Counted from the first letter of the stretch, positions 1 to 64,000 are shown. The stretch is 64,000 nt of DNA from Clostridiales bacterium (GCA_012519635.1 JAAYPV010000101.1:28-64027); one strand, 5' to 3'. A program made the numbers and translations. The notes: generated by a model not told the origin, from the sequence alone.

Positions 1-1
1 T

Positions 2-259
2 CCTAAGGAGACTACAACATCAGATATTGACAAGGATAAGATTCTTTACGGTGACGTTAATGTTGACGGTGAAGTAAGAATTACTGATATTATCGAATTC
101 AACAAGTACTTGATTGGTGTTATTAACCTTTCACCTACTGCTAGAGAAAATGCTAACTGCGTATATGATAACAAGCTAGATGTATCTGACAATATGCAAA
201 TAGCTAAGTACTTAGTTGAGCAGATTTCTTACAGTGCTTTAGGTCCACAAAATAAGTAA
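2..259 (+). CDS. 3' end of a window-truncated secreted cellulosomal protein (Thr-rich linker plus C-terminal dockerin)
   Basis: Frame 2 reads PKETTTSDIDKDKILYGDVNVDGEVRITDIIEFNKYLIGVINLSPTARENANCVYDNKLDVSDNMQIAKYLVEQISYSALGPQNK, with stop TAA at 257-259. By hand alignment about 57 of 70 residues are identical to the GH5 dockerin (45372-45581). A hairpin terminator follows. Confidence 0.8.
   Translation, partial: PKETTTSDIDKDKILYGDVNVDGEVRITDIIEFNKYLIGVINLSPTARENANCVYDNKLDVSDNMQIAKYLVEQISYSALGPQNK
47..259 (+). repeat. Dockerin-coding module, dispersed paralogous copy 1 (partner at 45372-45581)
   Basis: The nucleotide sequence tacggtgacgttaatgttgacggtgaagtaagaattactgat... aligns along its whole length with 45372-45581 (tacggtgatgttaatcttgatggagaaataagaattactgat...). 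Confidence 0.7.
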
Positions 260-280
260 GAATAACTAATAACTAAAATA

Positions 281-317
281 AAATGCCTGACTTTTATTAG
301 TTAGGCATTTTTATTTT
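281..317 (+). terminator. Rho-independent terminator after the truncated dockerin gene
   Basis: Stem aaatgcctgact / agttaggcattt (281-292 pairs with 299-310, one G-T wobble), followed by ttattttg. Confidence 0.7.
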
Positions 318-362
318 GAGATGTTTTCGGAATATGTGAAATAATGAATTTAACTTTTAGTC

Positions 363-391
363 TTGACTTTTATATAATTTTATAGTATAAT
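363..391 (+). promoter_or_regulatory. Sigma-A type promoter for tRNA-Thr
   Basis: TTGACT (363-368), 17-nt spacer, TATAAT (386-391), located 15 nt upstream of the tRNA 5' end. Confidence 0.65.
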
Positions 392-405
392 TAATGCGTT
401 ATAAT

Positions 406-481
406 GCTGACGTGGCACAGTAGGTAGCGCAACGCCTTGGTAAGGCGTAGGTCGGCGGTTCAAGTCCGCTCGTCAGCTCCA
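406..481 (+). tRNA. tRNA-Thr (anticodon GGU), encoded CCA end
   Basis: Acceptor stem gctgacg/cgtcagc; anticodon stem acgcc/ggcgt with loop ttGGTaa; T arm ggcgg-ttcaagt-ccgct; terminal tCCA. Length 76 nt. Confidence 0.92.
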
Positions 482-563
482 TAAGACATGCTTCCTAAGT
501 AATGTGTTTACATTGCTCGGGGGGTATTTTTTTATGTACATTGATTTACATAGATCCACAATA

Positions 564-600
564 AGCCCTTGATTAAGTTACTAGCTAATAATCAAGGGCT
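564..600. terminator. Perfect 12-bp inverted repeat between tRNA-Thr and the convergent peroxiredoxin gene; possible bidirectional terminator
   Basis: agcccttgatta (564-575) and taatcaagggct (589-600) are exact reverse complements. U-tracts are weak on both strands. Confidence 0.5.
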
Positions 601-628
601 GTATTAATATAAAATAATTTTGTAAGTA

Positions 629-1273
629 TTACTTCTGGGTATAGCACCAATACCAATCATTGCACTGCAAATTTTCTTTCTGAGGATTATCCTCGCGTTC
701 AATAAGCCCAGAATAGGTTTTAGGAGGTCTGACCATAGTCGGTTGTCCCGGTTGCCAATTTGCAGGTGTGACAACATTGTATTTATCGGTAGTTTGCAAT
801 GCTGTAAGTAGTCTTAGTATTTCTGGAATGCTTCTTCCGTTTGTTAATGGGTAGATAAGGATAGCTCGTATCTTCTGCTCAGGGTCTATAATATATACAT
901 TACGAACTGTTTCCTGAGTGCTGACATCTGGAGCAATCATGCCATATAATTTTGCTATGTCTCCCACTCTGTCAGCGATTAAAGGAAATGGTACGGTAAT
1001 ACCTGTTGCATTATAAATTGAATGTAGCCATGCCAGATGAGATGGGGTACTGTCTATACTCAAACCTAGTAGTTGAGTGTTCCTATTGACAAATTCCTGA
1101 TATAGTTGAGAAAAGGATATAAATTCAGTAGTACAAACTGGAGTAAAATCTCCAGGATGTGAGAAGAACACCACCCATTTTCCCTTGTAATCTGACATTT
1201 TTACAGGGCCCATTGTAGAATTAGCAATAAAATCCGGAGCAGTCATGCCAATACTTAAACATATTGTATTCAA
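629..1273 (-). CDS. Peroxiredoxin (AhpC/TSA family, 1-Cys/Prx6-like)
   Basis: FSHPGDFTPVCTTEF peroxidatic-Cys motif. TTG start at 1273 is preceded by GGTGGTGA. 214 aa. Confidence 0.88.
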   Translation of the reverse strand: MNTICLSIGMTAPDFIANSTMGPVKMSDYKGKWVVFFSHPGDFTPVCTTEFISFSQLYQEFVNRNTQLLGLSIDSTPSHLAWLHSIYNATGITVPFPLIADRVGDIAKLYGMIAPDVSTQETVRNVYIIDPEQKIRAILIYPLTNGRSIPEILRLLTALQTTDKYNVVTPANWQPGQPTMVRPPKTYSGLIEREDNPQKENLQCNDWYWCYTQK

Positions 1274-1368
1274 TTAATCACCACCAATCTTTGATAATAT
1301 ATTATATGTATATAGGTAAAACTTGGCAACAAAATTAATAATATAATTAATAAAAATGTTTATATGGC

Positions 1369-1397
1369 TTGACATAATTATTTAAATGAAATATAAT
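1369..1397 (+). promoter_or_regulatory. Consensus sigma-A promoter upstream of the HD-domain gene
   Basis: TTGACA (1369-1374), 17 nt, TATAAT (1392-1397). This would give a roughly 125-nt AT-rich leader. Confidence 0.55.
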
Positions 1398-1525
1398 AAT
1401 ATTAATGAATTATAAACAATTTATTAATAAATAATAATATTTTTCAATAAATTGGAACTTTTTTTCGTTTTATGTGATGAAAGCAAAAAAGATAAAAATA
1501 TTTGGTTAGTAGAAAGGAAATCAAT

Positions 1526-2023
1526 ATGAATCATGTCACAAAATTGATTAATGAGATGATAAAGTTTTTTTCAGGGGATGTAAAAAGAATAAATCATTTT
1601 TTAAAGGTTCATTCATATGCTAAGTTAATTATGGACCTAGAGAATATTAATAATGGATTATGTAATATAATTGAGGTTGCGGCATTAACACATGATATTG
1701 GTATAAAGATATGTGAAGAAAAATATAATACTTGTTCAGAAAAATATCAGGAAATTATGGGACCATCAGCAGCAAAAAAGATGTTGAAACAGCTTGGATA
1801 CGATGGAGGCCTTATTGAAAGAGTATGCTATCTTGTGGGGCATCATCATACATATACAAATATTGACGGGATTGATTATCAGATATTAATAGAAGCAGAT
1901 TTGCTTGTAAATATTTATGAAAAAATGCTTACAAAAGAGGAGATAATAAAAATAAGGGATACTATTTTTAAAACTAAGACTGGAACAAGGTTGATTAATG
2001 AATTATTCTTAAGAACAAACTAA
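1526..2023 (+). CDS. HD-domain phosphohydrolase
   Basis: HxxxxxxxxxxxxxxHDIG and GHHH metal-ligand motifs (ALTHDIGIK, LVGHHHTY). ATG 1526 with GAAAGGA SD was chosen over the TTG 1502 ORF-track extension. Confidence 0.8.
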   Translation: MNHVTKLINEMIKFFSGDVKRINHFLKVHSYAKLIMDLENINNGLCNIIEVAALTHDIGIKICEEKYNTCSEKYQEIMGPSAAKKMLKQLGYDGGLIERVCYLVGHHHTYTNIDGIDYQILIEADLLVNIYEKMLTKEEIIKIRDTIFKTKTGTRLINELFLRTN

Positions 2024-2132
2024 ACTGTATATTGATTATAATTACAAGGATTTCTGAGTATAATTTTATAATAGGCAAAATAAAACTCAGCTTAAAATGC
2101 TTTAAAACCTTGGAATTTGAGGGGGAGGGCAT

Positions 2133-2447
2133 ATGATATGCAGTTTAATGGATTTACGAAATAAAGAAGTAGTAAATATCAGCAATGGAGAGAAGCTAGG
2201 ATTTGTAGATGATATAGAAATTGATACAGAAACATCAACAGTGATAGCTCTTATAGTTTATGGTAGAGAAAGGTTATGGGGGCTTTTTGGAAGAGATGAT
2301 GATTTAATTATTAGTTGCAAAGAAATTAAGCTGATAGGGAAGGACACAATATTGGTAGCGCATAACAGTGATATTGACGAAATGAGAAAGCCAGATACAA
2401 AATCGACAAAATTTAAGTCGTTTAGCTTCGAAAATTTGTATAAGTAA
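2133..2447 (+). CDS. ylmC: YlmC/YmxH-family PRC-barrel sporulation protein
   Basis: N-terminus MDLRNKEVVNISNGEKLGFVDDIEIDTETSTVIALIVYG is typical of the YlmC/YmxH family. SD GGGGGAGGG. Confidence 0.75.
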   Translation: MICSLMDLRNKEVVNISNGEKLGFVDDIEIDTETSTVIALIVYGRERLWGLFGRDDDLIISCKEIKLIGKDTILVAHNSDIDEMRKPDTKSTKFKSFSFENLYK

Positions 2448-2462
2448 ACAAATAAACTTTAC

Positions 2463-2491
2463 TTGAAAATGGTATAATTATATGTTATAAT
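2463..2491 (+). promoter_or_regulatory. Sigma-A promoter with extended -10 for rpsB-tsf
   Basis: TTGAAA (2463-2468), 17 nt, TGtTATAAT (2483-2491). This gives a roughly 100-nt leader before rpsB. Confidence 0.6.
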
Positions 2492-2598
2492 ATTAAGCAG
2501 TTCGCACGCACATGTTTTTGTAGCCAGGTTCCTTGAAAAAGGTCGGATACAAGTTAAACTGGGCGGAGGAATAAAAACCAAAATTAGGAGGAAAACTC

Positions 2599-3390
2599 AT
2601 GGGAGTAGTATCAATGAAACAGCTTCTTGAGGCTGGTGTTCACTTCGGACATCAAACAAGAAGATGGAATCCAAAAATGGCACCATACATTTTTACAGAA
2701 AGAAATGGCATATACATTATCGATTTGCAGAAAACAGTAAAGAAGCTTGAAGAGGCTTATATGTTTATTCGAGATATTTCTGCACAGGGTGAATCAGTTC
2801 TTTTTGTAGGAACAAAAAAACAGGCTGGTGACTCAATAAAGGAAGAGGCACAAAGAGCAGGTGCTCATTATGTTAATGCTCGTTGGCTTGGAGGAATGAT
2901 GACAAACTTCAAGACAATAAGAAGAAGAATTGACCGTTTGGCTCAGTTAAGAGAAATGGAGTCTGATGGTACATTTGATTTATTGCCTAAAAAAGAAGTA
3001 GTAAAGTTAAAATTAGAAATAGAAAAGCTTGAAAAGTTTTTAGGCGGTATTAAGGAAATGAACAAATTGCCTGGTGCGTTGTTTATTGTTGATCCAAGAA
3101 AAGAAAAGATTGCAGTTGCTGAAGCTAAGAAATTGAATATTCCAATAGTAGCGATTGTAGATACAAACTGTGATCCTGATGAAATCGACTATATCATACC
3201 TGGTAATGATGACGCAATAAGAGCAGTTAAGCTTATTGCTGGTACAATTGCAAATGCAATTATTGAAGGCAGACAGGGTGAAGATCAAGTTGCAGATTCA
3301 GAAGAAGCTGTAGAAGAAGTATCTGCTGAGGAAGTGTCTTTTGAGAAGAACGCTTCTAAAGAGGCATCTACTGAGGAAGCTGCTGAATAG
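2599..3390 (+). CDS. rpsB: 30S ribosomal protein S2
   Basis: [22 protein letters not shown] signature, AGGAGG SD, acidic C-terminal tail. Confidence 0.97.
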
Positions 3391-3477
3391 AATAATTTGC
3401 CCGAATATGATAATGATATATTCGGGCATTTCAAATAAGAAACCGATAAGTTTTAAGATGTAATGGAGGAAAATAAT

Positions 3478-4404
3478 ATGGCTAATTATACCGCTAAGGA
3501 AGTAAATGAGCTACGCAAAAGAACTGGTGTCGGCATGATGGATTGCAAGAACGCACTTGTTGAAGCTGATGGAGATATGGAAAAGGCAATTTTGATACTT
3601 AGAGAAAAGGGATTAGCAACACAAGCAAAAAAAGCTGGAAGAATAGCGGCAGAAGGCTTAGTATTGTCTGTGGTTGATAGAAGTAAAAACATTGGCGCTA
3701 TTGTTGAAGTAAACTGCGAAACTGACTTCGTTGCAAAGAACCCAGAATTTAAGAGCTTTGTAGAAAGCGTTGCAGCAACAATTATTAATGAAAACCCAGC
3801 TGATATGGATGCATTACTAAAAGCAAAGCTAGATGGCTCAACTGAAACTGTTGAAGAGGGACTTCAAAGTCTATTCTTAAAGATTCGTGAAAATCTTCAA
3901 ATCAGACGTTTTACACGCTTAGAGGGTATACTTGTTCCTTATGTTCATGGTGATGGTAGAATTGGTGTATTAGTAAAGCTTGAGTCTGATATTGACCCAA
4001 CAAATGAGGAAATGCTTGCTTGTGGTAAAGACTGTGCATTGCAAATTGCTGCACTAAACCCTGCTTATTTAAATAAAGAATCTGTTCCTGATTCAGTTAT
4101 TGAAACTGAAAAATCAATAATGAAGGCTCAAATGTCTGAGGATCCTAAGATGGCTAACAAGCCTGAACAGGTAATTTCTAAAATCGTTGACGGTAAGATT
4201 GGAAAGTACTACTCAGAGAATTGCTTGCTTGAGCAGGAATTTGTTAAGGATGGCGAATTGACAGTTGCTAAGTATATAGAAGGTGTTGCAAAGAAGCTTG
4301 GCGGTACAATTAAGGTTGTTGAATATGTTCGCTATGAAAGAGGCGAAGGAATTGAGAAGAAAGAGGAAAACTTTGCTGAAGAAATTGCAAAGATGATTAA
4401 CTAA
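3478..4404 (+). CDS. tsf: Translation elongation factor Ts
   Basis: UBA-like N-terminus ELRKRTGVGMMDCKNALVEADGDMEKAI and TDFVAKN motif. ATG 3478 sits behind GGAGGA; the ORF track starts 15 nt earlier. Confidence 0.96.
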   Translation: MANYTAKEVNELRKRTGVGMMDCKNALVEADGDMEKAILILREKGLATQAKKAGRIAAEGLVLSVVDRSKNIGAIVEVNCETDFVAKNPEFKSFVESVAATIINENPADMDALLKAKLDGSTETVEEGLQSLFLKIRENLQIRRFTRLEGILVPYVHGDGRIGVLVKLESDIDPTNEEMLACGKDCALQIAALNPAYLNKESVPDSVIETEKSIMKAQMSEDPKMANKPEQVISKIVDGKIGKYYSENCLLEQEFVKDGELTVAKYIEGVAKKLGGTIKVVEYVRYERGEGIEKKEENFAEEIAKMIN

Positions 4405-4425
4405 TAAATTGCACTTAATGTTAAT

Positions 4426-4468
4426 AAAGAGCATGGGCATTCCTGTGCTCTTTATTTTGATTTTTTTT
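4426..4468 (+). terminator. Rho-independent terminator after tsf
   Basis: Stem aaagagca / tgctcttt (4426-4433 pairs with 4446-4453), followed by attttgatttttttt. Confidence 0.75.
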
Positions 4469-4537
4469 GAACAAATGCTTTACATTATTGGTTTTTTAGT
4501 GTAGAATATAAGGAGTAAAAAGTGTGAGGTGTTTGAA

Positions 4538-5251
4538 ATGGTACCAAAGTATAAACGAGTACTTTTAAAGCTGAGTGGTGAAGCATTAGCAGGGGATAAT
4601 AAATTCGGGCTGGATTACACCGTTATAACTGAAATATGTAAGAGTATAAAAAGGGCTGCTGATGAAGGTGTAGAAATAGCCATTGTTGTAGGTGGAGGGA
4701 ATATTTGGCGCGGTCGTTCAAGCGGAGGAATGGATAGAACAAGAGCCGACCATATGGGAATGCTTGCCACAGCAATAAATGCATTAGCAGTAGCGGATGT
4801 ATTAGAATCCATGGATATTGATGTCAGGGTTCAGACTGCAATAACCATGCAGCAGGTAGCAGAGCCTTATATTCGTAATAAAGCTGTCAGACATCTGGAA
4901 AAAGGCAGGATAATTATACTTGCCTGCGGAACAGGAAATTCATTTTTCTCAACAGATACTGCTGCAGCATTAAGAGCTGCGGAAATTGAGGCAGATATTT
5001 TGTTAAAAGCAACTATGGTTGATGGAGTTTATGATAAGGATCCTAAAATATATAGTGATGCTGTTAAATATGATAATTTAACATTTGGGGAAATACTTAA
5101 TAAGGAGTTAATGGTTATTGATGGTACAGCTGCATCAATGTGCCGTGATAACAATATGCCTTTATTGGTTTTTGATTTAAGTAAACCTGAAAATATATAT
5201 GATGCAATAATAGGAAAAAATATAGGTACAATAGTAACGGAGGAAAAGTAA
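4538..5251 (+). CDS. pyrH: UMP kinase
   Basis: [13 protein letters not shown] and [10 protein letters not shown] motifs. ATG 4538 after GTGAGGTG. Confidence 0.95.
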
Positions 5252-5252
5252 T

Positions 5253-5807
5253 ATGAAAGAGAAAATTAAACTTGCTGAAGCTAGTATGAGTAAAGCAGTA
5301 GATAAATTAAAACATGAATTTACAACAATAAGGGCTGGAAGAGCTAATCCAGCTGTGCTTGAAAAGGTATCTGTTGATTATTATGGAACACCAACACCAA
5401 TTAACCAGATGGCTGCTATATCTGTTTCAGAGGCTAGAATTCTTGTGATTCAGCCATGGGATGTATCAAGCCTTAAGCCAATTGAAAAGGCTATCTTAGC
5501 GTCCGATATTGGAATTACTCCAACTAATGATGGAAAAGTAATTAGACTTGTTTTCCCACAATTGACTGAGGACAGAAGAAAGGAATTGTGTAAAACTATT
5601 AAAAAATATGGTGAGGATACAAAGGTAGCTATCCGTTCAGTAAGGCGTGATGCTATTGAGAAGTTTAAGACGATGAAGAAGAATTCTGAGATTAGTGAAG
5701 ACGATTTAAAGGTATGCGAGAAGGATATCCAGAACTTAACTGATAAATATTGTGATGCTGTTGATGCTTTAGTTGCTGACAAAGAAAAGGAAGTAATGTC
5801 AATATAG
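5253..5807 (+). CDS. frr: Ribosome recycling factor
   Basis: TIRAGRANPAVLEKVSVDYYGTPTPINQ motif. 184 aa, immediately after pyrH. Confidence 0.96.
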   Translation: MKEKIKLAEASMSKAVDKLKHEFTTIRAGRANPAVLEKVSVDYYGTPTPINQMAAISVSEARILVIQPWDVSSLKPIEKAILASDIGITPTNDGKVIRLVFPQLTEDRRKELCKTIKKYGEDTKVAIRSVRRDAIEKFKTMKKNSEISEDDLKVCEKDIQNLTDKYCDAVDALVADKEKEVMSI

Positions 5808-5846
5808 CCATAGGGGATTAACACCACTTATTTTGGAGGATTAATT

Positions 5847-6581
5847 ATGGCTAATAATAAAGCAGCAGTAAAGGATTTAATATCAATTGAATTACCTGTT
5901 CATATAGGATTTATAATGGACGGCAATGGCAGATGGGCAGGGAAAAGGGGTCTTCCCAGAAAATTTGGACATAGGGAAGGCGCTAAGGCTTTTGAAAGCA
6001 TTGTAAAGTATTGTAAAAACATTGGCATACCTTATATTTCCTTTTACGCCTTTTCCACAGAAAACTGGAAAAGGCCAAAGGATGAGGTAGACGCAATAAT
6101 TGATTTGTTCAGAAAATATATAGATGATGTCAGAAAACATATTGATGAGAATGTAAGAGTCATTTTTTTAGGTGACAAATCAGTCTTTGATGATGAATTA
6201 AGAAGAAAAATGATAAGTCTTGAGAATGATTCTAAAGATTTTACCGCAATGACATTATTGATAGCTGTAAATTACGGTGGCAGAGATGAAATTGTTCGTG
6301 CTACAAGAAATATTGCTATGCAGGTGAAGAATAACCAGCTTGAAGTGTCTTCGATTAATGAAGAGCTTTTCGGGAATTATCTTGATACAAAAGGAATACC
6401 TGATGTGGATTTATTAATTCGCCCAAGTGGTGAATTAAGATTATCAAATTTTCTAATATGGCAATGTGCCTATGCGGAGTTTTACTATACAGATGTTCTA
6501 TGGCCTGATTTTAGCCCAAAAGAACTTGACAAGGCGATTCTTGATTACTCTAAAAGAGTAAGGCGATTCGGAGGTGTTTAA
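5847..6581 (+). CDS. uppS: Isoprenyl transferase (undecaprenyl-diphosphate synthase)
   Basis: HIGFIMDGNGRWA, FSTENWKRP and RPSGELRLSNFLIWQ motifs. Confidence 0.95.
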   Translation: MANNKAAVKDLISIELPVHIGFIMDGNGRWAGKRGLPRKFGHREGAKAFESIVKYCKNIGIPYISFYAFSTENWKRPKDEVDAIIDLFRKYIDDVRKHIDENVRVIFLGDKSVFDDELRRKMISLENDSKDFTAMTLLIAVNYGGRDEIVRATRNIAMQVKNNQLEVSSINEELFGNYLDTKGIPDVDLLIRPSGELRLSNFLIWQCAYAEFYYTDVLWPDFSPKELDKAILDYSKRVRRFGGV

Positions 6582-6584
6582 AAT

Positions 6585-7421
6585 TTGGCAGTAAGAATAA
6601 TTTCATCAGTAGTTGCAATCGCAATTGCAGTATTAGTTTTATTTTTGTCAAATACAATAGTGTTTAATTTGGCAGTATCAGCAATTTCCGTCGGCATATT
6701 GTATGAATTATATTCAGCAGTAAGATGTAGAGATAATAAGATATCCGTCAGTACAGCATTATCGTATGCTGCATTGGTTCCAATTCTATCATTTGCAGGT
6801 TTAGATAAATATCAAGTTTTCTTGACAACTATTTGTGTATTTCTGATATTTTTTGATTATATTATAAATCATAGAAAGATTAAACTGGGGACAGCTTTTT
6901 TTACAGTATCGGCAATGCTCTTGATTACTTATTCAATGAATTGTCTAATAAAATTAAAAGATATGAGTGATGCTCATGGCCTTGCTTATGTAGTTCTTGC
7001 GCTATGTGGTGGCTGGCTTGCTGACACAGGAGCATATTTTGCAGGAACTTTTCTTGGTAAGCATAAGCTTTGTCCTGAAATAAGCCCTAAAAAAACAGTG
7101 GAGGGACTTATCGGTGGAGTGCTTACAAATGGTATATTATTTTCTGTTCTTAGCATAGTTTATGTAAAGGTGCTTACTCAATCGGATACGGTTATAGTGG
7201 TTGAGGGGTATTATTTTATTTCATTTATTTTAGGGGCAATTTGTGCATTGGTAGGAACAGCTGGTGATTTAGTGGCCTCCCTTATAAAACGACAATGCAA
7301 AATAAAGGATTATGGAAATATTATGCCTGGACATGGTGGAATGCTTGACCGCTTTGACAGTGTATTATTTGTTGTGCCATTTTTCTATGCATTTTTAACT
7401 GTTATTGATATTTTAAAGTAA
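6585..7421 (+). CDS. cdsA: Phosphatidate cytidylyltransferase
   Basis: Polytopic membrane protein with SPKKTVEG and GHGGMLDRFDS signature. TTG start. Confidence 0.92.
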   Translation: MAVRIISSVVAIAIAVLVLFLSNTIVFNLAVSAISVGILYELYSAVRCRDNKISVSTALSYAALVPILSFAGLDKYQVFLTTICVFLIFFDYIINHRKIKLGTAFFTVSAMLLITYSMNCLIKLKDMSDAHGLAYVVLALCGGWLADTGAYFAGTFLGKHKLCPEISPKKTVEGLIGGVLTNGILFSVLSIVYVKVLTQSDTVIVVEGYYFISFILGAICALVGTAGDLVASLIKRQCKIKDYGNIMPGHGGMLDRFDSVLFVVPFFYAFLTVIDILK

Positions 7422-7427
7422 TAATTT

Positions 7428-7466
7428 GGGGCTAAATATATTAAATATGTTTTAGCTCCTTTTTTG
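7428..7466 (+). terminator. Hairpin plus T-tract between cdsA and dxr
   Basis: ggggctaaa / tttagctcc stem (one G-U wobble), followed by ttttttgc. Confidence 0.6.
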
Positions 7467-7527
7467 CTAAAATGATGTACAATTCAACAGGAGGTATTCT
7501 TTATATTTAATGAGGATTAGTAATGAT

Positions 7528-8667
7528 ATGAAGCGAGTATCTATTTTAGGTTCAACAGGTTCAATAGGAAAACAGGCATTAGAAGTGATAAGACTGCATA
7601 AATTATCAGTAACAGCTCTTGCAGCGCATAGCAATATTAAGCTTTTGGAGGAACAGGCAAGGGAATTTAAGCCTGGATTTATCTGCATATATAACGAGGA
7701 CTTGTATGGGGAAATAAAGACCAGGCTTGCGGATATGGATGTAAAAGTGTTAGCAGGAATGGATGGCTTGTGTGAGATAGCAAGGCTTAGTGATACTAAT
7801 ATTTTGCTAAATTCCGTTGTTGGTATGGTTGGACTATTGCCAACATTAACAGCGATTGATGCAGGAATTAGTGTTGCACTTGCTAATAAGGAGACGCTTG
7901 TTGCAGGTGGAAAGCTTGTCATGGATCTGGCTAAGAAAAAAAATGTGAAGATACTGCCTGTTGATAGTGAGCATTCAGCGATATTCCAGGCATTACAGGG
8001 AAATGATATTAATCAGATAAATAAAGTCATTTTAACTGCATCAGGTGGACCATTTTTTAATAAGACTAAAGCAGAGCTTCAAAATGTTACATTGGAACAG
8101 GCATTAAATCATCCTAACTGGAGTATGGGGAATAAGGTTACGATAGATTCATCAACGCTTATGAATAAGGGATTAGAGTTTATTGAGGCAAAATGGCTTT
8201 TTAATTTAGATTCCAGTCAGATTGAGGTAGTTGTTCATAGGCAAAGTGTTGTTCATTCAGCAGTTGAATATAAGGATTATTCTGTAATTGCTCAGTTGGG
8301 TGTACCTGATATGAAGATTCCAATACAGTATGCGTTACTTTATCCTCAACGGCTTGAATGTCCGACAAAAAGGTTATCGCTTACAGATTATGGGACACTA
8401 ACCTTTGAGAAGCCTGATTATGAAACATTTAAGTGTCTTAAAGCATGCATAAAAGCAATTGAACTTGGTGGAGCGTACCCTTGTATTGTAAATGCCGCAA
8501 ATGAGGTTGCGGTTGAAAGCTTTATAGCCAAGAAGATAACATTTTTGCAGATTGGAGAAATGGTAACCGCTGCATTAAATCACTTTCCATTCAATGAAAT
8601 TAACTCATATAATGATGTTATTGAATTTGACACAAAGGCAAGGGAGTATGTTAAATCCTTGATTTAA
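7528..8667 (+). CDS. dxr: 1-deoxy-D-xylulose 5-phosphate reductoisomerase
   Basis: MKRVSILGSTGSIG N-terminus, plus DSEHSAIFQ and NKGLEFIEA motifs. The ORF track starts 18 nt earlier. Confidence 0.94.
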   Translation: MKRVSILGSTGSIGKQALEVIRLHKLSVTALAAHSNIKLLEEQAREFKPGFICIYNEDLYGEIKTRLADMDVKVLAGMDGLCEIARLSDTNILLNSVVGMVGLLPTLTAIDAGISVALANKETLVAGGKLVMDLAKKKNVKILPVDSEHSAIFQALQGNDINQINKVILTASGGPFFNKTKAELQNVTLEQALNHPNWSMGNKVTIDSSTLMNKGLEFIEAKWLFNLDSSQIEVVVHRQSVVHSAVEYKDYSVIAQLGVPDMKIPIQYALLYPQRLECPTKRLSLTDYGTLTFEKPDYETFKCLKACIKAIELGGAYPCIVNAANEVAVESFIAKKITFLQIGEMVTAALNHFPFNEINSYNDVIEFDTKAREYVKSLI

Positions 8668-8727
8668 AACTTAACATAATGCAAATAGGAAGGAGTTTCT
8701 TCAAGTCAGACTGAAGAAAAAGCAAGT

Positions 8728-9954
8728 ATGATTAAAATATTAATAGCAATTTTGGTTTTTGGATTAATTATTGCTGTACATGAATTAGGTCATTTTATTG
8801 TTGCAAAGCTAAATGATATAAAGGTAAACAAGTTTGCAATAGGCATGGGACCAGTAATTATTAAATTTAAAAAAGGTGAAACTGAATATTCGTTAAGGCT
8901 ACTTCCATTTGGTGGGTTTTGTGAAATGGAAGGTGCAGATGAGACCAGCAGTAACGAACGCGCGTTTAACAATAAGCCAGTAATTAATAGAATGGCAGTA
9001 ATAGCTGCTGGAGCAATAATGAACCTTATGCTTGGGTTTGTGCTGATTTTTGCTTCTTTACTTATTTCAAATGACAAGATAACTACAACAGTTGTTACAA
9101 AGTTTGATAGGAATGCGTCCAGTGTTGAAGGTGGCTTGCAGGTTGGTGATAAAATTACTAAAATCAATGGAATGACAGTTTTTACTGATATGGATTTAGC
9201 ATATAAAATTACGACAACAAAGGACTATACCTTTGATTTAGAAGTAAGAAGGAATGGTAAAAAGGTTGTTCTTGATGATGTAAAAATTTACAGTTACTAT
9301 TATATTAGAAATGTGGATAGAAGTAAGGCAGATGATTTTTCACCTTATTATACCTATAATGAAAATACAAAAGAATTTACAGAACTTCGCGATATAACAG
9401 GGCTAGAAAGAGCATATTATTATGATTCAAATGTTAATGATTATGTGTATACTATATTTTTTGAAAATAGGGACAATGTGAATACAGATTTGCAGAAGGG
9501 CGAAAGATATATAGATTTTTCTGTTGATTATCAGGAAAAAAGTTTTGGCTCAATATTAAGCTATTCATGCCGAAAGACATTGACTGTCGGTCAGATGATA
9601 TGGTATTCGCTAATTGATTTGATTTCAGGTAAATATGGAATGAAGGATATTTCAGGTCCTATAGGAATTGTGACTGCAATAGGAAGCTCAATTGATTACG
9701 AAGCACATTTTAGGGATAATTTGCTTATGGTAATGAATATTGCAATATTTATTACGATAAATTTAGGTGTTTTCAATTTAATTCCGCTTCCAGCGCTAGA
9801 TGGAGGACGATTATTTTTCTTAATTATAGAAGCAATACGCAGAAAGCCAATTGACCCTGAAAAAGAAGGTATGGTTCATTTTGTTGGACTGGTAATTGCG
9901 ATTCTGCTTATGTTGGTATTCACATTTAATGATATACTAAATATTATAAGATGA
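8728..9954 (+). CDS. rseP: RIP metalloprotease RseP/RasP (M50 site-2 protease with PDZ)
   Basis: HELGHF zinc motif in TM1, PDZ-like GLQVGDKITKINGM, C-terminal NLIPLPALDGG motif. Confidence 0.92.
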   Translation: MIKILIAILVFGLIIAVHELGHFIVAKLNDIKVNKFAIGMGPVIIKFKKGETEYSLRLLPFGGFCEMEGADETSSNERAFNNKPVINRMAVIAAGAIMNLMLGFVLIFASLLISNDKITTTVVTKFDRNASSVEGGLQVGDKITKINGMTVFTDMDLAYKITTTKDYTFDLEVRRNGKKVVLDDVKIYSYYYIRNVDRSKADDFSPYYTYNENTKEFTELRDITGLERAYYYDSNVNDYVYTIFFENRDNVNTDLQKGERYIDFSVDYQEKSFGSILSYSCRKTLTVGQMIWYSLIDLISGKYGMKDISGPIGIVTAIGSSIDYEAHFRDNLLMVMNIAIFITINLGVFNLIPLPALDGGRLFFLIIEAIRRKPIDPEKEGMVHFVGLVIAILLMLVFTFNDILNIIR

Positions 9955-9964
9955 GGAAATTATC

Positions 9965-11002
9965 ATGAGGGAACTTAAGCCCGTTAAGGTTGGAAATTTG
10001 ATACTCGATGGCCATAAAATATATATTCAATCAATGCTAAGCACTCGTTCGGACGATATTGATGGAAGTGTAAGGCAGGCATTGGAACTGGAGGCAGCTG
10101 GTTGCGATATAATCAGAGCAGCTATTCCCGATATGAAATCAATTAAGCTTATAGAAGCGATTAAATCCCAAGTGAATATTCCTTTAGTTGCGGATATACA
10201 CTTTGATTACAGACTAGCACTGGAGGCTGTTAGTGCTGGTATCGATAAAATAAGAATTAATCCGGGGAATATAGGAGATATGGATAGGGTAAGGCAGGTA
10301 GCCAATGCCTGCACTAATAGGGGAGTACCAATAAGGATTGGAGTGAATTCTGGTTCACTTGAAAAAGGGATTTTAGCTAAATATGGTTCACCGACTTATG
10401 AGGCTTTGATAGAGAGTGCATTAAAACATGTGGAGCTGCTAAACAGGTTTGACTTTGATGATATAGTGATTTCGATAAAGTCATCAAATGTAAAAACAAT
10501 GATTTCAGCTTACAGATATGCTGCAGAAAGGTGTAGCTATCCTCTGCATTTGGGAGTAACAGAGGCTGGTACTGAGAGAATGGGTATAATAAAGTCAGCG
10601 ATTGGTATAGGTGCACTGCTTGCTGATGGAATTGGAGAGACAATAAGAGTATCGCTTACTGCTAATCCCGTTAGGGAGGTATATGCAGCGCAGGATATTT
10701 TAAAGGCTTTAGGATTATATAAAGGGGTAGAAATTATTTCATGTCCGACCTGTGGAAGGACAAGAATTAATTTGGAAGAGCTTGCAAACAAGGTAGAAAG
10801 TGCAGTTAAAGGGCTTGACAAGGATATTAAAATTGCAGTTATGGGCTGTGTTGTGAATGGACCGGGAGAGGCACGAGAGGCTGATATTGGAATAGCTGGA
10901 GGAGATGGCTGTGCTATTCTTTTTAAAAAAGGCGAGGTATTGCGTAAAATAAAAGAGGAAGAAATTATAGATGAGCTTCTGAAGGAAATAGAAAAGCTGT
11001 AA
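9965..11002 (+). CDS. ispG: 4-hydroxy-3-methylbut-2-en-1-yl diphosphate synthase
   Basis: IQSMLSTRS, RINPGNIG, and Fe-S ligands CPTCGRT...GCVVNGPGE. Confidence 0.95.
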   Translation: MRELKPVKVGNLILDGHKIYIQSMLSTRSDDIDGSVRQALELEAAGCDIIRAAIPDMKSIKLIEAIKSQVNIPLVADIHFDYRLALEAVSAGIDKIRINPGNIGDMDRVRQVANACTNRGVPIRIGVNSGSLEKGILAKYGSPTYEALIESALKHVELLNRFDFDDIVISIKSSNVKTMISAYRYAAERCSYPLHLGVTEAGTERMGIIKSAIGIGALLADGIGETIRVSLTANPVREVYAAQDILKALGLYKGVEIISCPTCGRTRINLEELANKVESAVKGLDKDIKIAVMGCVVNGPGEAREADIGIAGGDGCAILFKKGEVLRKIKEEEIIDELLKEIEKL

Positions 11003-11017
11003 GGGTGAAATAATAAA

Positions 11018-14000
11018 ATGGAAGTTAATATAACGGAATTTTTAAAGGAGTACGGAGTTGTAATACCTGAAAACATTAAGGATGGTATTATTTATAGGCT
11101 TACATATTCAGAAAACCTTACAAGAATAAATTTTTTTGTAAGGTTTAATAAATTTATTCCGTTTAATAGCATAATAGAATTTGAGAGAAACGCAGCGATA
11201 GCACTTAACATTGATAGAATAAGACTGAATTGCAAATATCCATCAGAGCTATTTACAATAGATTGCTATAATGAACTAGTTGAGATGATGAAAAGGAAGC
11301 TTGCAATTGTAAATGGTTTTTTACATAATTCTACTGCAAAGCTGGAAAATAAAACCTTAACGATAGATTTAAAAAATGGTGGATATGAGTTATTGGTTAA
11401 ATCAAACTTTTGCGGCGTATTTTCAAAGCTGATAGAGGATTTGTTTGATGTTAAAGTAAAGGTTGAGTTAACAGGTAATTTTACAGTAAATGATGAAGAG
11501 CATGAAAAACTAAGGGAAGAAGTAATGGTGTCCATGCCGAAGCATACCGAACAGCTTCCACGACAAAATTCTGAAAAATCTGGTGAAAGTGTTGATACGA
11601 TAGATATTAGCTTGCTAGAATTACCTGTTGAACAGAGTGCTGTACTTATAATGGGTAAGGCTATAAAGGACAAGCCAATTGAAATTTCCCAAGCAATAAA
11701 TAAACAGGGTAATAAGGTTACTGTATTTGGGGATATCTTTGATAGCACAAGCAAGGTAGTCAAAGATGGTAAAATGATTATCCATACATATTTGGTTACG
11801 GATTATACTGGTTCAGTACTGGTTAAAATATTTGAAAAAGTGGATAAGTCAAAATCAGGACATTTGGATAAGATTAAAAAGGGCTGCTCAATATTAGTGA
11901 GTGGAAGACTTGAATATGATAATTTTGCTAGGGATATGTCGATAACAGCTGATTCTGTGCTTATGGTAAAGAAATTAAAGAGAATGGACAATGCTGAGAA
12001 GAAGCGTGTGGAATTGCATCTGCATACCAATATGTCGTCAATGGACGCAGTAAATTCCCCAGCAGATTTGATAAGGAGAGCATATGAATGGGGTCATAAG
12101 GCTGTTGCAATTACTGATCATGGCGTTGTGCAAGCATTTCCTGAGGCTATGAATACTGTTGAGAGGATAAATGACGAAAATTTTAAGGTTATTTACGGCT
12201 GTGAGGCGTATGTTGTTAATGATATAAAACCTACGAAAATAATTACAATTGATGATAAAAGAAGTGTTAATGATGAAATAATAGTATTTGATGTGGAGAC
12301 AACAGGGTTAAATTCACAAAATGATAGGCTTACGGAAATTGGAGCTGTTAAGCTCCGAAATATGCAGATTATTGACTCATTTAACACAATGGTTAATCCT
12401 GAAAGGAATATTTCAGCATTTATTACCAATTTAACAGGAATAACCGATTCAATGGTTGCGAACGCACCTAAGGAGAAAGAGGCTCTAGAAAAGTTTATGG
12501 ACTTTTGTGGAGATAATCCTGTTTTAGTTGCACATAATGCAAGATTTGATACATCTTTTTTAAATGCAGTTTGCGACAGGCATAATATAAAATTTGAGTA
12601 TACAACTATTGATAGCCTTGTTTTGTGTCAGGCAATGCTTCCAGAGCTTGCAAAGCATAAGTTGGATATAGTTGCAAAGCATTTAAAGCTAGGAAAATTT
12701 GAGCACCATAGGGCATCTGATGATGCAAAAATGCTTGCAAAAATATATATAGAGCTAATAAACAGGCTTATAAAGAACAATGACATTAAAACATTGGGTG
12801 AGCTGAACTATAAGATTAATAAGGTTGATGTAAGGAAGCTGAAATCCTATCATCATATAATCTTGGTGAAAAATCAGATTGGATTGAAAAATTTATATAG
12901 ACTTGTTTCAGAGGCGCATATAAATTATTTTTACAGAAAGCCACTTATTCCTAAATCTTTGCTCTTAAAGTATAGGGAAGGCTTGATTTTTGGTAGTGCC
13001 TGTGAATCAGGTGAATTATTCAGTGCATTGGTTGAAAAAAAGCCTCATAAAGAAATTGTGGATATTGCAAAGTTTTATGATTATCTTGAAATTCAGCCAA
13101 TCATGAATAATGAGTTTATGATAAGAAATGGACAGGTTTCAGGCGAAAAGGATTTAATGGAGCTTAACAGGCAGATTGTAAAGCTTGGGGAGGAACTGAA
13201 TATACCTGTTGTAGCAACCTGTGATATTCACTTTTTAGATAAAAAGGACGAGATATTCAGACGAATTTTAATGCATGGTAATGGCTTTAAGGACGCAGAT
13301 AATCAACCACCATTATATTTTAGAACGACTGAGGAAATGCTTGAGGAATTTTCTTATTTAGGTGAAGAAAAGGCATATGAAGTTGTTGTAGAGAATACAA
13401 ATGCAATTGCTGACATTATTGAGGTTGTAAGACCAATACCTAGAGGAACATTTACACCTAAGATCGAAGGCTCAGATGAGGAGTTGAAGCGTATAACCTA
13501 TGAAAGAGCAAGGAAAATATATGGTGACCCGCTTCCAGAAATAGTTCAAAAAAGGCTGGATAGAGAGTTAAGCTCTATTATAAAGCATGGATTCGCTGTA
13601 CTTTATATTATTGCTCAGAAATTAGTTGCAAACTCTGAGGAGAACGGATATTTAGTTGGCTCAAGGGGTTCGGTAGGCTCGTCCTTTGTTGCCTCAATGG
13701 CGGGAATTTCTGAGGTAAACCCACTTGTACCACATTATGTTTGCGGAAAGTGCCAGCATAGTGAGTTTATAACAGATGGTTCTGTTGGTTCTGGCTTTGA
13801 CTTGCCACCTAAAAATTGTCCTAATTGCAATATTGAAATGATTCGTGATGGTCATGACATACCGTTTGAAACATTCTTAGGTTTTGATGGCGATAAGGCT
13901 CCTGATATTGATTTGAACTTTTCGAGTGAATATCAATCGAGAGCACATAGATATACAGAGGAGTTATTCGGAAGGGATAATGTATTTAAGGCGGGAACAA

Positions 14001-15331
14001 TCAGTACAGTTGCTGAAAGGACAGCATTTGGATTTGTAAAGCATTATCTAGAGGAGAAAGGTGTTGAAGTTAATCCTGCGGAAATAAACCGTCTGACAAT
14101 GGGCTGTACAGGTGTCAAGAGAACGACAGGACAACATCCAGGAGGAATGGTTGTTGTTCCATCTGACTATGATGTATATGATTTTACGCCTATACAGCGT
14201 CCTGCTGATTCAGCGGATTCAGATGTAATAACTACACATTTTGATTTCCATTCCTTGCATGATACTATATTAAAGCTTGATGAGTTGGGACATGTCGTGC
14301 CTACTCTATATAAGCATTTAGAGGATTTGACAGGAATTAAAATAAAGGATGTACCTACAACTGACCCAAAGGTTATAGAAATGATAACATCAGCAGAGGT
14401 TTTAGGTGTAACTCCTGAGGAGATATACTGTCCGACAGGAAGTTTAGGTATTCCAGAAATGGGGACAGGCTTTACCATTCAGATGCTGGTAGATGCACAA
14501 CCTAAAAAGTTTAGCGATTTACTGCAGATTTCAGGCTTATCACATGGAACAGATGTTTGGATAGGGAATGCACAGGAATTAATAAAAAATAAAGTTTGTA
14601 CAATTAGTGAAGTTATAGGAACTCGTGACAGTATTATGACTTATCTGATATATAGAGGAGTTGAGCCAAAGCTTGCATTTCAGATAATGGAATTTACTAG
14701 AAAGGGTTTAGCTCCACAAAAATTTACACCTGAAATAATCCAGACTCTAAAGGACAATAATGTTCCAGAGTGGTATATAAATAGCTGTTTAAAAATAAAG
14801 TATATGTTTCCTAAGGCTCATGCTGCTGCATATGTAATTGCTGCTATAAAGTTAGCGTGGTTTAAGTTATATAAGCCTTTGGAATTCTATGCCACATACT
14901 TTACAGTAAGGGGTACTGACTTTGACGCAGAATCTGCTGTTAAGGGCAAGGTTGAGGTAAGAAATAAGATAGAAGAGTTAAGGCAAAAGGGAAATGAAAG
15001 GACTGCAAAAGAAAATGCAACATATGATATGCTGTTGTTGATAAATGAAGTTTTGTCAAGAGGATTTTTATTTTTGCCAGTTGATTTATATAAATCACAT
15101 GCCTATAAATTTCAGATTGAGGATGGTAAAATCAGGTTACCGTTTAGTTCGATTGCTGGAGTAGGCGAGAACGCAGCAAAGAGTCTGTATGAAACTGCTC
15201 AAGAGGGTGATTTTATTTCAATAGAGGAATTCCAAAGTAAATCTGGAGTATCAAAAACAATAATTGAAACGCTTGAAAGCATGGGGGCATTGGGTAATTT
15301 GCCTAAAACAAGTCAGATGACATTATTTTAA
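11018..15331 (+). CDS. polC: DNA polymerase III PolC-type alpha subunit
   Basis: 1437 aa. PHP motif [14 protein letters not shown], inserted DEDDh proofreading exonuclease (VFDVETTGL ... HRASDDA), Zn-finger CGKCQH...CPNC. Confidence 0.97.
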
Positions 15332-15332
15332 C

Positions 15333-15361
15333 TTGACTTTTTTAAGGCGTCATGATAATAT
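15333..15361 (+). promoter_or_regulatory. Candidate sigma-A promoter of the his operon
   Basis: TTGACT (15333-15338), 17 nt, TAATAT (15356-15361), starting 2 nt after the polC stop codon. Confidence 0.45.
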
Positions 15362-15412
15362 ATTATCATGTTAGCACACTAAAGTAAAATAAAGCTATGG
15401 AGGCAGAATTAA

Positions 15413-16612
15413 ATGAGAAATTATTACCTTATAACCCCTGAGGGTACAAAGGATTTGCTATTTGATGAATGTATAATAAGGCGTGAAATAGAGGGGAAAA
15501 TTCACAATATATTTAAGACAAGAGGGTATTGTGAGCTTATAACGCCTGGTTTGGAATATTATGATGTTTTTAATGTAAACTCAAGATATTTTCCACAGGA
15601 GAGTTTGTATAAGCTAATTGATAATAGGGGTAGACTATTGGTTTTGCGTCCTGATTCGACTATGCCGATAGCAAGGGTGGTTGCAACAAGGCTAAAGGAT
15701 GCGGCATTACCTTTAAGACTGTATTATAATCAATGTGTTTACACTATAAATCCATCACTTACAGGACGCAGTGACCAGATTGCACAGATGGGAATAGAGC
15801 TTATAGGCTCATCATCTAAAATGGCAGATTTAGAGGTAATATCAACTGCAATTGATGTGCTTTCAGCTTGTAGCGATGATAATTTCTCTTTAGAAATAGG
15901 CGATGTTGGATATTTTAAAGAGATGATGTGCTTACTTGATGTGGGTGATGATGTAAAGGAAAATATTCGTTACTTAATTGAGATGAAGAATTATCCTGCA
16001 TTAAATGACTTGATTGATAGCTTAGGAGATAATAGGGTAAATAGTGCGTTGAAACAGCTCCCAAGATTGTTTGGCGGGGAAGAAGTGTTTGAGAAAGCGT
16101 CTGAGCTGTTTTCAAATTCAAAAACGGATGAAATATTATCAAATTTGAAAAGGCTTTATAAAGATATTTCAAAGCTTAACTCTAAGGGCAGAATAACAGT
16201 TGATTTAGGAATGGTAAATAGGACTGATTATTATACAGGTGTAATTATTAAAGGATATTTAGCGGGATATGGTGAAGAGGTTCTGTCTGGTGGAAGGTAC
16301 GATAAGCTGATTTCTGAATTTGGGTATGATGTGCCTGCAACAGGATTTGCAGTGAATGTAAACGCTATTTCAGCTTTGATTGCAAAGGATAATAAAAAGA
16401 GAACAAAGCCATGCGATGTGATAGTATTTGCTGGAGCGGGATTTGAAATAAAAGCAATAAAACTTGCAAATAAAATGAGAGCGAAGGGCAAGGTTGTTGA
16501 AATGGCATTGTGTGACGATTTGAAATCTGTCAGGGAGTATGCTAAGGAGAAAAATATTTCTGAGATAGTAATAGTTGATGAGGATTATTCTGGGGGTGAA
16601 AAAAATGTCTAA
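15413..16612 (+). CDS. hisZ: ATP phosphoribosyltransferase regulatory subunit
   Basis: HisRS-like catalytic core (ELITPGLEYYDVF, LRPDSTMPIAR) without tRNA-synthetase function context. It precedes a short-form hisG. Confidence 0.9.
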   Translation: MRNYYLITPEGTKDLLFDECIIRREIEGKIHNIFKTRGYCELITPGLEYYDVFNVNSRYFPQESLYKLIDNRGRLLVLRPDSTMPIARVVATRLKDAALPLRLYYNQCVYTINPSLTGRSDQIAQMGIELIGSSSKMADLEVISTAIDVLSACSDDNFSLEIGDVGYFKEMMCLLDVGDDVKENIRYLIEMKNYPALNDLIDSLGDNRVNSALKQLPRLFGGEEVFEKASELFSNSKTDEILSNLKRLYKDISKLNSKGRITVDLGMVNRTDYYTGVIIKGYLAGYGEEVLSGGRYDKLISEFGYDVPATGFAVNVNAISALIAKDNKKRTKPCDVIVFAGAGFEIKAIKLANKMRAKGKVVEMALCDDLKSVREYAKEKNISEIVIVDEDYSGGEKNV

Positions 16613-17237
16613 GCCATTGAGGATAGCCTTGACTAAGGGTAGACTTGAAAAGGATACAGTAGGTTTATTAGAAAAAATGGGGTTTGATTGTACTGCTGTA
16701 AGAGAAAAGGGAAGAAAGCTCATTTTACAGATAAAGGACGCAAATTTAGAGGTGGTTTTGGCTAAAGCAGCGGATGTAATTACCTATGTTGAGCATGGTG
16801 TATGTGATTTAGGTGTTGTGGGCAAGGATACGATAATGGAGATGAATGGCAACTTCTATGAGGTTGTTGACTTGGGATTTGGTAAATGCAGATTTGCTCT
16901 AGCTGGAAAAAAGGGTGTTGATTTTTATGGTGGTTACGGAGTAAAAACAATTGCTACAAAGTATCCTAATGTTGCAAGAAGCTTTTTTGAGGGCAAGGGT
17001 ATGGATGTTGAAATAGTTAAAATAGAGGGCTCTGTTGAGCTTGCTCCATTACTTGACCTTGCAAATGGAATTGTAGATATTGTGGAAACAGGTAGTACAT
17101 TAAAAGAGAATGGTTTGGAAGTCAAGGAGGAAATAGCAAATATTTCAGCAAGATTAATAGTAAATATGGTTAGCCTGAAGCTCAGACAGAAGGAAATTGA
17201 AGATTTAATCAGGAGAATAGAGGAGAATTTGCAATGA
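16605..17237 (+). CDS. hisG: ATP phosphoribosyltransferase, short form
   Basis: MSKPLRIALTKGRL N-terminus, GGGGGTGA SD. It overlaps the hisZ stop by 8 nt. The ORF-track start at 16575 lies inside hisZ. Confidence 0.93.
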   Translation: MSKPLRIALTKGRLEKDTVGLLEKMGFDCTAVREKGRKLILQIKDANLEVVLAKAADVITYVEHGVCDLGVVGKDTIMEMNGNFYEVVDLGFGKCRFALAGKKGVDFYGGYGVKTIATKYPNVARSFFEGKGMDVEIVKIEGSVELAPLLDLANGIVDIVETGSTLKENGLEVKEEIANISARLIVNMVSLKLRQKEIEDLIRRIEENLQ

Positions 17238-18520
17238 TAAGAAAGATATATGCGAATGGCGTTAATGAAATAGAATTTCTCAACGAATTAGAGAAGAGAA
17301 GTGGTGAAACAGATAAAAGGGTTGCAGAGATTGTATCTGAAATAATAGACGATGTCAAAGCAAATGGTGATGATGCGGTTTCAAAATATACATTGAAATT
17401 TGATGGTAGCCTGCCAGAATATTATGAAGTGCCAAGAGAAGTTATAAATGACGCTTTGACTGAAGCTGACAGAGATTTTGTAAATGCGCTTTTAAATGCA
17501 GTGGAAAATATCACTGATTTTCACAATAGACAAAAGGAACAAGGGTTTATTAATCCAAAGGAAAATGGAGTTATATTAGGACAAAAAGTAAGAGGTCTTG
17601 AAAGAGTTGGCTTGTATGTTCCCGGGGGTACAGCAGCATATCCATCAAGTGTTCTTATGAATGCTATTCCTGCAAAGATTGCAGGTGTAAAGGAAATAAT
17701 AATGGTAACTCCTCCTTTAAAGGATGGAACACCGAATAAGGATATACTTGTTGCCGCTGCTTTATGTGGAGTTGATAGAATATTCTTAGCTGGTGGAGCA
17801 CAGGCAGTTGCAGCACTTGCATATGGAACTAAAGAAATTCCTAAGGTTGATAAAATCGTAGGGCCTGGAAATATTTATGTAGCAACTGCAAAGAAGCTTT
17901 TATATGGAATTGTGGATATTGATATGATAGCAGGTCCAAGTGAAATATTGGTTTTAGCTGATGATACAGCAAATCCGAAATTTGTTGCAGCAGACTTAAT
18001 GTCACAGGCAGAGCATGATATTTTGGCATCATCAATATTAATTACAACAAGTGAAAGAGTTGCTGATGAAACTATTATCGAGCTTGAAAAGCAAAGTAAA
18101 GAATTGTCTAGGAGGGATATAATAGAAAAATCACTTACAGGTTATGGTGCGATAATCATATGTGATAATACTGATTATGCAGTAGAGCTTACAAATAAAA
18201 TTGCACCTGAGCACTTGGAAGTATTTATGGAAAATCCAATGGAGTATTTAGGTTGTCTTGACAATGCAGGTTCGATATTCTTAGGGCAGTATACAACAGA
18301 ATCACTTGGAGATTATTATGCAGGTCCTAATCATGTTTTGCCAACAAGCGGAACAGCAAGATTTTTCTCACCACTTGGTGTAGCAAGCTTTGTAAAGCGT
18401 TCAAGCTTTATATATTACACAAAAGATGCGTTAGAGCAAGCAAAGGACGATGTGGTTTTAATAGCAGAAAGAGAAGGGCTTACTGCACACGCGAATGCAA
18501 TAAAAGTAAGGTTTGAATAG
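17234..18520 (+). CDS. hisD: Histidinol dehydrogenase
   Basis: GPGNIYVATAK, SQAEHD and GDYYAGPNHVLPT motifs. ATGA overlap with hisG. Confidence 0.95.
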   Translation: MIRKIYANGVNEIEFLNELEKRSGETDKRVAEIVSEIIDDVKANGDDAVSKYTLKFDGSLPEYYEVPREVINDALTEADRDFVNALLNAVENITDFHNRQKEQGFINPKENGVILGQKVRGLERVGLYVPGGTAAYPSSVLMNAIPAKIAGVKEIIMVTPPLKDGTPNKDILVAAALCGVDRIFLAGGAQAVAALAYGTKEIPKVDKIVGPGNIYVATAKKLLYGIVDIDMIAGPSEILVLADDTANPKFVAADLMSQAEHDILASSILITTSERVADETIIELEKQSKELSRRDIIEKSLTGYGAIIICDNTDYAVELTNKIAPEHLEVFMENPMEYLGCLDNAGSIFLGQYTTESLGDYYAGPNHVLPTSGTARFFSPLGVASFVKRSSFIYYTKDALEQAKDDVVLIAEREGLTAHANAIKVRFE

Positions 18521-18531
18521 GGGTACATGAG

Positions 18532-19602
18532 ATGGGTTATGAATTAAATAAAAAGCTGGCAGAATTAATACCCTATGAACCAATAAGTGGGGAATATAAA
18601 ATTAGGCTGGATGCAAATGAATCCTGTTATAATTTAAGTGATGAAATAACTGAAGAGATAGCTGATAGGATGAAGAGGCTCAGTTTTAACAGATATCCTG
18701 ACCCATATGCTAGTAATGCAGTGAAGGCTTTTGCAGAGTTTTATGGAATAGATGAGTCATTGGTGACTGCTGGGAATGGTTCAGATGAGCTTATAAGTGT
18801 TATTTCAAGCTGTTTTCTTGAAAAGGGTGATACAGCAGTAACACTTGCACCTGATTTTACGATGTATGCATTTTATGGTAGTCTGTATGAGCTGAATGTT
18901 GAATTTTTTGGGAAGAACGATGATTTAACAATTGATGTCGATGCTTTAATAGAATTTTGCAAAGCTAAAAAAGCAAAAGCATTGATTTTTTCAAATCCAT
19001 GTAATCCAACCTCATTGGGGATTAGTAAAAATGAGGTTCAAAGGATTATATCAAGTCTTGAGTGTCTGATAATTCTTGATGAGGCATATATGGATTTCTG
19101 GACAGAAAGTTTGATATCCGATATTCAGAAATACGATAATTGCATCATATTAAAAACTTGTTCAAAGGCGGTTGGTTTAGCTGCTGTTCGCTTAGGATTT
19201 GCGGTAGCAGGCAAAACCATTACAACAGCTTTAAAAGCTGCAAAATCACCCTATAATACAGATTCAATTTCGCAAATGATAGGTGAAGTTATTTTTAGTC
19301 ATAAGGATTATCTAGATAATAGGATTGCAGAGATTATAAATAACACACAAGGCCTATATAAAGAGATAATTGATTTACAGGAAGAATTCTCATTGTTCGA
19401 AAAAGTCTATGAAACAAAAACTAATTTCGTATTTATAAAAACCTCCTATGAGGATAGAATTTTTGATAAATTGCTGAAAAACTCAATAGCAATAAGAAAA
19501 TTTAAAGGATTTTTACGAATTACTTCAGGTACTGCTGATGAGAACAGGGAGCTTATATCTGTATTGAGAAATATACTTGCTGATATTAAGACTGGAGGAT
19601 AA
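18532..19602 (+). CDS. hisC: Histidinol-phosphate aminotransferase
   Basis: Class-II aminotransferase with PLP-lysine context (KTCSKAVGLAAVRLGF), located in the his operon. Confidence 0.92.
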   Translation: MGYELNKKLAELIPYEPISGEYKIRLDANESCYNLSDEITEEIADRMKRLSFNRYPDPYASNAVKAFAEFYGIDESLVTAGNGSDELISVISSCFLEKGDTAVTLAPDFTMYAFYGSLYELNVEFFGKNDDLTIDVDALIEFCKAKKAKALIFSNPCNPTSLGISKNEVQRIISSLECLIILDEAYMDFWTESLISDIQKYDNCIILKTCSKAVGLAAVRLGFAVAGKTITTALKAAKSPYNTDSISQMIGEVIFSHKDYLDNRIAEIINNTQGLYKEIIDLQEEFSLFEKVYETKTNFVFIKTSYEDRIFDKLLKNSIAIRKFKGFLRITSGTADENRELISVLRNILADIKTGG

Positions 19603-19603
19603 T

Positions 19604-20188
19604 ATGGACCGTGTAGCAACAGTTGAAAGAAATACAAAGGAAACACAAATAAAGGTATCCATTTCAATGGATACAAATGAAGGATATAGCATTGATACTG
19701 GCATAGGTTTTTTTGACCATATGTTGACTGCTTTATCAGCTCACAGCGGGATAAGTATGAATATCAAGGTTACAGGTGATTTATATGTTGACGGACATCA
19801 CACAGTTGAGGATACGGGCATAGCACTTGGACAGGCTATTGCAAAGGCATTGGGAGATAAATCAGGAATTGCACGATATGGAAGTGCCTATATTCCAATG
19901 GATGAGGCTTTAGGTTTTTGTTCATTGGATATTAGCAATCGTTCGTTTTTGGTTTTCAACGGCGAATTTCAAAATGAAAAAATCGGAGAATATGACACTT
20001 GCTTGACAGAAGAATTTTTTAGGGCATTTGCATATAATGCTGGAATTACAATGCACTTAAATATAGTTTATGGTACTAATGACCACCACAAATGTGAGGC
20101 TTTATTTAAAGCAGCTGCACATGCATTAAAGCAGGCGATAAAACCAACAAAAGCTGGAGAAACACTCTCAACCAAAGGGGTTTTATAG
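19604..20188 (+). CDS. hisB: Imidazoleglycerol-phosphate dehydratase
   Basis: RNTKETQI, GFFDHML and DGHHTVED motifs. ATG 19604 after GGAGGA; the ORF-track extension overlaps hisC. Confidence 0.95.
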   Translation: MDRVATVERNTKETQIKVSISMDTNEGYSIDTGIGFFDHMLTALSAHSGISMNIKVTGDLYVDGHHTVEDTGIALGQAIAKALGDKSGIARYGSAYIPMDEALGFCSLDISNRSFLVFNGEFQNEKIGEYDTCLTEEFFRAFAYNAGITMHLNIVYGTNDHHKCEALFKAAAHALKQAIKPTKAGETLSTKGVL

Positions 20189-20794
20189 ATGATAGCAATA
20201 ATTGATTACGGTGCTGGAAATATTTTTAGTGTAAAGAATGCACTTGACTATTTAGGCTTGGAAAGCAAGCTGACAAGTGATAAGCAAGAAATAAGAAACG
20301 CTGATGCATTAATTTTACCTGGTGTTGGAGCATTTCCTAGTGCAATGAAAATGCTGAATGACAGTGGCCTGACAGAAATAATAAAGACGGAAGCAGTTAA
20401 TAAACCGTTTTTAGGGATATGTTTAGGTATGCAGCTGATGTTTGAAAAGGGCTATGAAATTGAGGAATGTGCTGGCTTAGGTTTGATTAGTGGAAGTGTT
20501 GAAAGGATAGTTGAGCAGGATTTAAGTGTACCACATATGGGTTGGAATATGCTTGAGGTGCTTAACGATTGTGAGCTTTTAAATGGACTTGATGCTGAAA
20601 GCTATGTTTATTTTGTTCATTCATATAAAGCAGTATGTGATGATAAAAACATATCAGCCTTTTGTGAATATGGGAGTAGGATTCCAGCTTTGGCTTATGA
20701 TGGCAAGATGGCATATGGAGCGCAATTTCATCCTGAAAAAAGTGGTGATACGGGCTTAAGGATATTAAGGAATTTTGGAGGACTTATAAAATGA
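20189..20794 (+). CDS. hisH: Imidazole glycerol phosphate synthase, glutamine amidotransferase subunit
   Basis: GICLGMQLMF nucleophile-Cys elbow and FHPEKS motif. Confidence 0.95.
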   Translation: MIAIIDYGAGNIFSVKNALDYLGLESKLTSDKQEIRNADALILPGVGAFPSAMKMLNDSGLTEIIKTEAVNKPFLGICLGMQLMFEKGYEIEECAGLGLISGSVERIVEQDLSVPHMGWNMLEVLNDCELLNGLDAESYVYFVHSYKAVCDDKNISAFCEYGSRIPALAYDGKMAYGAQFHPEKSGDTGLRILRNFGGLIK

Positions 20795-21507
20795 TTATTC
20801 TACCAGCAATAGATATAAAGGACGGTAATTGTGTCAGACTTTATAAAGGAGATTTCTCTACAACAGAAAAGGTTGCAGATAATTATATGGAAACTGCAAA
20901 AAGTTTTGAGGAGTCCGGTGCGAAATGGATTCATATGGTTGACCTGGATGGAGCAAAGAGTGGAAAGCCAGTGAATAATGATATTTTTATTGATGTGGCT
21001 AAAAAAACAAATTTAAAAGTTGAGTTAGGTGGAGGAATCAGAACTCTTGATACGATTGAATACTATATTCAAAATGGTATATCAAGAGTAATACTTGGTT
21101 CTGTTGCACTTAAAAATCCACAGATTGTAAAAGATGCAGTTAGGGAGTATGGTGACAGAATTGCTGTAGGAATTGATGCTTTGAATGGAATGGTTGCTGT
21201 TGAGGGCTGGCTTGATGGCTCTGAGGTTTCCTATATCTCATTGGCAAAGGAAATGGTTTCTATTGGTGTAAAGTACATAATTTTTACCGATATATCAAAG
21301 GACGGAACGCTGGAGGGAGTTAACCTTGAACAGTTGAATGCTTTGAATGAGGCAGTTGACTGCAATATTATTGCAAGCGGTGGAGTGCGTAATATTGATG
21401 ATATAAAAAAATGTATGGAGCTTAAGCTTTATGGAACTATTTGCGGTAAATCCATATATAAAGGCACATTGAATCTAAAAGAAGCTATTAATGTATCGGG
21501 AAGGTAG
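20791..21507 (+). CDS. hisA: ProFAR isomerase
   Basis: [17 protein letters not shown] and the GGGIR motif. ATGA overlap with hisH. Confidence 0.94.
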
Positions 21508-21516
21508 GAATAGAAT

Positions 21517-22278
21517 ATGTTAGCTAAAAGAATAATACCATGTCTTGATGTAAGAAATGGAAAGGTAGTTAAAGGTGTTAAATTTGAAGGTATAAAGGAT
21601 GTAGGCGACCCTGTTAAATATGCAGAAGAATATAATAAACAGGGTGCTGATGAACTGGTGTTTTATGATATAACAGCGTCGCATGAGGGTAGGGGTGTTA
21701 TACTTGATGTTGTAAGAGAAACAGCAAGAAAAGTCTTTGTACCTCTTACTGTTGGTGGAGGAATTTCTACCATTGAAGATTTTAGGGAAACATTAAGAGC
21801 TGGTGCAGATAAGGTATCAATTAATTCATCTGCTGTAAAGAACCCATCACTTATTAAGGAAGCATCAGATATATTCGGCAGTCAATGTGTTGTAGTTGGA
21901 ATAGATGCAAAGCGTAATGCTGAAGGAAGGTTTTCTGTTTATATAAATGGTGGACGAATTGATATGAAGCTTGATTTGATTGAATGGGTAAAAAAGGTGG
22001 AGGAGCTTGGTGCAGGAGAGATATGCCTTAACTCAATTGATACCGATGGTACAAAGGAAGGCTTTGATATTGAGATGCTAAATGCAGTATGTGAGGCTGT
22101 AAAAATTCCTGTAATTGCAAGTGGTGGTTGCGGAAAACTAGAGGATTTTTCAGAAGTATTTGAAAAGACAAAAGCGTCAGCAGCATTGGCAGCGTCTATG
22201 TTCCACTTTAAAGAGGTAACCGTTGCTGAAGTTAAGGAGCATTTAAAGAAAAAGAATATTCCAGTTCGTGAGGGTTAA
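21517..22278 (+). CDS. hisF: Imidazole glycerol phosphate synthase cyclase subunit
   Basis: [23 protein letters not shown] and ASGG motifs. Confidence 0.95.
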
Positions 22279-22281
22279 TCT

Positions 22282-22605
22282 ATGGAAAATATAAATATAG
22301 ATGATTATTTTAAGAAGAGTGAGCTTGTACCGACCATTGTATATGATTTAAAAACAAAGGCTGTTGTCATGCTTGCTTATATGAATAGGGAAAGCCTTGC
22401 AAAGACCCTTGAAACAGGTTATACATGGTTTTGGAGCCGTTCTAGACAGGAGCTTTGGAATAAGGGTGCTACATCGGGGAATTTGCAAAAGGTAATAAGC
22501 ATTTACGGTGATTGCGATAAGGATACATTGCTTGTCAATGTTGAACAAAGCGGTGTTGCTTGTCATACAGGTGAATACAGCTGCTTTTTTAATAAAATTT
22601 ACTAA
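22282..22605 (+). CDS. hisI: Phosphoribosyl-AMP cyclohydrolase
   Basis: [30 protein letters not shown] and CHTG motifs. Confidence 0.93.
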
Positions 22606-22618
22606 GGAGAACTATATA

Positions 22619-22945
22619 ATGAGTAATGTGTTTGATGGGTTATATCAGATAGTTTCACAGAGAAAAGAAACCTTTGAAGAGGGCTCATATACCTGCTATT
22701 TATTTTCAAAGGGAGAGGATAAGATTTTAAAGAAATGCGGCGAAGAATGTGCAGAAATGATAATTGCTGCAAAAAACAATGATAATGAAGAGCTAAAAAA
22801 TGAAATATCAGATTTGCTATATCATATAATGGTACTATGTGTAGAGAAAAATTTGCCTTTTTCAGAGGTGGAGAAGGTTCTTGAAGAACGAAAAAATAAA
22901 ATCGGTAATTTGAAAGTGATGAGAAATACTGATAAAAACACCTAA
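22619..22945 (+). CDS. hisE: Phosphoribosyl-ATP pyrophosphatase
   Basis: MazG-like EExAExIIAAKN...ELxxExxDLLYHxMVL motif. ATG 22619 after AAGGAGA. The ORF-track 5' extension (22508) overlaps hisI. Confidence 0.9.
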   Translation: MSNVFDGLYQIVSQRKETFEEGSYTCYLFSKGEDKILKKCGEECAEMIIAAKNNDNEELKNEISDLLYHIMVLCVEKNLPFSEVEKVLEERKNKIGNLKVMRNTDKNT

Positions 22946-23050
22946 TAATTGTAACTAAATTCAATAAACCTGAATATGATATATTGAAGTACTTCTTGAC
23001 GCATATAATATGCCGAAAGCAGCTTTAATAGATTGTAGGAGGGTTTATTT

Positions 23051-23803
23051 ATGAATGAATACGAGGCACAACATCATCCTGAGTATTGTGATGCTGTACC
23101 AATTAAGGTAAACAGAGTTTTTGACAGTTGCTGTGACAAGGAGTGTTTAAATGATATTCAGGTCAACTTGGATTGTGGTGAGCTTCCTCACAACATATCT
23201 GTAGTAAAATGCAAGAGTGTAAAAGTATGTGACATTCGTATGAATGTCGAACCGATACATTATAACAAGGGATGCTATTCAATTGATTTAACATATGTTT
23301 TCAATATTGAGCTATATGCATATGAAAAGTCTTGTGATAGTCCTTGCGTATTAACGGGTAAGGCTTTGGCATGTAAAAGCTGTATCCTTTATGGTGGCGA
23401 ATCTAATACGAAAACATTCTTCAGCAAGGAAACTAATATTGGTAAGCCTAAGCCATGCTGTGAAGTAGCTAATTTGCCAATTGCATCAGTGCAAGTGGTT
23501 GACCCTATTGCATTAGCTACAAAAATTGAAAAGGTATGTTCATTTGATGGTCCAGATAGCCCATGCTGTTATAAGAGAACAGTAATTATGACTTTAGGAT
23601 TGTTCTCTGTTGTTGAGTTATCAAGACCTGCAACAATTTTAGTTCCAACATATGAGTATAAGATTCCATATAAGAAATGCAAGGCTGAATCTGAGGATCC
23701 ATGCAAAATGTTTGATAGAATTCGCTTCCCAATGGATGAATTTTCGCAATCTAATATTAACATATCAACAGACATCGGAGATTGCGAATATGAATCTCAG
23801 TAA
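23051..23803 (+). CDS. Cysteine-rich hypothetical protein (20 Cys in 250 aa, no signal peptide)
   Basis: AGGAGGG SD and a clean terminator support a real gene. Cys clusters include DSCCDKEC, CDSPC, CKSC, PCCEV and SPCCY. I recognise no family. Confidence 0.7.
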   Translation: MNEYEAQHHPEYCDAVPIKVNRVFDSCCDKECLNDIQVNLDCGELPHNISVVKCKSVKVCDIRMNVEPIHYNKGCYSIDLTYVFNIELYAYEKSCDSPCVLTGKALACKSCILYGGESNTKTFFSKETNIGKPKPCCEVANLPIASVQVVDPIALATKIEKVCSFDGPDSPCCYKRTVIMTLGLFSVVELSRPATILVPTYEYKIPYKKCKAESEDPCKMFDRIRFPMDEFSQSNINISTDIGDCEYESQ

Positions 23804-23818
23804 TACTTATAATTCTGA

Positions 23819-23846
23819 GGGGCGGCCAATGGGGTCGCCCTTTTTA
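23819..23846 (+). terminator. Rho-independent terminator after the Cys-rich gene
   Basis: GC-rich 8-bp stem gggcggcc / ggggtcgccc (one wobble), followed by ttttt. Confidence 0.8.
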
Positions 23847-23918
23847 CAGAATGTAACGGAAAACTTATGGATTTTTGAGCTTTGATACAGTCCGTAATAA
23901 TAAGGGAAGTGTGATTAT

Positions 23919-24587
23919 ATGAGAACAAGGAGAGCAAGCATAGACAGGGATAGGGTTCTTATAAATGTATTGTGTTATTCAATAATAATTGTAGCATTAT
24001 TTGTTGCTTGTATAAGATATGTTGACAAAAAAATTCAGCCTGCATTGAGTGTAATAAGTGTCAATAAAGCAAATCAGGAAACAGTAAGCATATTGAATGA
24101 TGTAATTACTGGCTTTTTAGATAATACTAATATGGAATATTCCAATTATGTAAGTATTTTGTATGATGAAAAGGGGAATATATCCTCAATAGAAACATTA
24201 ACTCGAAATATAAATTATACACAATCTGAATTATCCAATCGAATAAACAATAATTTACAGACAAAGCTTAATAGAGTGATAGATATTCCAATAGGAACCG
24301 TCAGTGGTATGTATGTATTCTCAGGCAGAGGTCCTAATCTTAAAATCAAGGTTATACCGAAGGGCAATGTAAGAACAAATCTTAAAAGTGAGTTTACATC
24401 AGCAGGGATTAATCAGACAAGGCATAGGATATTAATTGAGATTACAGTTCAGCTTAATATAATCATGCCATCTAAAAGTGAAAGTGCAGAGATAACTGTT
24501 GATTATGTGCTGGCTGAAACAATTATTGTGGGTGCTGTTCCTGAGAGCTATCTTAATATGTCGTATCCGATTTCAGGGATATATTAA
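23919..24587 (+). CDS. yunB: Sporulation protein YunB
   Basis: N-terminal TM anchor, then IPIGTVSG...GPNLKIKVIPKGNV...INQTRHRILIEI...VPESYL, which is characteristic of YunB. Confidence 0.82.
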   Translation: MRTRRASIDRDRVLINVLCYSIIIVALFVACIRYVDKKIQPALSVISVNKANQETVSILNDVITGFLDNTNMEYSNYVSILYDEKGNISSIETLTRNINYTQSELSNRINNNLQTKLNRVIDIPIGTVSGMYVFSGRGPNLKIKVIPKGNVRTNLKSEFTSAGINQTRHRILIEITVQLNIIMPSKSESAEITVDYVLAETIIVGAVPESYLNMSYPISGIY

Positions 24588-24662
24588 TGAAAAATATGAA
24601 AAAAGTACTAGCGTAGGCGGGGTATGATATGTTATAATATAGGGGCACTTATAAATTTATAA

Positions 24663-26660
<1,998 letters not shown>

Positions 26661-26675
26661 AAAGGAATGGTGAGA

Positions 26676-26945
26676 ATGAGTATTGATATTAAAAAGATTG
26701 CAAAGCTGTCAATGCTTAAAATTGAAGATGAAAAGATTGAAAAGTTTGAAAAGGATATGGAGGCAATTATAGATATGGTGGACAGCCTTCCTAGTATTGA
26801 TGGTGAATTGAATCTTGACCCTGATAATGTAATGGCATTAAGAAAAGATTTTGCAGTTCAGAATAAATATACAAGAAATGAGCTTTTACAGAATGCACCT
26901 GAAGTTCAGGCAGGTTGCTTAGTCGTTCCAAAAACAGTTGAATAG
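26676..26945 (+). CDS. gatC: Asp/Glu-tRNA amidotransferase subunit C
   Basis: MSIDIKKIAKLSMLKIEDEK N-terminus, directly upstream of gatA. The alternative start at 26667 cannot be excluded. Confidence 0.88.
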   Translation: MSIDIKKIAKLSMLKIEDEKIEKFEKDMEAIIDMVDSLPSIDGELNLDPDNVMALRKDFAVQNKYTRNELLQNAPEVQAGCLVVPKTVE

Positions 26946-26956
26946 GAGTAAATAAA

Positions 26957-28420
26957 ATGAAGTTATATGAGAAAACAGCATCTGAATTATCTGAAATGTT
27001 AAGAAGAAAAAAATGCAGTGCTCTTGAGATATATGAAGATGTATCAAATAGAATTAAATCCGTTGAGGATAAGGTAGGAGCTTATATTACTTTATCTGAT
27101 GAAACAGCCAGAAAGAAAGCGATAGAAGTAGATGAGGCTTTGGCTAAGGGTGAAGAATTACATCCGTTAGCGGGAATACCTATTGGTATTAAGGACAATA
27201 TTTCTACAAAGGGTATTAGGACAAGCTGTGCATCCAAAATGTTGGAAAATTATATTCCTCCATTTAATGCAACAGTAGTTGAAAAGATTAATAATGCTGA
27301 CATGGTTGTTACAGGAAAACTTAATATGGATGAGTTTGCGATGGGTTCATCAACAGAGACCTCCTATATGAAAAAGACAAGAAATCCACATGATTTAGAC
27401 AGGGTGCCCGGTGGTTCATCAGGAGGTTCTGCTGCTGCTGTTGCTGCTGGTGAAGCTATATTGACATTAGGCTCTGATACTGGGGGGTCAATAAGACAGC
27501 CTGCAGCTCTATGCGGTGTTGTTGGATTTAAACCGACATATGGAAGTGTATCTAGATATGGTCTTATTGCGTTTGCATCCTCACTTGACCAGATAGGTCC
27601 AATCGGCAAGAGTGTAAAAGATATTGCTATGCTGCAGGATATAATAAGTGGTTATGACAAAATGGATGCAACATCGAAGAATATGGAATATCCTAAATTA
27701 ACAGATAATTTAACTGTTAACGCCAAAGGATTGAAAATAGGTATATTAAAGGAGTACTTTGGAGAAGGAGTAGATGATTCTGTTAAGGAGTCTGTTTATA
27801 AGGTGGTAAAATTATTTGAGGAGAATGGTGCAGAAATAAAGGAAATTTCTATTCCTAGTGCAAATTTTGCGATGAGCACCTATTATATTATTTCATCTGC
27901 CGAAGCATCATCAAACTTGGCACGCTTTGATGGAGTCAAGTATGGTTATCGTGCAAAGGAATATGACAGCTTGATTGATATGTATGAAAATACAAGAAGT
28001 GAGGGATTTGGTGATGAAGTAAAACGCAGAATAATGCTTGGAACATTTGTGTTAAGCTCTGGTTTTTACGATGCATACTACAAAAAAGCAAAGATTATGC
28101 AAAAAAGGATTTCATCAGAATTTGATAATGTATTTAAGGATATTGATATTATCATATCCCCAACAGTTGTATCAACAGCATTTAAAATAGGCGAAAATAT
28201 TGATAATCCAGTTAAGATGTATTATAATGACGCTTTTACCGTAACAGCAAATATTGGTGGTCTGCCTGCAATTAGCCTTCCATGTGCTAAGGATGAAAAA
28301 AATTTACCAATAGGCTTACAGCTTATAGGTAAAAAGTTCAGTGAACAAACATTGTTGAATGCCGCATATACTTATGAAAATCTGTGCGGTGGATTCAATG
28401 TGCATTCACAAATATTATAG
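26957..28420 (+). CDS. gatA: Asp/Glu-tRNA amidotransferase subunit A
   Basis: Amidase signature GGSSGGSAAAVAAG...GSDTGGSIRQPA. Confidence 0.96.
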   Translation: MKLYEKTASELSEMLRRKKCSALEIYEDVSNRIKSVEDKVGAYITLSDETARKKAIEVDEALAKGEELHPLAGIPIGIKDNISTKGIRTSCASKMLENYIPPFNATVVEKINNADMVVTGKLNMDEFAMGSSTETSYMKKTRNPHDLDRVPGGSSGGSAAAVAAGEAILTLGSDTGGSIRQPAALCGVVGFKPTYGSVSRYGLIAFASSLDQIGPIGKSVKDIAMLQDIISGYDKMDATSKNMEYPKLTDNLTVNAKGLKIGILKEYFGEGVDDSVKESVYKVVKLFEENGAEIKEISIPSANFAMSTYYIISSAEASSNLARFDGVKYGYRAKEYDSLIDMYENTRSEGFGDEVKRRIMLGTFVLSSGFYDAYYKKAKIMQKRISSEFDNVFKDIDIIISPTVVSTAFKIGENIDNPVKMYYNDAFTVTANIGGLPAISLPCAKDEKNLPIGLQLIGKKFSEQTLLNAAYTYENLCGGFNVHSQIL

Positions 28421-28431
28421 GAGGGGTATTC

Positions 28432-29868
28432 ATGAAGGATTATGAAATTGTTGTAGGCTTAGAGGTACATGCTGAATTAAATACAGATTCAAAGATATTC
28501 TGTGATTGTAAAAATGTATTTGGACTTGAGGTAAATACACAAATTTGCCCTATTTGTATGGGTATGCCTGGAACTCTACCTACCTTGAATGAAAAAGTAG
28601 TCGAGTATGCAATTAAGATGGGTCATGCACTAAATTGCAAGATTAACAGTGTCTGCAAGCAGGACAGGAAGAATTACTTTTATCCTGACTTGCCAAAGGC
28701 ATATCAGATTTCACAGGCTGAAGTTCCAATTTGCGAGCATGGGTATTTGGATATTTTTGTTGATGGTGAAGAAAGGCGAATTGGCATTACTAGAATCCAT
28801 ATAGAAGAAGATGCTGGAAAGCTATTACATGATGATTCATTTGCAGGGTCATTGGTGGATTTAAATAGGTCTGGAGTTCCGCTTATTGAGATTGTATCTG
28901 AACCAGACTTGAGAAGTACGGAAGAGGTTAAGGCTTATCTTGAAACAATAAAGTCAATATTGCAGTATCTGAATATTTCAGATTGTAAAATGCAGGAGGG
29001 CTCTATACGCTGTGATGTAAATATATCTGTACGAAAAAAGGGTAGTACTGAATTTGGTACACGCTGTGAAATGAAAAACATTAATAGCTTTAGTGCTGCA
29101 GTTCGTGGAATTGAGTATGAGGCAAAAAGACAGATTGACCTTATTGAATCAGGTGGAGTTGTTGAACAGGAAACAAGAAGATGGGATGATGTAAAGGGCA
29201 TGAGCTTTACTATGAGAACTAAGGAAAATGCCAATGATTACAGATATTTCCCTGAGCCTGATTTACTTACAATTGTTATTGATGAGGATAAAATTAAGTC
29301 ATTGAAGGCTGAACTGCCTGAGCTTCCTAATAAAAAGATGGCACGGTATATTAAGGATTTTGGATTAAGTCAGATGGATGCAACTTTAATAGTGGAAAAC
29401 ATTGATAAATGCAAGCTATTTGATGAGTGTACTGCACTTAACCTATGTGTACCTAAGAATATTAGTAACTGGATATTAGGTGACATATCAAAATATATGA
29501 ATGAAACAGGAAAAAGCATTTTGGATACTCCTCTTACTGCAAAAAGGCTTTGTGAAATGATAAGCAGTGTTGAAAAGGGTGTAATTTCTAATTCTGCAGC
29601 TAAAAGGGTAATGCAGATAGTCATAGATGAGGATAAGGAACCACAACAGATTATTGAGGAGCTTGGCTTGGTACAAAATTCAGATGTTGGCTTCCTTGAG
29701 AATTTAGCAAGAGAGGTTCTTGCTAAGAATGAAAAATCTGTTAATGACTATAAAAATGGTAAGACAAACGCTATGGGATATCTGATTGGTCAGTGTATGA
29801 AGGAGTCAAAAGGAAAAGCAAATCCTGGCATGATAAAAGAAATAGTAATAAAACTATTGGAAGAATAA
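28432..29868 (+). CDS. gatB: Asp/Glu-tRNA amidotransferase subunit B
   Basis: MKDYEIVVGLEVHAEL, CPICMGMPGTLP, IHIEEDAGK. ATG 28432 after GGAGGGG; the ORF-track extension overlaps gatA. Confidence 0.95.
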   Translation: MKDYEIVVGLEVHAELNTDSKIFCDCKNVFGLEVNTQICPICMGMPGTLPTLNEKVVEYAIKMGHALNCKINSVCKQDRKNYFYPDLPKAYQISQAEVPICEHGYLDIFVDGEERRIGITRIHIEEDAGKLLHDDSFAGSLVDLNRSGVPLIEIVSEPDLRSTEEVKAYLETIKSILQYLNISDCKMQEGSIRCDVNISVRKKGSTEFGTRCEMKNINSFSAAVRGIEYEAKRQIDLIESGGVVEQETRRWDDVKGMSFTMRTKENANDYRYFPEPDLLTIVIDEDKIKSLKAELPELPNKKMARYIKDFGLSQMDATLIVENIDKCKLFDECTALNLCVPKNISNWILGDISKYMNETGKSILDTPLTAKRLCEMISSVEKGVISNSAAKRVMQIVIDEDKEPQQIIEELGLVQNSDVGFLENLAREVLAKNEKSVNDYKNGKTNAMGYLIGQCMKESKGKANPGMIKEIVIKLLEE

Positions 29869-29898
29869 TTTTATTGTTATGTTAGTTTAACTTATAAT

Positions 29899-29944
29899 AA
29901 AAACAAAATTCGTTGACTTAAGGTTAGCGAATTTTTGTTTTTTA
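29899..29944 (+). terminator. Rho-independent terminator after gatB
   Basis: aaacaaaattcg / cgaatttttgttt stem (one bulged T), followed by a T-run. Confidence 0.7.
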
Positions 29945-30086
29945 AATACAGAATATACAATAAAAATTGATTTTTTATTAAAATCTATATACAATTTTAA
30001 ATAAATGTGTTATAATGTATTTTAATATTGTTTATATTGCAATGCTGGTATAATAACTGCAATAAAGTTTGAAAGGAAGTTTTTTT

Positions 30087-31382
30087 ATGTTTTTCCAAAA
30101 GGAATTTGAAACAATGCCTAGAGATAAAATTGAAGAGTTGCAGCTTGAGCGTTTAAAATGGCTTGTTGACTATTGTATAAAAAATATACCATTTTATAAT
30201 GAAAGACTTAATAAAGCAGGGGTAACTGCTGAAAAGATAAAATCTCTTAAGGATATTGAGAATATTCCATATACCACAAAGGAAGATATAAGAGATAATT
30301 ATCCATTCGGGTTGTTTGGTCAACCTTTAAAAAAGATAGTTAGAATTCATGCGTCAAGTGGTACAACTGGTAAACCAACAGTAGTCGGATATACACAAAA
30401 GGATATAGAAAACTGGAGTGACTGTATGGCTCGACTTTGTATAAGTGGTGGAGCAAGAGAAGATGATATTATTCAGATAGCCTTTGGTTATGGCTTGTTT
30501 ACAGGAGCTTTAGGTCTTCATTATGGTCTTGAGAAAATAGGAGCAACAGTAGTACCAACATCAAGTGGTAATACGGAAAGACAAATTATGCTTATGCAGG
30601 ATTTTCAGACAACTGGTCTGGTATCAACTCCATCCTACGCACAATACATAGGTGAAACAGCAAGGGAAATGGGTGTGCTTGATAAGATAAATCTGAAAAT
30701 AGGTTTATTGGGCTCAGAGGGCTGCACAGAGGAAATGCGTAATCAGATTGAAAAGACTTTAAATATATTTGTAACTGATAACTATGGAATGAGCGAGCTT
30801 ATGGGGCCAGGTGTTTCAGGTGAATGTGAATACCGTAATGGTATGCATATTAATGAGGACCATTTTTTAGCTGAAATTATTGATTCAAATACATTGGAGG
30901 TATTGCCAAGAGGTTCACAGGGAGAGTTGGTTATTACAACACTTACAAAAGAGGGCATACCTATGCTTAGATATCGTACAAAGGATATCACAAGTATTAA
31001 TTATGATGTATGTAAATGTGGCAGAACATTTGCAAGGATGGACAAAATTAAGGGCAGAAGCGATGATATGCTTAAAATTCGAGGTGTTAATGTATTTCCA
31101 TCACAGATTGAAAGTGTACTTATGAAATACGAAAATATTGCACCACATTATCAGTTGGTTGTTACAAGAGAAAATTACAGCGATGCTCTTGAGGTTAAGG
31201 TTGAGCTAGTAGATGGAACGCTATTAGAAAATTATGCAGAGTTAGAAAACCTAAGAAATATGATACACCATGATATAAAAGTGATTTTAGGAATAGAAGT
31301 AAAAGTATCACTTGTAGAATATAAATCACTTGAACGATTTCAAGGTAAGGCAAAAAGAATACTTGATTTGCGTAATAGTTAA
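30087..31382 (+). CDS. paaK: Phenylacetate-CoA ligase family (PaaK-like aryl-acetate/acyl-CoA ligase), paralog 1
   Basis: [20 protein letters not shown]-binding P-loop, YGMSE, RYRTKD, and [23 protein letters not shown] 30087 after AAAGGAAG. Confidence 0.88.
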   Translation: MFFQKEFETMPRDKIEELQLERLKWLVDYCIKNIPFYNERLNKAGVTAEKIKSLKDIENIPYTTKEDIRDNYPFGLFGQPLKKIVRIHASSGTTGKPTVVGYTQKDIENWSDCMARLCISGGAREDDIIQIAFGYGLFTGALGLHYGLEKIGATVVPTSSGNTERQIMLMQDFQTTGLVSTPSYAQYIGETAREMGVLDKINLKIGLLGSEGCTEEMRNQIEKTLNIFVTDNYGMSELMGPGVSGECEYRNGMHINEDHFLAEIIDSNTLEVLPRGSQGELVITTLTKEGIPMLRYRTKDITSINYDVCKCGRTFARMDKIKGRSDDMLKIRGVNVFPSQIESVLMKYENIAPHYQLVVTRENYSDALEVKVELVDGTLLENYAELENLRNMIHHDIKVILGIEVKVSLVEYKSLERFQGKAKRILDLRNS

Positions 31383-31414
31383 ATTTAAAATTTCAGAAAG
31401 GAGTATTAACTAGC

Positions 31415-33148
31415 ATGAAGAAGTTAATGCTTGGGAATGAGGCCTTTGCTAGAGGTCTATATGAAGGTGGTTGCAGAGTAGCATCAAGCTATCCTGGAAC
31501 ACCATCAACAGAAATAACTGAATATACTGCAAAATATGATGAAATATATGCTGAATGGGCACCTAATGAAAAGGTTGCAATGGAGGTTGCGATTGGTGCG
31601 TCGATAGCTGGCGCAAGGTCGTTTTGTGGAATGAAGCATGTTGGATTGAATGTTGCGGCCGACCCATTATATACTGTTTCATATACAGGTGTGAATGGGG
31701 GCTTGGTTATCGCAGTTGCTGATGATCCTGGAATGCATTCATCACAAAATGAACAGGATAGCCGACATCATGCAATTGCGTCAAAGGTGTTGATGCTTGA
31801 GCCATCTGATTCAGCTGAATGTAAGGACTTTGTTGTTGAGGGCTTTAAGCTTTCTGAGGAATTTGATACACCTGTTATAGTAAGGCTTTCAACAAGGGTA
31901 TCTCATTCACAGGGATTGGTTGAAGTTTGTTCAAGAGAAGATGCAGATTTGAAGGAATATGTAAAAAATCCACAAAAATATGTAATGATGCCTGCAATGG
32001 CTCGTGGTAGACATGTTTTTGTTGAAGAAAGAACTCAAAGGCTTATTGAATTTTCTGAAACATCTACGCTAAATAAGGTTGAAATAAATGATACAAAAAT
32101 AGGTGTTATCACAAGTGGTATTGCATATCAATATGCAAAGGAGGCATTGGGGGACACTGTATCTTATCTAAAACTAGGAATTGTAAATCCACTTCCTAAA
32201 AAACTGATTACAGACTTTGTTGAAAAGTTTGAAACAGTATATGTTATTGAGGAGCTTGATGATGTAATTGAAACACATTGCAAAAAGCTAGGGCTTAATG
32301 TAAAAGGTAAGGAGCTGTTTGGATTTATAGGTGAGCTTTCACAGTCAATTATCGCTGAAAAGATACTTGGTAAAAAGATTGAATATAAGGAATTTTCAGA
32401 GCCAGTTCCTGTACGCCCTCCAGTAATGTGTGCTGGTTGTCCCCATAGAGGATTGTTTTCTGTTTTGTCTAAGAAAAAGCTTATGGTGTCTGGAGATATC
32501 GGTTGTTATACATTGGGAGCATCAGCACCACTTTCAGCTATGGATACTACAATTTGTATGGGAGCATCTGTTTCAGGCTTGCATGGCTTTAATAAAGCAA
32601 GAGGCAAGGAAAGCGAGAAAAAATCCGTAGCGGTAATTGGTGATTCAACCTTTATGCATAGCGGTATGACGGGACTTGTAAATATTGCATATAACTCAAC
32701 AAACTCAACGGTTATAATATTGGACAACTCAATTACAGGTATGACAGGGCATCAGCACAATCCTACTACTGGGTATAATTTAAAGGGAGATGTTACTGCA
32801 AAGGTTGATTTAGAATCACTTTGCAGGGCAATTGGAATAAATAGAGTGAGAGTAGTTGACCCATATAATATTGCTGAAACAGAAAAGGCAATTACGGAAG
32901 AGTTGGAGGTTGATGAGCCATCTGTAATAATATCCAGACGCCCTTGTGCATTGTTAAAGAATGTTAAGCATAAGCCAGCACTTAAAGTAAATAGGGATAA
33001 GTGCAAGTCATGTAAAATGTGTATGAAAGTAGGTTGTCCTGCAATATCAATGAAGGAAGGCAAGGCAGAAATAGACTATACACAATGCGTAGGGTGTGAA
33101 GTTTGTATGCAGATGTGCAAATTCGATGCAATTGGAGGTAATGAATAA
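31415..33148 (+). CDS. iorA: Indolepyruvate:ferredoxin oxidoreductase alpha subunit
   Basis: 577 aa. TPP-binding GDSTFMHSG and two C-terminal ferredoxin motifs, CKSCKMCMKVGCP and CVGCEVCMQMC. Confidence 0.9.
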   Translation: MKKLMLGNEAFARGLYEGGCRVASSYPGTPSTEITEYTAKYDEIYAEWAPNEKVAMEVAIGASIAGARSFCGMKHVGLNVAADPLYTVSYTGVNGGLVIAVADDPGMHSSQNEQDSRHHAIASKVLMLEPSDSAECKDFVVEGFKLSEEFDTPVIVRLSTRVSHSQGLVEVCSREDADLKEYVKNPQKYVMMPAMARGRHVFVEERTQRLIEFSETSTLNKVEINDTKIGVITSGIAYQYAKEALGDTVSYLKLGIVNPLPKKLITDFVEKFETVYVIEELDDVIETHCKKLGLNVKGKELFGFIGELSQSIIAEKILGKKIEYKEFSEPVPVRPPVMCAGCPHRGLFSVLSKKKLMVSGDIGCYTLGASAPLSAMDTTICMGASVSGLHGFNKARGKESEKKSVAVIGDSTFMHSGMTGLVNIAYNSTNSTVIILDNSITGMTGHQHNPTTGYNLKGDVTAKVDLESLCRAIGINRVRVVDPYNIAETEKAITEELEVDEPSVIISRRPCALLKNVKHKPALKVNRDKCKSCKMCMKVGCPAISMKEGKAEIDYTQCVGCEVCMQMCKFDAIGGNE

Positions 33149-33720
33149 TGGAAACAAAATCAATAATGATAGTAGGAGTAGGTGGACAGGGTTCATTGCT
33201 TGCATCGAGGATTTTAGGAAATGTTCTGTTATCACAAGGCATTGAGGTTAAGGTAAGTGAAGTACATGGAATGTCTCAGCGTGGTGGTTCAGTTGTTACA
33301 TATGTAAAATATGGAGAAAAGGTATATTCACCTGTAATTGAAAAGGGTGAGGCTGATGTTATAGTTGCTTTTGAGCTGCTTGAGGGAGCGAGATATGTTT
33401 CTTATCTTAAAAAGAATGGGCACTTGGTCGTATCTACACAGCAGATTGACCCAATGCCTGTTATAACGGGTGCTGCACAGTATCCTTCAGATATCATTGA
33501 GAAAATAAAGGCTTTGGATATAGATGTAATTCCTGTTGATGCTTTAAGCCTTGCTGAAGAGGCTGGAAATCCAAAGGCATCTAATGTTGTTATGATGGGT
33601 GTATTATCAACTAAAATGGGATTTGATGAAAGCATATGGGAAAAGGCTTTAGAGGAATGTGTCCCTGCAAAGTTCTTGGAATTAAATAAAAAGGCTTTTG
33701 AGCTTGGAAGGAATATGTAA
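33148..33720 (+). CDS. iorB: Indolepyruvate:ferredoxin oxidoreductase beta subunit
   Basis: IMIVGVGGQGSLLASRILG N-terminus and HGMSQRGGSV motif. TAATG overlap with iorA. Confidence 0.9.
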   Translation: METKSIMIVGVGGQGSLLASRILGNVLLSQGIEVKVSEVHGMSQRGGSVVTYVKYGEKVYSPVIEKGEADVIVAFELLEGARYVSYLKKNGHLVVSTQQIDPMPVITGAAQYPSDIIEKIKALDIDVIPVDALSLAEEAGNPKASNVVMMGVLSTKMGFDESIWEKALEECVPAKFLELNKKAFELGRNM

Positions 33721-33740
33721 AAACATATTTGGAGTGACAC

Positions 33741-34082
33741 ATGATGAAATATGAGTGGCTTGATGAATATTGCACAAGCAAAAAGGGTGTTGTGAAGGAT
33801 TTTAAAGTTGAATGGCAAGTAGTGCGATATATGCTTAATGGAAAAATGTTTGCAATGCAGGGTGGAGATAAATATGGTAAGCAGATAATCACTTTAAAGC
33901 TAGAACCACTTTTTGGTGAACTTCTAAGAAAGCAATATAAAGATATTATTCCTGGTTATTATATGAATAAGGTGCATTGGAATTCAGTTTATCTTGCTGG
34001 GGAAGTGCCGGACGATGTTTTGAGGGATATGATTGATGAGTCATATTTATTAGTATTTAAATCACTCAGTAAAAAAGCATAG
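33741..34082 (+). CDS. MmcQ/YjbR-family protein
   Basis: MNKVHWNSVYLAGEVPDDVLRDMIDESY aligns with E. coli YjbR LNKAHWSTVYLDGSLPD. Confidence 0.8.
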   Translation: MMKYEWLDEYCTSKKGVVKDFKVEWQVVRYMLNGKMFAMQGGDKYGKQIITLKLEPLFGELLRKQYKDIIPGYYMNKVHWNSVYLAGEVPDDVLRDMIDESYLLVFKSLSKKA

Positions 34083-34123
34083 AGCGAAATATTAGCATAA
34101 AAATTTGAAATAAGGAATATAAT

Positions 34124-34431
34124 ATGGAGTTTAAGAATGTATCTGTAATTAAAAAAGCAAATGTTTACTTTGATGGAAGGGTTACGAGTAGAACGATACT
34201 TTTCCCTAATGGCGAAAAGAAAACATTAGGCTTTATGCTTGCGGGTAATTATGAGTTAACACAGACACTGAGGAGTTTATGGAAGTTATAGGTGGAGAGA
34301 TGGATATAATGTTAAAGGGAGAAAACGAATACAAAACCTATGCGGAGGGTGAAAGCTTTATTGTGCCTGAGAACTCAAGCTTTAAAATTATAGTTAAAAC
34401 TTATGCTGATTATTGTTGCTCATATAAATAA
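34124..34431 (+). pseudogene. ppnP: Pyrimidine/purine nucleoside phosphorylase PpnP (DUF1255) interrupted by a -1 frameshift
   Basis: Frame A: [44 protein letters not shown], then stop at 34289-34291. Frame B continues [57 protein letters not shown] to the stop at 34429-34431. Restoring one base at about 34256-34258 (gagtt-aac to gagttTaac) gives a colinear match to E. coli PpnP. Confidence 0.8.
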
Positions 34432-34449
34432 AATTAAGGGGGAATACAT

Positions 34450-35754
34450 TTGGTAGGTTATTGGAACGCATCAATTGAATGTGCAACAAGAGGTGAAATT
34501 AAAGCACTTCAAAGCTTTAGGTTATCGCAAACAGTTAGGCGAGTTTATGAGAAGGTGCCATATTATAGGAATAAGATGGACGAATTAGGTGTTAAGCCTG
34601 AGGATATTACATCAGTAGATGATTTGCATAAGCTCCCTTTTACAGTAAAACAGGACTTGCGTGATACATATCCTTATGGACTTTTTGCTGTTCCCACGGA
34701 AGAAGTTGTAAGAGTTCATGCATCCTCTGGTACAACAGGTAAGCAGATAGTTGTAGGCTATACTGAAAATGATATCAAGCTATGGCAGGAATGTTGCGCA
34801 AGAGCAATAACTGCTGCTGGTGGAACTAAGAAAGATTTTATGCATGTTTCATATGGATATGGATTGTTTACAGGTGGTTTAGGTCTGCACTATGGCGCAG
34901 AAGAGGTAGGAATGACAGTAATTCCAGTATCCGTAGGAAATACACAAAGGCAGATTACTATTATAAAGGATTTTGGCTCAACATTTATTTGCTGTACCCC
35001 ATCCTATGCTTTATATCTTGCTGAAACAATGGCAGAAATGGGTATTACAAAGGATGATATAAAACTAAAAGCAGGTATTTTGGGAGCAGAGCCTTGGACA
35101 GAAGAAATGCGTCAGGAGATACAGGATAAGCTAGGCATAAAGGCTTATGATATCTATGGCTTATCTGAAATTATTGGTCCTGGTGTATCTTTTGAATGTT
35201 CAGAGCAGACAGGAATGCATATAAATGAAGATCATTTTATACCTGAAATAATTGACCCTGATACTGGTAAGGTTCTACCTGAGGGAGAACAGGGTGAGCT
35301 TGTATTTACATGTATAACAAAAGAGGCGTTCCCACTTCTAAGATATAGAACAAGGGATATTGCAGTTTTAACAAGAGAGAAATGCTCCTGCGGAAGAACA
35401 CTTGTAAAGATGTTAAAACCAGCGGGCCGTACTGATGATATGCTTATTATTAGGGGAGTTAATGTATTCCCATCACAGATTGAGAGTGTGTTGTTAAAAC
35501 TTGGAAATACTGCACCTCATTATCAGTTGATTGTTGATAGGGTAAATAATACTGATACGTTGGAAGTACAGGTCGAGATTTCACAGGAAATGTTCTCAGA
35601 TACTGTAAGAAATATTGAGGACCAAGAGCAGATTATCAAATCAGAAATTGAGTCCACACTTGGAATTTCTGCTAAAATACGCTTGGTTGAACCTAAAACC
35701 ATAGCTCGTTCAGAGGGCAAGGCAGTAAGGGTTATCGACAAAAGGAAAAAGTAA
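34450..35754 (+). CDS. paaK: Phenylacetate-CoA ligase family (PaaK-like), paralog 2
   Basis: [28 protein letters not shown] and [20 protein letters not shown] motifs. TTG start after GGGGGA. By eye roughly half the residues are identical to paralog 1. Confidence 0.86.
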
Positions 35755-35792
35755 TACTGATATATAATTATTAGTGATTTATAAGTAAAAGG

Positions 35793-35828
35793 AACCCATA
35801 GGTTTTTGAATAGCCTATGGGTTTTTTG
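35793..35828 (+). terminator. Rho-independent terminator after paaK paralog 2
   Basis: Perfect 10-bp stem aacccatagg / cctatgggtt, followed by ttttg. Confidence 0.8.
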
Positions 35829-35926
35829 TCCACATTTTCAGAGTGTATTTTGGTGCATTGAATACTTTATATACGGTTGCCAATACTTTTTATAGTGTTA
35901 GATTATATAAAAAGGGTGAAAATTAT

Positions 35927-37504
35927 ATGTATAAAAGGTTAACTATTTTGTCAATTATTTTCTTGGCGTTATTCTCCACCTTATATATGCGAACATATGT
36001 TATTATGAATACAGAAGAATATAAGCAGGCAGTTCGCAATCAAGGCAAATATACACTAAATGTAGGTGGAGTTAATGGAAATATTTATGATTGCAATTTT
36101 AAGCTATTGAACAATAATACCTATGAGTATTTGGCTGCAATAAATCCTACCTCTGATGCTATTAAGGAGGTATTGCCATATGTAAAGGATCGAAATGATT
36201 TTTATAATAAATTAAAGTATGAAGCGCCATTTGTATGTGCTGTTGATAAGGATTCGTTTGAGTGTGAAGATATAACTGTGTTTAAAGTGCCTGTAAGAAC
36301 AGCTGAAAATCAATTGGCGCAGCATATTATTGGATACACTCAAAATGGAGTGGGAGTAACTGGTATTGAGTTATCCTTTGATAAATTTTTAAGGTCAATT
36401 GAGAGCAAGAACAAAGTAATCTACAATATTGACGGAACTGGAAGCGTGCTTAACGGAAAGGAAAAGATGGTAGAGTATGCTAAGGAAATAAGGGCAGGTA
36501 TTGTAACTACAATAGATGCGGATATTCAGGAAATTTGTGAAAATGCAGCTAAGGATATGGCAAAGGGTTCTGTTGTGGTTATGGATGTGAAAACTGGTGA
36601 AATAAGAGCAATGTTAAGCAAGCCAGATTATAGTGTAAATCATCTGGAGAAGGCACTTGCCTCAGAGGATTCACCATTAATAAACAGACCCTTATATGCT
36701 TATAATGTTGGCTCAATATTTAAGCTGGTTATAGCAGCAGAGGCTTTAAATGGTGGATTGAGTAAGAATTTCATGTATGAATGTACGGGTTCGATAGATG
36801 TTAATGGACAAATATTCAATTGCCATAAAAGAAATGGTCACGGGCATCAGGATATGGAGAATGCCATTATCAATTCATGCAACACATATTTTATTAATTT
36901 GGTACAATATATTGATACCGAGAGACTATGGAATATGTCGAACATCCTAGGGTTTGGCAGGGAAACAGTTTTAGCTAACAATATAGTAGCATCTAGTGGA
37001 AACCTTCCGTCAGTTTCTGATTTAAGTATTCCTGCTGAGAAGAGTAATTTTTCATTTGGACAGGGGAAATTACTTTCAACACCTGTTCAGATTACCACAC
37101 TTACATGTGCGATAGCTAATGGAGGGGATTTGCCAAAGGCTAAGCTTATAAGAGGAACGACAATGGATGGGAAAACAGTTGATAATGAAGCTGAAATTGT
37201 ATATACAAAAGCGTTTTCAACAGAGGTTGCCATAGCAATACAGGACTATATGATAGCGGCAATAAATGAAAATGAAGATTCAAATGCAAAGCCAGACAAC
37301 ATATTTGCTGCTGGGAAAACCTCAACAGCACAAACAGGCAGATATGATGAAAATGGAAAGGATATATGCCATGCGTGGATAACAGGCTTTTTCCCAGTTG
37401 CAAATCCTGAATATGCAGTTACAGTGCTTGTTGAGGACGGAGGATTTGGTAACGATGAGGCTGCACCGATATTTAAAAAAATTGCAGATGGTATTTATAA
37501 ATAG
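35927..37504 (+). CDS. Class B penicillin-binding protein (PBP2/SpoVD-like transpeptidase, no PASTA domains)
   Basis: N-terminal TM anchor, SxxK (GSIFKL), SxN (NSCN). The third motif reads KTS (AAGKTSTAQTG) instead of KTG. ATG 35927 after AAGGGTGA. Confidence 0.85.
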   Translation: MYKRLTILSIIFLALFSTLYMRTYVIMNTEEYKQAVRNQGKYTLNVGGVNGNIYDCNFKLLNNNTYEYLAAINPTSDAIKEVLPYVKDRNDFYNKLKYEAPFVCAVDKDSFECEDITVFKVPVRTAENQLAQHIIGYTQNGVGVTGIELSFDKFLRSIESKNKVIYNIDGTGSVLNGKEKMVEYAKEIRAGIVTTIDADIQEICENAAKDMAKGSVVVMDVKTGEIRAMLSKPDYSVNHLEKALASEDSPLINRPLYAYNVGSIFKLVIAAEALNGGLSKNFMYECTGSIDVNGQIFNCHKRNGHGHQDMENAIINSCNTYFINLVQYIDTERLWNMSNILGFGRETVLANNIVASSGNLPSVSDLSIPAEKSNFSFGQGKLLSTPVQITTLTCAIANGGDLPKAKLIRGTTMDGKTVDNEAEIVYTKAFSTEVAIAIQDYMIAAINENEDSNAKPDNIFAAGKTSTAQTGRYDENGKDICHAWITGFFPVANPEYAVTVLVEDGGFGNDEAAPIFKKIADGIYK

Positions 37505-37525
37505 CATAAAATATTGTAAAATTAG

Positions 37526-37554
37526 TTGAATTTTTTTTATGGTTGTGGTACAAT
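37526..37554 (+). promoter_or_regulatory. Sigma-A promoter with extended -10 for the GH26 gene
   Basis: TTGAAT (37526-37531), 17 nt, TGgTACAAT (37546-37554). Confidence 0.55.
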
Positions 37555-37598
37555 TTAAAGGAGTTAATTGAATGAAAAAGGATATGGGAGGAAGTTGT

Positions 37599-39617
37599 AT
37601 GTTTAAAAGACTTAGCAAGAAAATTACTTCTATTATAACTGCCACAGCTCTTGTTTTTATAAACACCTTAACAGCAATGCCTATAAATCCCGTTTTTGCT
37701 GATGAGGGTATAAAGTATGAATTTGAGGAGGGTAATTTAGATAATTGCAAAGCTGAAAGCTGGACAGTTATTGATGAAAGTGTAAAGGGTAATCCATGTG
37801 ATATTTCGGATTGGTCAGGTACAGGCTTTGCCTATATTGAACAAAAGGGCAGTGCTGTTACAATACCTGTTACAGTTGAAAAAGATGGGCTTTATGAGAT
37901 AATCATTCGTTATTGTCAACCCTTTGACCCTGTAAAGAAGGTGCAATACCTAAATGTGAATAATGTTAATCAGGGGGAAGTCAGTTTTCCGTTTTGTGAA
38001 AGCTTTAAGGAATTATCAGCTGGATATGTAAAATTAAATGCTGGACAAAATGCTATACAAATAAAGGCATACTGGGGATATACGCTTTTTGATTATCTAA
38101 TTGTAAAAGAAGCTGATGAAAGCATTGTAAATTTAAAGCCTACAAGAACACTTGTAAATAGCAATGCAAGTGATTCTACAAAAAGATTATATAATTACCT
38201 CTGTGATATATATGGAAAGCATATTTTAGCTGGACAACAGGAATATTGCGGTTCACACAATTATAATTATTCTGATAGTGAGCTTACCGATAATGAAAGT
38301 GAATTTGAATATATTTTAGAAACAACAGGAAAGCAGGTTGCAGTAAGAGGTTTTGACTTTTTAAATTATAATACTACCTCATACTGGGATGACCATGCTG
38401 CCGAGAGAATTGTAGAGTGGGTTAATAAGGTTGGAGGTATTGCAACACTTTGTTATCATTGGGGGGTGCCAAATGATGAGGGTAATGCAAAATTCTATTA
38501 TAAATCAGATGCTTATCCTGATGGAACAACATTTAGTGTTACAAAGGCATTGCAAGAGGGTACAGAAGAAAATGCAATTATAATGGCGGATATAGAACTT
38601 TTAGCATCAAAGTTAAAAATACTTCAAGATGCAGATGTACCTGTTTTATTCAGACCACTTCATGAGGCGGAGGGAGCATGGTTTTGGTGGGGAGCAGAAG
38701 GTCCAGAGGCCTGCAAACAGCTTTATTACCTATTATATGACCAGTTAACAAATGTATATGGACTTGATAATCTTATCTGGGTATGGACGGGATATACATT
38801 CCAAACATCACCTGACTGGTATCCGGGAGATGAGTATGTTGATATTATAGGTTATGATAAATATAATGCATATGATGGAATGCCTAATTTATCATCAATT
38901 TCATCTACATTCTATAATCTTGTAGCAAGCACAAATGGTAAGAAGATGGTAACTATGTCTGAAAACGACTCAATTCCATCACTTGAAAATTTGATTAATG
39001 ATGGTGCAGCATGGCTTTGGTTCTGTCCATGGTATAACTATTATTTGATGAGTGAAACTGTAAATCCCAAAGAGAATCTCATAGAAATATACAATAGCGA
39101 TTATTGTATAACACTTGATGAATTGCCAGATTTAAAGACATATCCATTAGATGGTTATGGAAATGATGAAACTACTCCAAGTGAAGATGAAACAACAACT
39201 GTGGAAGTCAGCACAAGTGATGAGGTTTCTTCTGTAACTGAAACTTCGGAGGTAACCAGTACTGAGTCCACACCCTCTGAAGGCACTGGTAGTAGTGATA
39301 TTGTTACCACTATTAGTTCTGATATTACTACTACTGAAACTTCTGCAACGGAGGAGACAGAAGTAACTGAAACATCATCTATTATATTTGTACCTGAATA
39401 TGGGGATGTTAATTTGGACGGCAGTATTTCAATTACAGATATTATAGAATTGAATAAATATTTTGTAGGAACAGTACGATTTGATGAAAGGCAAAGGGAA
39501 AATGCAGACTGTGTTCATGATGGTAAAATCGGAATGGACGATGCAATGGCAATTGCACAATATTTATGCGGCAAAATGGATAAATCTGATTTAGGCAAAA
39601 CAAGCTCAAAAAGTTAA
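37599..39617 (+). CDS. Secreted endo-beta-1,4-mannanase: CBM6/35-like module, GH26 catalytic domain, T/S/E linker, dockerin
   Basis: Signal peptide MFKRLSKKITSIITATALVFINTLTAMPINPVFA. GH26 hallmark LFRPLHEAEGAWFWWG. Linker TTPSEDETTTVEVSTSDE.... Dockerin YGDVNLDGSISITDIIELNKYF...ENADCVHDGKIGMDDAMAIAQYL. An alternative ATG at 37572 has an AAGGAG SD but would fall at the predicted transcription start. Confidence 0.88.
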   Translation: MFKRLSKKITSIITATALVFINTLTAMPINPVFADEGIKYEFEEGNLDNCKAESWTVIDESVKGNPCDISDWSGTGFAYIEQKGSAVTIPVTVEKDGLYEIIIRYCQPFDPVKKVQYLNVNNVNQGEVSFPFCESFKELSAGYVKLNAGQNAIQIKAYWGYTLFDYLIVKEADESIVNLKPTRTLVNSNASDSTKRLYNYLCDIYGKHILAGQQEYCGSHNYNYSDSELTDNESEFEYILETTGKQVAVRGFDFLNYNTTSYWDDHAAERIVEWVNKVGGIATLCYHWGVPNDEGNAKFYYKSDAYPDGTTFSVTKALQEGTEENAIIMADIELLASKLKILQDADVPVLFRPLHEAEGAWFWWGAEGPEACKQLYYLLYDQLTNVYGLDNLIWVWTGYTFQTSPDWYPGDEYVDIIGYDKYNAYDGMPNLSSISSTFYNLVASTNGKKMVTMSENDSIPSLENLINDGAAWLWFCPWYNYYLMSETVNPKENLIEIYNSDYCITLDELPDLKTYPLDGYGNDETTPSEDETTTVEVSTSDEVSSVTETSEVTSTESTPSEGTGSSDIVTTISSDITTTETSATEETEVTETSSIIFVPEYGDVNLDGSISITDIIELNKYFVGTVRFDERQRENADCVHDGKIGMDDAMAIAQYLCGKMDKSDLGKTSSKS

Positions 39618-39620
39618 AAA

Positions 39621-39657
39621 GCCCCTCCATGATATAAAAATCATGGAGGGTTACTTT
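39621..39657. terminator. Bidirectional terminator between the GH26 gene and convergent eno
   Basis: 11-bp stem ccctccatgat / atcatggaggg, with T-tracts on both strands. Confidence 0.8.
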
Positions 39658-39667
39658 TACAATAGAT

Positions 39668-40939
<1,272 letters not shown>

Positions 40940-41029
40940 CTATCCTTTTATTTTATTTATATTATAAACTGTAATAAGCTATTATATGTAAGATAGATAA
41001 ATAATAGAAAAATAAAATTTATTTAACTA

Positions 41030-41058
41030 TTGTCATTTATGAGCATTTTTATTATAAT
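41030..41058 (+). promoter_or_regulatory. Sigma-A promoter for the kinase-like gene
   Basis: TTGTCA (41030-41035), 17 nt, TATAAT (41053-41058). It lies inside the ORF-track 5' extension, which argues for the downstream TTG start. Confidence 0.55.
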
Positions 41059-41095
41059 ATTAAATATGTATACTAAACAAGGGAGTGAATATCAG

Positions 41096-42028
41096 TTGAA
41101 ATATATATCAGTGAATGAAATTAACAGGAATATTAATGAGAACAGGGACGAATTTATAAGAATGGTGGAGAGCAATTATCATAATCAGCTAAATGATATT
41201 GCGAAAAAGATAATGCTTGAAGACCATGAGAAGCCGGTGGTTTTAGTATCAGGTCCATCTGGCTCTGGAAAAACTACATCATCCTTAATAATAGAGAAAA
41301 GGCTTACAGAGGCTGGGCATAAAGCACAAACAATATCCCTTGATAATTATTTTTTGCCTAAGGATGCTAAGAATATGCCCTTTGATGAATATGGAAATAT
41401 TGATTTAGAATCACCAAGAAGGCTTGATATTGATTTATTACATAATCATATTAAAAAGCTGATAGATGGTGAAAGAATAGATATTCCTATTTTTGATTTT
41501 AAGACACAGATGAGAACCTCTTCAGTATCATTCAGACGAGAAAAAGGGCATGTAATTTTAATTGAGGGTATTCATGCACTAAATCCATCTGTAGTTGGAG
41601 AAGATGTTTCAGAACACACAATAAAAGTATATGTTAGTGTAAGAACTCGAATAAGGTGCAATGATGGTACAATAATTCACCCAAGAAAAATTCGTTTGAT
41701 GAGAAGACTTATAAGGGATAAAATGTTTCGTGGAAGAAGGCTAGAAGAGATTTTTGATATGTTTAAAAGTGTATCAAGAGGAGAAGATTTATATATTATG
41801 CCTTATAAGAAAAGGGCTGATTTTGATATTGATACATTCATATCATATGAGCCATCTGCATATAAGAATGTTCTACTTAATGATTTATTAACAATAGAGA
41901 GTGGGTATCAAGAATCAGAAGACTATAAAATGATTATTCAACTTTTATCAGAAATTAGTTCAATCCCAATAGAAATTATTGATAATATGTCTTTAATAAG
42001 GGAATTTATTGGTGGAGGCTCTTTATAA
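41096..42028 (+). CDS. Uridine-kinase/phosphoribulokinase-family P-loop nucleoside kinase-like protein
   Basis: Walker A VLVSGPSGSGKTTSS, ISLDNYF, ILIEGIHALNP. TTG 41096 after GGGAGTGA. Confidence 0.75.
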   Translation: MKYISVNEINRNINENRDEFIRMVESNYHNQLNDIAKKIMLEDHEKPVVLVSGPSGSGKTTSSLIIEKRLTEAGHKAQTISLDNYFLPKDAKNMPFDEYGNIDLESPRRLDIDLLHNHIKKLIDGERIDIPIFDFKTQMRTSSVSFRREKGHVILIEGIHALNPSVVGEDVSEHTIKVYVSVRTRIRCNDGTIIHPRKIRLMRRLIRDKMFRGRRLEEIFDMFKSVSRGEDLYIMPYKKRADFDIDTFISYEPSAYKNVLLNDLLTIESGYQESEDYKMIIQLLSEISSIPIEIIDNMSLIREFIGGGSL

Positions 42029-42047
42029 TAAAAGAGCCTCTTATTTT
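42015..42047. terminator. Bidirectional hairpin between convergent genes
   Basis: Perfect 10-bp stem gaggctcttt / aaagagcctc spanning the kinase stop codon, followed by ttatttta. Confidence 0.7.
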
Positions 42048-42288
42048 ATGAAAAATCATTTTCCGAATAATTAAGCTCAATTACACGCCAATTACAATTT
42101 AGTTTATCGAATATTGAGCCTTTATAAAAGCGTTTAGCAGATTTTTTATGAGCAAATTTTCTTGCAATATCCTTAGAATAAATTGCAACATTTTTTGTGC
42201 GCACATATCTGGTTTCGTGATTTAATTCAACTTCTATAATAAAGGTTTTAAGTTCATCTCCATAATAATCCTTCATTTTGTTCACCAT
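42046..42288 (-). CDS. Small basic hypothetical protein (80 aa), translationally coupled to the epimerase gene
   Basis: Its ATG shares one base with the upstream TAA (TAATG). I recognise no family. Confidence 0.55.
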   Translation of the reverse strand: MVNKMKDYYGDELKTFIIEVELNHETRYVRTKNVAIYSKDIARKFAHKKSAKRFYKGSIFDKLNCNWRVIELNYSENDFS

Positions 42289-43313
42289 TACAAGAGTTTT
42301 TCTTTTATATTGTTGATAGCTTTATCCAGTTCGCTGATTACAATATCGCACCATTTATCGAATTCAGGGTCAGCAATCTGCAGCTCCGGATGCGCAAACA
42401 TATAATCAATAGTTTCCTTTATACCCTGATCAAACCTTTTTGTAGCAATGAAGTCCGGAACGAGTCTTTTTATTTTGCTATTATCAAATATAAGAGAGTT
42501 TGATTTATCCCCAATTAAGCTGCCCTTAAAATTACCTTCACTGCACTTATCCAAAAATTCAGATGAAACATGTACAGCATTTAAGGTAACTCCCAAAGCA
42601 TTTGCAACGCTGGTATAAATCTGGTTCCATGTAAGAACCTCATCCGATGTTATGTGGACAGTTTCACCAATGGCATGAGGATTGCCCATAAGTCCAATAA
42701 AGGCTTTAGCAAAATCAGAGCTATGTGTCAATGTCCATAATGAAGTACCATCTCCGTGAATTATAACAGGCTTGCCCTCAAGCATACGCTTTATAACCTG
42801 CCAACTGCCATTATTCCCATGCACAGCAAAGGGGATATATCTTTCAGAATAAGTGTGGCTTGGTCTTATTATGGTAACAGGAAAACCAGTTTTCCTATAT
42901 AAATCTATTAATTTTTCTTCACAAGCAATTTTATTCATTGAGTAATCCCAGTATGGATTAGAAAGTGTAGTTCCTTCACTTACTCTGTAATCAGAAGGTG
43001 GTTTATGGTATACAGAAGCAGAACTGATGAAAATAAACTGCTTAGTTTTACTGCTAAAAAGACGATAATCTCGTTCAACCTGAGAAGGAACAAAAGCAAT
43101 GAAATCAGCTACAACATCAAAGGTCATATCTTTTATTATTTCAAAAACCTTTGTTTCATCATTAATATCGCATACAAGGTTTATAGCACCTTCTGGCAAT
43201 ATATTATTGAGGTTTCCTCTGTTTAAAAGGTATAGTTCATATCCTTCGCTGATTAATTGCGTAGAAATTGAAGAGCTTATTACTCCTGTACCACCTATAA
43301 ATAACACTTTCAT
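42288..43313 (-). CDS. NAD-dependent epimerase/dehydratase family (extended SDR)
   Basis: MKVLFIGGTGVISSS Rossmann motif and catalytic YSMNK (YxxxK). ATG 43313 after AAGGAGA. Confidence 0.85.
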   Translation of the reverse strand: MKVLFIGGTGVISSSISTQLISEGYELYLLNRGNLNNILPEGAINLVCDINDETKVFEIIKDMTFDVVADFIAFVPSQVERDYRLFSSKTKQFIFISSASVYHKPPSDYRVSEGTTLSNPYWDYSMNKIACEEKLIDLYRKTGFPVTIIRPSHTYSERYIPFAVHGNNGSWQVIKRMLEGKPVIIHGDGTSLWTLTHSSDFAKAFIGLMGNPHAIGETVHITSDEVLTWNQIYTSVANALGVTLNAVHVSSEFLDKCSEGNFKGSLIGDKSNSLIFDNSKIKRLVPDFIATKRFDQGIKETIDYMFAHPELQIADPEFDKWCDIVISELDKAINNIKEKLL

Positions 43314-43545
43314 GACATAATTCTCCTTAATATAGTAACATACTAATTTATACAATCAATTAAATTATAACATAAAAAATTCAGAAATCAATGGAAATTA
43401 AGTAAAGGATAAGACTGTTTAAAGAATAGTAACATTATTCATGATTTTTTCATATTTTATGATTATACTTATTGTATAAATTATTAAAAGGTTAATAAAT
43501 TACTATTATATATTGTTGGTAATTAATAAATATGCAGAGTGGCTG

Positions 43546-43573
43546 TTGACAAAACTCCTTTAAATGCTATAAT
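43546..43573 (+). promoter_or_regulatory. Near-consensus sigma-A promoter with extended -10 for the GH5 gene
   Basis: TTGACA (43546-43551), 16 nt, TGcTATAAT (43565-43573). Confidence 0.65.
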
Positions 43574-43604
43574 TTAAATAATATTAATGAAAAGGAGTTT
43601 TGAT

Positions 43605-45581
43605 ATGTCAAAAAAAATGCCAGCGGTATTTACATCATTAATAATGATTGTATCGCTAATTAGTACAGGCTTTATAAGTATTGCAAATGCGAATGCAAAT
43701 GGATTTGGAGGTTATAACTGGTCTAAAACAGAAGGGTATCAGACAGGAACAACTTCTGTAAATAATTCATCTGAAGAACTAGTTGTTTCCTTTAATATTA
43801 ATCCAAATGATGCAGATGATTGTGTTGCAGGCTTTAGCAATGATGGTTCTCAAGAAGAGGACTGGACAGAATATGAAACTGTCAGCTTTTCTGTTGAAAA
43901 TCCGAACGATTTTGATATCGCACTTTCAGTTGCATTATGCACAGGTGGCAGCTGGAACTGGTGGGAAAACATTGAAACTGTTGTTTTAGCAGGCGAAACA
44001 AAGGAAATTGTTTTGAATCCACATGCAAGCGAGTGGAAATCAGCGGATACAAACTGGGTTAACAACTCTCCTGTTGCAGATTTGTTATATGTTAAGAGAG
44101 TTAATATGTTTGTAAAAACATTAGGTGATACAGTGCAGTCTGGTAGTGTTAAACTAACTAACTGGAAGGTTGTAAAATCAAGTAGTGGTGGTGATGATGA
44201 TGAGCAGCTTACTCCAGTAAAGGGATTTTATGTTGATGGTACTACACTAAAGGATGCAAATGATAATCCATTTGTAATGAGAGGTGTAAACTATGCGTTT
44301 ACATGGTATAAGGGAACTGAGGCAGTAGCATTGCCAAAGATTGCTGAATATGGTGCAAACTCAGTAAGAATCGTACTTTCCAATGGTCAACAGTGGAATA
44401 AAGATAGTGTTTCTGCAGTTAAGAATATTTTAAAAATATGCGAAGAGAACAAGCTTGTTGCTATCTTGGAGGTTCATGATGCAACTGGATATAATACGCA
44501 TGATTCATTGATGAAGGCAGCAGAGTATTTTGTAGAAATCAAGGACGCATTTGTTGGTAAGGAAGACAGAGTAATAATTAACATTGCAAATGAATGGAGA
44601 GGTGACCAGAATTCTGACGAATGGGCAACATCCTATAAAGCAGCAGTAAAGCTTTTAAGGAATGCAGGCTTGACTCACAACATAATGATTGATGCGGCTG
44701 GTTGGGGACAATATGGTAAGGCAATTCATGATAAGGGCTTGGAGGTATTTAATTCAGACCCATTGAAAAATATCATTTTTGCAATACATATGTATGGTAC
44801 AGCAGGTGGAAATGAGTCTGTAATAAAATACAATATTGACAATGTCTTAAATCAGGGTCTTGCACTATGCATTGGCGAATTTGGTTGTAATCACAGTGAT
44901 GGTGATGTTGATGAAGCAACAATAATGAGTTATTGTGAAGAAACAAATACCGGCTGGTTGGCATGGTCATGGCATGGAAATAGCAGTGATGTTGCATACC
45001 TTGATATGGTAACTGACTATAAGGGTGATACTTTGACAGAGTGGGGAGAAACAGTAGTAAATTCTATTTATGGTATGTTAAATACATCAAAAATCTGCTC
45101 TGTTTTTGAGGAAGATATAGAAAATCCTGAAACATCTGAAAGCTCAGAAACAACTGTATCTGAAACTATTGAGGATACGGAAACAACACCCTCAGAGGAG
45201 ACATCTGAAACTGAAACAACTCCCATTGAAACTAGTGATACTGATGATATTACTACTACCGATGATGGGGATGTTAGTGATATTACTACTTCAACTTCGG
45301 AAGAAACAACAGTAACATCAAGTGAAGATGATGTAGATAATAATGACGAAATTGACTGGGATAAGGTTGTTTACGGTGATGTTAATCTTGATGGAGAAAT
45401 AAGAATTACTGATATAATTGAATTCAACAAATATTTAATTGGCATACTTGAGCTTTCAGCTACTGCAAGGGAGAATGCTAACTGTGTATATGATGATAGG
45501 CTAGATGTATCTGATAATATGCAAATAGCTAAATATCTTGTTTCTCAAATTAGTAAAGAAAATTTAGGGCCAAATAAGTAA
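43605..45581 (+). CDS. Secreted GH5 glycoside hydrolase (mannanase-like, GH5_8-type motifs): N-terminal unassigned beta-sandwich-like module, acidic T/S/E/D linker, dockerin
   Basis: Signal peptide MSKKMPAVFTSLIMIVSLISTGFISIANA. GH5 acid/base INIANEW, nucleophile CIGEFG, and GWLAWSWHGN. Dockerin YGDVNLDGEIRITDIIEFNKYL...ENANCVYDDRLDVSDNMQIAKYL. ATG 43605 after AAAGGAG. Confidence 0.88.
   Translation: MSKKMPAVFTSLIMIVSLISTGFISIANANANGFGGYNWSKTEGYQTGTTSVNNSSEELVVSFNINPNDADDCVAGFSNDGSQEEDWTEYETVSFSVENPNDFDIALSVALCTGGSWNWWENIETVVLAGETKEIVLNPHASEWKSADTNWVNNSPVADLLYVKRVNMFVKTLGDTVQSGSVKLTNWKVVKSSSGGDDDEQLTPVKGFYVDGTTLKDANDNPFVMRGVNYAFTWYKGTEAVALPKIAEYGANSVRIVLSNGQQWNKDSVSAVKNILKICEENKLVAILEVHDATGYNTHDSLMKAAEYFVEIKDAFVGKEDRVIINIANEWRGDQNSDEWATSYKAAVKLLRNAGLTHNIMIDAAGWGQYGKAIHDKGLEVFNSDPLKNIIFAIHMYGTAGGNESVIKYNIDNVLNQGLALCIGEFGCNHSDGDVDEATIMSYCEETNTGWLAWSWHGNSSDVAYLDMVTDYKGDTLTEWGETVVNSIYGMLNTSKICSVFEEDIENPETSESSETTVSETIEDTETTPSEETSETETTPIETSDTDDITTTDDGDVSDITTSTSEETTVTSSEDDVDNNDEIDWDKVVYGDVNLDGEIRITDIIEFNKYLIGILELSATARENANCVYDDRLDVSDNMQIAKYLVSQISKENLGPNK
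45372..45581 (+). repeat. Dockerin-coding module, dispersed paralogous copy 2 (partner at 47-259)
   Basis: See 47-259. The two are colinear at the nucleotide level over about 210 nt. Confidence 0.7.
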
Positions 45582-45593
45582 CAGAACATAATT

Positions 45594-45637
45594 AAAGCAT
45601 CTTACATAGATTTTGTGTAAGATGCTTTTTTTATTTT
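45594..45637 (+). terminator. Rho-independent terminator after the GH5 gene
   Basis: Perfect 13-bp stem aaagcatcttaca / tgtaagatgcttt, followed by ttttatttttaa. Confidence 0.85.
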
Positions 45638-45773
45638 TAAATCAGCAATGATTTCAATTTAGTATTCATTTTGTAGTAGAAAATAAGTATATAAGTTTAT
45701 AAATAAAATCATTCAAACTACATAGTATAAATAGTAACAATAATATTTTATTATTAAAGGGTTGGAATTTATA

Positions 45774-46478
45774 ATGAAGATTTTAAATATTATTTTATCA
45801 TCGATTGGTTCAATAATTGTATTATTTGTTTTGTCTAAGCTGATAGGAAACAAGCAGATATCAAATATGACTCTGTTTGATTACATCAATGGCATAACAA
45901 TAGGCTCAATAGCTGCTGAGATGGCAACAGCCCTAGAAGGAGATTTCCTTTTGCCACTTACTGCAATGATTATTTATGGACTAGCCTCATTAGCAATTTC
46001 TTGCATAGCTACAAAATCCATTAAGCTAAGAAGATTTTTAATCGGACGCTCAATAATTCTTTTGGATAATGGAAAGCTATATAAGAAAAATCTAATGAAG
46101 GCAAGACTGGATATAAATGAGTTTTTAACACAATGTCGTGTTAACGGGTATTTCAATTTAGCGGACATTCAAACTGCTATAATTGAACCTAATGGAATGA
46201 TATCGATACTTCCTGTATCTGACAAGCGACCTGTTAATCCACAGGATTTAAATTTATCACCGGATAAGGAAAGAATAGTGACAAATGTAGTTATAGATGG
46301 TAAAATCATTTATAAAAACCTTAAATCAATGGGTAAAGAAGAGGAATGGTTAAGAAAACAGTTAAAGGATAAGTGGAATATAAGTATTAGTGATGCGTTT
46401 TTAGTGACTTATGATAGTAACAGACTTGATGCTTATGTAAAGCTTAATGATAAGCCTGTAGATGACCCTTTTCAGTAG
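45774..46478 (+). CDS. DUF421 (YetF-like) membrane protein
   Basis: MKILNIILSSIGSIIVLFVLSKLIGNKQISNMTLFDYINGITIGSIAA is typical of the DUF421 N-terminus. ATG 45774. Confidence 0.75.
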   Translation: MKILNIILSSIGSIIVLFVLSKLIGNKQISNMTLFDYINGITIGSIAAEMATALEGDFLLPLTAMIIYGLASLAISCIATKSIKLRRFLIGRSIILLDNGKLYKKNLMKARLDINEFLTQCRVNGYFNLADIQTAIIEPNGMISILPVSDKRPVNPQDLNLSPDKERIVTNVVIDGKIIYKNLKSMGKEEEWLRKQLKDKWNISISDAFLVTYDSNRLDAYVKLNDKPVDDPFQ

Positions 46479-47818
46479 TTAGCAACTGTTTTTATATTTT
46501 TTTGAATTTTTAATGGCAGCATAACAGTAACTTTAAAGAAATCATCATCATGAGAATAATTAAATACTCCATTATTCTTTTTAACAGTATCTTCTATTAG
46601 TGACAAACCATAACCATGAAGAGATTTATTAAGCTTTGTAGTCTTAATAACACCATTTTTGATATTCAACACATTATTAAATTTGTTTTTCACTGTAAAT
46701 ACAGCATAGTTTTTGTATACAAATATACTAACATCAATTTCTCTGTTGGATTCATCCAGCTTGAGTGAGGCCTCAATAGAGTTATCAAGAATATTTGAGA
46801 GTATTGTAGTCATTTCTGAAAAACTTGCATACAGTTCTGGTAGCTTATCTGCTTTTAAATTAAGTTTGATATTATTGCTTTCGCAAAATGTGATCTTACA
46901 ATTCACAATTGCATCAACAATACTATTTTCAGTTCGGCAAATATTGCTTTTGTGCTGTTGAATATAAGCAGTAAGTTCGTTAATATATTCTAAAACCTCA
47001 TTAGTTTTATTTTGGTTAATAAGCATTGAAATATTTAAAAGATTATTCTTCATATCATGCTTAATTTTTTTTATATTTTCAATCATAACATTTTGTATTT
47101 CAATTTGCTGGCATAGAGCCTTATTGGTAGTATCAGTAATATAATATTCCTTTTCCTTTTGAAAGAATAAGCATATCTGTATAAAGAAATAAACAACAAA
47201 GCAACTCATAACCAAAAAACCTGATGCGAAAATTAGGTAATGAATTAGTCCATTGTCAAGAGAAAATATACCTGATGACTGCTCCATAAATACCAATGCT
47301 ATGAAAAGGTTTACGACCATGATAATGTTAAGTAAAATCCAGTATTTTGTGGAGATATTAAAATTCAGTGCTTTAAACATTCTAGCAATAAGTAAGAAAG
47401 TAATAAGATTAACAAGCTTAGCAAATATATGTAACAATATTGAATACAAGCTACCTGTTGCCAGAATAACCTGTATAGTTTCTTCAGCAAGCATCGCAAA
47501 AATCAAGCTAATTATAATGTCAATTATTAAAAAAACATAAATACCAAGCATTGAAAAAAACAGGGTTATGTAGATTTTATCTTTATATAAAAATAAAGAA
47601 AGGAGGGGAATCAGTATTATTAACAATCCTATTCTAATTAATAAGTTTAAGTTGCTTAAAAAGTATACAATTACAGATAATACAATTACTGATGTGAATA
47701 ATAATATAGTGCTAATTTTTTTCCCATGCTTTGGGGTAAATACATTATGAAACAGAAAGTAAATCAGAAAACTATCTATAAAACAAAATACATAAGAGTA
47801 TATAGGATTGTTATTCAT
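46472..47818 (-). CDS. AgrC/ComD-type (HPK10) membrane sensor histidine kinase
   Basis: About 6-7 N-terminal TM helices. H-box IKKIKHDMKNNL, N-box ILSNILDNSIEAS, G-box HGYGLSLIE. 8-nt overlap with the RR gene. Confidence 0.85.
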   Translation of the reverse strand: MNNNPIYSYVFCFIDSFLIYFLFHNVFTPKHGKKISTILLFTSVIVLSVIVYFLSNLNLLIRIGLLIILIPLLSLFLYKDKIYITLFFSMLGIYVFLIIDIIISLIFAMLAEETIQVILATGSLYSILLHIFAKLVNLITFLLIARMFKALNFNISTKYWILLNIIMVVNLFIALVFMEQSSGIFSLDNGLIHYLIFASGFLVMSCFVVYFFIQICLFFQKEKEYYITDTTNKALCQQIEIQNVMIENIKKIKHDMKNNLLNISMLINQNKTNEVLEYINELTAYIQQHKSNICRTENSIVDAIVNCKITFCESNNIKLNLKADKLPELYASFSEMTTILSNILDNSIEASLKLDESNREIDVSIFVYKNYAVFTVKNKFNNVLNIKNGVIKTTKLNKSLHGYGLSLIEDTVKKNNGVFNYSHDDDFFKVTVMLPLKIQKNIKTVANY

Positions 47819-48557
47819 ACATAACCTCCTTGTTTACAAATTCTGTAAGCATGCTTATGACATTTTTTCTTTGTCGTCTACTTAGTGGTAATCTGCTATT
47901 ATTATCAAGTGTTACATCAATTTCATTTATTGAATAGATATATCGAATATTTACAATACAGGTACGATGAATTTCAACAAAATTTTTTTCTAAGAATTTT
48001 TCCTTTAAAGATTGAAAATGCTTTTGTGTAAGAGTATAGCATTTATTTTTTGTGTGCATATATATCGTCCTGTTTATTGATTCAAAATACATTATATCTG
48101 TAAGAGGTAATTTAATAACACTTTTCTTTTTAAATTCATTTTCAATTTCAAATATATGTAGCTCTATTTTTGCGGCAGTTGCTTCATTCAGCACTCTGGT
48201 TAGTTCGGGTTTTAATAATTGATTCAGCATATCCTTTGGAACAAAGGCATCTGCACAGTATTGGAATGTATTATATACTTCACCTTTCATAGAGGATATA
48301 AAAATAAGCTTAAAGGAGGAATTGAGTTCTCTAAGCTGTTTTGCAGTTTCCTTGCCATTAAGCTTAGGCATATCTATATCTAAAAGAATAATATCATATT
48401 GAATATCATTTTTTTTAATATTTTTTATCAGCTCTGAACCACAAGTAAATGACTGTATATTAGAAGGAAGATTTAATTCAAATAAAATCTTACCTATAGC
48501 CTCAACAAGAGTTTTAAGAAAAATTTTATCGTCATCACAAACTGCAATTTGTAACAT
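47811..48557 (-). CDS. LytR/AlgR-family response regulator (REC plus LytTR DNA-binding domain)
   Basis: MLQIAVCDDD...DIILLDIDMPKLNG receiver domain, and C-terminal LytTR (FVEIHRTCIVNIRYI). GGAGG SD immediately follows the ACP stop. Confidence 0.88.
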   Translation of the reverse strand: MLQIAVCDDDKIFLKTLVEAIGKILFELNLPSNIQSFTCGSELIKNIKKNDIQYDIILLDIDMPKLNGKETAKQLRELNSSFKLIFISSMKGEVYNTFQYCADAFVPKDMLNQLLKPELTRVLNEATAAKIELHIFEIENEFKKKSVIKLPLTDIMYFESINRTIYMHTKNKCYTLTQKHFQSLKEKFLEKNFVEIHRTCIVNIRYIYSINEIDVTLDNNSRLPLSRRQRKNVISMLTEFVNKEVMYE

Positions 48558-48567
48558 TTATACCTCC

Positions 48568-48813
48568 TTATTTTTTTGATGCATTAAGAATAATTGAAAC
48601 CATCTCTCCAACATTTTTCATAGTAGAAACTTGCTTCATGCTGAATCTCATTTTAAATGTTTTTTCAACAGCACTAATAAGGTTAATATGTTCAAGGCTA
48701 TCCCAATCCTCTATATCAGCAGCGGATGTTTCGCTATTGATTTCAATTGAATCATCATCAAAAATATCCCTAAATATCTCGGTTAATTTATTATAAACGT
48801 CTATTTCGTTCAT
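48568..48813 (-). CDS. Stand-alone acyl/peptidyl carrier protein (81 aa)
   Basis: Phosphopantetheine attachment motif EDWDSLEHINLISAVE (DSL). Its ATG directly abuts the upstream stop codon (gtt taa atg). Confidence 0.82.
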   Translation of the reverse strand: MNEIDVYNKLTEIFRDIFDDDSIEINSETSAADIEDWDSLEHINLISAVEKTFKMRFSMKQVSTMKNVGEMVSIILNASKK

Positions 48814-50610
48814 TTAAACCAACTCCTTTTCTGAATTAACAATAATAACTTTATTTTTATTCTTATAGTTTTGTAAGTCTAATTCCCAGACGATATTTCC
48901 GTTTTCATTGGAACTCAGTTGCTTAAAACCAAATTTTTCATACAAATCACTTACCATAGCGTTCTTAGCTGTTTTATAGTAGTAGCCTATAATTTTAGTT
49001 AAGTTTTTTTGTAAGCAGTTTTTAACAAGAGTATCCAGCATGGCGTATTCCATATCGCGTTTAAGAACACGACAGCTCATGAGCCATAGCTCAATATGGA
49101 GCGTAGTAGCTTCAATTTTACCTATAACAACTGAAACAATACCGTTATCTCCAAATTTATCTGCAAGTCTGCCATAGAGTTTAATATAATCATCACTTTT
49201 ATATATTTCTTGAATTTCACCTTCGGTGTATCTTTTGGTAGTGAGGTTAAACTGATTTGTTTTATTAGTAAGCTGAACGATTCTTTCGATATATACAGGC
49301 TTAAATGATTCAATAGTAGCAGTCATTTTAAGCTCTAAAAGATAATCCTCATAGCTATTAAATTTTTGCTGTTCGAGCATTCGTTGAATATTTGCTTTAT
49401 ACATATCATTTCTACTTATGTCATCGTCTGAAAAGGTTGTAACTTCAAAATATCCTGATCTGTCAAGTGTTCTTATATAACTTTCTACACTCTCCATTTT
49501 AGGTGCTTCCACCATAGGCAGACGAGATTTAACAATTTCCCGTTCAGCAGGATTATCGTCAACAAATACAATACTCTCAGGCAAAATATTAAGTTCATCT
49601 GCTATTTTAAGAATGTTTTCATCCTTATTGTCCCAATTAGCCTTGATTATCACAAAATCATCAGCAGTTAATACAGTATCAGGGTGTTTCAAACCATCAA
49701 GGGCATTTACTATATCATTTTTTGAACAAATAGTTAGCGTGATACCTAGATTTTTCAGTTGCTTAATATAGCTTTGAAAATCATGATATGCTTGTGCGAC
49801 AGGAGTTTCGTGTCCGATTTCCAGTCCAGCTTGTCCATCATCACCTACGACTCCACCCCAAAGAGTATTATCCAAATCAAGTGCCAATGCTTTTTTATTT
49901 TTGCCAAAAATGGATTTAATAATATTAGAAATATTGTAGGCAAGTTCAGGAATTGCAGATAGGCTTAAAGCATATTTATACAGATACCAATATTGTGGAT
50001 CGGACCACCTATCAAGTCCATAGCGTGCTGATAGGTAGTTGATGTCATTTATATAGAAATTATTGTTATTTTGTGCATACTCATAAAATTTTATATTTAA
50101 TAAGTTAATGAACCAGAGTTTGCCATGAATATCGCTTACATCCTTATTCCCAAGCAATCGATAGGAGGGCATTTCAAAGTTGTTTTGAATAATCGCACAA
50201 TTATATTTTTGTGCAAGACTTTGCCACATTGTTTCAAAATGACTATACTGTTTTTTAATTCGATATTCAATTGCTTCAGCGGAATTTTTCATATTAAATT
50301 CAAATTCAGTAATATTTTTAGAAGTAGTGTGAATGTAGATAATATCAGGCTTAAAGTCGTCTAGCTTAGAATTATCAAACATTGCATCCTGCCAGTATTG
50401 CCCATACTCTGATTGATAGAATATAGGCTCAATATCATTATCAAGCAGGAATAGTTCGAGTATGGAGGCTATATCATTAGTAGTTGAGCCACCTAATATT
50501 GCAATGTTTTTTTTAATTCTTGCTCTGTTTTTTTGTAGCAGTTGTTTTTTGATTTTTTTTCTGTTTTTAAGTATTTCCGAACTATCAAAAGGGTAAGTCA
50601 GTACTTGCAT
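48814..50610 (-). CDS. FkbH-like HAD-superfamily IIIC protein: unassigned N-terminal domain, HAD phosphatase core, C-terminal GNAT-like domain
   Basis: HAD motif I plus the FkbH signature ALALDLDNTLWGGVVGDDG, and VFVDDNP. The C-terminal region has QFNLTTKRYT and LWLMSCRVLKRDME. 598 aa, GGGGTGGA SD. Confidence 0.8.
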   Translation of the reverse strand: MQVLTYPFDSSEILKNRKKIKKQLLQKNRARIKKNIAILGGSTTNDIASILELFLLDNDIEPIFYQSEYGQYWQDAMFDNSKLDDFKPDIIYIHTTSKNITEFEFNMKNSAEAIEYRIKKQYSHFETMWQSLAQKYNCAIIQNNFEMPSYRLLGNKDVSDIHGKLWFINLLNIKFYEYAQNNNNFYINDINYLSARYGLDRWSDPQYWYLYKYALSLSAIPELAYNISNIIKSIFGKNKKALALDLDNTLWGGVVGDDGQAGLEIGHETPVAQAYHDFQSYIKQLKNLGITLTICSKNDIVNALDGLKHPDTVLTADDFVIIKANWDNKDENILKIADELNILPESIVFVDDNPAEREIVKSRLPMVEAPKMESVESYIRTLDRSGYFEVTTFSDDDISRNDMYKANIQRMLEQQKFNSYEDYLLELKMTATIESFKPVYIERIVQLTNKTNQFNLTTKRYTEGEIQEIYKSDDYIKLYGRLADKFGDNGIVSVVIGKIEATTLHIELWLMSCRVLKRDMEYAMLDTLVKNCLQKNLTKIIGYYYKTAKNAMVSDLYEKFGFKQLSSNENGNIVWELDLQNYKNKNKVIIVNSEKELV

Positions 50611-50630
50611 AATTATCCACCCCTAATTTG

Positions 50631-52052
50631 TTATTGTGTTCTGATTCTCTCAATATGCTTAGAGTTTCCACCGGTTGCAGAGAAGGTGTTCATAGCGAAT
50701 AATACATCGGTCACGCCATGCTCCCTCATAAAATTGATGGCATTGAGGTTAAAATATCGCATATCGATTACATAAATATTTTCAAATGAACCAGTTAGAC
50801 ATGGAACAAGAGCATTTCCATAGCTATCCTTTACTATTGCAAGCGTTCTTCCGTTTTTTACATCAGTATTTACATGAACAATGAACTCATCACTGCCCAT
50901 GAAGGTGCAGTAAAGACTACTACCATATGCCTTTATAAGCAATGGCCCCTTATGGTCGAAATTAAAGTTAGGGTCATAGTAGGTTGTAGTATATTGATTA
51001 GATGGTTTATAATAGATAAAGTCTTCGGGATTATCCTTTAAAGCAGCAACCTGTGACCAGCCGTAAAGTGTACCAACATAACCAGGCTCAATAACTTTTT
51101 CATATGTGGATAAATCCGCAAATGGAACATTAGCTTTTTTAGCGAATTCCTGTGCGGCATAGAATGCTCCAAGAGGTGCCCAGTGATGGTCTGTTCTTGA
51201 ATATATATTTTCTTTTTTATGAGGTAAAAGTGCATTATATGCATCAACTTCAATGACACCATTCAGAAATTGTCTTATATTTTCAAGATTATCTTTCTCA
51301 CTACCATATTTTTCAGCATATTTTTTTGGCATATAGAATGATTGTGCAGTTGGAGCAACTAATGAATATACATTTACACTCTCACCTAAATCTGCTTTAT
51401 AAGCGTTAACAAAGCTAGCATAATTTTGTCCAGCGGCAAAGCTACCATAATAAACGGGTATACCTCTGTTTTTATAAACCAGTATTCCGCCGCTTAAAAT
51501 TCCCTCTTCGATATCATCTATCTCATCTTCAACAGGAACAGTTTCGACTGGTACAGGTGAGCTTTCTGTTATACCTGTCGTAACATCGGTTACAGTGGGA
51601 GTTGTTTCATCAGTAGTTTGCTTAGGTGGAGGAGTTGTTTCAGTTTTCTCTGCGGATAAAGTGTCTTTTTTTGCATCCTTTTTACCTCCGTTTACATTAC
51701 CGTAAATGATGATACCATCCAATTCAATACCCATGCTTGCACGCAAGCTTGATGTCATATCCTTGAATGTACTTCTGAAGGGAACTGTATCATTATAATA
51801 ATTTGCGATATTCGCTGTATATTCACCATCAAAAAAGCTTTTTGAACTAAAGGAAGGGAACCTTGCTAATTCTCTGTTTTCAGTTTTTGAAACAGTAGGT
51901 CGTTTGCCTATTAGAAGGAACAGGGATATAGCAGCAAAAATTAAAGCAATAACAATTACATTAATTGTCTGAATGGATTTTTCAATTTGCTTTCTGTCTT
52001 TTTTTACAGGTTGTTTTAGTATAGGAATATCTATATTATCAATATTGTTCAT
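50631..52052 (-). CDS. DHHW-motif protein (AlgJ/AlgX/DltD-like SGNH-type extracytoplasmic acyltransferase), membrane-anchored
   Basis: Single N-terminal TM (VIVIALIFAAISLFLLI), T/P-rich linker, SRTDHHWAPLGAFYAAQEF motif. ATG 52052 lies 9 nt after AAGGAG; the ORF-track TTG 52061 abuts the SD. Confidence 0.82.
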   Translation of the reverse strand: MNNIDNIDIPILKQPVKKDRKQIEKSIQTINVIVIALIFAAISLFLLIGKRPTVSKTENRELARFPSFSSKSFFDGEYTANIANYYNDTVPFRSTFKDMTSSLRASMGIELDGIIIYGNVNGGKKDAKKDTLSAEKTETTPPPKQTTDETTPTVTDVTTGITESSPVPVETVPVEDEIDDIEEGILSGGILVYKNRGIPVYYGSFAAGQNYASFVNAYKADLGESVNVYSLVAPTAQSFYMPKKYAEKYGSEKDNLENIRQFLNGVIEVDAYNALLPHKKENIYSRTDHHWAPLGAFYAAQEFAKKANVPFADLSTYEKVIEPGYVGTLYGWSQVAALKDNPEDFIYYKPSNQYTTTYYDPNFNFDHKGPLLIKAYGSSLYCTFMGSDEFIVHVNTDVKNGRTLAIVKDSYGNALVPCLTGSFENIYVIDMRYFNLNAINFMREHGVTDVLFAMNTFSATGGNSKHIERIRTQ

Positions 52053-52070
52053 TAGAATCAACTCCTTATT

Positions 52071-53474
52071 TTAAAACCTGAAATATAAGAATGGGTTATT
52101 TGTAGCGTCAACAAGCATAATACTGCTTATAAGTAGCAGTGCAACATTTACTGCTACTTGCGACATATCTAATACAGCAAGCATTTTAGTTGACTTTTCT
52201 CTGAGCTTTTCAATAAATTTAGTGATTGGAAAGCAGAAAACAACAGCTATCAGTATCAAAATAATATTATTTGCAAATGAAATTTTGGTTATATCATCAA
52301 TAAAAGCATTTCCATTAATAAAGAATAGGTTTTTAAAGAAATTTAAAAGGCTTTTAAGGTTTTCAAAATAAAAAATACCAAAACCGATGAATATAATGAG
52401 CTTACTATATATATGTCGAACAATCATAGGAATTTTTTTAATTTTTTTCTTGCCAAGAAAGCTTTCTATAAAGACGAATATGCCAAAGTATAAACCCCAG
52501 ATTATATAATTCCAGCTTGCACCATGCCATAATCCTGTACAGAACCAAACCAAAAACAAGCTGGCATACTTTCTTCTCTTGCCGAATAATGGTAGGTAAA
52601 GCAAGTAGTCTTTAAAAAATGTTCCTAAGGAAATATGCCATCTTTGCCAGAATTCAGAGATATCTTTGCAAATAAATGGATAATTAAAGTTTTCATCAAA
52701 ATGGAATCCAAACATTAATCCTAAACCTATTGCCATATCGGAATATCCAGAAAAATCATAGTAAACCTGTAATGCATAAACAATTGCACCGTACCATGTT
52801 CCTATATAGGACAAGGAGGAAATATTTCCTCCTAGAATTGTATCAACTATAAGGCTTAAATTATTTGCAATTATGACCTTTTTTGCAAGCCCGATAATTA
52901 CTCGTGTAAAGCCTTTACTTAAATCAGAAATAGTTGTCTTTCTACTAGTGATTTCTTTTTCAATTGTTGAATATTTTACGATAGGTCCAGCGACAAGCTG
53001 TGGAAATAGTGATACATACATCAAAAAATTAAGGAAGCTTTTTTGAACCTTAACCTTATCCCAATAGCAGTCAATCGTATATGAAATTGTTTGGAAGGTA
53101 TAAAAGCTTATACCAATCGGTAACTTAAAGGAGGGGACAGTAAGATTAAGTGACAAAAGCTCATTTATATTGGTTACTAAAAATCCACTGTATTTAAATA
53201 TGGCAAGGATTCCTAAGTTAATTGTCAGGGAACTGATAAGAGCTATCTTTGACCAAACCTTACCCCTGAATTTATGTATCAATAATCCGTGAATATAGTC
53301 TATAAAAGCACTGAAGACCAATAAACTAACCCAAATTGGCTCTCCCCATGCATAGAAAATCAATGAAAATATAACTAAAATAATATTTCTATACTCCAAC
53401 TTTTGTGTCGATGAATAGCAAATCAAGCAAATTGGTAGGAAAAAGTATAGGAAAAATAAACTTGAAAATGTCAT
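52071..53474 (-). CDS. MBOAT-family membrane O-acyltransferase (AlgI/DltB/PatA-like)
   Basis: Polytopic. ISEFWQRWHISLGTFFKDYLLYLPL and GLWHGASWNYIIWG contain the conserved MBOAT histidine. Confidence 0.9.
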   Translation of the reverse strand: MTFSSLFFLYFFLPICLICYSSTQKLEYRNIILVIFSLIFYAWGEPIWVSLLVFSAFIDYIHGLLIHKFRGKVWSKIALISSLTINLGILAIFKYSGFLVTNINELLSLNLTVPSFKLPIGISFYTFQTISYTIDCYWDKVKVQKSFLNFLMYVSLFPQLVAGPIVKYSTIEKEITSRKTTISDLSKGFTRVIIGLAKKVIIANNLSLIVDTILGGNISSLSYIGTWYGAIVYALQVYYDFSGYSDMAIGLGLMFGFHFDENFNYPFICKDISEFWQRWHISLGTFFKDYLLYLPLFGKRRKYASLFLVWFCTGLWHGASWNYIIWGLYFGIFVFIESFLGKKKIKKIPMIVRHIYSKLIIFIGFGIFYFENLKSLLNFFKNLFFINGNAFIDDITKISFANNIILILIAVVFCFPITKFIEKLREKSTKMLAVLDMSQVAVNVALLLISSIMLVDATNNPFLYFRF

Positions 53475-53522
53475 ATTATACCCCGATTTTATTTAATGAA
53501 TTTTTATTCTACAATATAATTT

Positions 53523-53551
53523 ATTATACTACAAGAAAAGCGTAAATACAA
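53523..53551 (-). promoter_or_regulatory. Candidate sigma-A promoter of the MBOAT operon
   Basis: On the minus strand: TTGTAT (53551-53546), 17 nt, TATAAT (53528-53523), about 50 nt upstream of the MBOAT ATG. Confidence 0.5.
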
Positions 53552-53773
53552 GGGTATATGCATTATTTTAAAGAATAATTGATATTTTTAAAATATATAT
53601 TTCATGACATTTAAAATAAAAGAACATATATGATAGCTATAAAGCATTTTAAATCTCAGAAAATATCTGTTATGGCTAAAATTGTATAGTTTACATGTTA
53701 ACTGTATTTTCTAGTGTTAAAGTGCATAAGAATTAAATCTTATTAAGAGTATTCATATTTTTTCAAGTTAAAC

Positions 53774-53802
53774 TTGATTTTTTGTACTTTGTGTGGTAAA
53801 AT
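53774..53802 (+). promoter_or_regulatory. Candidate sigma-A promoter with extended -10 for metY
   Basis: TTGATT (53774-53779), 17 nt, TGgTAAAAT (53794-53802). Confidence 0.5.
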
Positions 53803-53879
53803 TAATTGGTTTGTTAAATGAGTAAAATTACTATAATTGCATCATATTTGTTATGTTTTAGGAGATAGGAGGCATAAAT

Positions 53880-55145
53880 GTGAAGATAGAAACTAAATGT
53901 TTGCATGAGGGATATGAGCCAAAAAATGGTGAGCCAAGAGTATTGCCGATATGCCAGTCAACAACATTTACCTATGATTCAACAGAAAAAATAGGTGAAT
54001 TATTTGACTTAACATCGAATGGTTTTTTTTATAGTAGGCTTGCCAACCCAACGGTTGACTGTGTGGAAAAGAAGATTGCTGCATTAGAGGGTGGAGTAGG
54101 TGCGTTATGTACATCAAGTGGACAAGCTGCGTCTACATTGGCAATTTTAAATATCCTTAACACAGGTGACAGCTTTATTGCGACCTCTACAATTTATGGA
54201 GGAACTATTAATCTTTTTGCAGTAACATTTAAACGCTTTGGAATAGAATGTATTTTTGTTGATGCAGATGCATCTGAAGAGGAGATACTGTTAAAGATTA
54301 AGCCAAATACAAAGGCTATTTTTGGAGAAACTATTGCTAATCCAGCGATTGCAGTACTAGATATAGAAAAGTTTTCTAGAATAGCGAAAAGAAATGAAAT
54401 TCCTTTAATAATTGATAATACATTTGCAACCCCTGTTTTATGTAGACCTATTGAGTATGGAGCAGATATAGTTATACATTCTACCAGTAAATATATGGAT
54501 GGACACGCAGTACAGGTTGGTGGCGTAATTGTTGATAGTGGAAAATTTGATTGGTCTAATGGCAAGTTCCCAGAGTTTACAGAACCTGATGAAAGCTATC
54601 ATGGAATTGTATATACTGAGCATTTTGGAAATGCTGCATATATCGCAAAGGCAAGAGTTCAATTGATGAGGGATATAGGAGTTACACCATCACCACTTGG
54701 TGTTTTTTTACTAAATTTAGGGCTTGAAACACTGGCTGTGAGAATGAAAGCACATTGTGAGAATGCAGAAAAAGTTGCTGAATACCTCAGCAAGAGTGAT
54801 AATGTTGAATATGTAAACTATCCGACATTGGAAGGTAATAAATATTTTACGCTTGCAAAGAAGTATCTTCCTGCTGGTTGTAGTGGTGTTGTTTCCTTTG
54901 CTGTAAAGGGTGGAAAGCAAGCAGCAATTAAGTTTATGGACAGTTTACAGCTTGCGTCAAATGTTGTTCATGTTGCAGATATACGAACCTGTGTACTACA
55001 TCCAGCAAGTTCTACACATCGACAGTTGACTGATGAGCAGCTTGTTGCAGCAGGTATTGATGGTGGTATGATTCGTTTATCAGTTGGACTTGAAAATGTT
55101 GAGGATATTATTAAGGATTTGCAGCAGGCTTTTGACAAGGTTTAG
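53880..55145 (+). CDS. metY: O-acetylhomoserine sulfhydrylase (PLP-dependent Cys/Met metabolism family)
   Basis: HSTSKYMDGH PLP-lysine motif. GTG start after GGAGATAGGAGG. 421 aa. Confidence 0.9.
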   Translation: MKIETKCLHEGYEPKNGEPRVLPICQSTTFTYDSTEKIGELFDLTSNGFFYSRLANPTVDCVEKKIAALEGGVGALCTSSGQAASTLAILNILNTGDSFIATSTIYGGTINLFAVTFKRFGIECIFVDADASEEEILLKIKPNTKAIFGETIANPAIAVLDIEKFSRIAKRNEIPLIIDNTFATPVLCRPIEYGADIVIHSTSKYMDGHAVQVGGVIVDSGKFDWSNGKFPEFTEPDESYHGIVYTEHFGNAAYIAKARVQLMRDIGVTPSPLGVFLLNLGLETLAVRMKAHCENAEKVAEYLSKSDNVEYVNYPTLEGNKYFTLAKKYLPAGCSGVVSFAVKGGKQAAIKFMDSLQLASNVVHVADIRTCVLHPASSTHRQLTDEQLVAAGIDGGMIRLSVGLENVEDIIKDLQQAFDKV

Positions 55146-55245
55146 AAATATGTTTGACATTATGCTGCTGCTTTAGATTTGCAAGGAATGCTTTTTTATG
55201 ATATGCTTAAATAAGCATTAAAATTGTAAGAGTAAGGATGAAAAA

Positions 55246-57225
55246 ATGGCTAGGAATCATAATTATGATAATGAAAGTATCACTATGCTTAAGGGGCCGG
55301 ATAAGGTCAGAAAGCGTCCATCAGTTATTTTTGGCTCCGACGGCATAGGGGGCTGTGCTCATTCAATCTTTGAGGTTATATCAAACTCAATTGATGAGGC
55401 AAGGGCTGGGTTTGGTGACAAAATTATTGTAACAAAATACAAGGACCAATCTATTGAGGTTGAGGATTTTGGGCGTGGCTGTCCCGTAGATTTTAATAAC
55501 AATGAAAACAGGTATAACTGGGAGCTGGTTTATTGTGAGTTGTATGCGGGTGGAAAATACGATGATTCCTCAACAATATATGAATATTCATTAGGCTTGA
55601 ATGGATTGGGACTTTGTGCAACTCAATTTGCATCCGAATATATGGATGTTGAGGTTTATAGAGACGGAAAAAAATACAATCTGCATTTTGAAAAGGGTGA
55701 AAATATCGGAGGGTTAAAAAGTGAACCTGCTAAAAGCAAAAGAACAGGCACAAGGACTCGTTGGCGTCCCGATTTGGATGTGTTTACCGAGATAGATGTG
55801 TCTGATGAATATTTTCATGATACATTAAAAAGGCAGGCTGTTGTAAATCCAAATCTTCTTTTTATATTCAGGTCTGAAAAAGAAGATGGAACTTTTGAGG
55901 AGTATCAATATTTCTATGAAAATGGAATTATAGACTATGTTAATGAGATTGTTGGGGATAAAAGCTTAACGACGATTCAATATTGGGAATGTGAAAGAAA
56001 AGGCAGGGACAGAAAGGATAAGGATGACTATAAAGTAAAAATCGGATTGGCATTTGTTTTTTCAAATGTAATAAAAAGAATGGAGTATTACCATAACTCA
56101 AGCTATCTGGAATATGGTGGTTCTCCAGAGCGTGCGGTAAAGCAGGCTTTTGTGTCGCAAATTGACTCTTATTTAAGGCAGAATAATAAGTACCTTAAAA
56201 ATGAAAGAAAGATATCATTTGTGGATGTTGAGGATTGCCTTGTGTTGGTTTCATCCTCATTTTCTACACAGACCTCCTATGAAAATCAGACTAAAAAGGC
56301 AATAAATAATAAGTTTATTTATGAGGCTATGACTGATTTTCTAAAGCATCAGCTTGAGGTTTATTTCATAGAAAATCCAGATGAGGCGACAAAAATTGCT
56401 GAACAGGTGCTGGTGAATAAAAGGAGCAGAGAAAATGCTGAAAAAACCCGTATGAATCTGAAGAAGAAGCTTACGGGAACCATTGATATTTCAAATATGG
56501 TGAAAAAATTTGTTGACTGTCGTACCAAAGATATAAGCAAAAGGGAGCTTTATATCGTGGAGGGTGACTCAGCGCTCGGTGCGGTAAAGCTGGCAAGACA
56601 GGCAGATTTTCAGGCGATAATACCAGTAAGGGGTAAGATATTAAATTGTCTTAAGGCTGATTATGATAAGATTTTTAAAAATGAAATAATTGTAGATATA
56701 ATCAAGGTTCTGGGCTGTGGTGTAGAAGTTAAATCAAAGGCAAATAAGGAACTTTCTTTTTTTAACTTGGATGGACTTAAGTGGAATAAGATTATTATAT
56801 GTACTGACGCCGATGTTGATGGATTTCAGATAAGGACTTTGATTTTGACTATGTTATATAGGCTTACCCCTACGCTTATTGAAAAGGAATATATTTATAT
56901 TGCTGAATCACCATTGTTTGAAATCACAACAAAGAATGAGACATATTTTGCATATTCTGAAAAGGAAAAACAGGATATTCTAAAAAAAATAGGGGATAAG
57001 AAATTTACTATACAGCGTTCAAAAGGTCTTGGTGAAAACGACCCTGAAATGATGTCGATGACCACAATGAATCCTGATACAAGAAGACTTATTAAGGTTA
57101 CAATGGATGATGCTAAGGCAATTGATGAGATGTTTGATATTTTGCTAGGGGATAATTTACAAGGACGGAAGGATTTTATTTCAAAGTATGGTGTAGATTA
57201 TCTTGAATTGGCAGATATATCATAA
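55246..57225 (+). CDS. parE: Type IIA DNA topoisomerase subunit B (ParE-like)
   Basis: GHKL N-box EVISNSIDEA, G-box GLNGLGL, TOPRIM EGDSALG ... DADVDGFQIRTL, and PVRGKILN. Confidence 0.85.
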   Translation: MARNHNYDNESITMLKGPDKVRKRPSVIFGSDGIGGCAHSIFEVISNSIDEARAGFGDKIIVTKYKDQSIEVEDFGRGCPVDFNNNENRYNWELVYCELYAGGKYDDSSTIYEYSLGLNGLGLCATQFASEYMDVEVYRDGKKYNLHFEKGENIGGLKSEPAKSKRTGTRTRWRPDLDVFTEIDVSDEYFHDTLKRQAVVNPNLLFIFRSEKEDGTFEEYQYFYENGIIDYVNEIVGDKSLTTIQYWECERKGRDRKDKDDYKVKIGLAFVFSNVIKRMEYYHNSSYLEYGGSPERAVKQAFVSQIDSYLRQNNKYLKNERKISFVDVEDCLVLVSSSFSTQTSYENQTKKAINNKFIYEAMTDFLKHQLEVYFIENPDEATKIAEQVLVNKRSRENAEKTRMNLKKKLTGTIDISNMVKKFVDCRTKDISKRELYIVEGDSALGAVKLARQADFQAIIPVRGKILNCLKADYDKIFKNEIIVDIIKVLGCGVEVKSKANKELSFFNLDGLKWNKIIICTDADVDGFQIRTLILTMLYRLTPTLIEKEYIYIAESPLFEITTKNETYFAYSEKEKQDILKKIGDKKFTIQRSKGLGENDPEMMSMTTMNPDTRRLIKVTMDDAKAIDEMFDILLGDNLQGRKDFISKYGVDYLELADIS

Positions 57226-57253
57226 GGTTAATATTTGGCAAGGAGAATAGACT

Positions 57254-59485
57254 GTGGCAAGAAAATCTAAGGATAATGATAAAAAGGAGCAGCATAAGGT
57301 ATATATTGAAAATTCAGGGGTAGTGGTTTATGAGCCAATTACAGAAACGCTCGAAAAGAATTATATGCCTTATGCAATAAGTGTAATAGCTTCAAGGGCT
57401 TTGCCAGAAATAGATGGCTTTAAGCCATCGCACAGAAAGCTTTTATATACAATGTATAAAATGGGATTGCTCACAGGGGCGAGGACAAAATCTGCGAATG
57501 TTGTTGGGCAAACTATGAAGCTCAATCCTCATGGTGATAGTGCAATTTATGAAACTATGGTAAGATTGACTAAGGGTAATGAAACATTACTTTATCCATA
57601 TATTGATTCTAAGGGTAATTTTGGTAAATTTTATTCAAGGGATATGTCATATGCAGCGTCAAGATACACAGAGGTTAAGCTGGATGGTATATGTAATGAG
57701 GTTTTTAGGGATATAGATAAAAATACTGTTGATTTTATGCCGAATTACGATAATACGCTAATGGAGCCCAAATTATTACCAGTAGCATTTCCATCTGTTC
57801 TTGTAAATTCAAATATGGGTATTGCAGTATCAATGGCAAGTAGCATTTGTCCGTTTAATTTGGATGAGGTTTGTGAAACCTGCATAGAGTTGATTAAAAA
57901 TCCTAACCATGACATAATAAGTACATTAAAAGGACCTGATTTTCCGGGTGGAGGATTTATAGTTTATGATGAGGATGAGATAAAGAGGATTTACAATACT
58001 GGTAAGGGTTCTGTCAAACTTCGTTCAAAGTACAATTATGATAAGAACGCAAATTGCATTGAGGTTACACAAATACCTTATAGTACCACTGTTGAAGCAA
58101 TAATGGATAAAATAGTTGAGCTGATTAAACAGGGCAAAATTCGCGAAATATCCTATATTCGTGATGAAACGGATTTAGGAGGTTTAAAGCTTGCAATAGA
58201 TTTGAAGAGGGGAACTGACCCAGATAAGCTTATGCAAAAGCTGTTTAAAATGACACCATTGCAAGATAATTTCTCCTGTAATTTTAATATACTTATTAAT
58301 GGTGTGCCGAAGGTAATGGGAGTTGCGGAAATACTTGATGAGTGGGTTAAATTTAGAAAGGGATGTATTAAACGCAGAGTAGAATTTGATTTAAATAAGG
58401 CAAAAGAAAAGCTACACTTATTAATGGGGTTAGAAAAAATACTGCTTGACATAGATAAGGCAATTAAAATTGTAAGGGAAACTGAAGAGGAAAATGAGGT
58501 TGTTGCAAATCTTATGATTGGATTTGGAATAGACTCAGTTCAAGCTGAATATGTTGCTGAAATCAAGCTGCGACATTTAAACAAGGAGTATATTTTAAAT
58601 AGGTTAGAAGAAATTAAAAGACTTGAAGAAAGCATTCAAGAAATGGGGTCCATACTTGCTGATGAAAGAAAAATAGAGAAGATAATAATTAAAGAGCTTA
58701 ATGAAATCAGAAAGAAGTATAGCAAGCCTAGAAAAACAATGATTTTATATGAGCTTGACATTGAATATGAGGATGAATTTGAGGATATACCTGATTATCC
58801 GGTTAATTTATTTTTATCATCAAGTGGATATTTAAAGAAAATTACTCCTCAATCATTAAGAATGAGTAATGAACAAAAGCTTAAAGAGGGGGACTTTATT
58901 ACAGAGCATATTGAGTCCACAAACAGGGCTGAATTGATTTTCTTTACAGATAAATTTCAGGCGTATAAAGCAAGGTTATTTGATTTTGAGGATACGAAGG
59001 CAAGCGTTATGGGAGATTTCATACCCGCTAAATTGGAATTTAATGAAGATGAAAATCTAGTTGGCATGATTGTCACAACAGATTATTCAGGATATGTTCT
59101 GTTTTGTTTTGAGAACGGAAAGCTTGCAAAGGTTCCATTGAACTCATATGAAACAAAAACAAACAGAAAGAAGCTATTGAATGCGTATTCGGATAAATCT
59201 AAGTTGGTGAAGATGCTTTTCATTGCTGAAGAAAAGGAACTTATGTTTTTTTCAAGTAATGGCAGAGCAATTGTTGTAAATACGGAAATAATACCATCCA
59301 AAGTAACAAGAAACACAATTGGAGTACAGGTGATGAACTTAAAAGCAAAGACCGTATTGCAGGATGTAATTGAAGTTACTGATGAAATAAGTGAACAGGT
59401 TGATAAATTTAGAGTAAAATCCATTCCTGCAGTAGGAAGTTTAGCAAAGAATTTACCCGATATTAATCAATTAAAGCTAACATAG
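57254..59485 (+). CDS. parC: Type IIA DNA topoisomerase subunit A (ParC-like)
   Basis: ALPEIDGFKPSHRKLLY, active-site Tyr context AASRYTE, no GyrA-box (QRRGGKG) in the C-terminal domain. GTG start. Confidence 0.85.
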   Translation: MARKSKDNDKKEQHKVYIENSGVVVYEPITETLEKNYMPYAISVIASRALPEIDGFKPSHRKLLYTMYKMGLLTGARTKSANVVGQTMKLNPHGDSAIYETMVRLTKGNETLLYPYIDSKGNFGKFYSRDMSYAASRYTEVKLDGICNEVFRDIDKNTVDFMPNYDNTLMEPKLLPVAFPSVLVNSNMGIAVSMASSICPFNLDEVCETCIELIKNPNHDIISTLKGPDFPGGGFIVYDEDEIKRIYNTGKGSVKLRSKYNYDKNANCIEVTQIPYSTTVEAIMDKIVELIKQGKIREISYIRDETDLGGLKLAIDLKRGTDPDKLMQKLFKMTPLQDNFSCNFNILINGVPKVMGVAEILDEWVKFRKGCIKRRVEFDLNKAKEKLHLLMGLEKILLDIDKAIKIVRETEEENEVVANLMIGFGIDSVQAEYVAEIKLRHLNKEYILNRLEEIKRLEESIQEMGSILADERKIEKIIIKELNEIRKKYSKPRKTMILYELDIEYEDEFEDIPDYPVNLFLSSSGYLKKITPQSLRMSNEQKLKEGDFITEHIESTNRAELIFFTDKFQAYKARLFDFEDTKASVMGDFIPAKLEFNEDENLVGMIVTTDYSGYVLFCFENGKLAKVPLNSYETKTNRKKLLNAYSDKSKLVKMLFIAEEKELMFFSSNGRAIVVNTEIIPSKVTRNTIGVQVMNLKAKTVLQDVIEVTDEISEQVDKFRVKSIPAVGSLAKNLPDINQLKLT

Positions 59486-59495
59486 GTTTTAAACG

Positions 59496-59540
59496 AAAAA
59501 CCTCCGCATTTTCAGTTGAAAATACGGAGGTTTAATTTGT
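59496..59540. terminator. Bidirectional terminator between parC and the convergent GH10 gene
   Basis: Long stem aaacctccg-attttc / gaaaat-cggaggttt, with T-tracts on both strands. Confidence 0.8.
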
Positions 59541-59552
59541 GAAATTATATAA

Positions 59553-61832
59553 TTACATATCTAATAAAATCTTTTTTAGTTGAACGCAGTCAAAAATATT
59601 GATTTTTCCATCTGTATTAATATCAGCTAACTCAGCGTCAATTTTCTTATCCATATTTAAGATAAAGCGTTTTAAATCAACTAAATCAGCTATATTTACA
59701 GAACCGTCTTTATTTACATCGCCAACCTGGTATTCAGGTATTTCCATTCCTTCAATGATTGAATAGAATGCAGGTTTTGCTTTGAAATCACCGTCGAACA
59801 ATAGAGGAACTCTATCAGAACGCCAGCTTGTTGAGTCAACTGTTCCCCAGAATACAACAGCTGTAATATTACCACCGTTATCTTTTACTTCCTTGATAGC
59901 TTTCATAATGCCCTTGTATTGTTCAGCCTGTGCTTTGAATCCAGACTCAGAAATATTGCTTTGTGTTATATCAAGCTCCGTAACTTGAATCTCAAGTCCT
60001 GTTGATGCATATTTTTCTAATGCTTCCTTGAAGAGTGAAACTGATGGATAGCTCATATCCAAGTGTGCTTGCATTCCTATACCATCAATTAATCCTTTTT
60101 CCTTTAACTCCAAGCATTTTTTATAGATGCCATCTCTTTTTGCAGGAACATATTCATTATAGTCATTATAATAGAGCTTGCAGCCTTCAGGAGCATATTT
60201 TCTTGCAAATGTAAACGCATAGTCAATAAAGGAATCATCACCGAATACTTTTACCCAAGCCGATTGACCTGGTGAAATATTATTTGAGCCAGCGTCACGC
60301 ATTGTACCTGATTCTGAGAACGCCTCATTAACAACATCCCATGCATAGAATTCTACATTTGGGTATTGAGTCTCTAATGCTTCCATGAGGTTTTTAATGT
60401 AATTTTCCATTCTAGCAATCATAACTTCTTTGGACACCCATGCACCATTGTCATCAAAATTCTCTTTAAAGAACCAATCGGGAGTTTGGCTATGCCATAC
60501 AAGAGTGTGACCTCTTACAGGAAGGTTATTTGCTTCAGCAAAGTTTAAAAGAGATTTTGCAGCAGCAAGTGATACCTGTGGATTAGTCTGGTCGCCAGTT
60601 GAATTCATGTAAGATATTGAAGCACTTTTATCTAGTACAGCATCAGGCTTTAGCTCATTTCCAAATGTTATGCTGTTAAAGTGCTTTTTAATTAATTCCT
60701 GTGTGGATTTATATGCAATTTCGCTGCTTGTAGCTGCTGTACCTATTTTAAAGTAATTCTTATATACATCTTTTAAGGATGGAATATCAGTTTCTATATC
60801 GTGAGATAAAGGCTTTGCAGAAACATCATCAATATAGAAATCCATTAAATCCTGAGATGTTGGATTTTGTGTATAAGCAGTCTGAATATATACATTAAGA
60901 CCTAAAGCATCTGAAGGGATTGCTGCATTTCCTTCAATATAAGTCCAGTTGCCCTTTGTAGCAGTTGCTCTTGCAACCTCTACATATTGGTCGATACCGT
61001 TTTGATTATACTGAAGATTTATACTAAAGGCTTGAGTATTGGAATAAGAATCACCCTTAAACATTACCCATGCACCAAAGGTATAAGCATCTCCAGGATT
61101 TAATACAGTAGATTTATTTGCAGTAACACCATTCCAGATTTGTGTTCTTTCTGAAACGAATAATGACTGACTACCTGAATGTTTTTCATCAGTTGAAATT
61201 TCAACTTTTTCTGAGCTTCTGCCGGACCAACCCATTTTACCAGTTTCAAAGTCATCAAAAAATTCACCAGCACCAACTACAATTGTTCCACTGGAATCCT
61301 CACCAATAATAGTTATGTCATCAATATAGAAATCAATCAAGCTGTCAGTTGTTTCAAAATAAATTGTATATTCAACTGCATCAGCGGGAACAGTATAAGC
61401 CCTATTAGAAATTTCAACCCATTCGCCCTTAGTTGCTGTTTCATTTGCGATAGTCACATAATTGTCTGTTCCTTCAGTATCCCTATACTTTAATTGCAGC
61501 TTTATTTCCTCTTTATCAGCACCAGTATCATACATTGCCCATGCGCTTATTTCATATGTTTTACCCGAACTAAGTACTCCGAGCATGGTTTTTCCAGCAC
61601 CGTTCCAGGATTCGGTTCTACCTGTAATTTTCAAGCACCCTGAACCATTTTTGGCATTGCCGCTTGAAATGGAAATACTGGAGCTTCCCCAACTTGTCCA
61701 GCCTTCGGTACTTGATTCAAATGTGTTGTTTAATAGTACAGTACTTTCAGCTGACATAAAATTAACAAAGGATGCAGATGTTAAAACTATAGCAGCTGAA
61801 AGAATACCAGCTATTGCTTTTTTAAAGTACAT
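59553..61832 (-). CDS. Secreted endo-1,4-beta-xylanase: two CBM22 modules, GH10 catalytic domain, canonical two-repeat dockerin
   Basis: Signal peptide MYFKKAIAGILSAAIVLTSASF. Two repeats of NNTFES/DDFETG...W...SGS.L.V..R...WNG (CBM22). GH10 motifs FGNELKPD, GHTLVWHSQTP, WDVVNEA, ITELDI. Dockerin GDVNKDGSVNIADLVDLKRFIL...ADINTDGKINIFDCVQLKKILL. Confidence 0.92.
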   Translation of the reverse strand: MYFKKAIAGILSAAIVLTSASFVNFMSAESTVLLNNTFESSTEGWTSWGSSSISISSGNAKNGSGCLKITGRTESWNGAGKTMLGVLSSGKTYEISAWAMYDTGADKEEIKLQLKYRDTEGTDNYVTIANETATKGEWVEISNRAYTVPADAVEYTIYFETTDSLIDFYIDDITIIGEDSSGTIVVGAGEFFDDFETGKMGWSGRSSEKVEISTDEKHSGSQSLFVSERTQIWNGVTANKSTVLNPGDAYTFGAWVMFKGDSYSNTQAFSINLQYNQNGIDQYVEVARATATKGNWTYIEGNAAIPSDALGLNVYIQTAYTQNPTSQDLMDFYIDDVSAKPLSHDIETDIPSLKDVYKNYFKIGTAATSSEIAYKSTQELIKKHFNSITFGNELKPDAVLDKSASISYMNSTGDQTNPQVSLAAAKSLLNFAEANNLPVRGHTLVWHSQTPDWFFKENFDDNGAWVSKEVMIARMENYIKNLMEALETQYPNVEFYAWDVVNEAFSESGTMRDAGSNNISPGQSAWVKVFGDDSFIDYAFTFARKYAPEGCKLYYNDYNEYVPAKRDGIYKKCLELKEKGLIDGIGMQAHLDMSYPSVSLFKEALEKYASTGLEIQVTELDITQSNISESGFKAQAEQYKGIMKAIKEVKDNGGNITAVVFWGTVDSTSWRSDRVPLLFDGDFKAKPAFYSIIEGMEIPEYQVGDVNKDGSVNIADLVDLKRFILNMDKKIDAELADINTDGKINIFDCVQLKKILLDM

Positions 61833-62100
61833 ACTATTCCTCCTTAATAATTTTTATAGTGTAATTATACCATAATATTGATTTAAGTCAATAATAAATT
61901 TCAAAAAAAGTTAAAATATCTTAGTTATAGTATACATTTTTTTAAAATAAAGAAATTACTATTTACAGGTTATGTTTAATTAAAATTAAGGTATTGTAAA
62001 GTAATAAAATTTATGATAAAATAAAGTGCAGATGAAATTATGTGGGGTATTATGGGAATAATAAATAATATTAATAAAATAAAATTTCATTTGCAATTTA

Positions 62101-62143
62101 TTAGTATTATGGTATAATACTAATTGGTATAATTACTACTTAT
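62101..62143 (+). promoter_or_regulatory. Tandem extended -10 elements upstream of the phosphohexomutase gene
   Basis: TTGCAA (62101-62106), 16 nt, TGGTATAAT (62120-62128). A second identical TGGTATAAT lies at 62135-62143. Confidence 0.45.
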
Positions 62144-62171
62144 TATCGGATATATTGGAGGATTATATACT

Positions 62172-63887
62172 ATGAATGTTCAAGAATTGTACAAGCTATG
62201 GTTAGAAAAAGCTGTAGAAGATGGGGATTTGCAAACTGAGTTAAAATCCATTGCTGGAAATGAGAATGAAATAAATGATAGATTTTATCGTAGTCTCGAG
62301 TTTGGTACTGGTGGATTAAGAGGTGTAATCGGTGCGGGAACAAACAGGCTTAATATATACACAATAAGGCGTGCAACACAGGGATTAGCTGATTATGTAA
62401 ATGAGGCTTTTAAAAATCCATCTGTAGCAATTGCGTATGATAGTAGAATTAAATCCGATGTTTTTGCAAAAAATGCAGCGGGCGTTTTGGCCGCAAATGG
62501 TATTAAGGTGTATATTTATTCAGAGTTAATGCCAACTCCTATGCTATCATTTGCTGTAAGGGAATTGAAATGCGATGCAGGTATTGTTATTACCGCAAGT
62601 CATAATCCTGCAAAATATAATGGATATAAGGTTTATGGCGATGACGGTTGCCAGATGACCCTTGAAGCTGCTGAAATTGTTTTAAATAAAATAAACGCAG
62701 TTGATATGTTTGATGGTGTTAAGATTGTGCAGTTTGAAGATGGTTTAGCAAACGGTATGATTGAATATATTAAGGACGATGTCTTGGAGGCATACTATAA
62801 TAATGTAATTGCACAAGGCATTAATGTTGACTTATGTGCGACAAGCGGTCTAAAGGTTGTTTACACTCCATTGAATGGTTCTGGAAACAAGCCTGTTCGC
62901 AACATATTGAATAAAATAGGAATAAAAGATATAGTTGTTGTAGCTGAACAGGAGAACCCTGACGGAAACTTTACTACATGTCCATATCCTAACCCTGAAA
63001 TAAAAGAGGCTTTGGATTTAGGTTTAAAATTATGTGAAAAGGAAAAGCCTGACCTATTGCTTGCAACTGACCCTGATTGTGATAGGGTAGGAATAGCTGT
63101 TCCGTCCGGTGATGGCTATGAATTGTTTACGGGTAATGAAGTTGGTGCGATGCTTTTAGAATATATCTGCAGTGAAAGAACATGCAGAGGAACAATGCCT
63201 AAGAATCCAGTTACTGTTAAAACGATTGTTACAACTGATTTGGTTAAGGCTATTGCTAAGGAGTATAATGTAGAGGTTATTGAAGTTCTTACTGGTTTCA
63301 AATTTATCGGTGAGCAGATTGGTTTCCTTGAGGACAAGGGTGAGGAAAGCAGATATATATTTGGATTTGAAGAGAGTTATGGTTATCTTGCGGGTACCTA
63401 TGTACGCGATAAAGATGCTGTAGTTGCGTCGATGTTGATATGCGAAATGGCTGCTTTTTATAGAACGAAAGGTATTTCAATGATACAGGCAAGAGATAAT
63501 CTGTACAAGAAATATGGAGTATATGTTCATACTCAGCAGAGCTTTACTTGTGAAGGCAAAACTGGTATGGAGAAAATGAAAGAAATAATGACTGGTCTTC
63601 GTGAAAATCCTCCTGCTGAAATAGGTGGATTGAAGGTTACAAAAATTTCTGACTATATAAAGAGTGTGTCCGTTGATACTCAAACTGGAGAGCAGACGCA
63701 AATAACACTTCCAAAGTCAGATGTTTTGGTGTTCGAACTAACAGGTGGTGCAAGTGCGATTATTAGGCCATCGGGAACAGAGCCTAAGATTAAGGTGTAT
63801 TATACAACAACAGGTGCTGAAAAAGCTTCGGCACAAAATCTAGAGAAGGAAATTTCAAAGGATTTTCAGAAAATTTTGGGGTTTTAA
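62172..63887 (+). CDS. pgcA: Alpha-phosphohexomutase (PgcA-like phosphoglucomutase/phosphomannomutase)
   Basis: Active-site TASHNPAKYNGYKVY, LEFGTGGLRG, DPDCDR metal loop. N-terminus is colinear with B. subtilis PgcA. Confidence 0.9.
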   Translation: MNVQELYKLWLEKAVEDGDLQTELKSIAGNENEINDRFYRSLEFGTGGLRGVIGAGTNRLNIYTIRRATQGLADYVNEAFKNPSVAIAYDSRIKSDVFAKNAAGVLAANGIKVYIYSELMPTPMLSFAVRELKCDAGIVITASHNPAKYNGYKVYGDDGCQMTLEAAEIVLNKINAVDMFDGVKIVQFEDGLANGMIEYIKDDVLEAYYNNVIAQGINVDLCATSGLKVVYTPLNGSGNKPVRNILNKIGIKDIVVVAEQENPDGNFTTCPYPNPEIKEALDLGLKLCEKEKPDLLLATDPDCDRVGIAVPSGDGYELFTGNEVGAMLLEYICSERTCRGTMPKNPVTVKTIVTTDLVKAIAKEYNVEVIEVLTGFKFIGEQIGFLEDKGEESRYIFGFEESYGYLAGTYVRDKDAVVASMLICEMAAFYRTKGISMIQARDNLYKKYGVYVHTQQSFTCEGKTGMEKMKEIMTGLRENPPAEIGGLKVTKISDYIKSVSVDTQTGEQTQITLPKSDVLVFELTGGASAIIRPSGTEPKIKVYYTTTGAEKASAQNLEKEISKDFQKILGF

Positions 63888-63903
63888 ATATAATATTATA
63901 AAA

Positions 63904-63945
63904 TTTAAGCGGCTTTAATTTTTTAAAGTCGCTTAAATTGTTTCA
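63904..63945 (+). terminator. Rho-independent terminator after pgcA
   Basis: 15-bp stem tttaagcggctttaa / ttaaagtcgcttaaa (one wobble), 4-nt loop, T-rich tail. Confidence 0.75.
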
Positions 63946-64000
63946 TTTTAAAGAAAATTAATATAAAATCAACAAAAACCGATAAAAATAAATAAAAAAA

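Follow-up and report, generated by a model that had tools for sequence, protein, structure and literature searches.

Organisation of the locus

The window, by which we mean the whole analysed stretch of 64,000 nucleotides from a Clostridiales bacterium, contains six tightly packed minus-strand genes that span positions 46472-53474 as read from its ORFs, preceded by a putative promoter. The features are listed below in operon order.

53523..53551, minus strand: putative sigma-70-type promoter, TTGTAT (53551-53546), 17-nt spacer, TATAAT (53528-53523), read directly
52071..53474, minus strand: MBOAT, a polytopic membrane O-acyltransferase of 467 aa with PatA/AlgI architecture (PF03062, 1.7e-23)
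52074..52091, minus strand: codons of the hexapeptide FLYFRF, MBOAT residues 462-467, candidate FXYXXF acyl-shuttle motif with Tyr464 (from the sequence; motif role from PMC12148441)
50631..52061, minus strand: DHHW-family SGNH-like transferase, 476 aa (PF14286, 1.9e-44; ALGX, 6.6e-7)
48814..50610, minus strand: FkbH-like loader, 598 aa, predicted cytoplasmic (TIGR01686 FkbH, 271 bits, cut-off 146.65; TIGR01681 HAD-IIIC, 72.8 bits, cut-off 35.75; FkbH_N PF21211, 2e-14)
48568..48813, minus strand: dedicated carrier protein, 81 aa, predicted phosphopantetheine site Ser39 in W-D-S-L-E-H (PF00550, PP-binding, 8.9e-5)
47811..48557, minus strand: response regulator, 248 aa, receiver and LytTR DNA-binding domain (PF00072, 7e-14; PF04397, 3.9e-17)
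46472..47818, minus strand: sensor histidine kinase, 448 aa, GHKL domain (HATPase_c_5; PF14501, 2.1e-20)

The six ORFs lie exactly where a preliminary description of this DNA had placed them, with spacings of 9, 20, 0 and 10 nt followed by an 8-nt overlap between regulator and kinase; all the motifs it quoted are present in the sequence, and every family assignment it made holds in HMM searches. It had also given each gene its own Shine-Dalgarno sequence, which is correct for five genes (AAGGAG/GGAGG) but not for the MBOAT gene, preceded by GGGG only. As the Shine-Dalgarno of the DHHW gene abuts its TTG start, translation more probably begins at the ATG of codon 4 (52052), and the MBOAT-DHHW gap would then be 18 nt. 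The TTGTAT-17-TATAAT site proposed as the promoter of the operon was located at 53551-53523; promoter-like sites are no commoner here than in shuffles (56 versus 50.4 +/- 8.2), and the site alone is statistically indistinguishable from chance. It is kept as TTGTAA-17-TATAAT in a relative with 79% identity (L005), where the surrounding intergenic sequence differs and contains indels.

The LytTR two-component system, whose kinase has about six hydrophobic segments in its N-terminal part (residues 5 to 219), had been described as the operon's own. It is present, but it is no part of the conserved module: regulator and kinase follow the carrier gene only in the closest relatives (L005 and L006, 79% identity) and are absent from this position in L001-L004 and in all 80 genome loci. 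Judging from these comparisons, the system is an add-on specific to one lineage (relatives of at least 79% identity).

Catalytic motifs of the four upstream proteins

The best solved relatives of the MBOAT are DltB structures (8JEM/6BUG, 5e-24), and an alignment of homologues showed that His280 is conserved in 67 of 68 sequences and both His317 and Tyr464 in 68 of 68. Two extra hydrophobic segments (403-421 and 437-455) lie C-terminal, beyond the core that aligns with DltB. In published work (PMC12148441), the tyrosine of the FXYXXF motif was shown to become acetylated in PatA and D-alanylated in DltX. Among MBOAT ORFs linked to FkbH, 69/75 end with FxYxx plus a hydrophobic residue, the six misses being L046 (ending ...ESLYAQF) and five truncated ORFs; thus, L046 excepted, all apparently full-length MBOATs adjoining an FkbH-ACP pair have this end. 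As the window MBOAT ends with FLYFRF, a PatA-type FXYXXF, we therefore read the system as a PatA/PatB1-type machine fed by a carrier in the Dlt style and not as a Dlt variant. The likeness to Dlt put forward in the preliminary description is accordingly kept for the carrier-fed donor logic but not for the architecture, which resembles PatA/PatB1 (fused FXYXXF, no DltX, DHHW protein and not DltD, and 140.9 bits against the DltB equivalog model, far below its cut-off of 375).

The DHHW protein contains a single hydrophobic segment, and its predicted layout is an N-terminal membrane anchor (33-51), a Thr/Pro-rich linker and an extracytoplasmic catalytic domain. It matches the solved chains 4NZK (7.8e-76) and PatB1 (5V8D, 7.2e-9). 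The catalytic blocks of PatB1 (PMC9487903) are present, and 28-30 of 30 sequences retain D291-H292-H293-W294, Ser413 (KDSYGN) and D433-x-R435-Y436.

The loader, which matches the solved structure 3SLR (5e-51), consists of an SGNH-like FkbH_N domain (1-~235), a HAD-IIIC phosphatase domain (~240-390) and a GNAT-fold domain with Cys513 (~400-598); Foldseek assigned the C-terminal domain to the GNAT fold and the N-terminal one to a GDSL/SGNH-like fold. Both the HAD Asp pair and the acyl-Cys were found on alignment: D245, D247, T249, S296, K297, N298, D351, D352 and C513, corresponding to the motifs DxDxT, SKN, DD and LMSCRV, are invariant in 84/84 homologues. Moreover, a 346-residue alignment of the loader with the FkbH homologue (359 aa) at the ZmaN position of a zwittermicin-type cluster on pBMB431 puts all motifs in register. 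In OzmB, the reaction proceeds from 1,3-bisphosphoglycerate (1,3-BPG) to phosphoglyceryl-S-enzyme, glyceryl-S-enzyme and finally glyceryl-ACP (PMC9057759; PMC7489565), a two-step chemistry that the loader would share, to judge from how strictly its phosphatase and Cys motifs are conserved.

In the carrier, Trp37 and Ser39 are conserved in 81/81 sequences. It scores below every FAS-ACP cut-off, its nearest solved chain is a "putative ACP" (2LML, 2.4e-18), and no solved chain named DltC or D-alanyl carrier protein matched it at E<=10. By these comparisons, the carrier is not DltC-like.

Conservation of the linkage

The four-gene core is found, with the order MBOAT-DHHW-FkbH-ACP unchanged, in about 30 species-level genomes, and a second layout, FkbH-ACP-MBOAT with another SGNH-like partner, was found in about 33 more. 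Since the core recurs in this way in many genomes, its arrangement is not due to chance, and the core holds as a conserved unit. Of 80 genome loci, 70 have an ACP gene directly next to the FkbH gene and 77 have one at all; in 64 of these 80 species-level genomes an MBOAT gene on the same strand is found within 8 kb. Fifty loci have flanks of 4.5 kb or more on both sides; of these, 48 contain an ACP and 40 an MBOAT within 8 kb, and the other 10 have no MBOAT within that distance. Some of these read DHHW-DHHW-FkbH-ACP without an MBOAT.

The FkbH-ACP-MBOAT linkage spans two divergent MBOAT subfamilies and several phyla, and three types of SGNH-like partner occur: DHHW, a Pfam-less TM+GGS...DxxH family, and an AlgX-like protein in one locus (L085). 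The second layout also occurs on Sinorhizobium meliloti pSymB, where an MBOAT ending in FLYQGF is followed by a TM+GGST...DPGH protein, an ACP and an FkbH-like protein, and genes for the synthesis and export of capsule lie ~4 kb away. In Eisenbergiella tayi, the neighbours are glycan-modification genes (GT2, YdjC, DUF6056 and GDSL). Bacteria carrying genes of the module include many from the gut, the rumen and root nodules.

A proposed carrier-fed acylation pathway and its alternatives

What computation shows, namely the genes present, the folds of their domains, the catalytic motifs, the cues to membrane topology and the conservation of the linkage, leads us to propose, with a probability of roughly 60%, that the four upstream genes encode an MBOAT-SGNH pathway which depends on a carrier protein and esterifies an extracytoplasmic glycopolymer with a glyceryl group loaded by the FkbH-like enzyme. 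In the cytoplasm, this enzyme would take an acyl phosphate, most likely 1,3-BPG, from which, to our knowledge, every characterised FkbH-family enzyme produces glyceryl-ACP; the acyl group is thus probably glyceryl, the glycerate coming from glycolysis. It would be captured on Cys513 of the GNAT-fold domain, relieved of its 3-phosphate by the HAD site (Asp245/Asp247) and handed over to the carrier, on the thiol of the phosphopantetheine attached to Ser39. The glyceryl-S-carrier would then dock at the cytoplasmic face of the MBOAT, which, through His317, may move the acyl group across the membrane onto its own Tyr464. If the analogy with PatA/PatB and Dlt holds, the DHHW protein would accept it from Tyr464 onto Ser413 and transfer it to a hydroxyl of what is presumably a wall or surface glycopolymer. 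In this lineage only, the co-transcribed LytTR/GHKL system presumably tunes expression. Several points weigh against the proposal: we know of no glyceroyl-esterified wall polymer reported from these Clostridia, no glycan-synthesis gene flanks the operon in the window, the loader has an N-terminal domain that OzmB and the ZmaN-position protein lack and is only 28% identical to the latter, the carrier is unlike DltC, some FkbH-ACP loci have no MBOAT within 8 kb, and FkbH-ACP pairs occur in other contexts too.

Among known systems, PatA1/PatB1, which O-acetylates the secondary cell wall polysaccharide of Bacillus cereus/anthracis, and the clostridial CcsH/CcsI likewise pair an MBOAT bearing a fused C-terminal FXYXXF with a membrane-anchored DHHW-family SGNH-like transferase having the DHHW, Ser nucleophile and DxRY blocks. 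Their donor is taken to be acetyl-CoA and they have neither carrier nor loader, whereas in this operon the MBOAT and DHHW genes are co-transcribed and co-conserved with those of a dedicated ACP and an FkbH-like loader. The Dlt pathway of teichoic acid D-alanylation (DltA, DltC, DltB, DltX, DltD) follows the logic proposed here, a small phosphopantetheinylated carrier being charged by a cytoplasmic loader to give the thioester that the MBOAT uses as donor, and shares the onward route from the FXYXXF tyrosine to the SGNH-like protein and the polymer (PMC12148441). In contrast, its loader is an adenylating ligase and not an FkbH-type HAD phosphatase/acyltransferase, its shuttle motif sits on the DltX microprotein instead of being fused to the MBOAT, its partner is DltD and not a DHHW protein, and it transfers D-alanyl where we predict glyceryl. 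Downstream of the donor, the operon most likely shares, by analogy, the mechanism of PatA/PatB of Gram-negative peptidoglycan O-acetylation, for which passage from the MBOAT C-terminal Tyr to the SGNH Ser and the polymer was shown experimentally, although there the donor is acetyl-CoA, PatB belongs to another SGNH family and the acceptor is MurNAc O-6.

According to a mechanistic study of 2025, MBOAT/SGNH pathways other than Dlt have no carrier protein (PMC12148441). Supply of acyl groups to a surface-decorating MBOAT through an FkbH-type loader and a small carrier would be a way not previously described; in the library searched, no paper on the cell envelope combines FkbH or HAD-IIIC with MBOAT, DltB or AlgI, in agreement with the preliminary description, which knew of no characterised example. 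Its overall reading, a carrier, an MBOAT and an SGNH-like partner with an FkbH-type loader, is supported, as four tests, on conservation of the core, catalytic residues of the loader, published precedent and context of the carrier, all failed to contradict it.

It is possible, if rather unlikely, that the machinery works as proposed, from carrier to MBOAT Tyr, SGNH Ser and polymer, with a loaded group other than glyceryl, the SGNH-like N-terminal domain or a diverged active site selecting or editing another phospho-activated hydroxy-acid or acyl unit. The ~235-aa FkbH_N domain, in which GGST, H94, QNN and D189 are invariant, is missing from OzmB (366 aa) and from the ZmaN-position protein, with which the loader shares only 28% identity, and the substrate could differ accordingly; against this stand the strictly conserved phosphatase and Cys motifs and the glyceryl-ACP made from 1,3-BPG by published FkbH-family enzymes (PMC9057759; PMC7489565).

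We consider it doubtful that the MBOAT and DHHW proteins are an ordinary acetyl-CoA-dependent O-acetyltransferase of the PatA1/PatB1 type, with FkbH and carrier performing another reaction in the cytoplasm that concerns the same polymer, such as the supply of a glycerate-derived unit, and co-located only through the shared product. Such carrier-less pairs exist, the window MBOAT has their fused shuttle instead of DltB architecture, and some FkbH-ACP loci have no MBOAT nearby. However, the conserved core encodes no acyl-ACP-using transferase other than the MBOAT, the tie of FkbH-ACP to MBOAT persists across the subfamilies, partner families and phyla described above, and the cores of the window and its near relatives lie among unrelated housekeeping genes without polymer synthesis genes, no glycan-synthesis gene flanking the operon within the window.

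FkbH, OzmB and ZmaN share with the loader the HAD-IIIC DxDxT, the C-terminal LMSCRV cysteine and an adjacent dedicated ACP, and their glyceryl-ACP feeds PKS/NRPS chemistry (methoxymalonyl, hydroxymalonyl, tetronate). That loader and carrier belong to such a small-molecule pathway (polyketide, tetronate or lipid) and adjoin MBOAT/DHHW by coincidence is very improbable, even though the FkbH-like/glyceryl-ACP literature retrieved is all on natural products and FkbH domains occur in megasynthases, because linkage conserved in dozens of genomes rules out coincidence, and neither the window around the operon nor the related loci examined in detail contain a KS, FabH-like, AT, dehydrogenase, oxidase, methyltransferase or other PKS/FAS gene to use glyceryl-ACP. 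The unrelated fatty-acid or polyketide context that the preliminary description had considered for the carrier was thus not found; the operon encodes no synthase, and the MBOAT and SGNH-like transferase are its sole possible consumers of glyceryl-ACP.

The proposed esterification pathway has a parallel in Cj1302, an fkbH-domain gene of the Campylobacter jejuni flagellar glycosylation locus, likewise set in a glycan-modification and not a polyketide context. This uncharacterised system differs in lacking an MBOAT/SGNH pair and presumably modifies a nonulosonate sugar in the cytoplasm; the locus also has extra ACP genes. FkbH-ACP pairs were also seen elsewhere, for example on a C. perfringens plasmid and in Ralstonia megasynthases.

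Components of the operon

The preliminary description had claimed six open reading frames, and all of them were found at exactly the coordinates it gave; HMM searches upheld the MBOAT, DHHW, HAD-IIIC, FkbH and PP-binding assignments. The genes are separated by gaps of 9, 20, 0 and 10 nt and by one 8-nt overlap.

Genes, domains and sites in the window
52071-53474, minus strand: MBOAT, 467 aa; PF03062, 1.7e-23
50631-52061, minus strand: DHHW protein, 476 aa; PF14286, 1.9e-44, plus ALGX, 6.6e-7
48814-50610, minus strand: FkbH-like protein, 598 aa; FkbH_N, 2e-14, TIGR01686 and TIGR01681
49906-50610, minus strand: FkbH_N domain (residues 1-235) of the FkbH-like protein; Foldseek matches 4IYJ, 4PPY and 4HF7
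48568-48813, minus strand: carrier protein, 81 aa; PP-binding PF00550, 8.9e-5
47811-48557, minus strand: LytTR regulator, 248 aa; PF00072 Response_reg and PF04397 LytTR
46472-47818, minus strand: kinase, 448 aa; PF14501 HATPase_c_5, 2.1e-20
53551-53523, minus strand: putative promoter TTGTAT-17-TATAAT, read in the sequence and kept in L005, a 79%-identical relative
43587-45581: GH5 cellulase with a dockerin-like C-terminus
59553-61832: CBM4_9-GH10-dockerin xylanase

The MBOAT aligns with DltB structures (5e-24), and the two histidines that align with DltB motifs are nearly unvarying, His317 (GLWHG) in 68/68 homologues and His280 (WHISL) in 67/68. Its score against the DltB equivalog TIGR04091 is 140.9 bits, the curated cut-off being 375. 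Past the DltB-like core it has two extra hydrophobic segments (403-421 and 437-455), and its C-terminus reads ...NPFLYFRF. In PatA-type MBOATs, two extra helices bear a C-terminal FXYXXF "acyl shuttle" motif whose Tyr gets acetylated, while in Dlt the motif sits on the separate microprotein DltX (PMC12148441, JBC 2025). Judged from its sequence, FLYFRF of the window MBOAT is this shuttle motif. FxYxx followed by a hydrophobic residue ends 69 of the 75 FkbH-linked MBOAT ORFs, in both gene layouts described below; the misses are one apparently full-length protein (L046, ending ...ESLYAQF) and five truncated ORFs.

The DHHW gene lies 9-18 nt downstream of the MBOAT gene, depending on the start codon. 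Its product has a single anchor at the N-terminus (33-51), followed by a Thr/Pro-rich linker and the catalytic domain, and scores 152.9 bits with PF14286 against a cut-off of 25. The catalytic domain matches 4NZK from Eubacterium siraeum (7.8e-76) and PatB1 of B. cereus (5V8D, 7.2e-9). Using published block definitions (Block V DHHW, Block II DxRY; PMC9487903), we found the PatB1 blocks kept in 28-30 of 30 DHHW proteins, namely D291-H292-H293-W294, Ser413 (KDSYGN) and D433-x-R435-Y. 4NZK is itself closest to the FkbH-linked DHHW proteins (45-60% identity), and a solved structure of such a protein is already at hand.

The carrier gene abuts the FkbH-like gene with a 0-nt gap. Ser39 of the carrier stands within W-D-S-L-E-H, and both Trp37 and Ser39 are unvarying in 81/81 homologues. 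A fatty-acid context for this protein is not borne out: it scores under the cut-off of every fatty-acid ACP model, and the ACP adjoins the FkbH gene in 70 of the 80 related loci analysed. The nearest solved chain is 2LML, a "putative ACP" (2.4e-18), and no PDB chain named DltC or D-alanyl carrier protein matched at E<=10. A BLASTP of the carrier against a DltC sequence gave no match either; as the DltC sequence used was unverified, we disregarded this and relied on the PDB search.

The FkbH-like protein consists of three domains, FkbH_N (1 to ~235), HAD-IIIC and a C-terminal third. Two models cover the catalytic part, TIGR01686 (271.4 bits against a cut-off of 146.65; residues 239-563, model positions 3-320 of 323) and TIGR01681 HAD-IIIC (72.8 bits against 35.75), and the FkbH_N and HAD domains together match the structural-genomics entry 3SLR (B. 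fragilis BF1531, 5e-51). A GNAT fold makes up the C-terminal third of the full-length model (pLDDT 74.5; TM ~0.7 on target). The Asp pair of the HAD domain and the acyl-Cys were checked by alignment and are present, D245, D247, T249 (DxDxT), S296, K297, N298, D351, D352 and C513 (LMSCRVLKR) being identical in 84/84 homologues.

As reference FkbH homologue we used a 359-aa HAD-IIIC protein encoded on plasmid pBMB431 of B. thuringiensis HD-1, in a cluster with the order hybrid NRPS/PKS, LLM oxidoreductase, ABC exporter, HAD-IIIC, NRPS. This order presumably matches zmaK-zmaO of the zwittermicin cluster, with ZmaN as the FkbH homologue. Residues 236-598 align with it over 346 positions (28% identity, E 1e-30), and the motifs are in register: DLDxT (DLDCT there), SKN and DD, with LMSCRV identical. 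The domain model, the Asp pair, the Cys and the adjacent ACP agree with the FkbH family of glyceryl-S-ACP synthases, and the claim of an FkbH-type loader holds at the level of sequence. In OzmB, another member, a Cys of the C-terminal domain is reportedly the acyl acceptor. By analogy with that work and with the published S-enzyme intermediate of OzmB, C513 would be the acyl acceptor here. The published route of OzmB (366 aa) runs from 1,3-bisphosphoglycerate over phosphoglyceryl-S-enzyme and glyceryl-S-enzyme to glyceryl-ACP (PMC9057759; also PMC7489565).

Unlike OzmB and the 359-aa protein at the ZmaN position, the window enzyme has an SGNH-like N-terminal domain. The model of FkbH_N (pLDDT 81.6) resembles GDSL/SGNH acylhydrolases (Foldseek E 1e-5 to 1e-3), and GGST (40-44), H94, QNN (142-144) and D189 are invariant, but the domain has no DxxH block. 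Hydrophobic segments are absent from the FkbH-like protein, from the carrier and from the regulator, and these three are therefore taken as cytoplasmic.

Distribution and variants of the module

Contigs with a 79%-identical FkbH homologue match the window in all six genes and in the flanks, and contigs with 62-66%-identical homologues have MBOAT-DHHW-FkbH-ACP in the same order, in other surroundings and without the two-component system. The four-gene core is thus conserved as a unit, with the same order in metagenomic contigs and in species-level genomes. A genome scan with one genome per species gave at least 573 relatives, of which the best 80 were analysed; 50 of these 80 loci have at least 4.5 kb on both sides and form the well-flanked subset.

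Linkage at the best 80 loci and in the 50 well-flanked ones
ACP homologue present: 77/80 loci; 48/50 well-flanked
ACP adjoining the FkbH gene: 70/80 loci; 45/50 well-flanked
MBOAT on the same strand within 8 kb: 64/80 loci; 40/50 well-flanked
DHHW protein present: 31/80 loci; 18/50 well-flanked

Two layouts were found. Type A has the order of the window and occurs in Oscillospiraceae, in Ruminococcus and in relatives, including R. flavefaciens 007c, sometimes with 2-4 tandem DHHW paralogues, which may reflect several acceptor specificities. Type B has FkbH-ACP-(divergent MBOAT), usually followed by a partner of 310-515 aa, and occurs in Lachnospiraceae, Christensenellaceae, Eisenbergiella tayi DSM 26961, an Odoribacter contig and Bacilli-labelled MAGs. 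In E. tayi the module genes are embedded among GT2, YdjC, DUF6056 and GDSL genes. The type-B partner has no Pfam match and carries an N-terminal anchor and the invariant residues D49, G54, S56, G72, G177 and H283 (GGS ... DLRH). We considered it as a DHHW relative and rejected this (hhalign probability 0.9%); from its GGS/G/DxxH pattern and its anchor, it appears to be an undescribed SGNH-like family.

Variant loci (L numbers are homologous loci in other genomes or contigs)
L072 3788-7979, L084 3617-7955, L078 5185-7967 and L062 5100-7980: tandem DHHW paralogues before FkbH-ACP
L079 8886-9902, L026 11537-12601 and 15 further loci: type-B partner, 310-515 aa, gene after the MBOAT
L087 5054-10089 (CP140955.1 1048481-1053516): module of S. 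meliloti pSymB

On S. meliloti pSymB an MBOAT with the C-terminus FLYQGF comes first, then a 409-aa anchored protein and an ACP, and last a 628-aa FkbH-like protein. The 409-aa protein is annotated as "TonB-dependent receptor", without Pfam support; with its GGST...DPGH pattern, it looks like an anchored SGNH-like protein rather than such a receptor. Genes for the synthesis and export of capsule (Capsule_synth, ABC transporter, RkpR, KpsF) are ~4 kb away from this module.

Some loci depart further from the window. In Ruminiclostridium (L062, L063, L082) the order is DHHW-DHHW-FkbH-ACP with no MBOAT within 8 kb, and a search for an alternative acyltransferase in loci without a nearby MBOAT found only housekeeping neighbours. 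On the C. perfringens plasmid NZ_CP148714.1 (L090 6082-7957) an ACP-FkbH pair has no annotated MBOAT and is surrounded by genes for a nucleotidyltransferase, a VOC protein and two ABC transporter proteins, which suggests that FkbH-loaded carriers serve yet another purpose on this mobilisable plasmid. In Ralstonia the FkbH domain sits within a megasynthase. Among Clostridia of gut and rumen the module is widespread, while Bacteroidales, Synergistales and rhizobia are represented by single loci each.

Proposed acylation pathway

Bacteria acylate their wall and surface polymers chiefly through MBOAT-SGNH pairs, as in the D-alanylation of teichoic acid and the O-acetylation of peptidoglycan, alginate, cellulose and SCWP. 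Such acylation governs autolysis, recognition by the immune system and resistance to both lysozyme and cationic peptides. Downstream of the donor, the MBOAT, the FXYXXF motif and the DHHW protein of the module are like those of PatA1/PatB1 and CcsH/CcsI, and the adjacent extracytoplasmic SGNH-like partner with its Ser and His/Asp block is likewise that of the PatA/PatB type. The difference, as read from the genes, would lie in the donor: the PatA/PatB type uses acyl-CoA without a carrier, whereas the module has a carrier and a loader in the same operon, conserved together. In the current view a carrier protein occurs only in Dlt, all other MBOAT-SGNH pathways using acyl-CoA (PMC12148441).

The preliminary description had proposed a Dlt logic for the operon. 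What stands of this is a carrier combined with an MBOAT and an SGNH-like partner, and the use of a carrier thioester, as in Dlt, is likewise proposed for the module. Membership in Dlt itself is borne out on no point: the MBOAT is far under the DltB cut-off, the carrier is not DltC-like, the shuttle motif is fused to the MBOAT and not on a separate DltX, the partner is DHHW/ALGX-like and not DltD, and no AMP-binding protein corresponding to DltA was matched among the six operon proteins or seen in the related loci examined. The architecture is of the PatA type.

We favour a carrier-dependent MBOAT-SGNH acylation pathway as the best-supported reading of the module, with a probability of roughly 0.6. 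The acyl group that the FkbH-like enzyme would load on the carrier is most likely glyceryl, drawn from 1,3-bisphosphoglycerate; the MBOAT would carry the acyl group over the membrane onto its own Tyr464; and the DHHW protein would accept it on Ser413 and then esterify a surface glycopolymer. The two covalent intermediates, acyl-Tyr and acyl-Ser, are modelled on PatA/PatB and Dlt, and the substrate, the hand-off between carrier and MBOAT and the acceptor are what we infer from domains, motifs, topology cues and linkage, which the analysis shows. Two points argue most strongly for a coupling of FkbH-ACP to the MBOAT: the conserved core holds no other enzyme able to use acyl-ACP, and FkbH-ACP is linked to FXYXXF-type MBOATs in two MBOAT subfamilies, with three partner families and in several phyla. 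Confidence in glyceryl as the acyl group, which follows the FkbH analogy, is lower than in the general mechanism.

Four points mainly weaken this reading. Identity to the FkbH homologue of the zwittermicin cluster is only 28%, the extra SGNH-like N-terminal domain is unaccounted for, 10 of the 50 well-flanked loci are without a nearby MBOAT, and no glycan-synthesis genes lie beside the operon within the window.

No paper linking an FkbH/HAD-IIIC enzyme to an MBOAT/SGNH envelope pathway was found, in agreement with the earlier remark that no characterised example was known, and the "FkbH-like" and "glyceryl-ACP" papers retrieved were all on natural products; an account in a subscription journal is possible. 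MBOAT/SGNH pathways other than Dlt lack a carrier protein (PMC12148441). We only tentatively propose, at slightly less than even odds, that the module is the second carrier-dependent MBOAT-SGNH pathway after Dlt and the first with an FkbH-type loader, routing 1,3-bisphosphoglycerate via glyceryl-S-ACP and acyl-Tyr into surface glyceroyl esters. The earlier interpretation is thus supported with refinements: the PatA-type architecture, a two-component system that is not conserved, and the existence of variants.

If true, a PatA-type MBOAT served by a carrier and an FkbH loader would be a new solution to donor supply. It would also predict that the surface glycans of rhizobia, and of abundant commensals of gut and rumen, bear glycerate as a new ester. 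The FkbH-like protein has >8000 cluster-level homologues, named, where a name is given, only "HAD-IIIC family phosphatase", "HAD family hydrolase" or "FkbH-like protein"; this group would gain a role for primary metabolism outside polyketide synthesis. Among the carriers of the module, S. meliloti, Eisenbergiella tayi DSM 26961 and Ruminococcus flavefaciens 007c are tractable hosts.

Expression signals, two-component system and surroundings

Each gene had been credited with its own Shine-Dalgarno sequence. This is right for five genes, which have AAGGAG/GGAGG-type sequences, but the MBOAT gene has only GGGG. At the DHHW gene, AAGGAG abuts the listed TTG start at 52061, so the ATG three codons downstream (codon 4, 52052), to which the spacing is normal, is the more likely start. 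The single promoter proposed for the operon is present and is kept in L005 despite the diverged, indel-bearing intergenic DNA around it; however, a consensus scan gives as many sites in shuffled DNA, and the site is therefore weak on its own. The stretch between promoter and MBOAT gene is too short for a small ORF, and the 405-nt intergenic region upstream of the operon had no Rfam match to a riboswitch or leader RNA.

The two-component genes are co-directional with the core, following it after a 10-nt gap and then overlapping by 8 nt. The preliminary description had assigned to the operon its own LytTR system with an AgrC-type kinase. The genes are present and of the LytTR/HATPase_c_5 class, the regulator combining a receiver with LytTR and the kinase having ~six hydrophobic segments and HATPase_c_5, as in Agr-type systems; but a search that was not exhaustive for small peptide ORFs saw no AgrB/AgrD-like genes beside them, the neighbours being DUF421 and GH5 past the kinase gene and the ACP before the regulator gene. 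Nor is the system conserved with the core: it is kept in the 79%-identical relatives and absent at that position from all more distant loci. Being found only in the closest relatives, it is a lineage-specific addition outside the module. In three 65%-identical relatives (L001, 10133-10354, L002 and L003) a 73-aa ORF without Pfam match follows the ACP in its place.

It is plausible that the two-component system would regulate the operon; no conserved LytTR-type repeats were found upstream. Two TTAACA-containing repeats 19 nt apart (53690-53719, minus strand), one of which reads ACAGTTAAC and is, we presume, close to the AgrA-box consensus, were rejected as evidence of autoregulation because the stretch is missing from the closest of the relatives in which this two-component system also occurs. 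A block of ~45 nt at 53772-53816 (minus strand, AAACCAATTAATTTTACCA..AAGTA.AAAAAATCAAGTTT) is shared almost unchanged by the window and L005, in a spacer that has otherwise diverged; it gave no match in an Rfam search and may serve as a site for regulating the divergent gene at 53880 for a Cys/Met PLP enzyme (MetY-like). At the other end, the kinase gene converges with a DUF421 (YetF-like) gene, and the 3' ends of the two share 7 nt (46472-46478), with no terminator-like hairpin between them.

On one side the operon is flanked by enolase, epimerase, GH5 cellulase and DUF421 genes, and on the other by genes for a MetY-like enzyme, ParE/ParC and a GH10-dockerin xylanase. As dockerin-type GH5 and GH10 enzymes flank the region, we take the host to be a cellulosome-bearing fibre degrader (Ruminococcus-like, ~35% G+C). 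The operon itself is somewhat more AT-rich, parts of it having 28-31% G+C, and most genes of the window are on the other strand.
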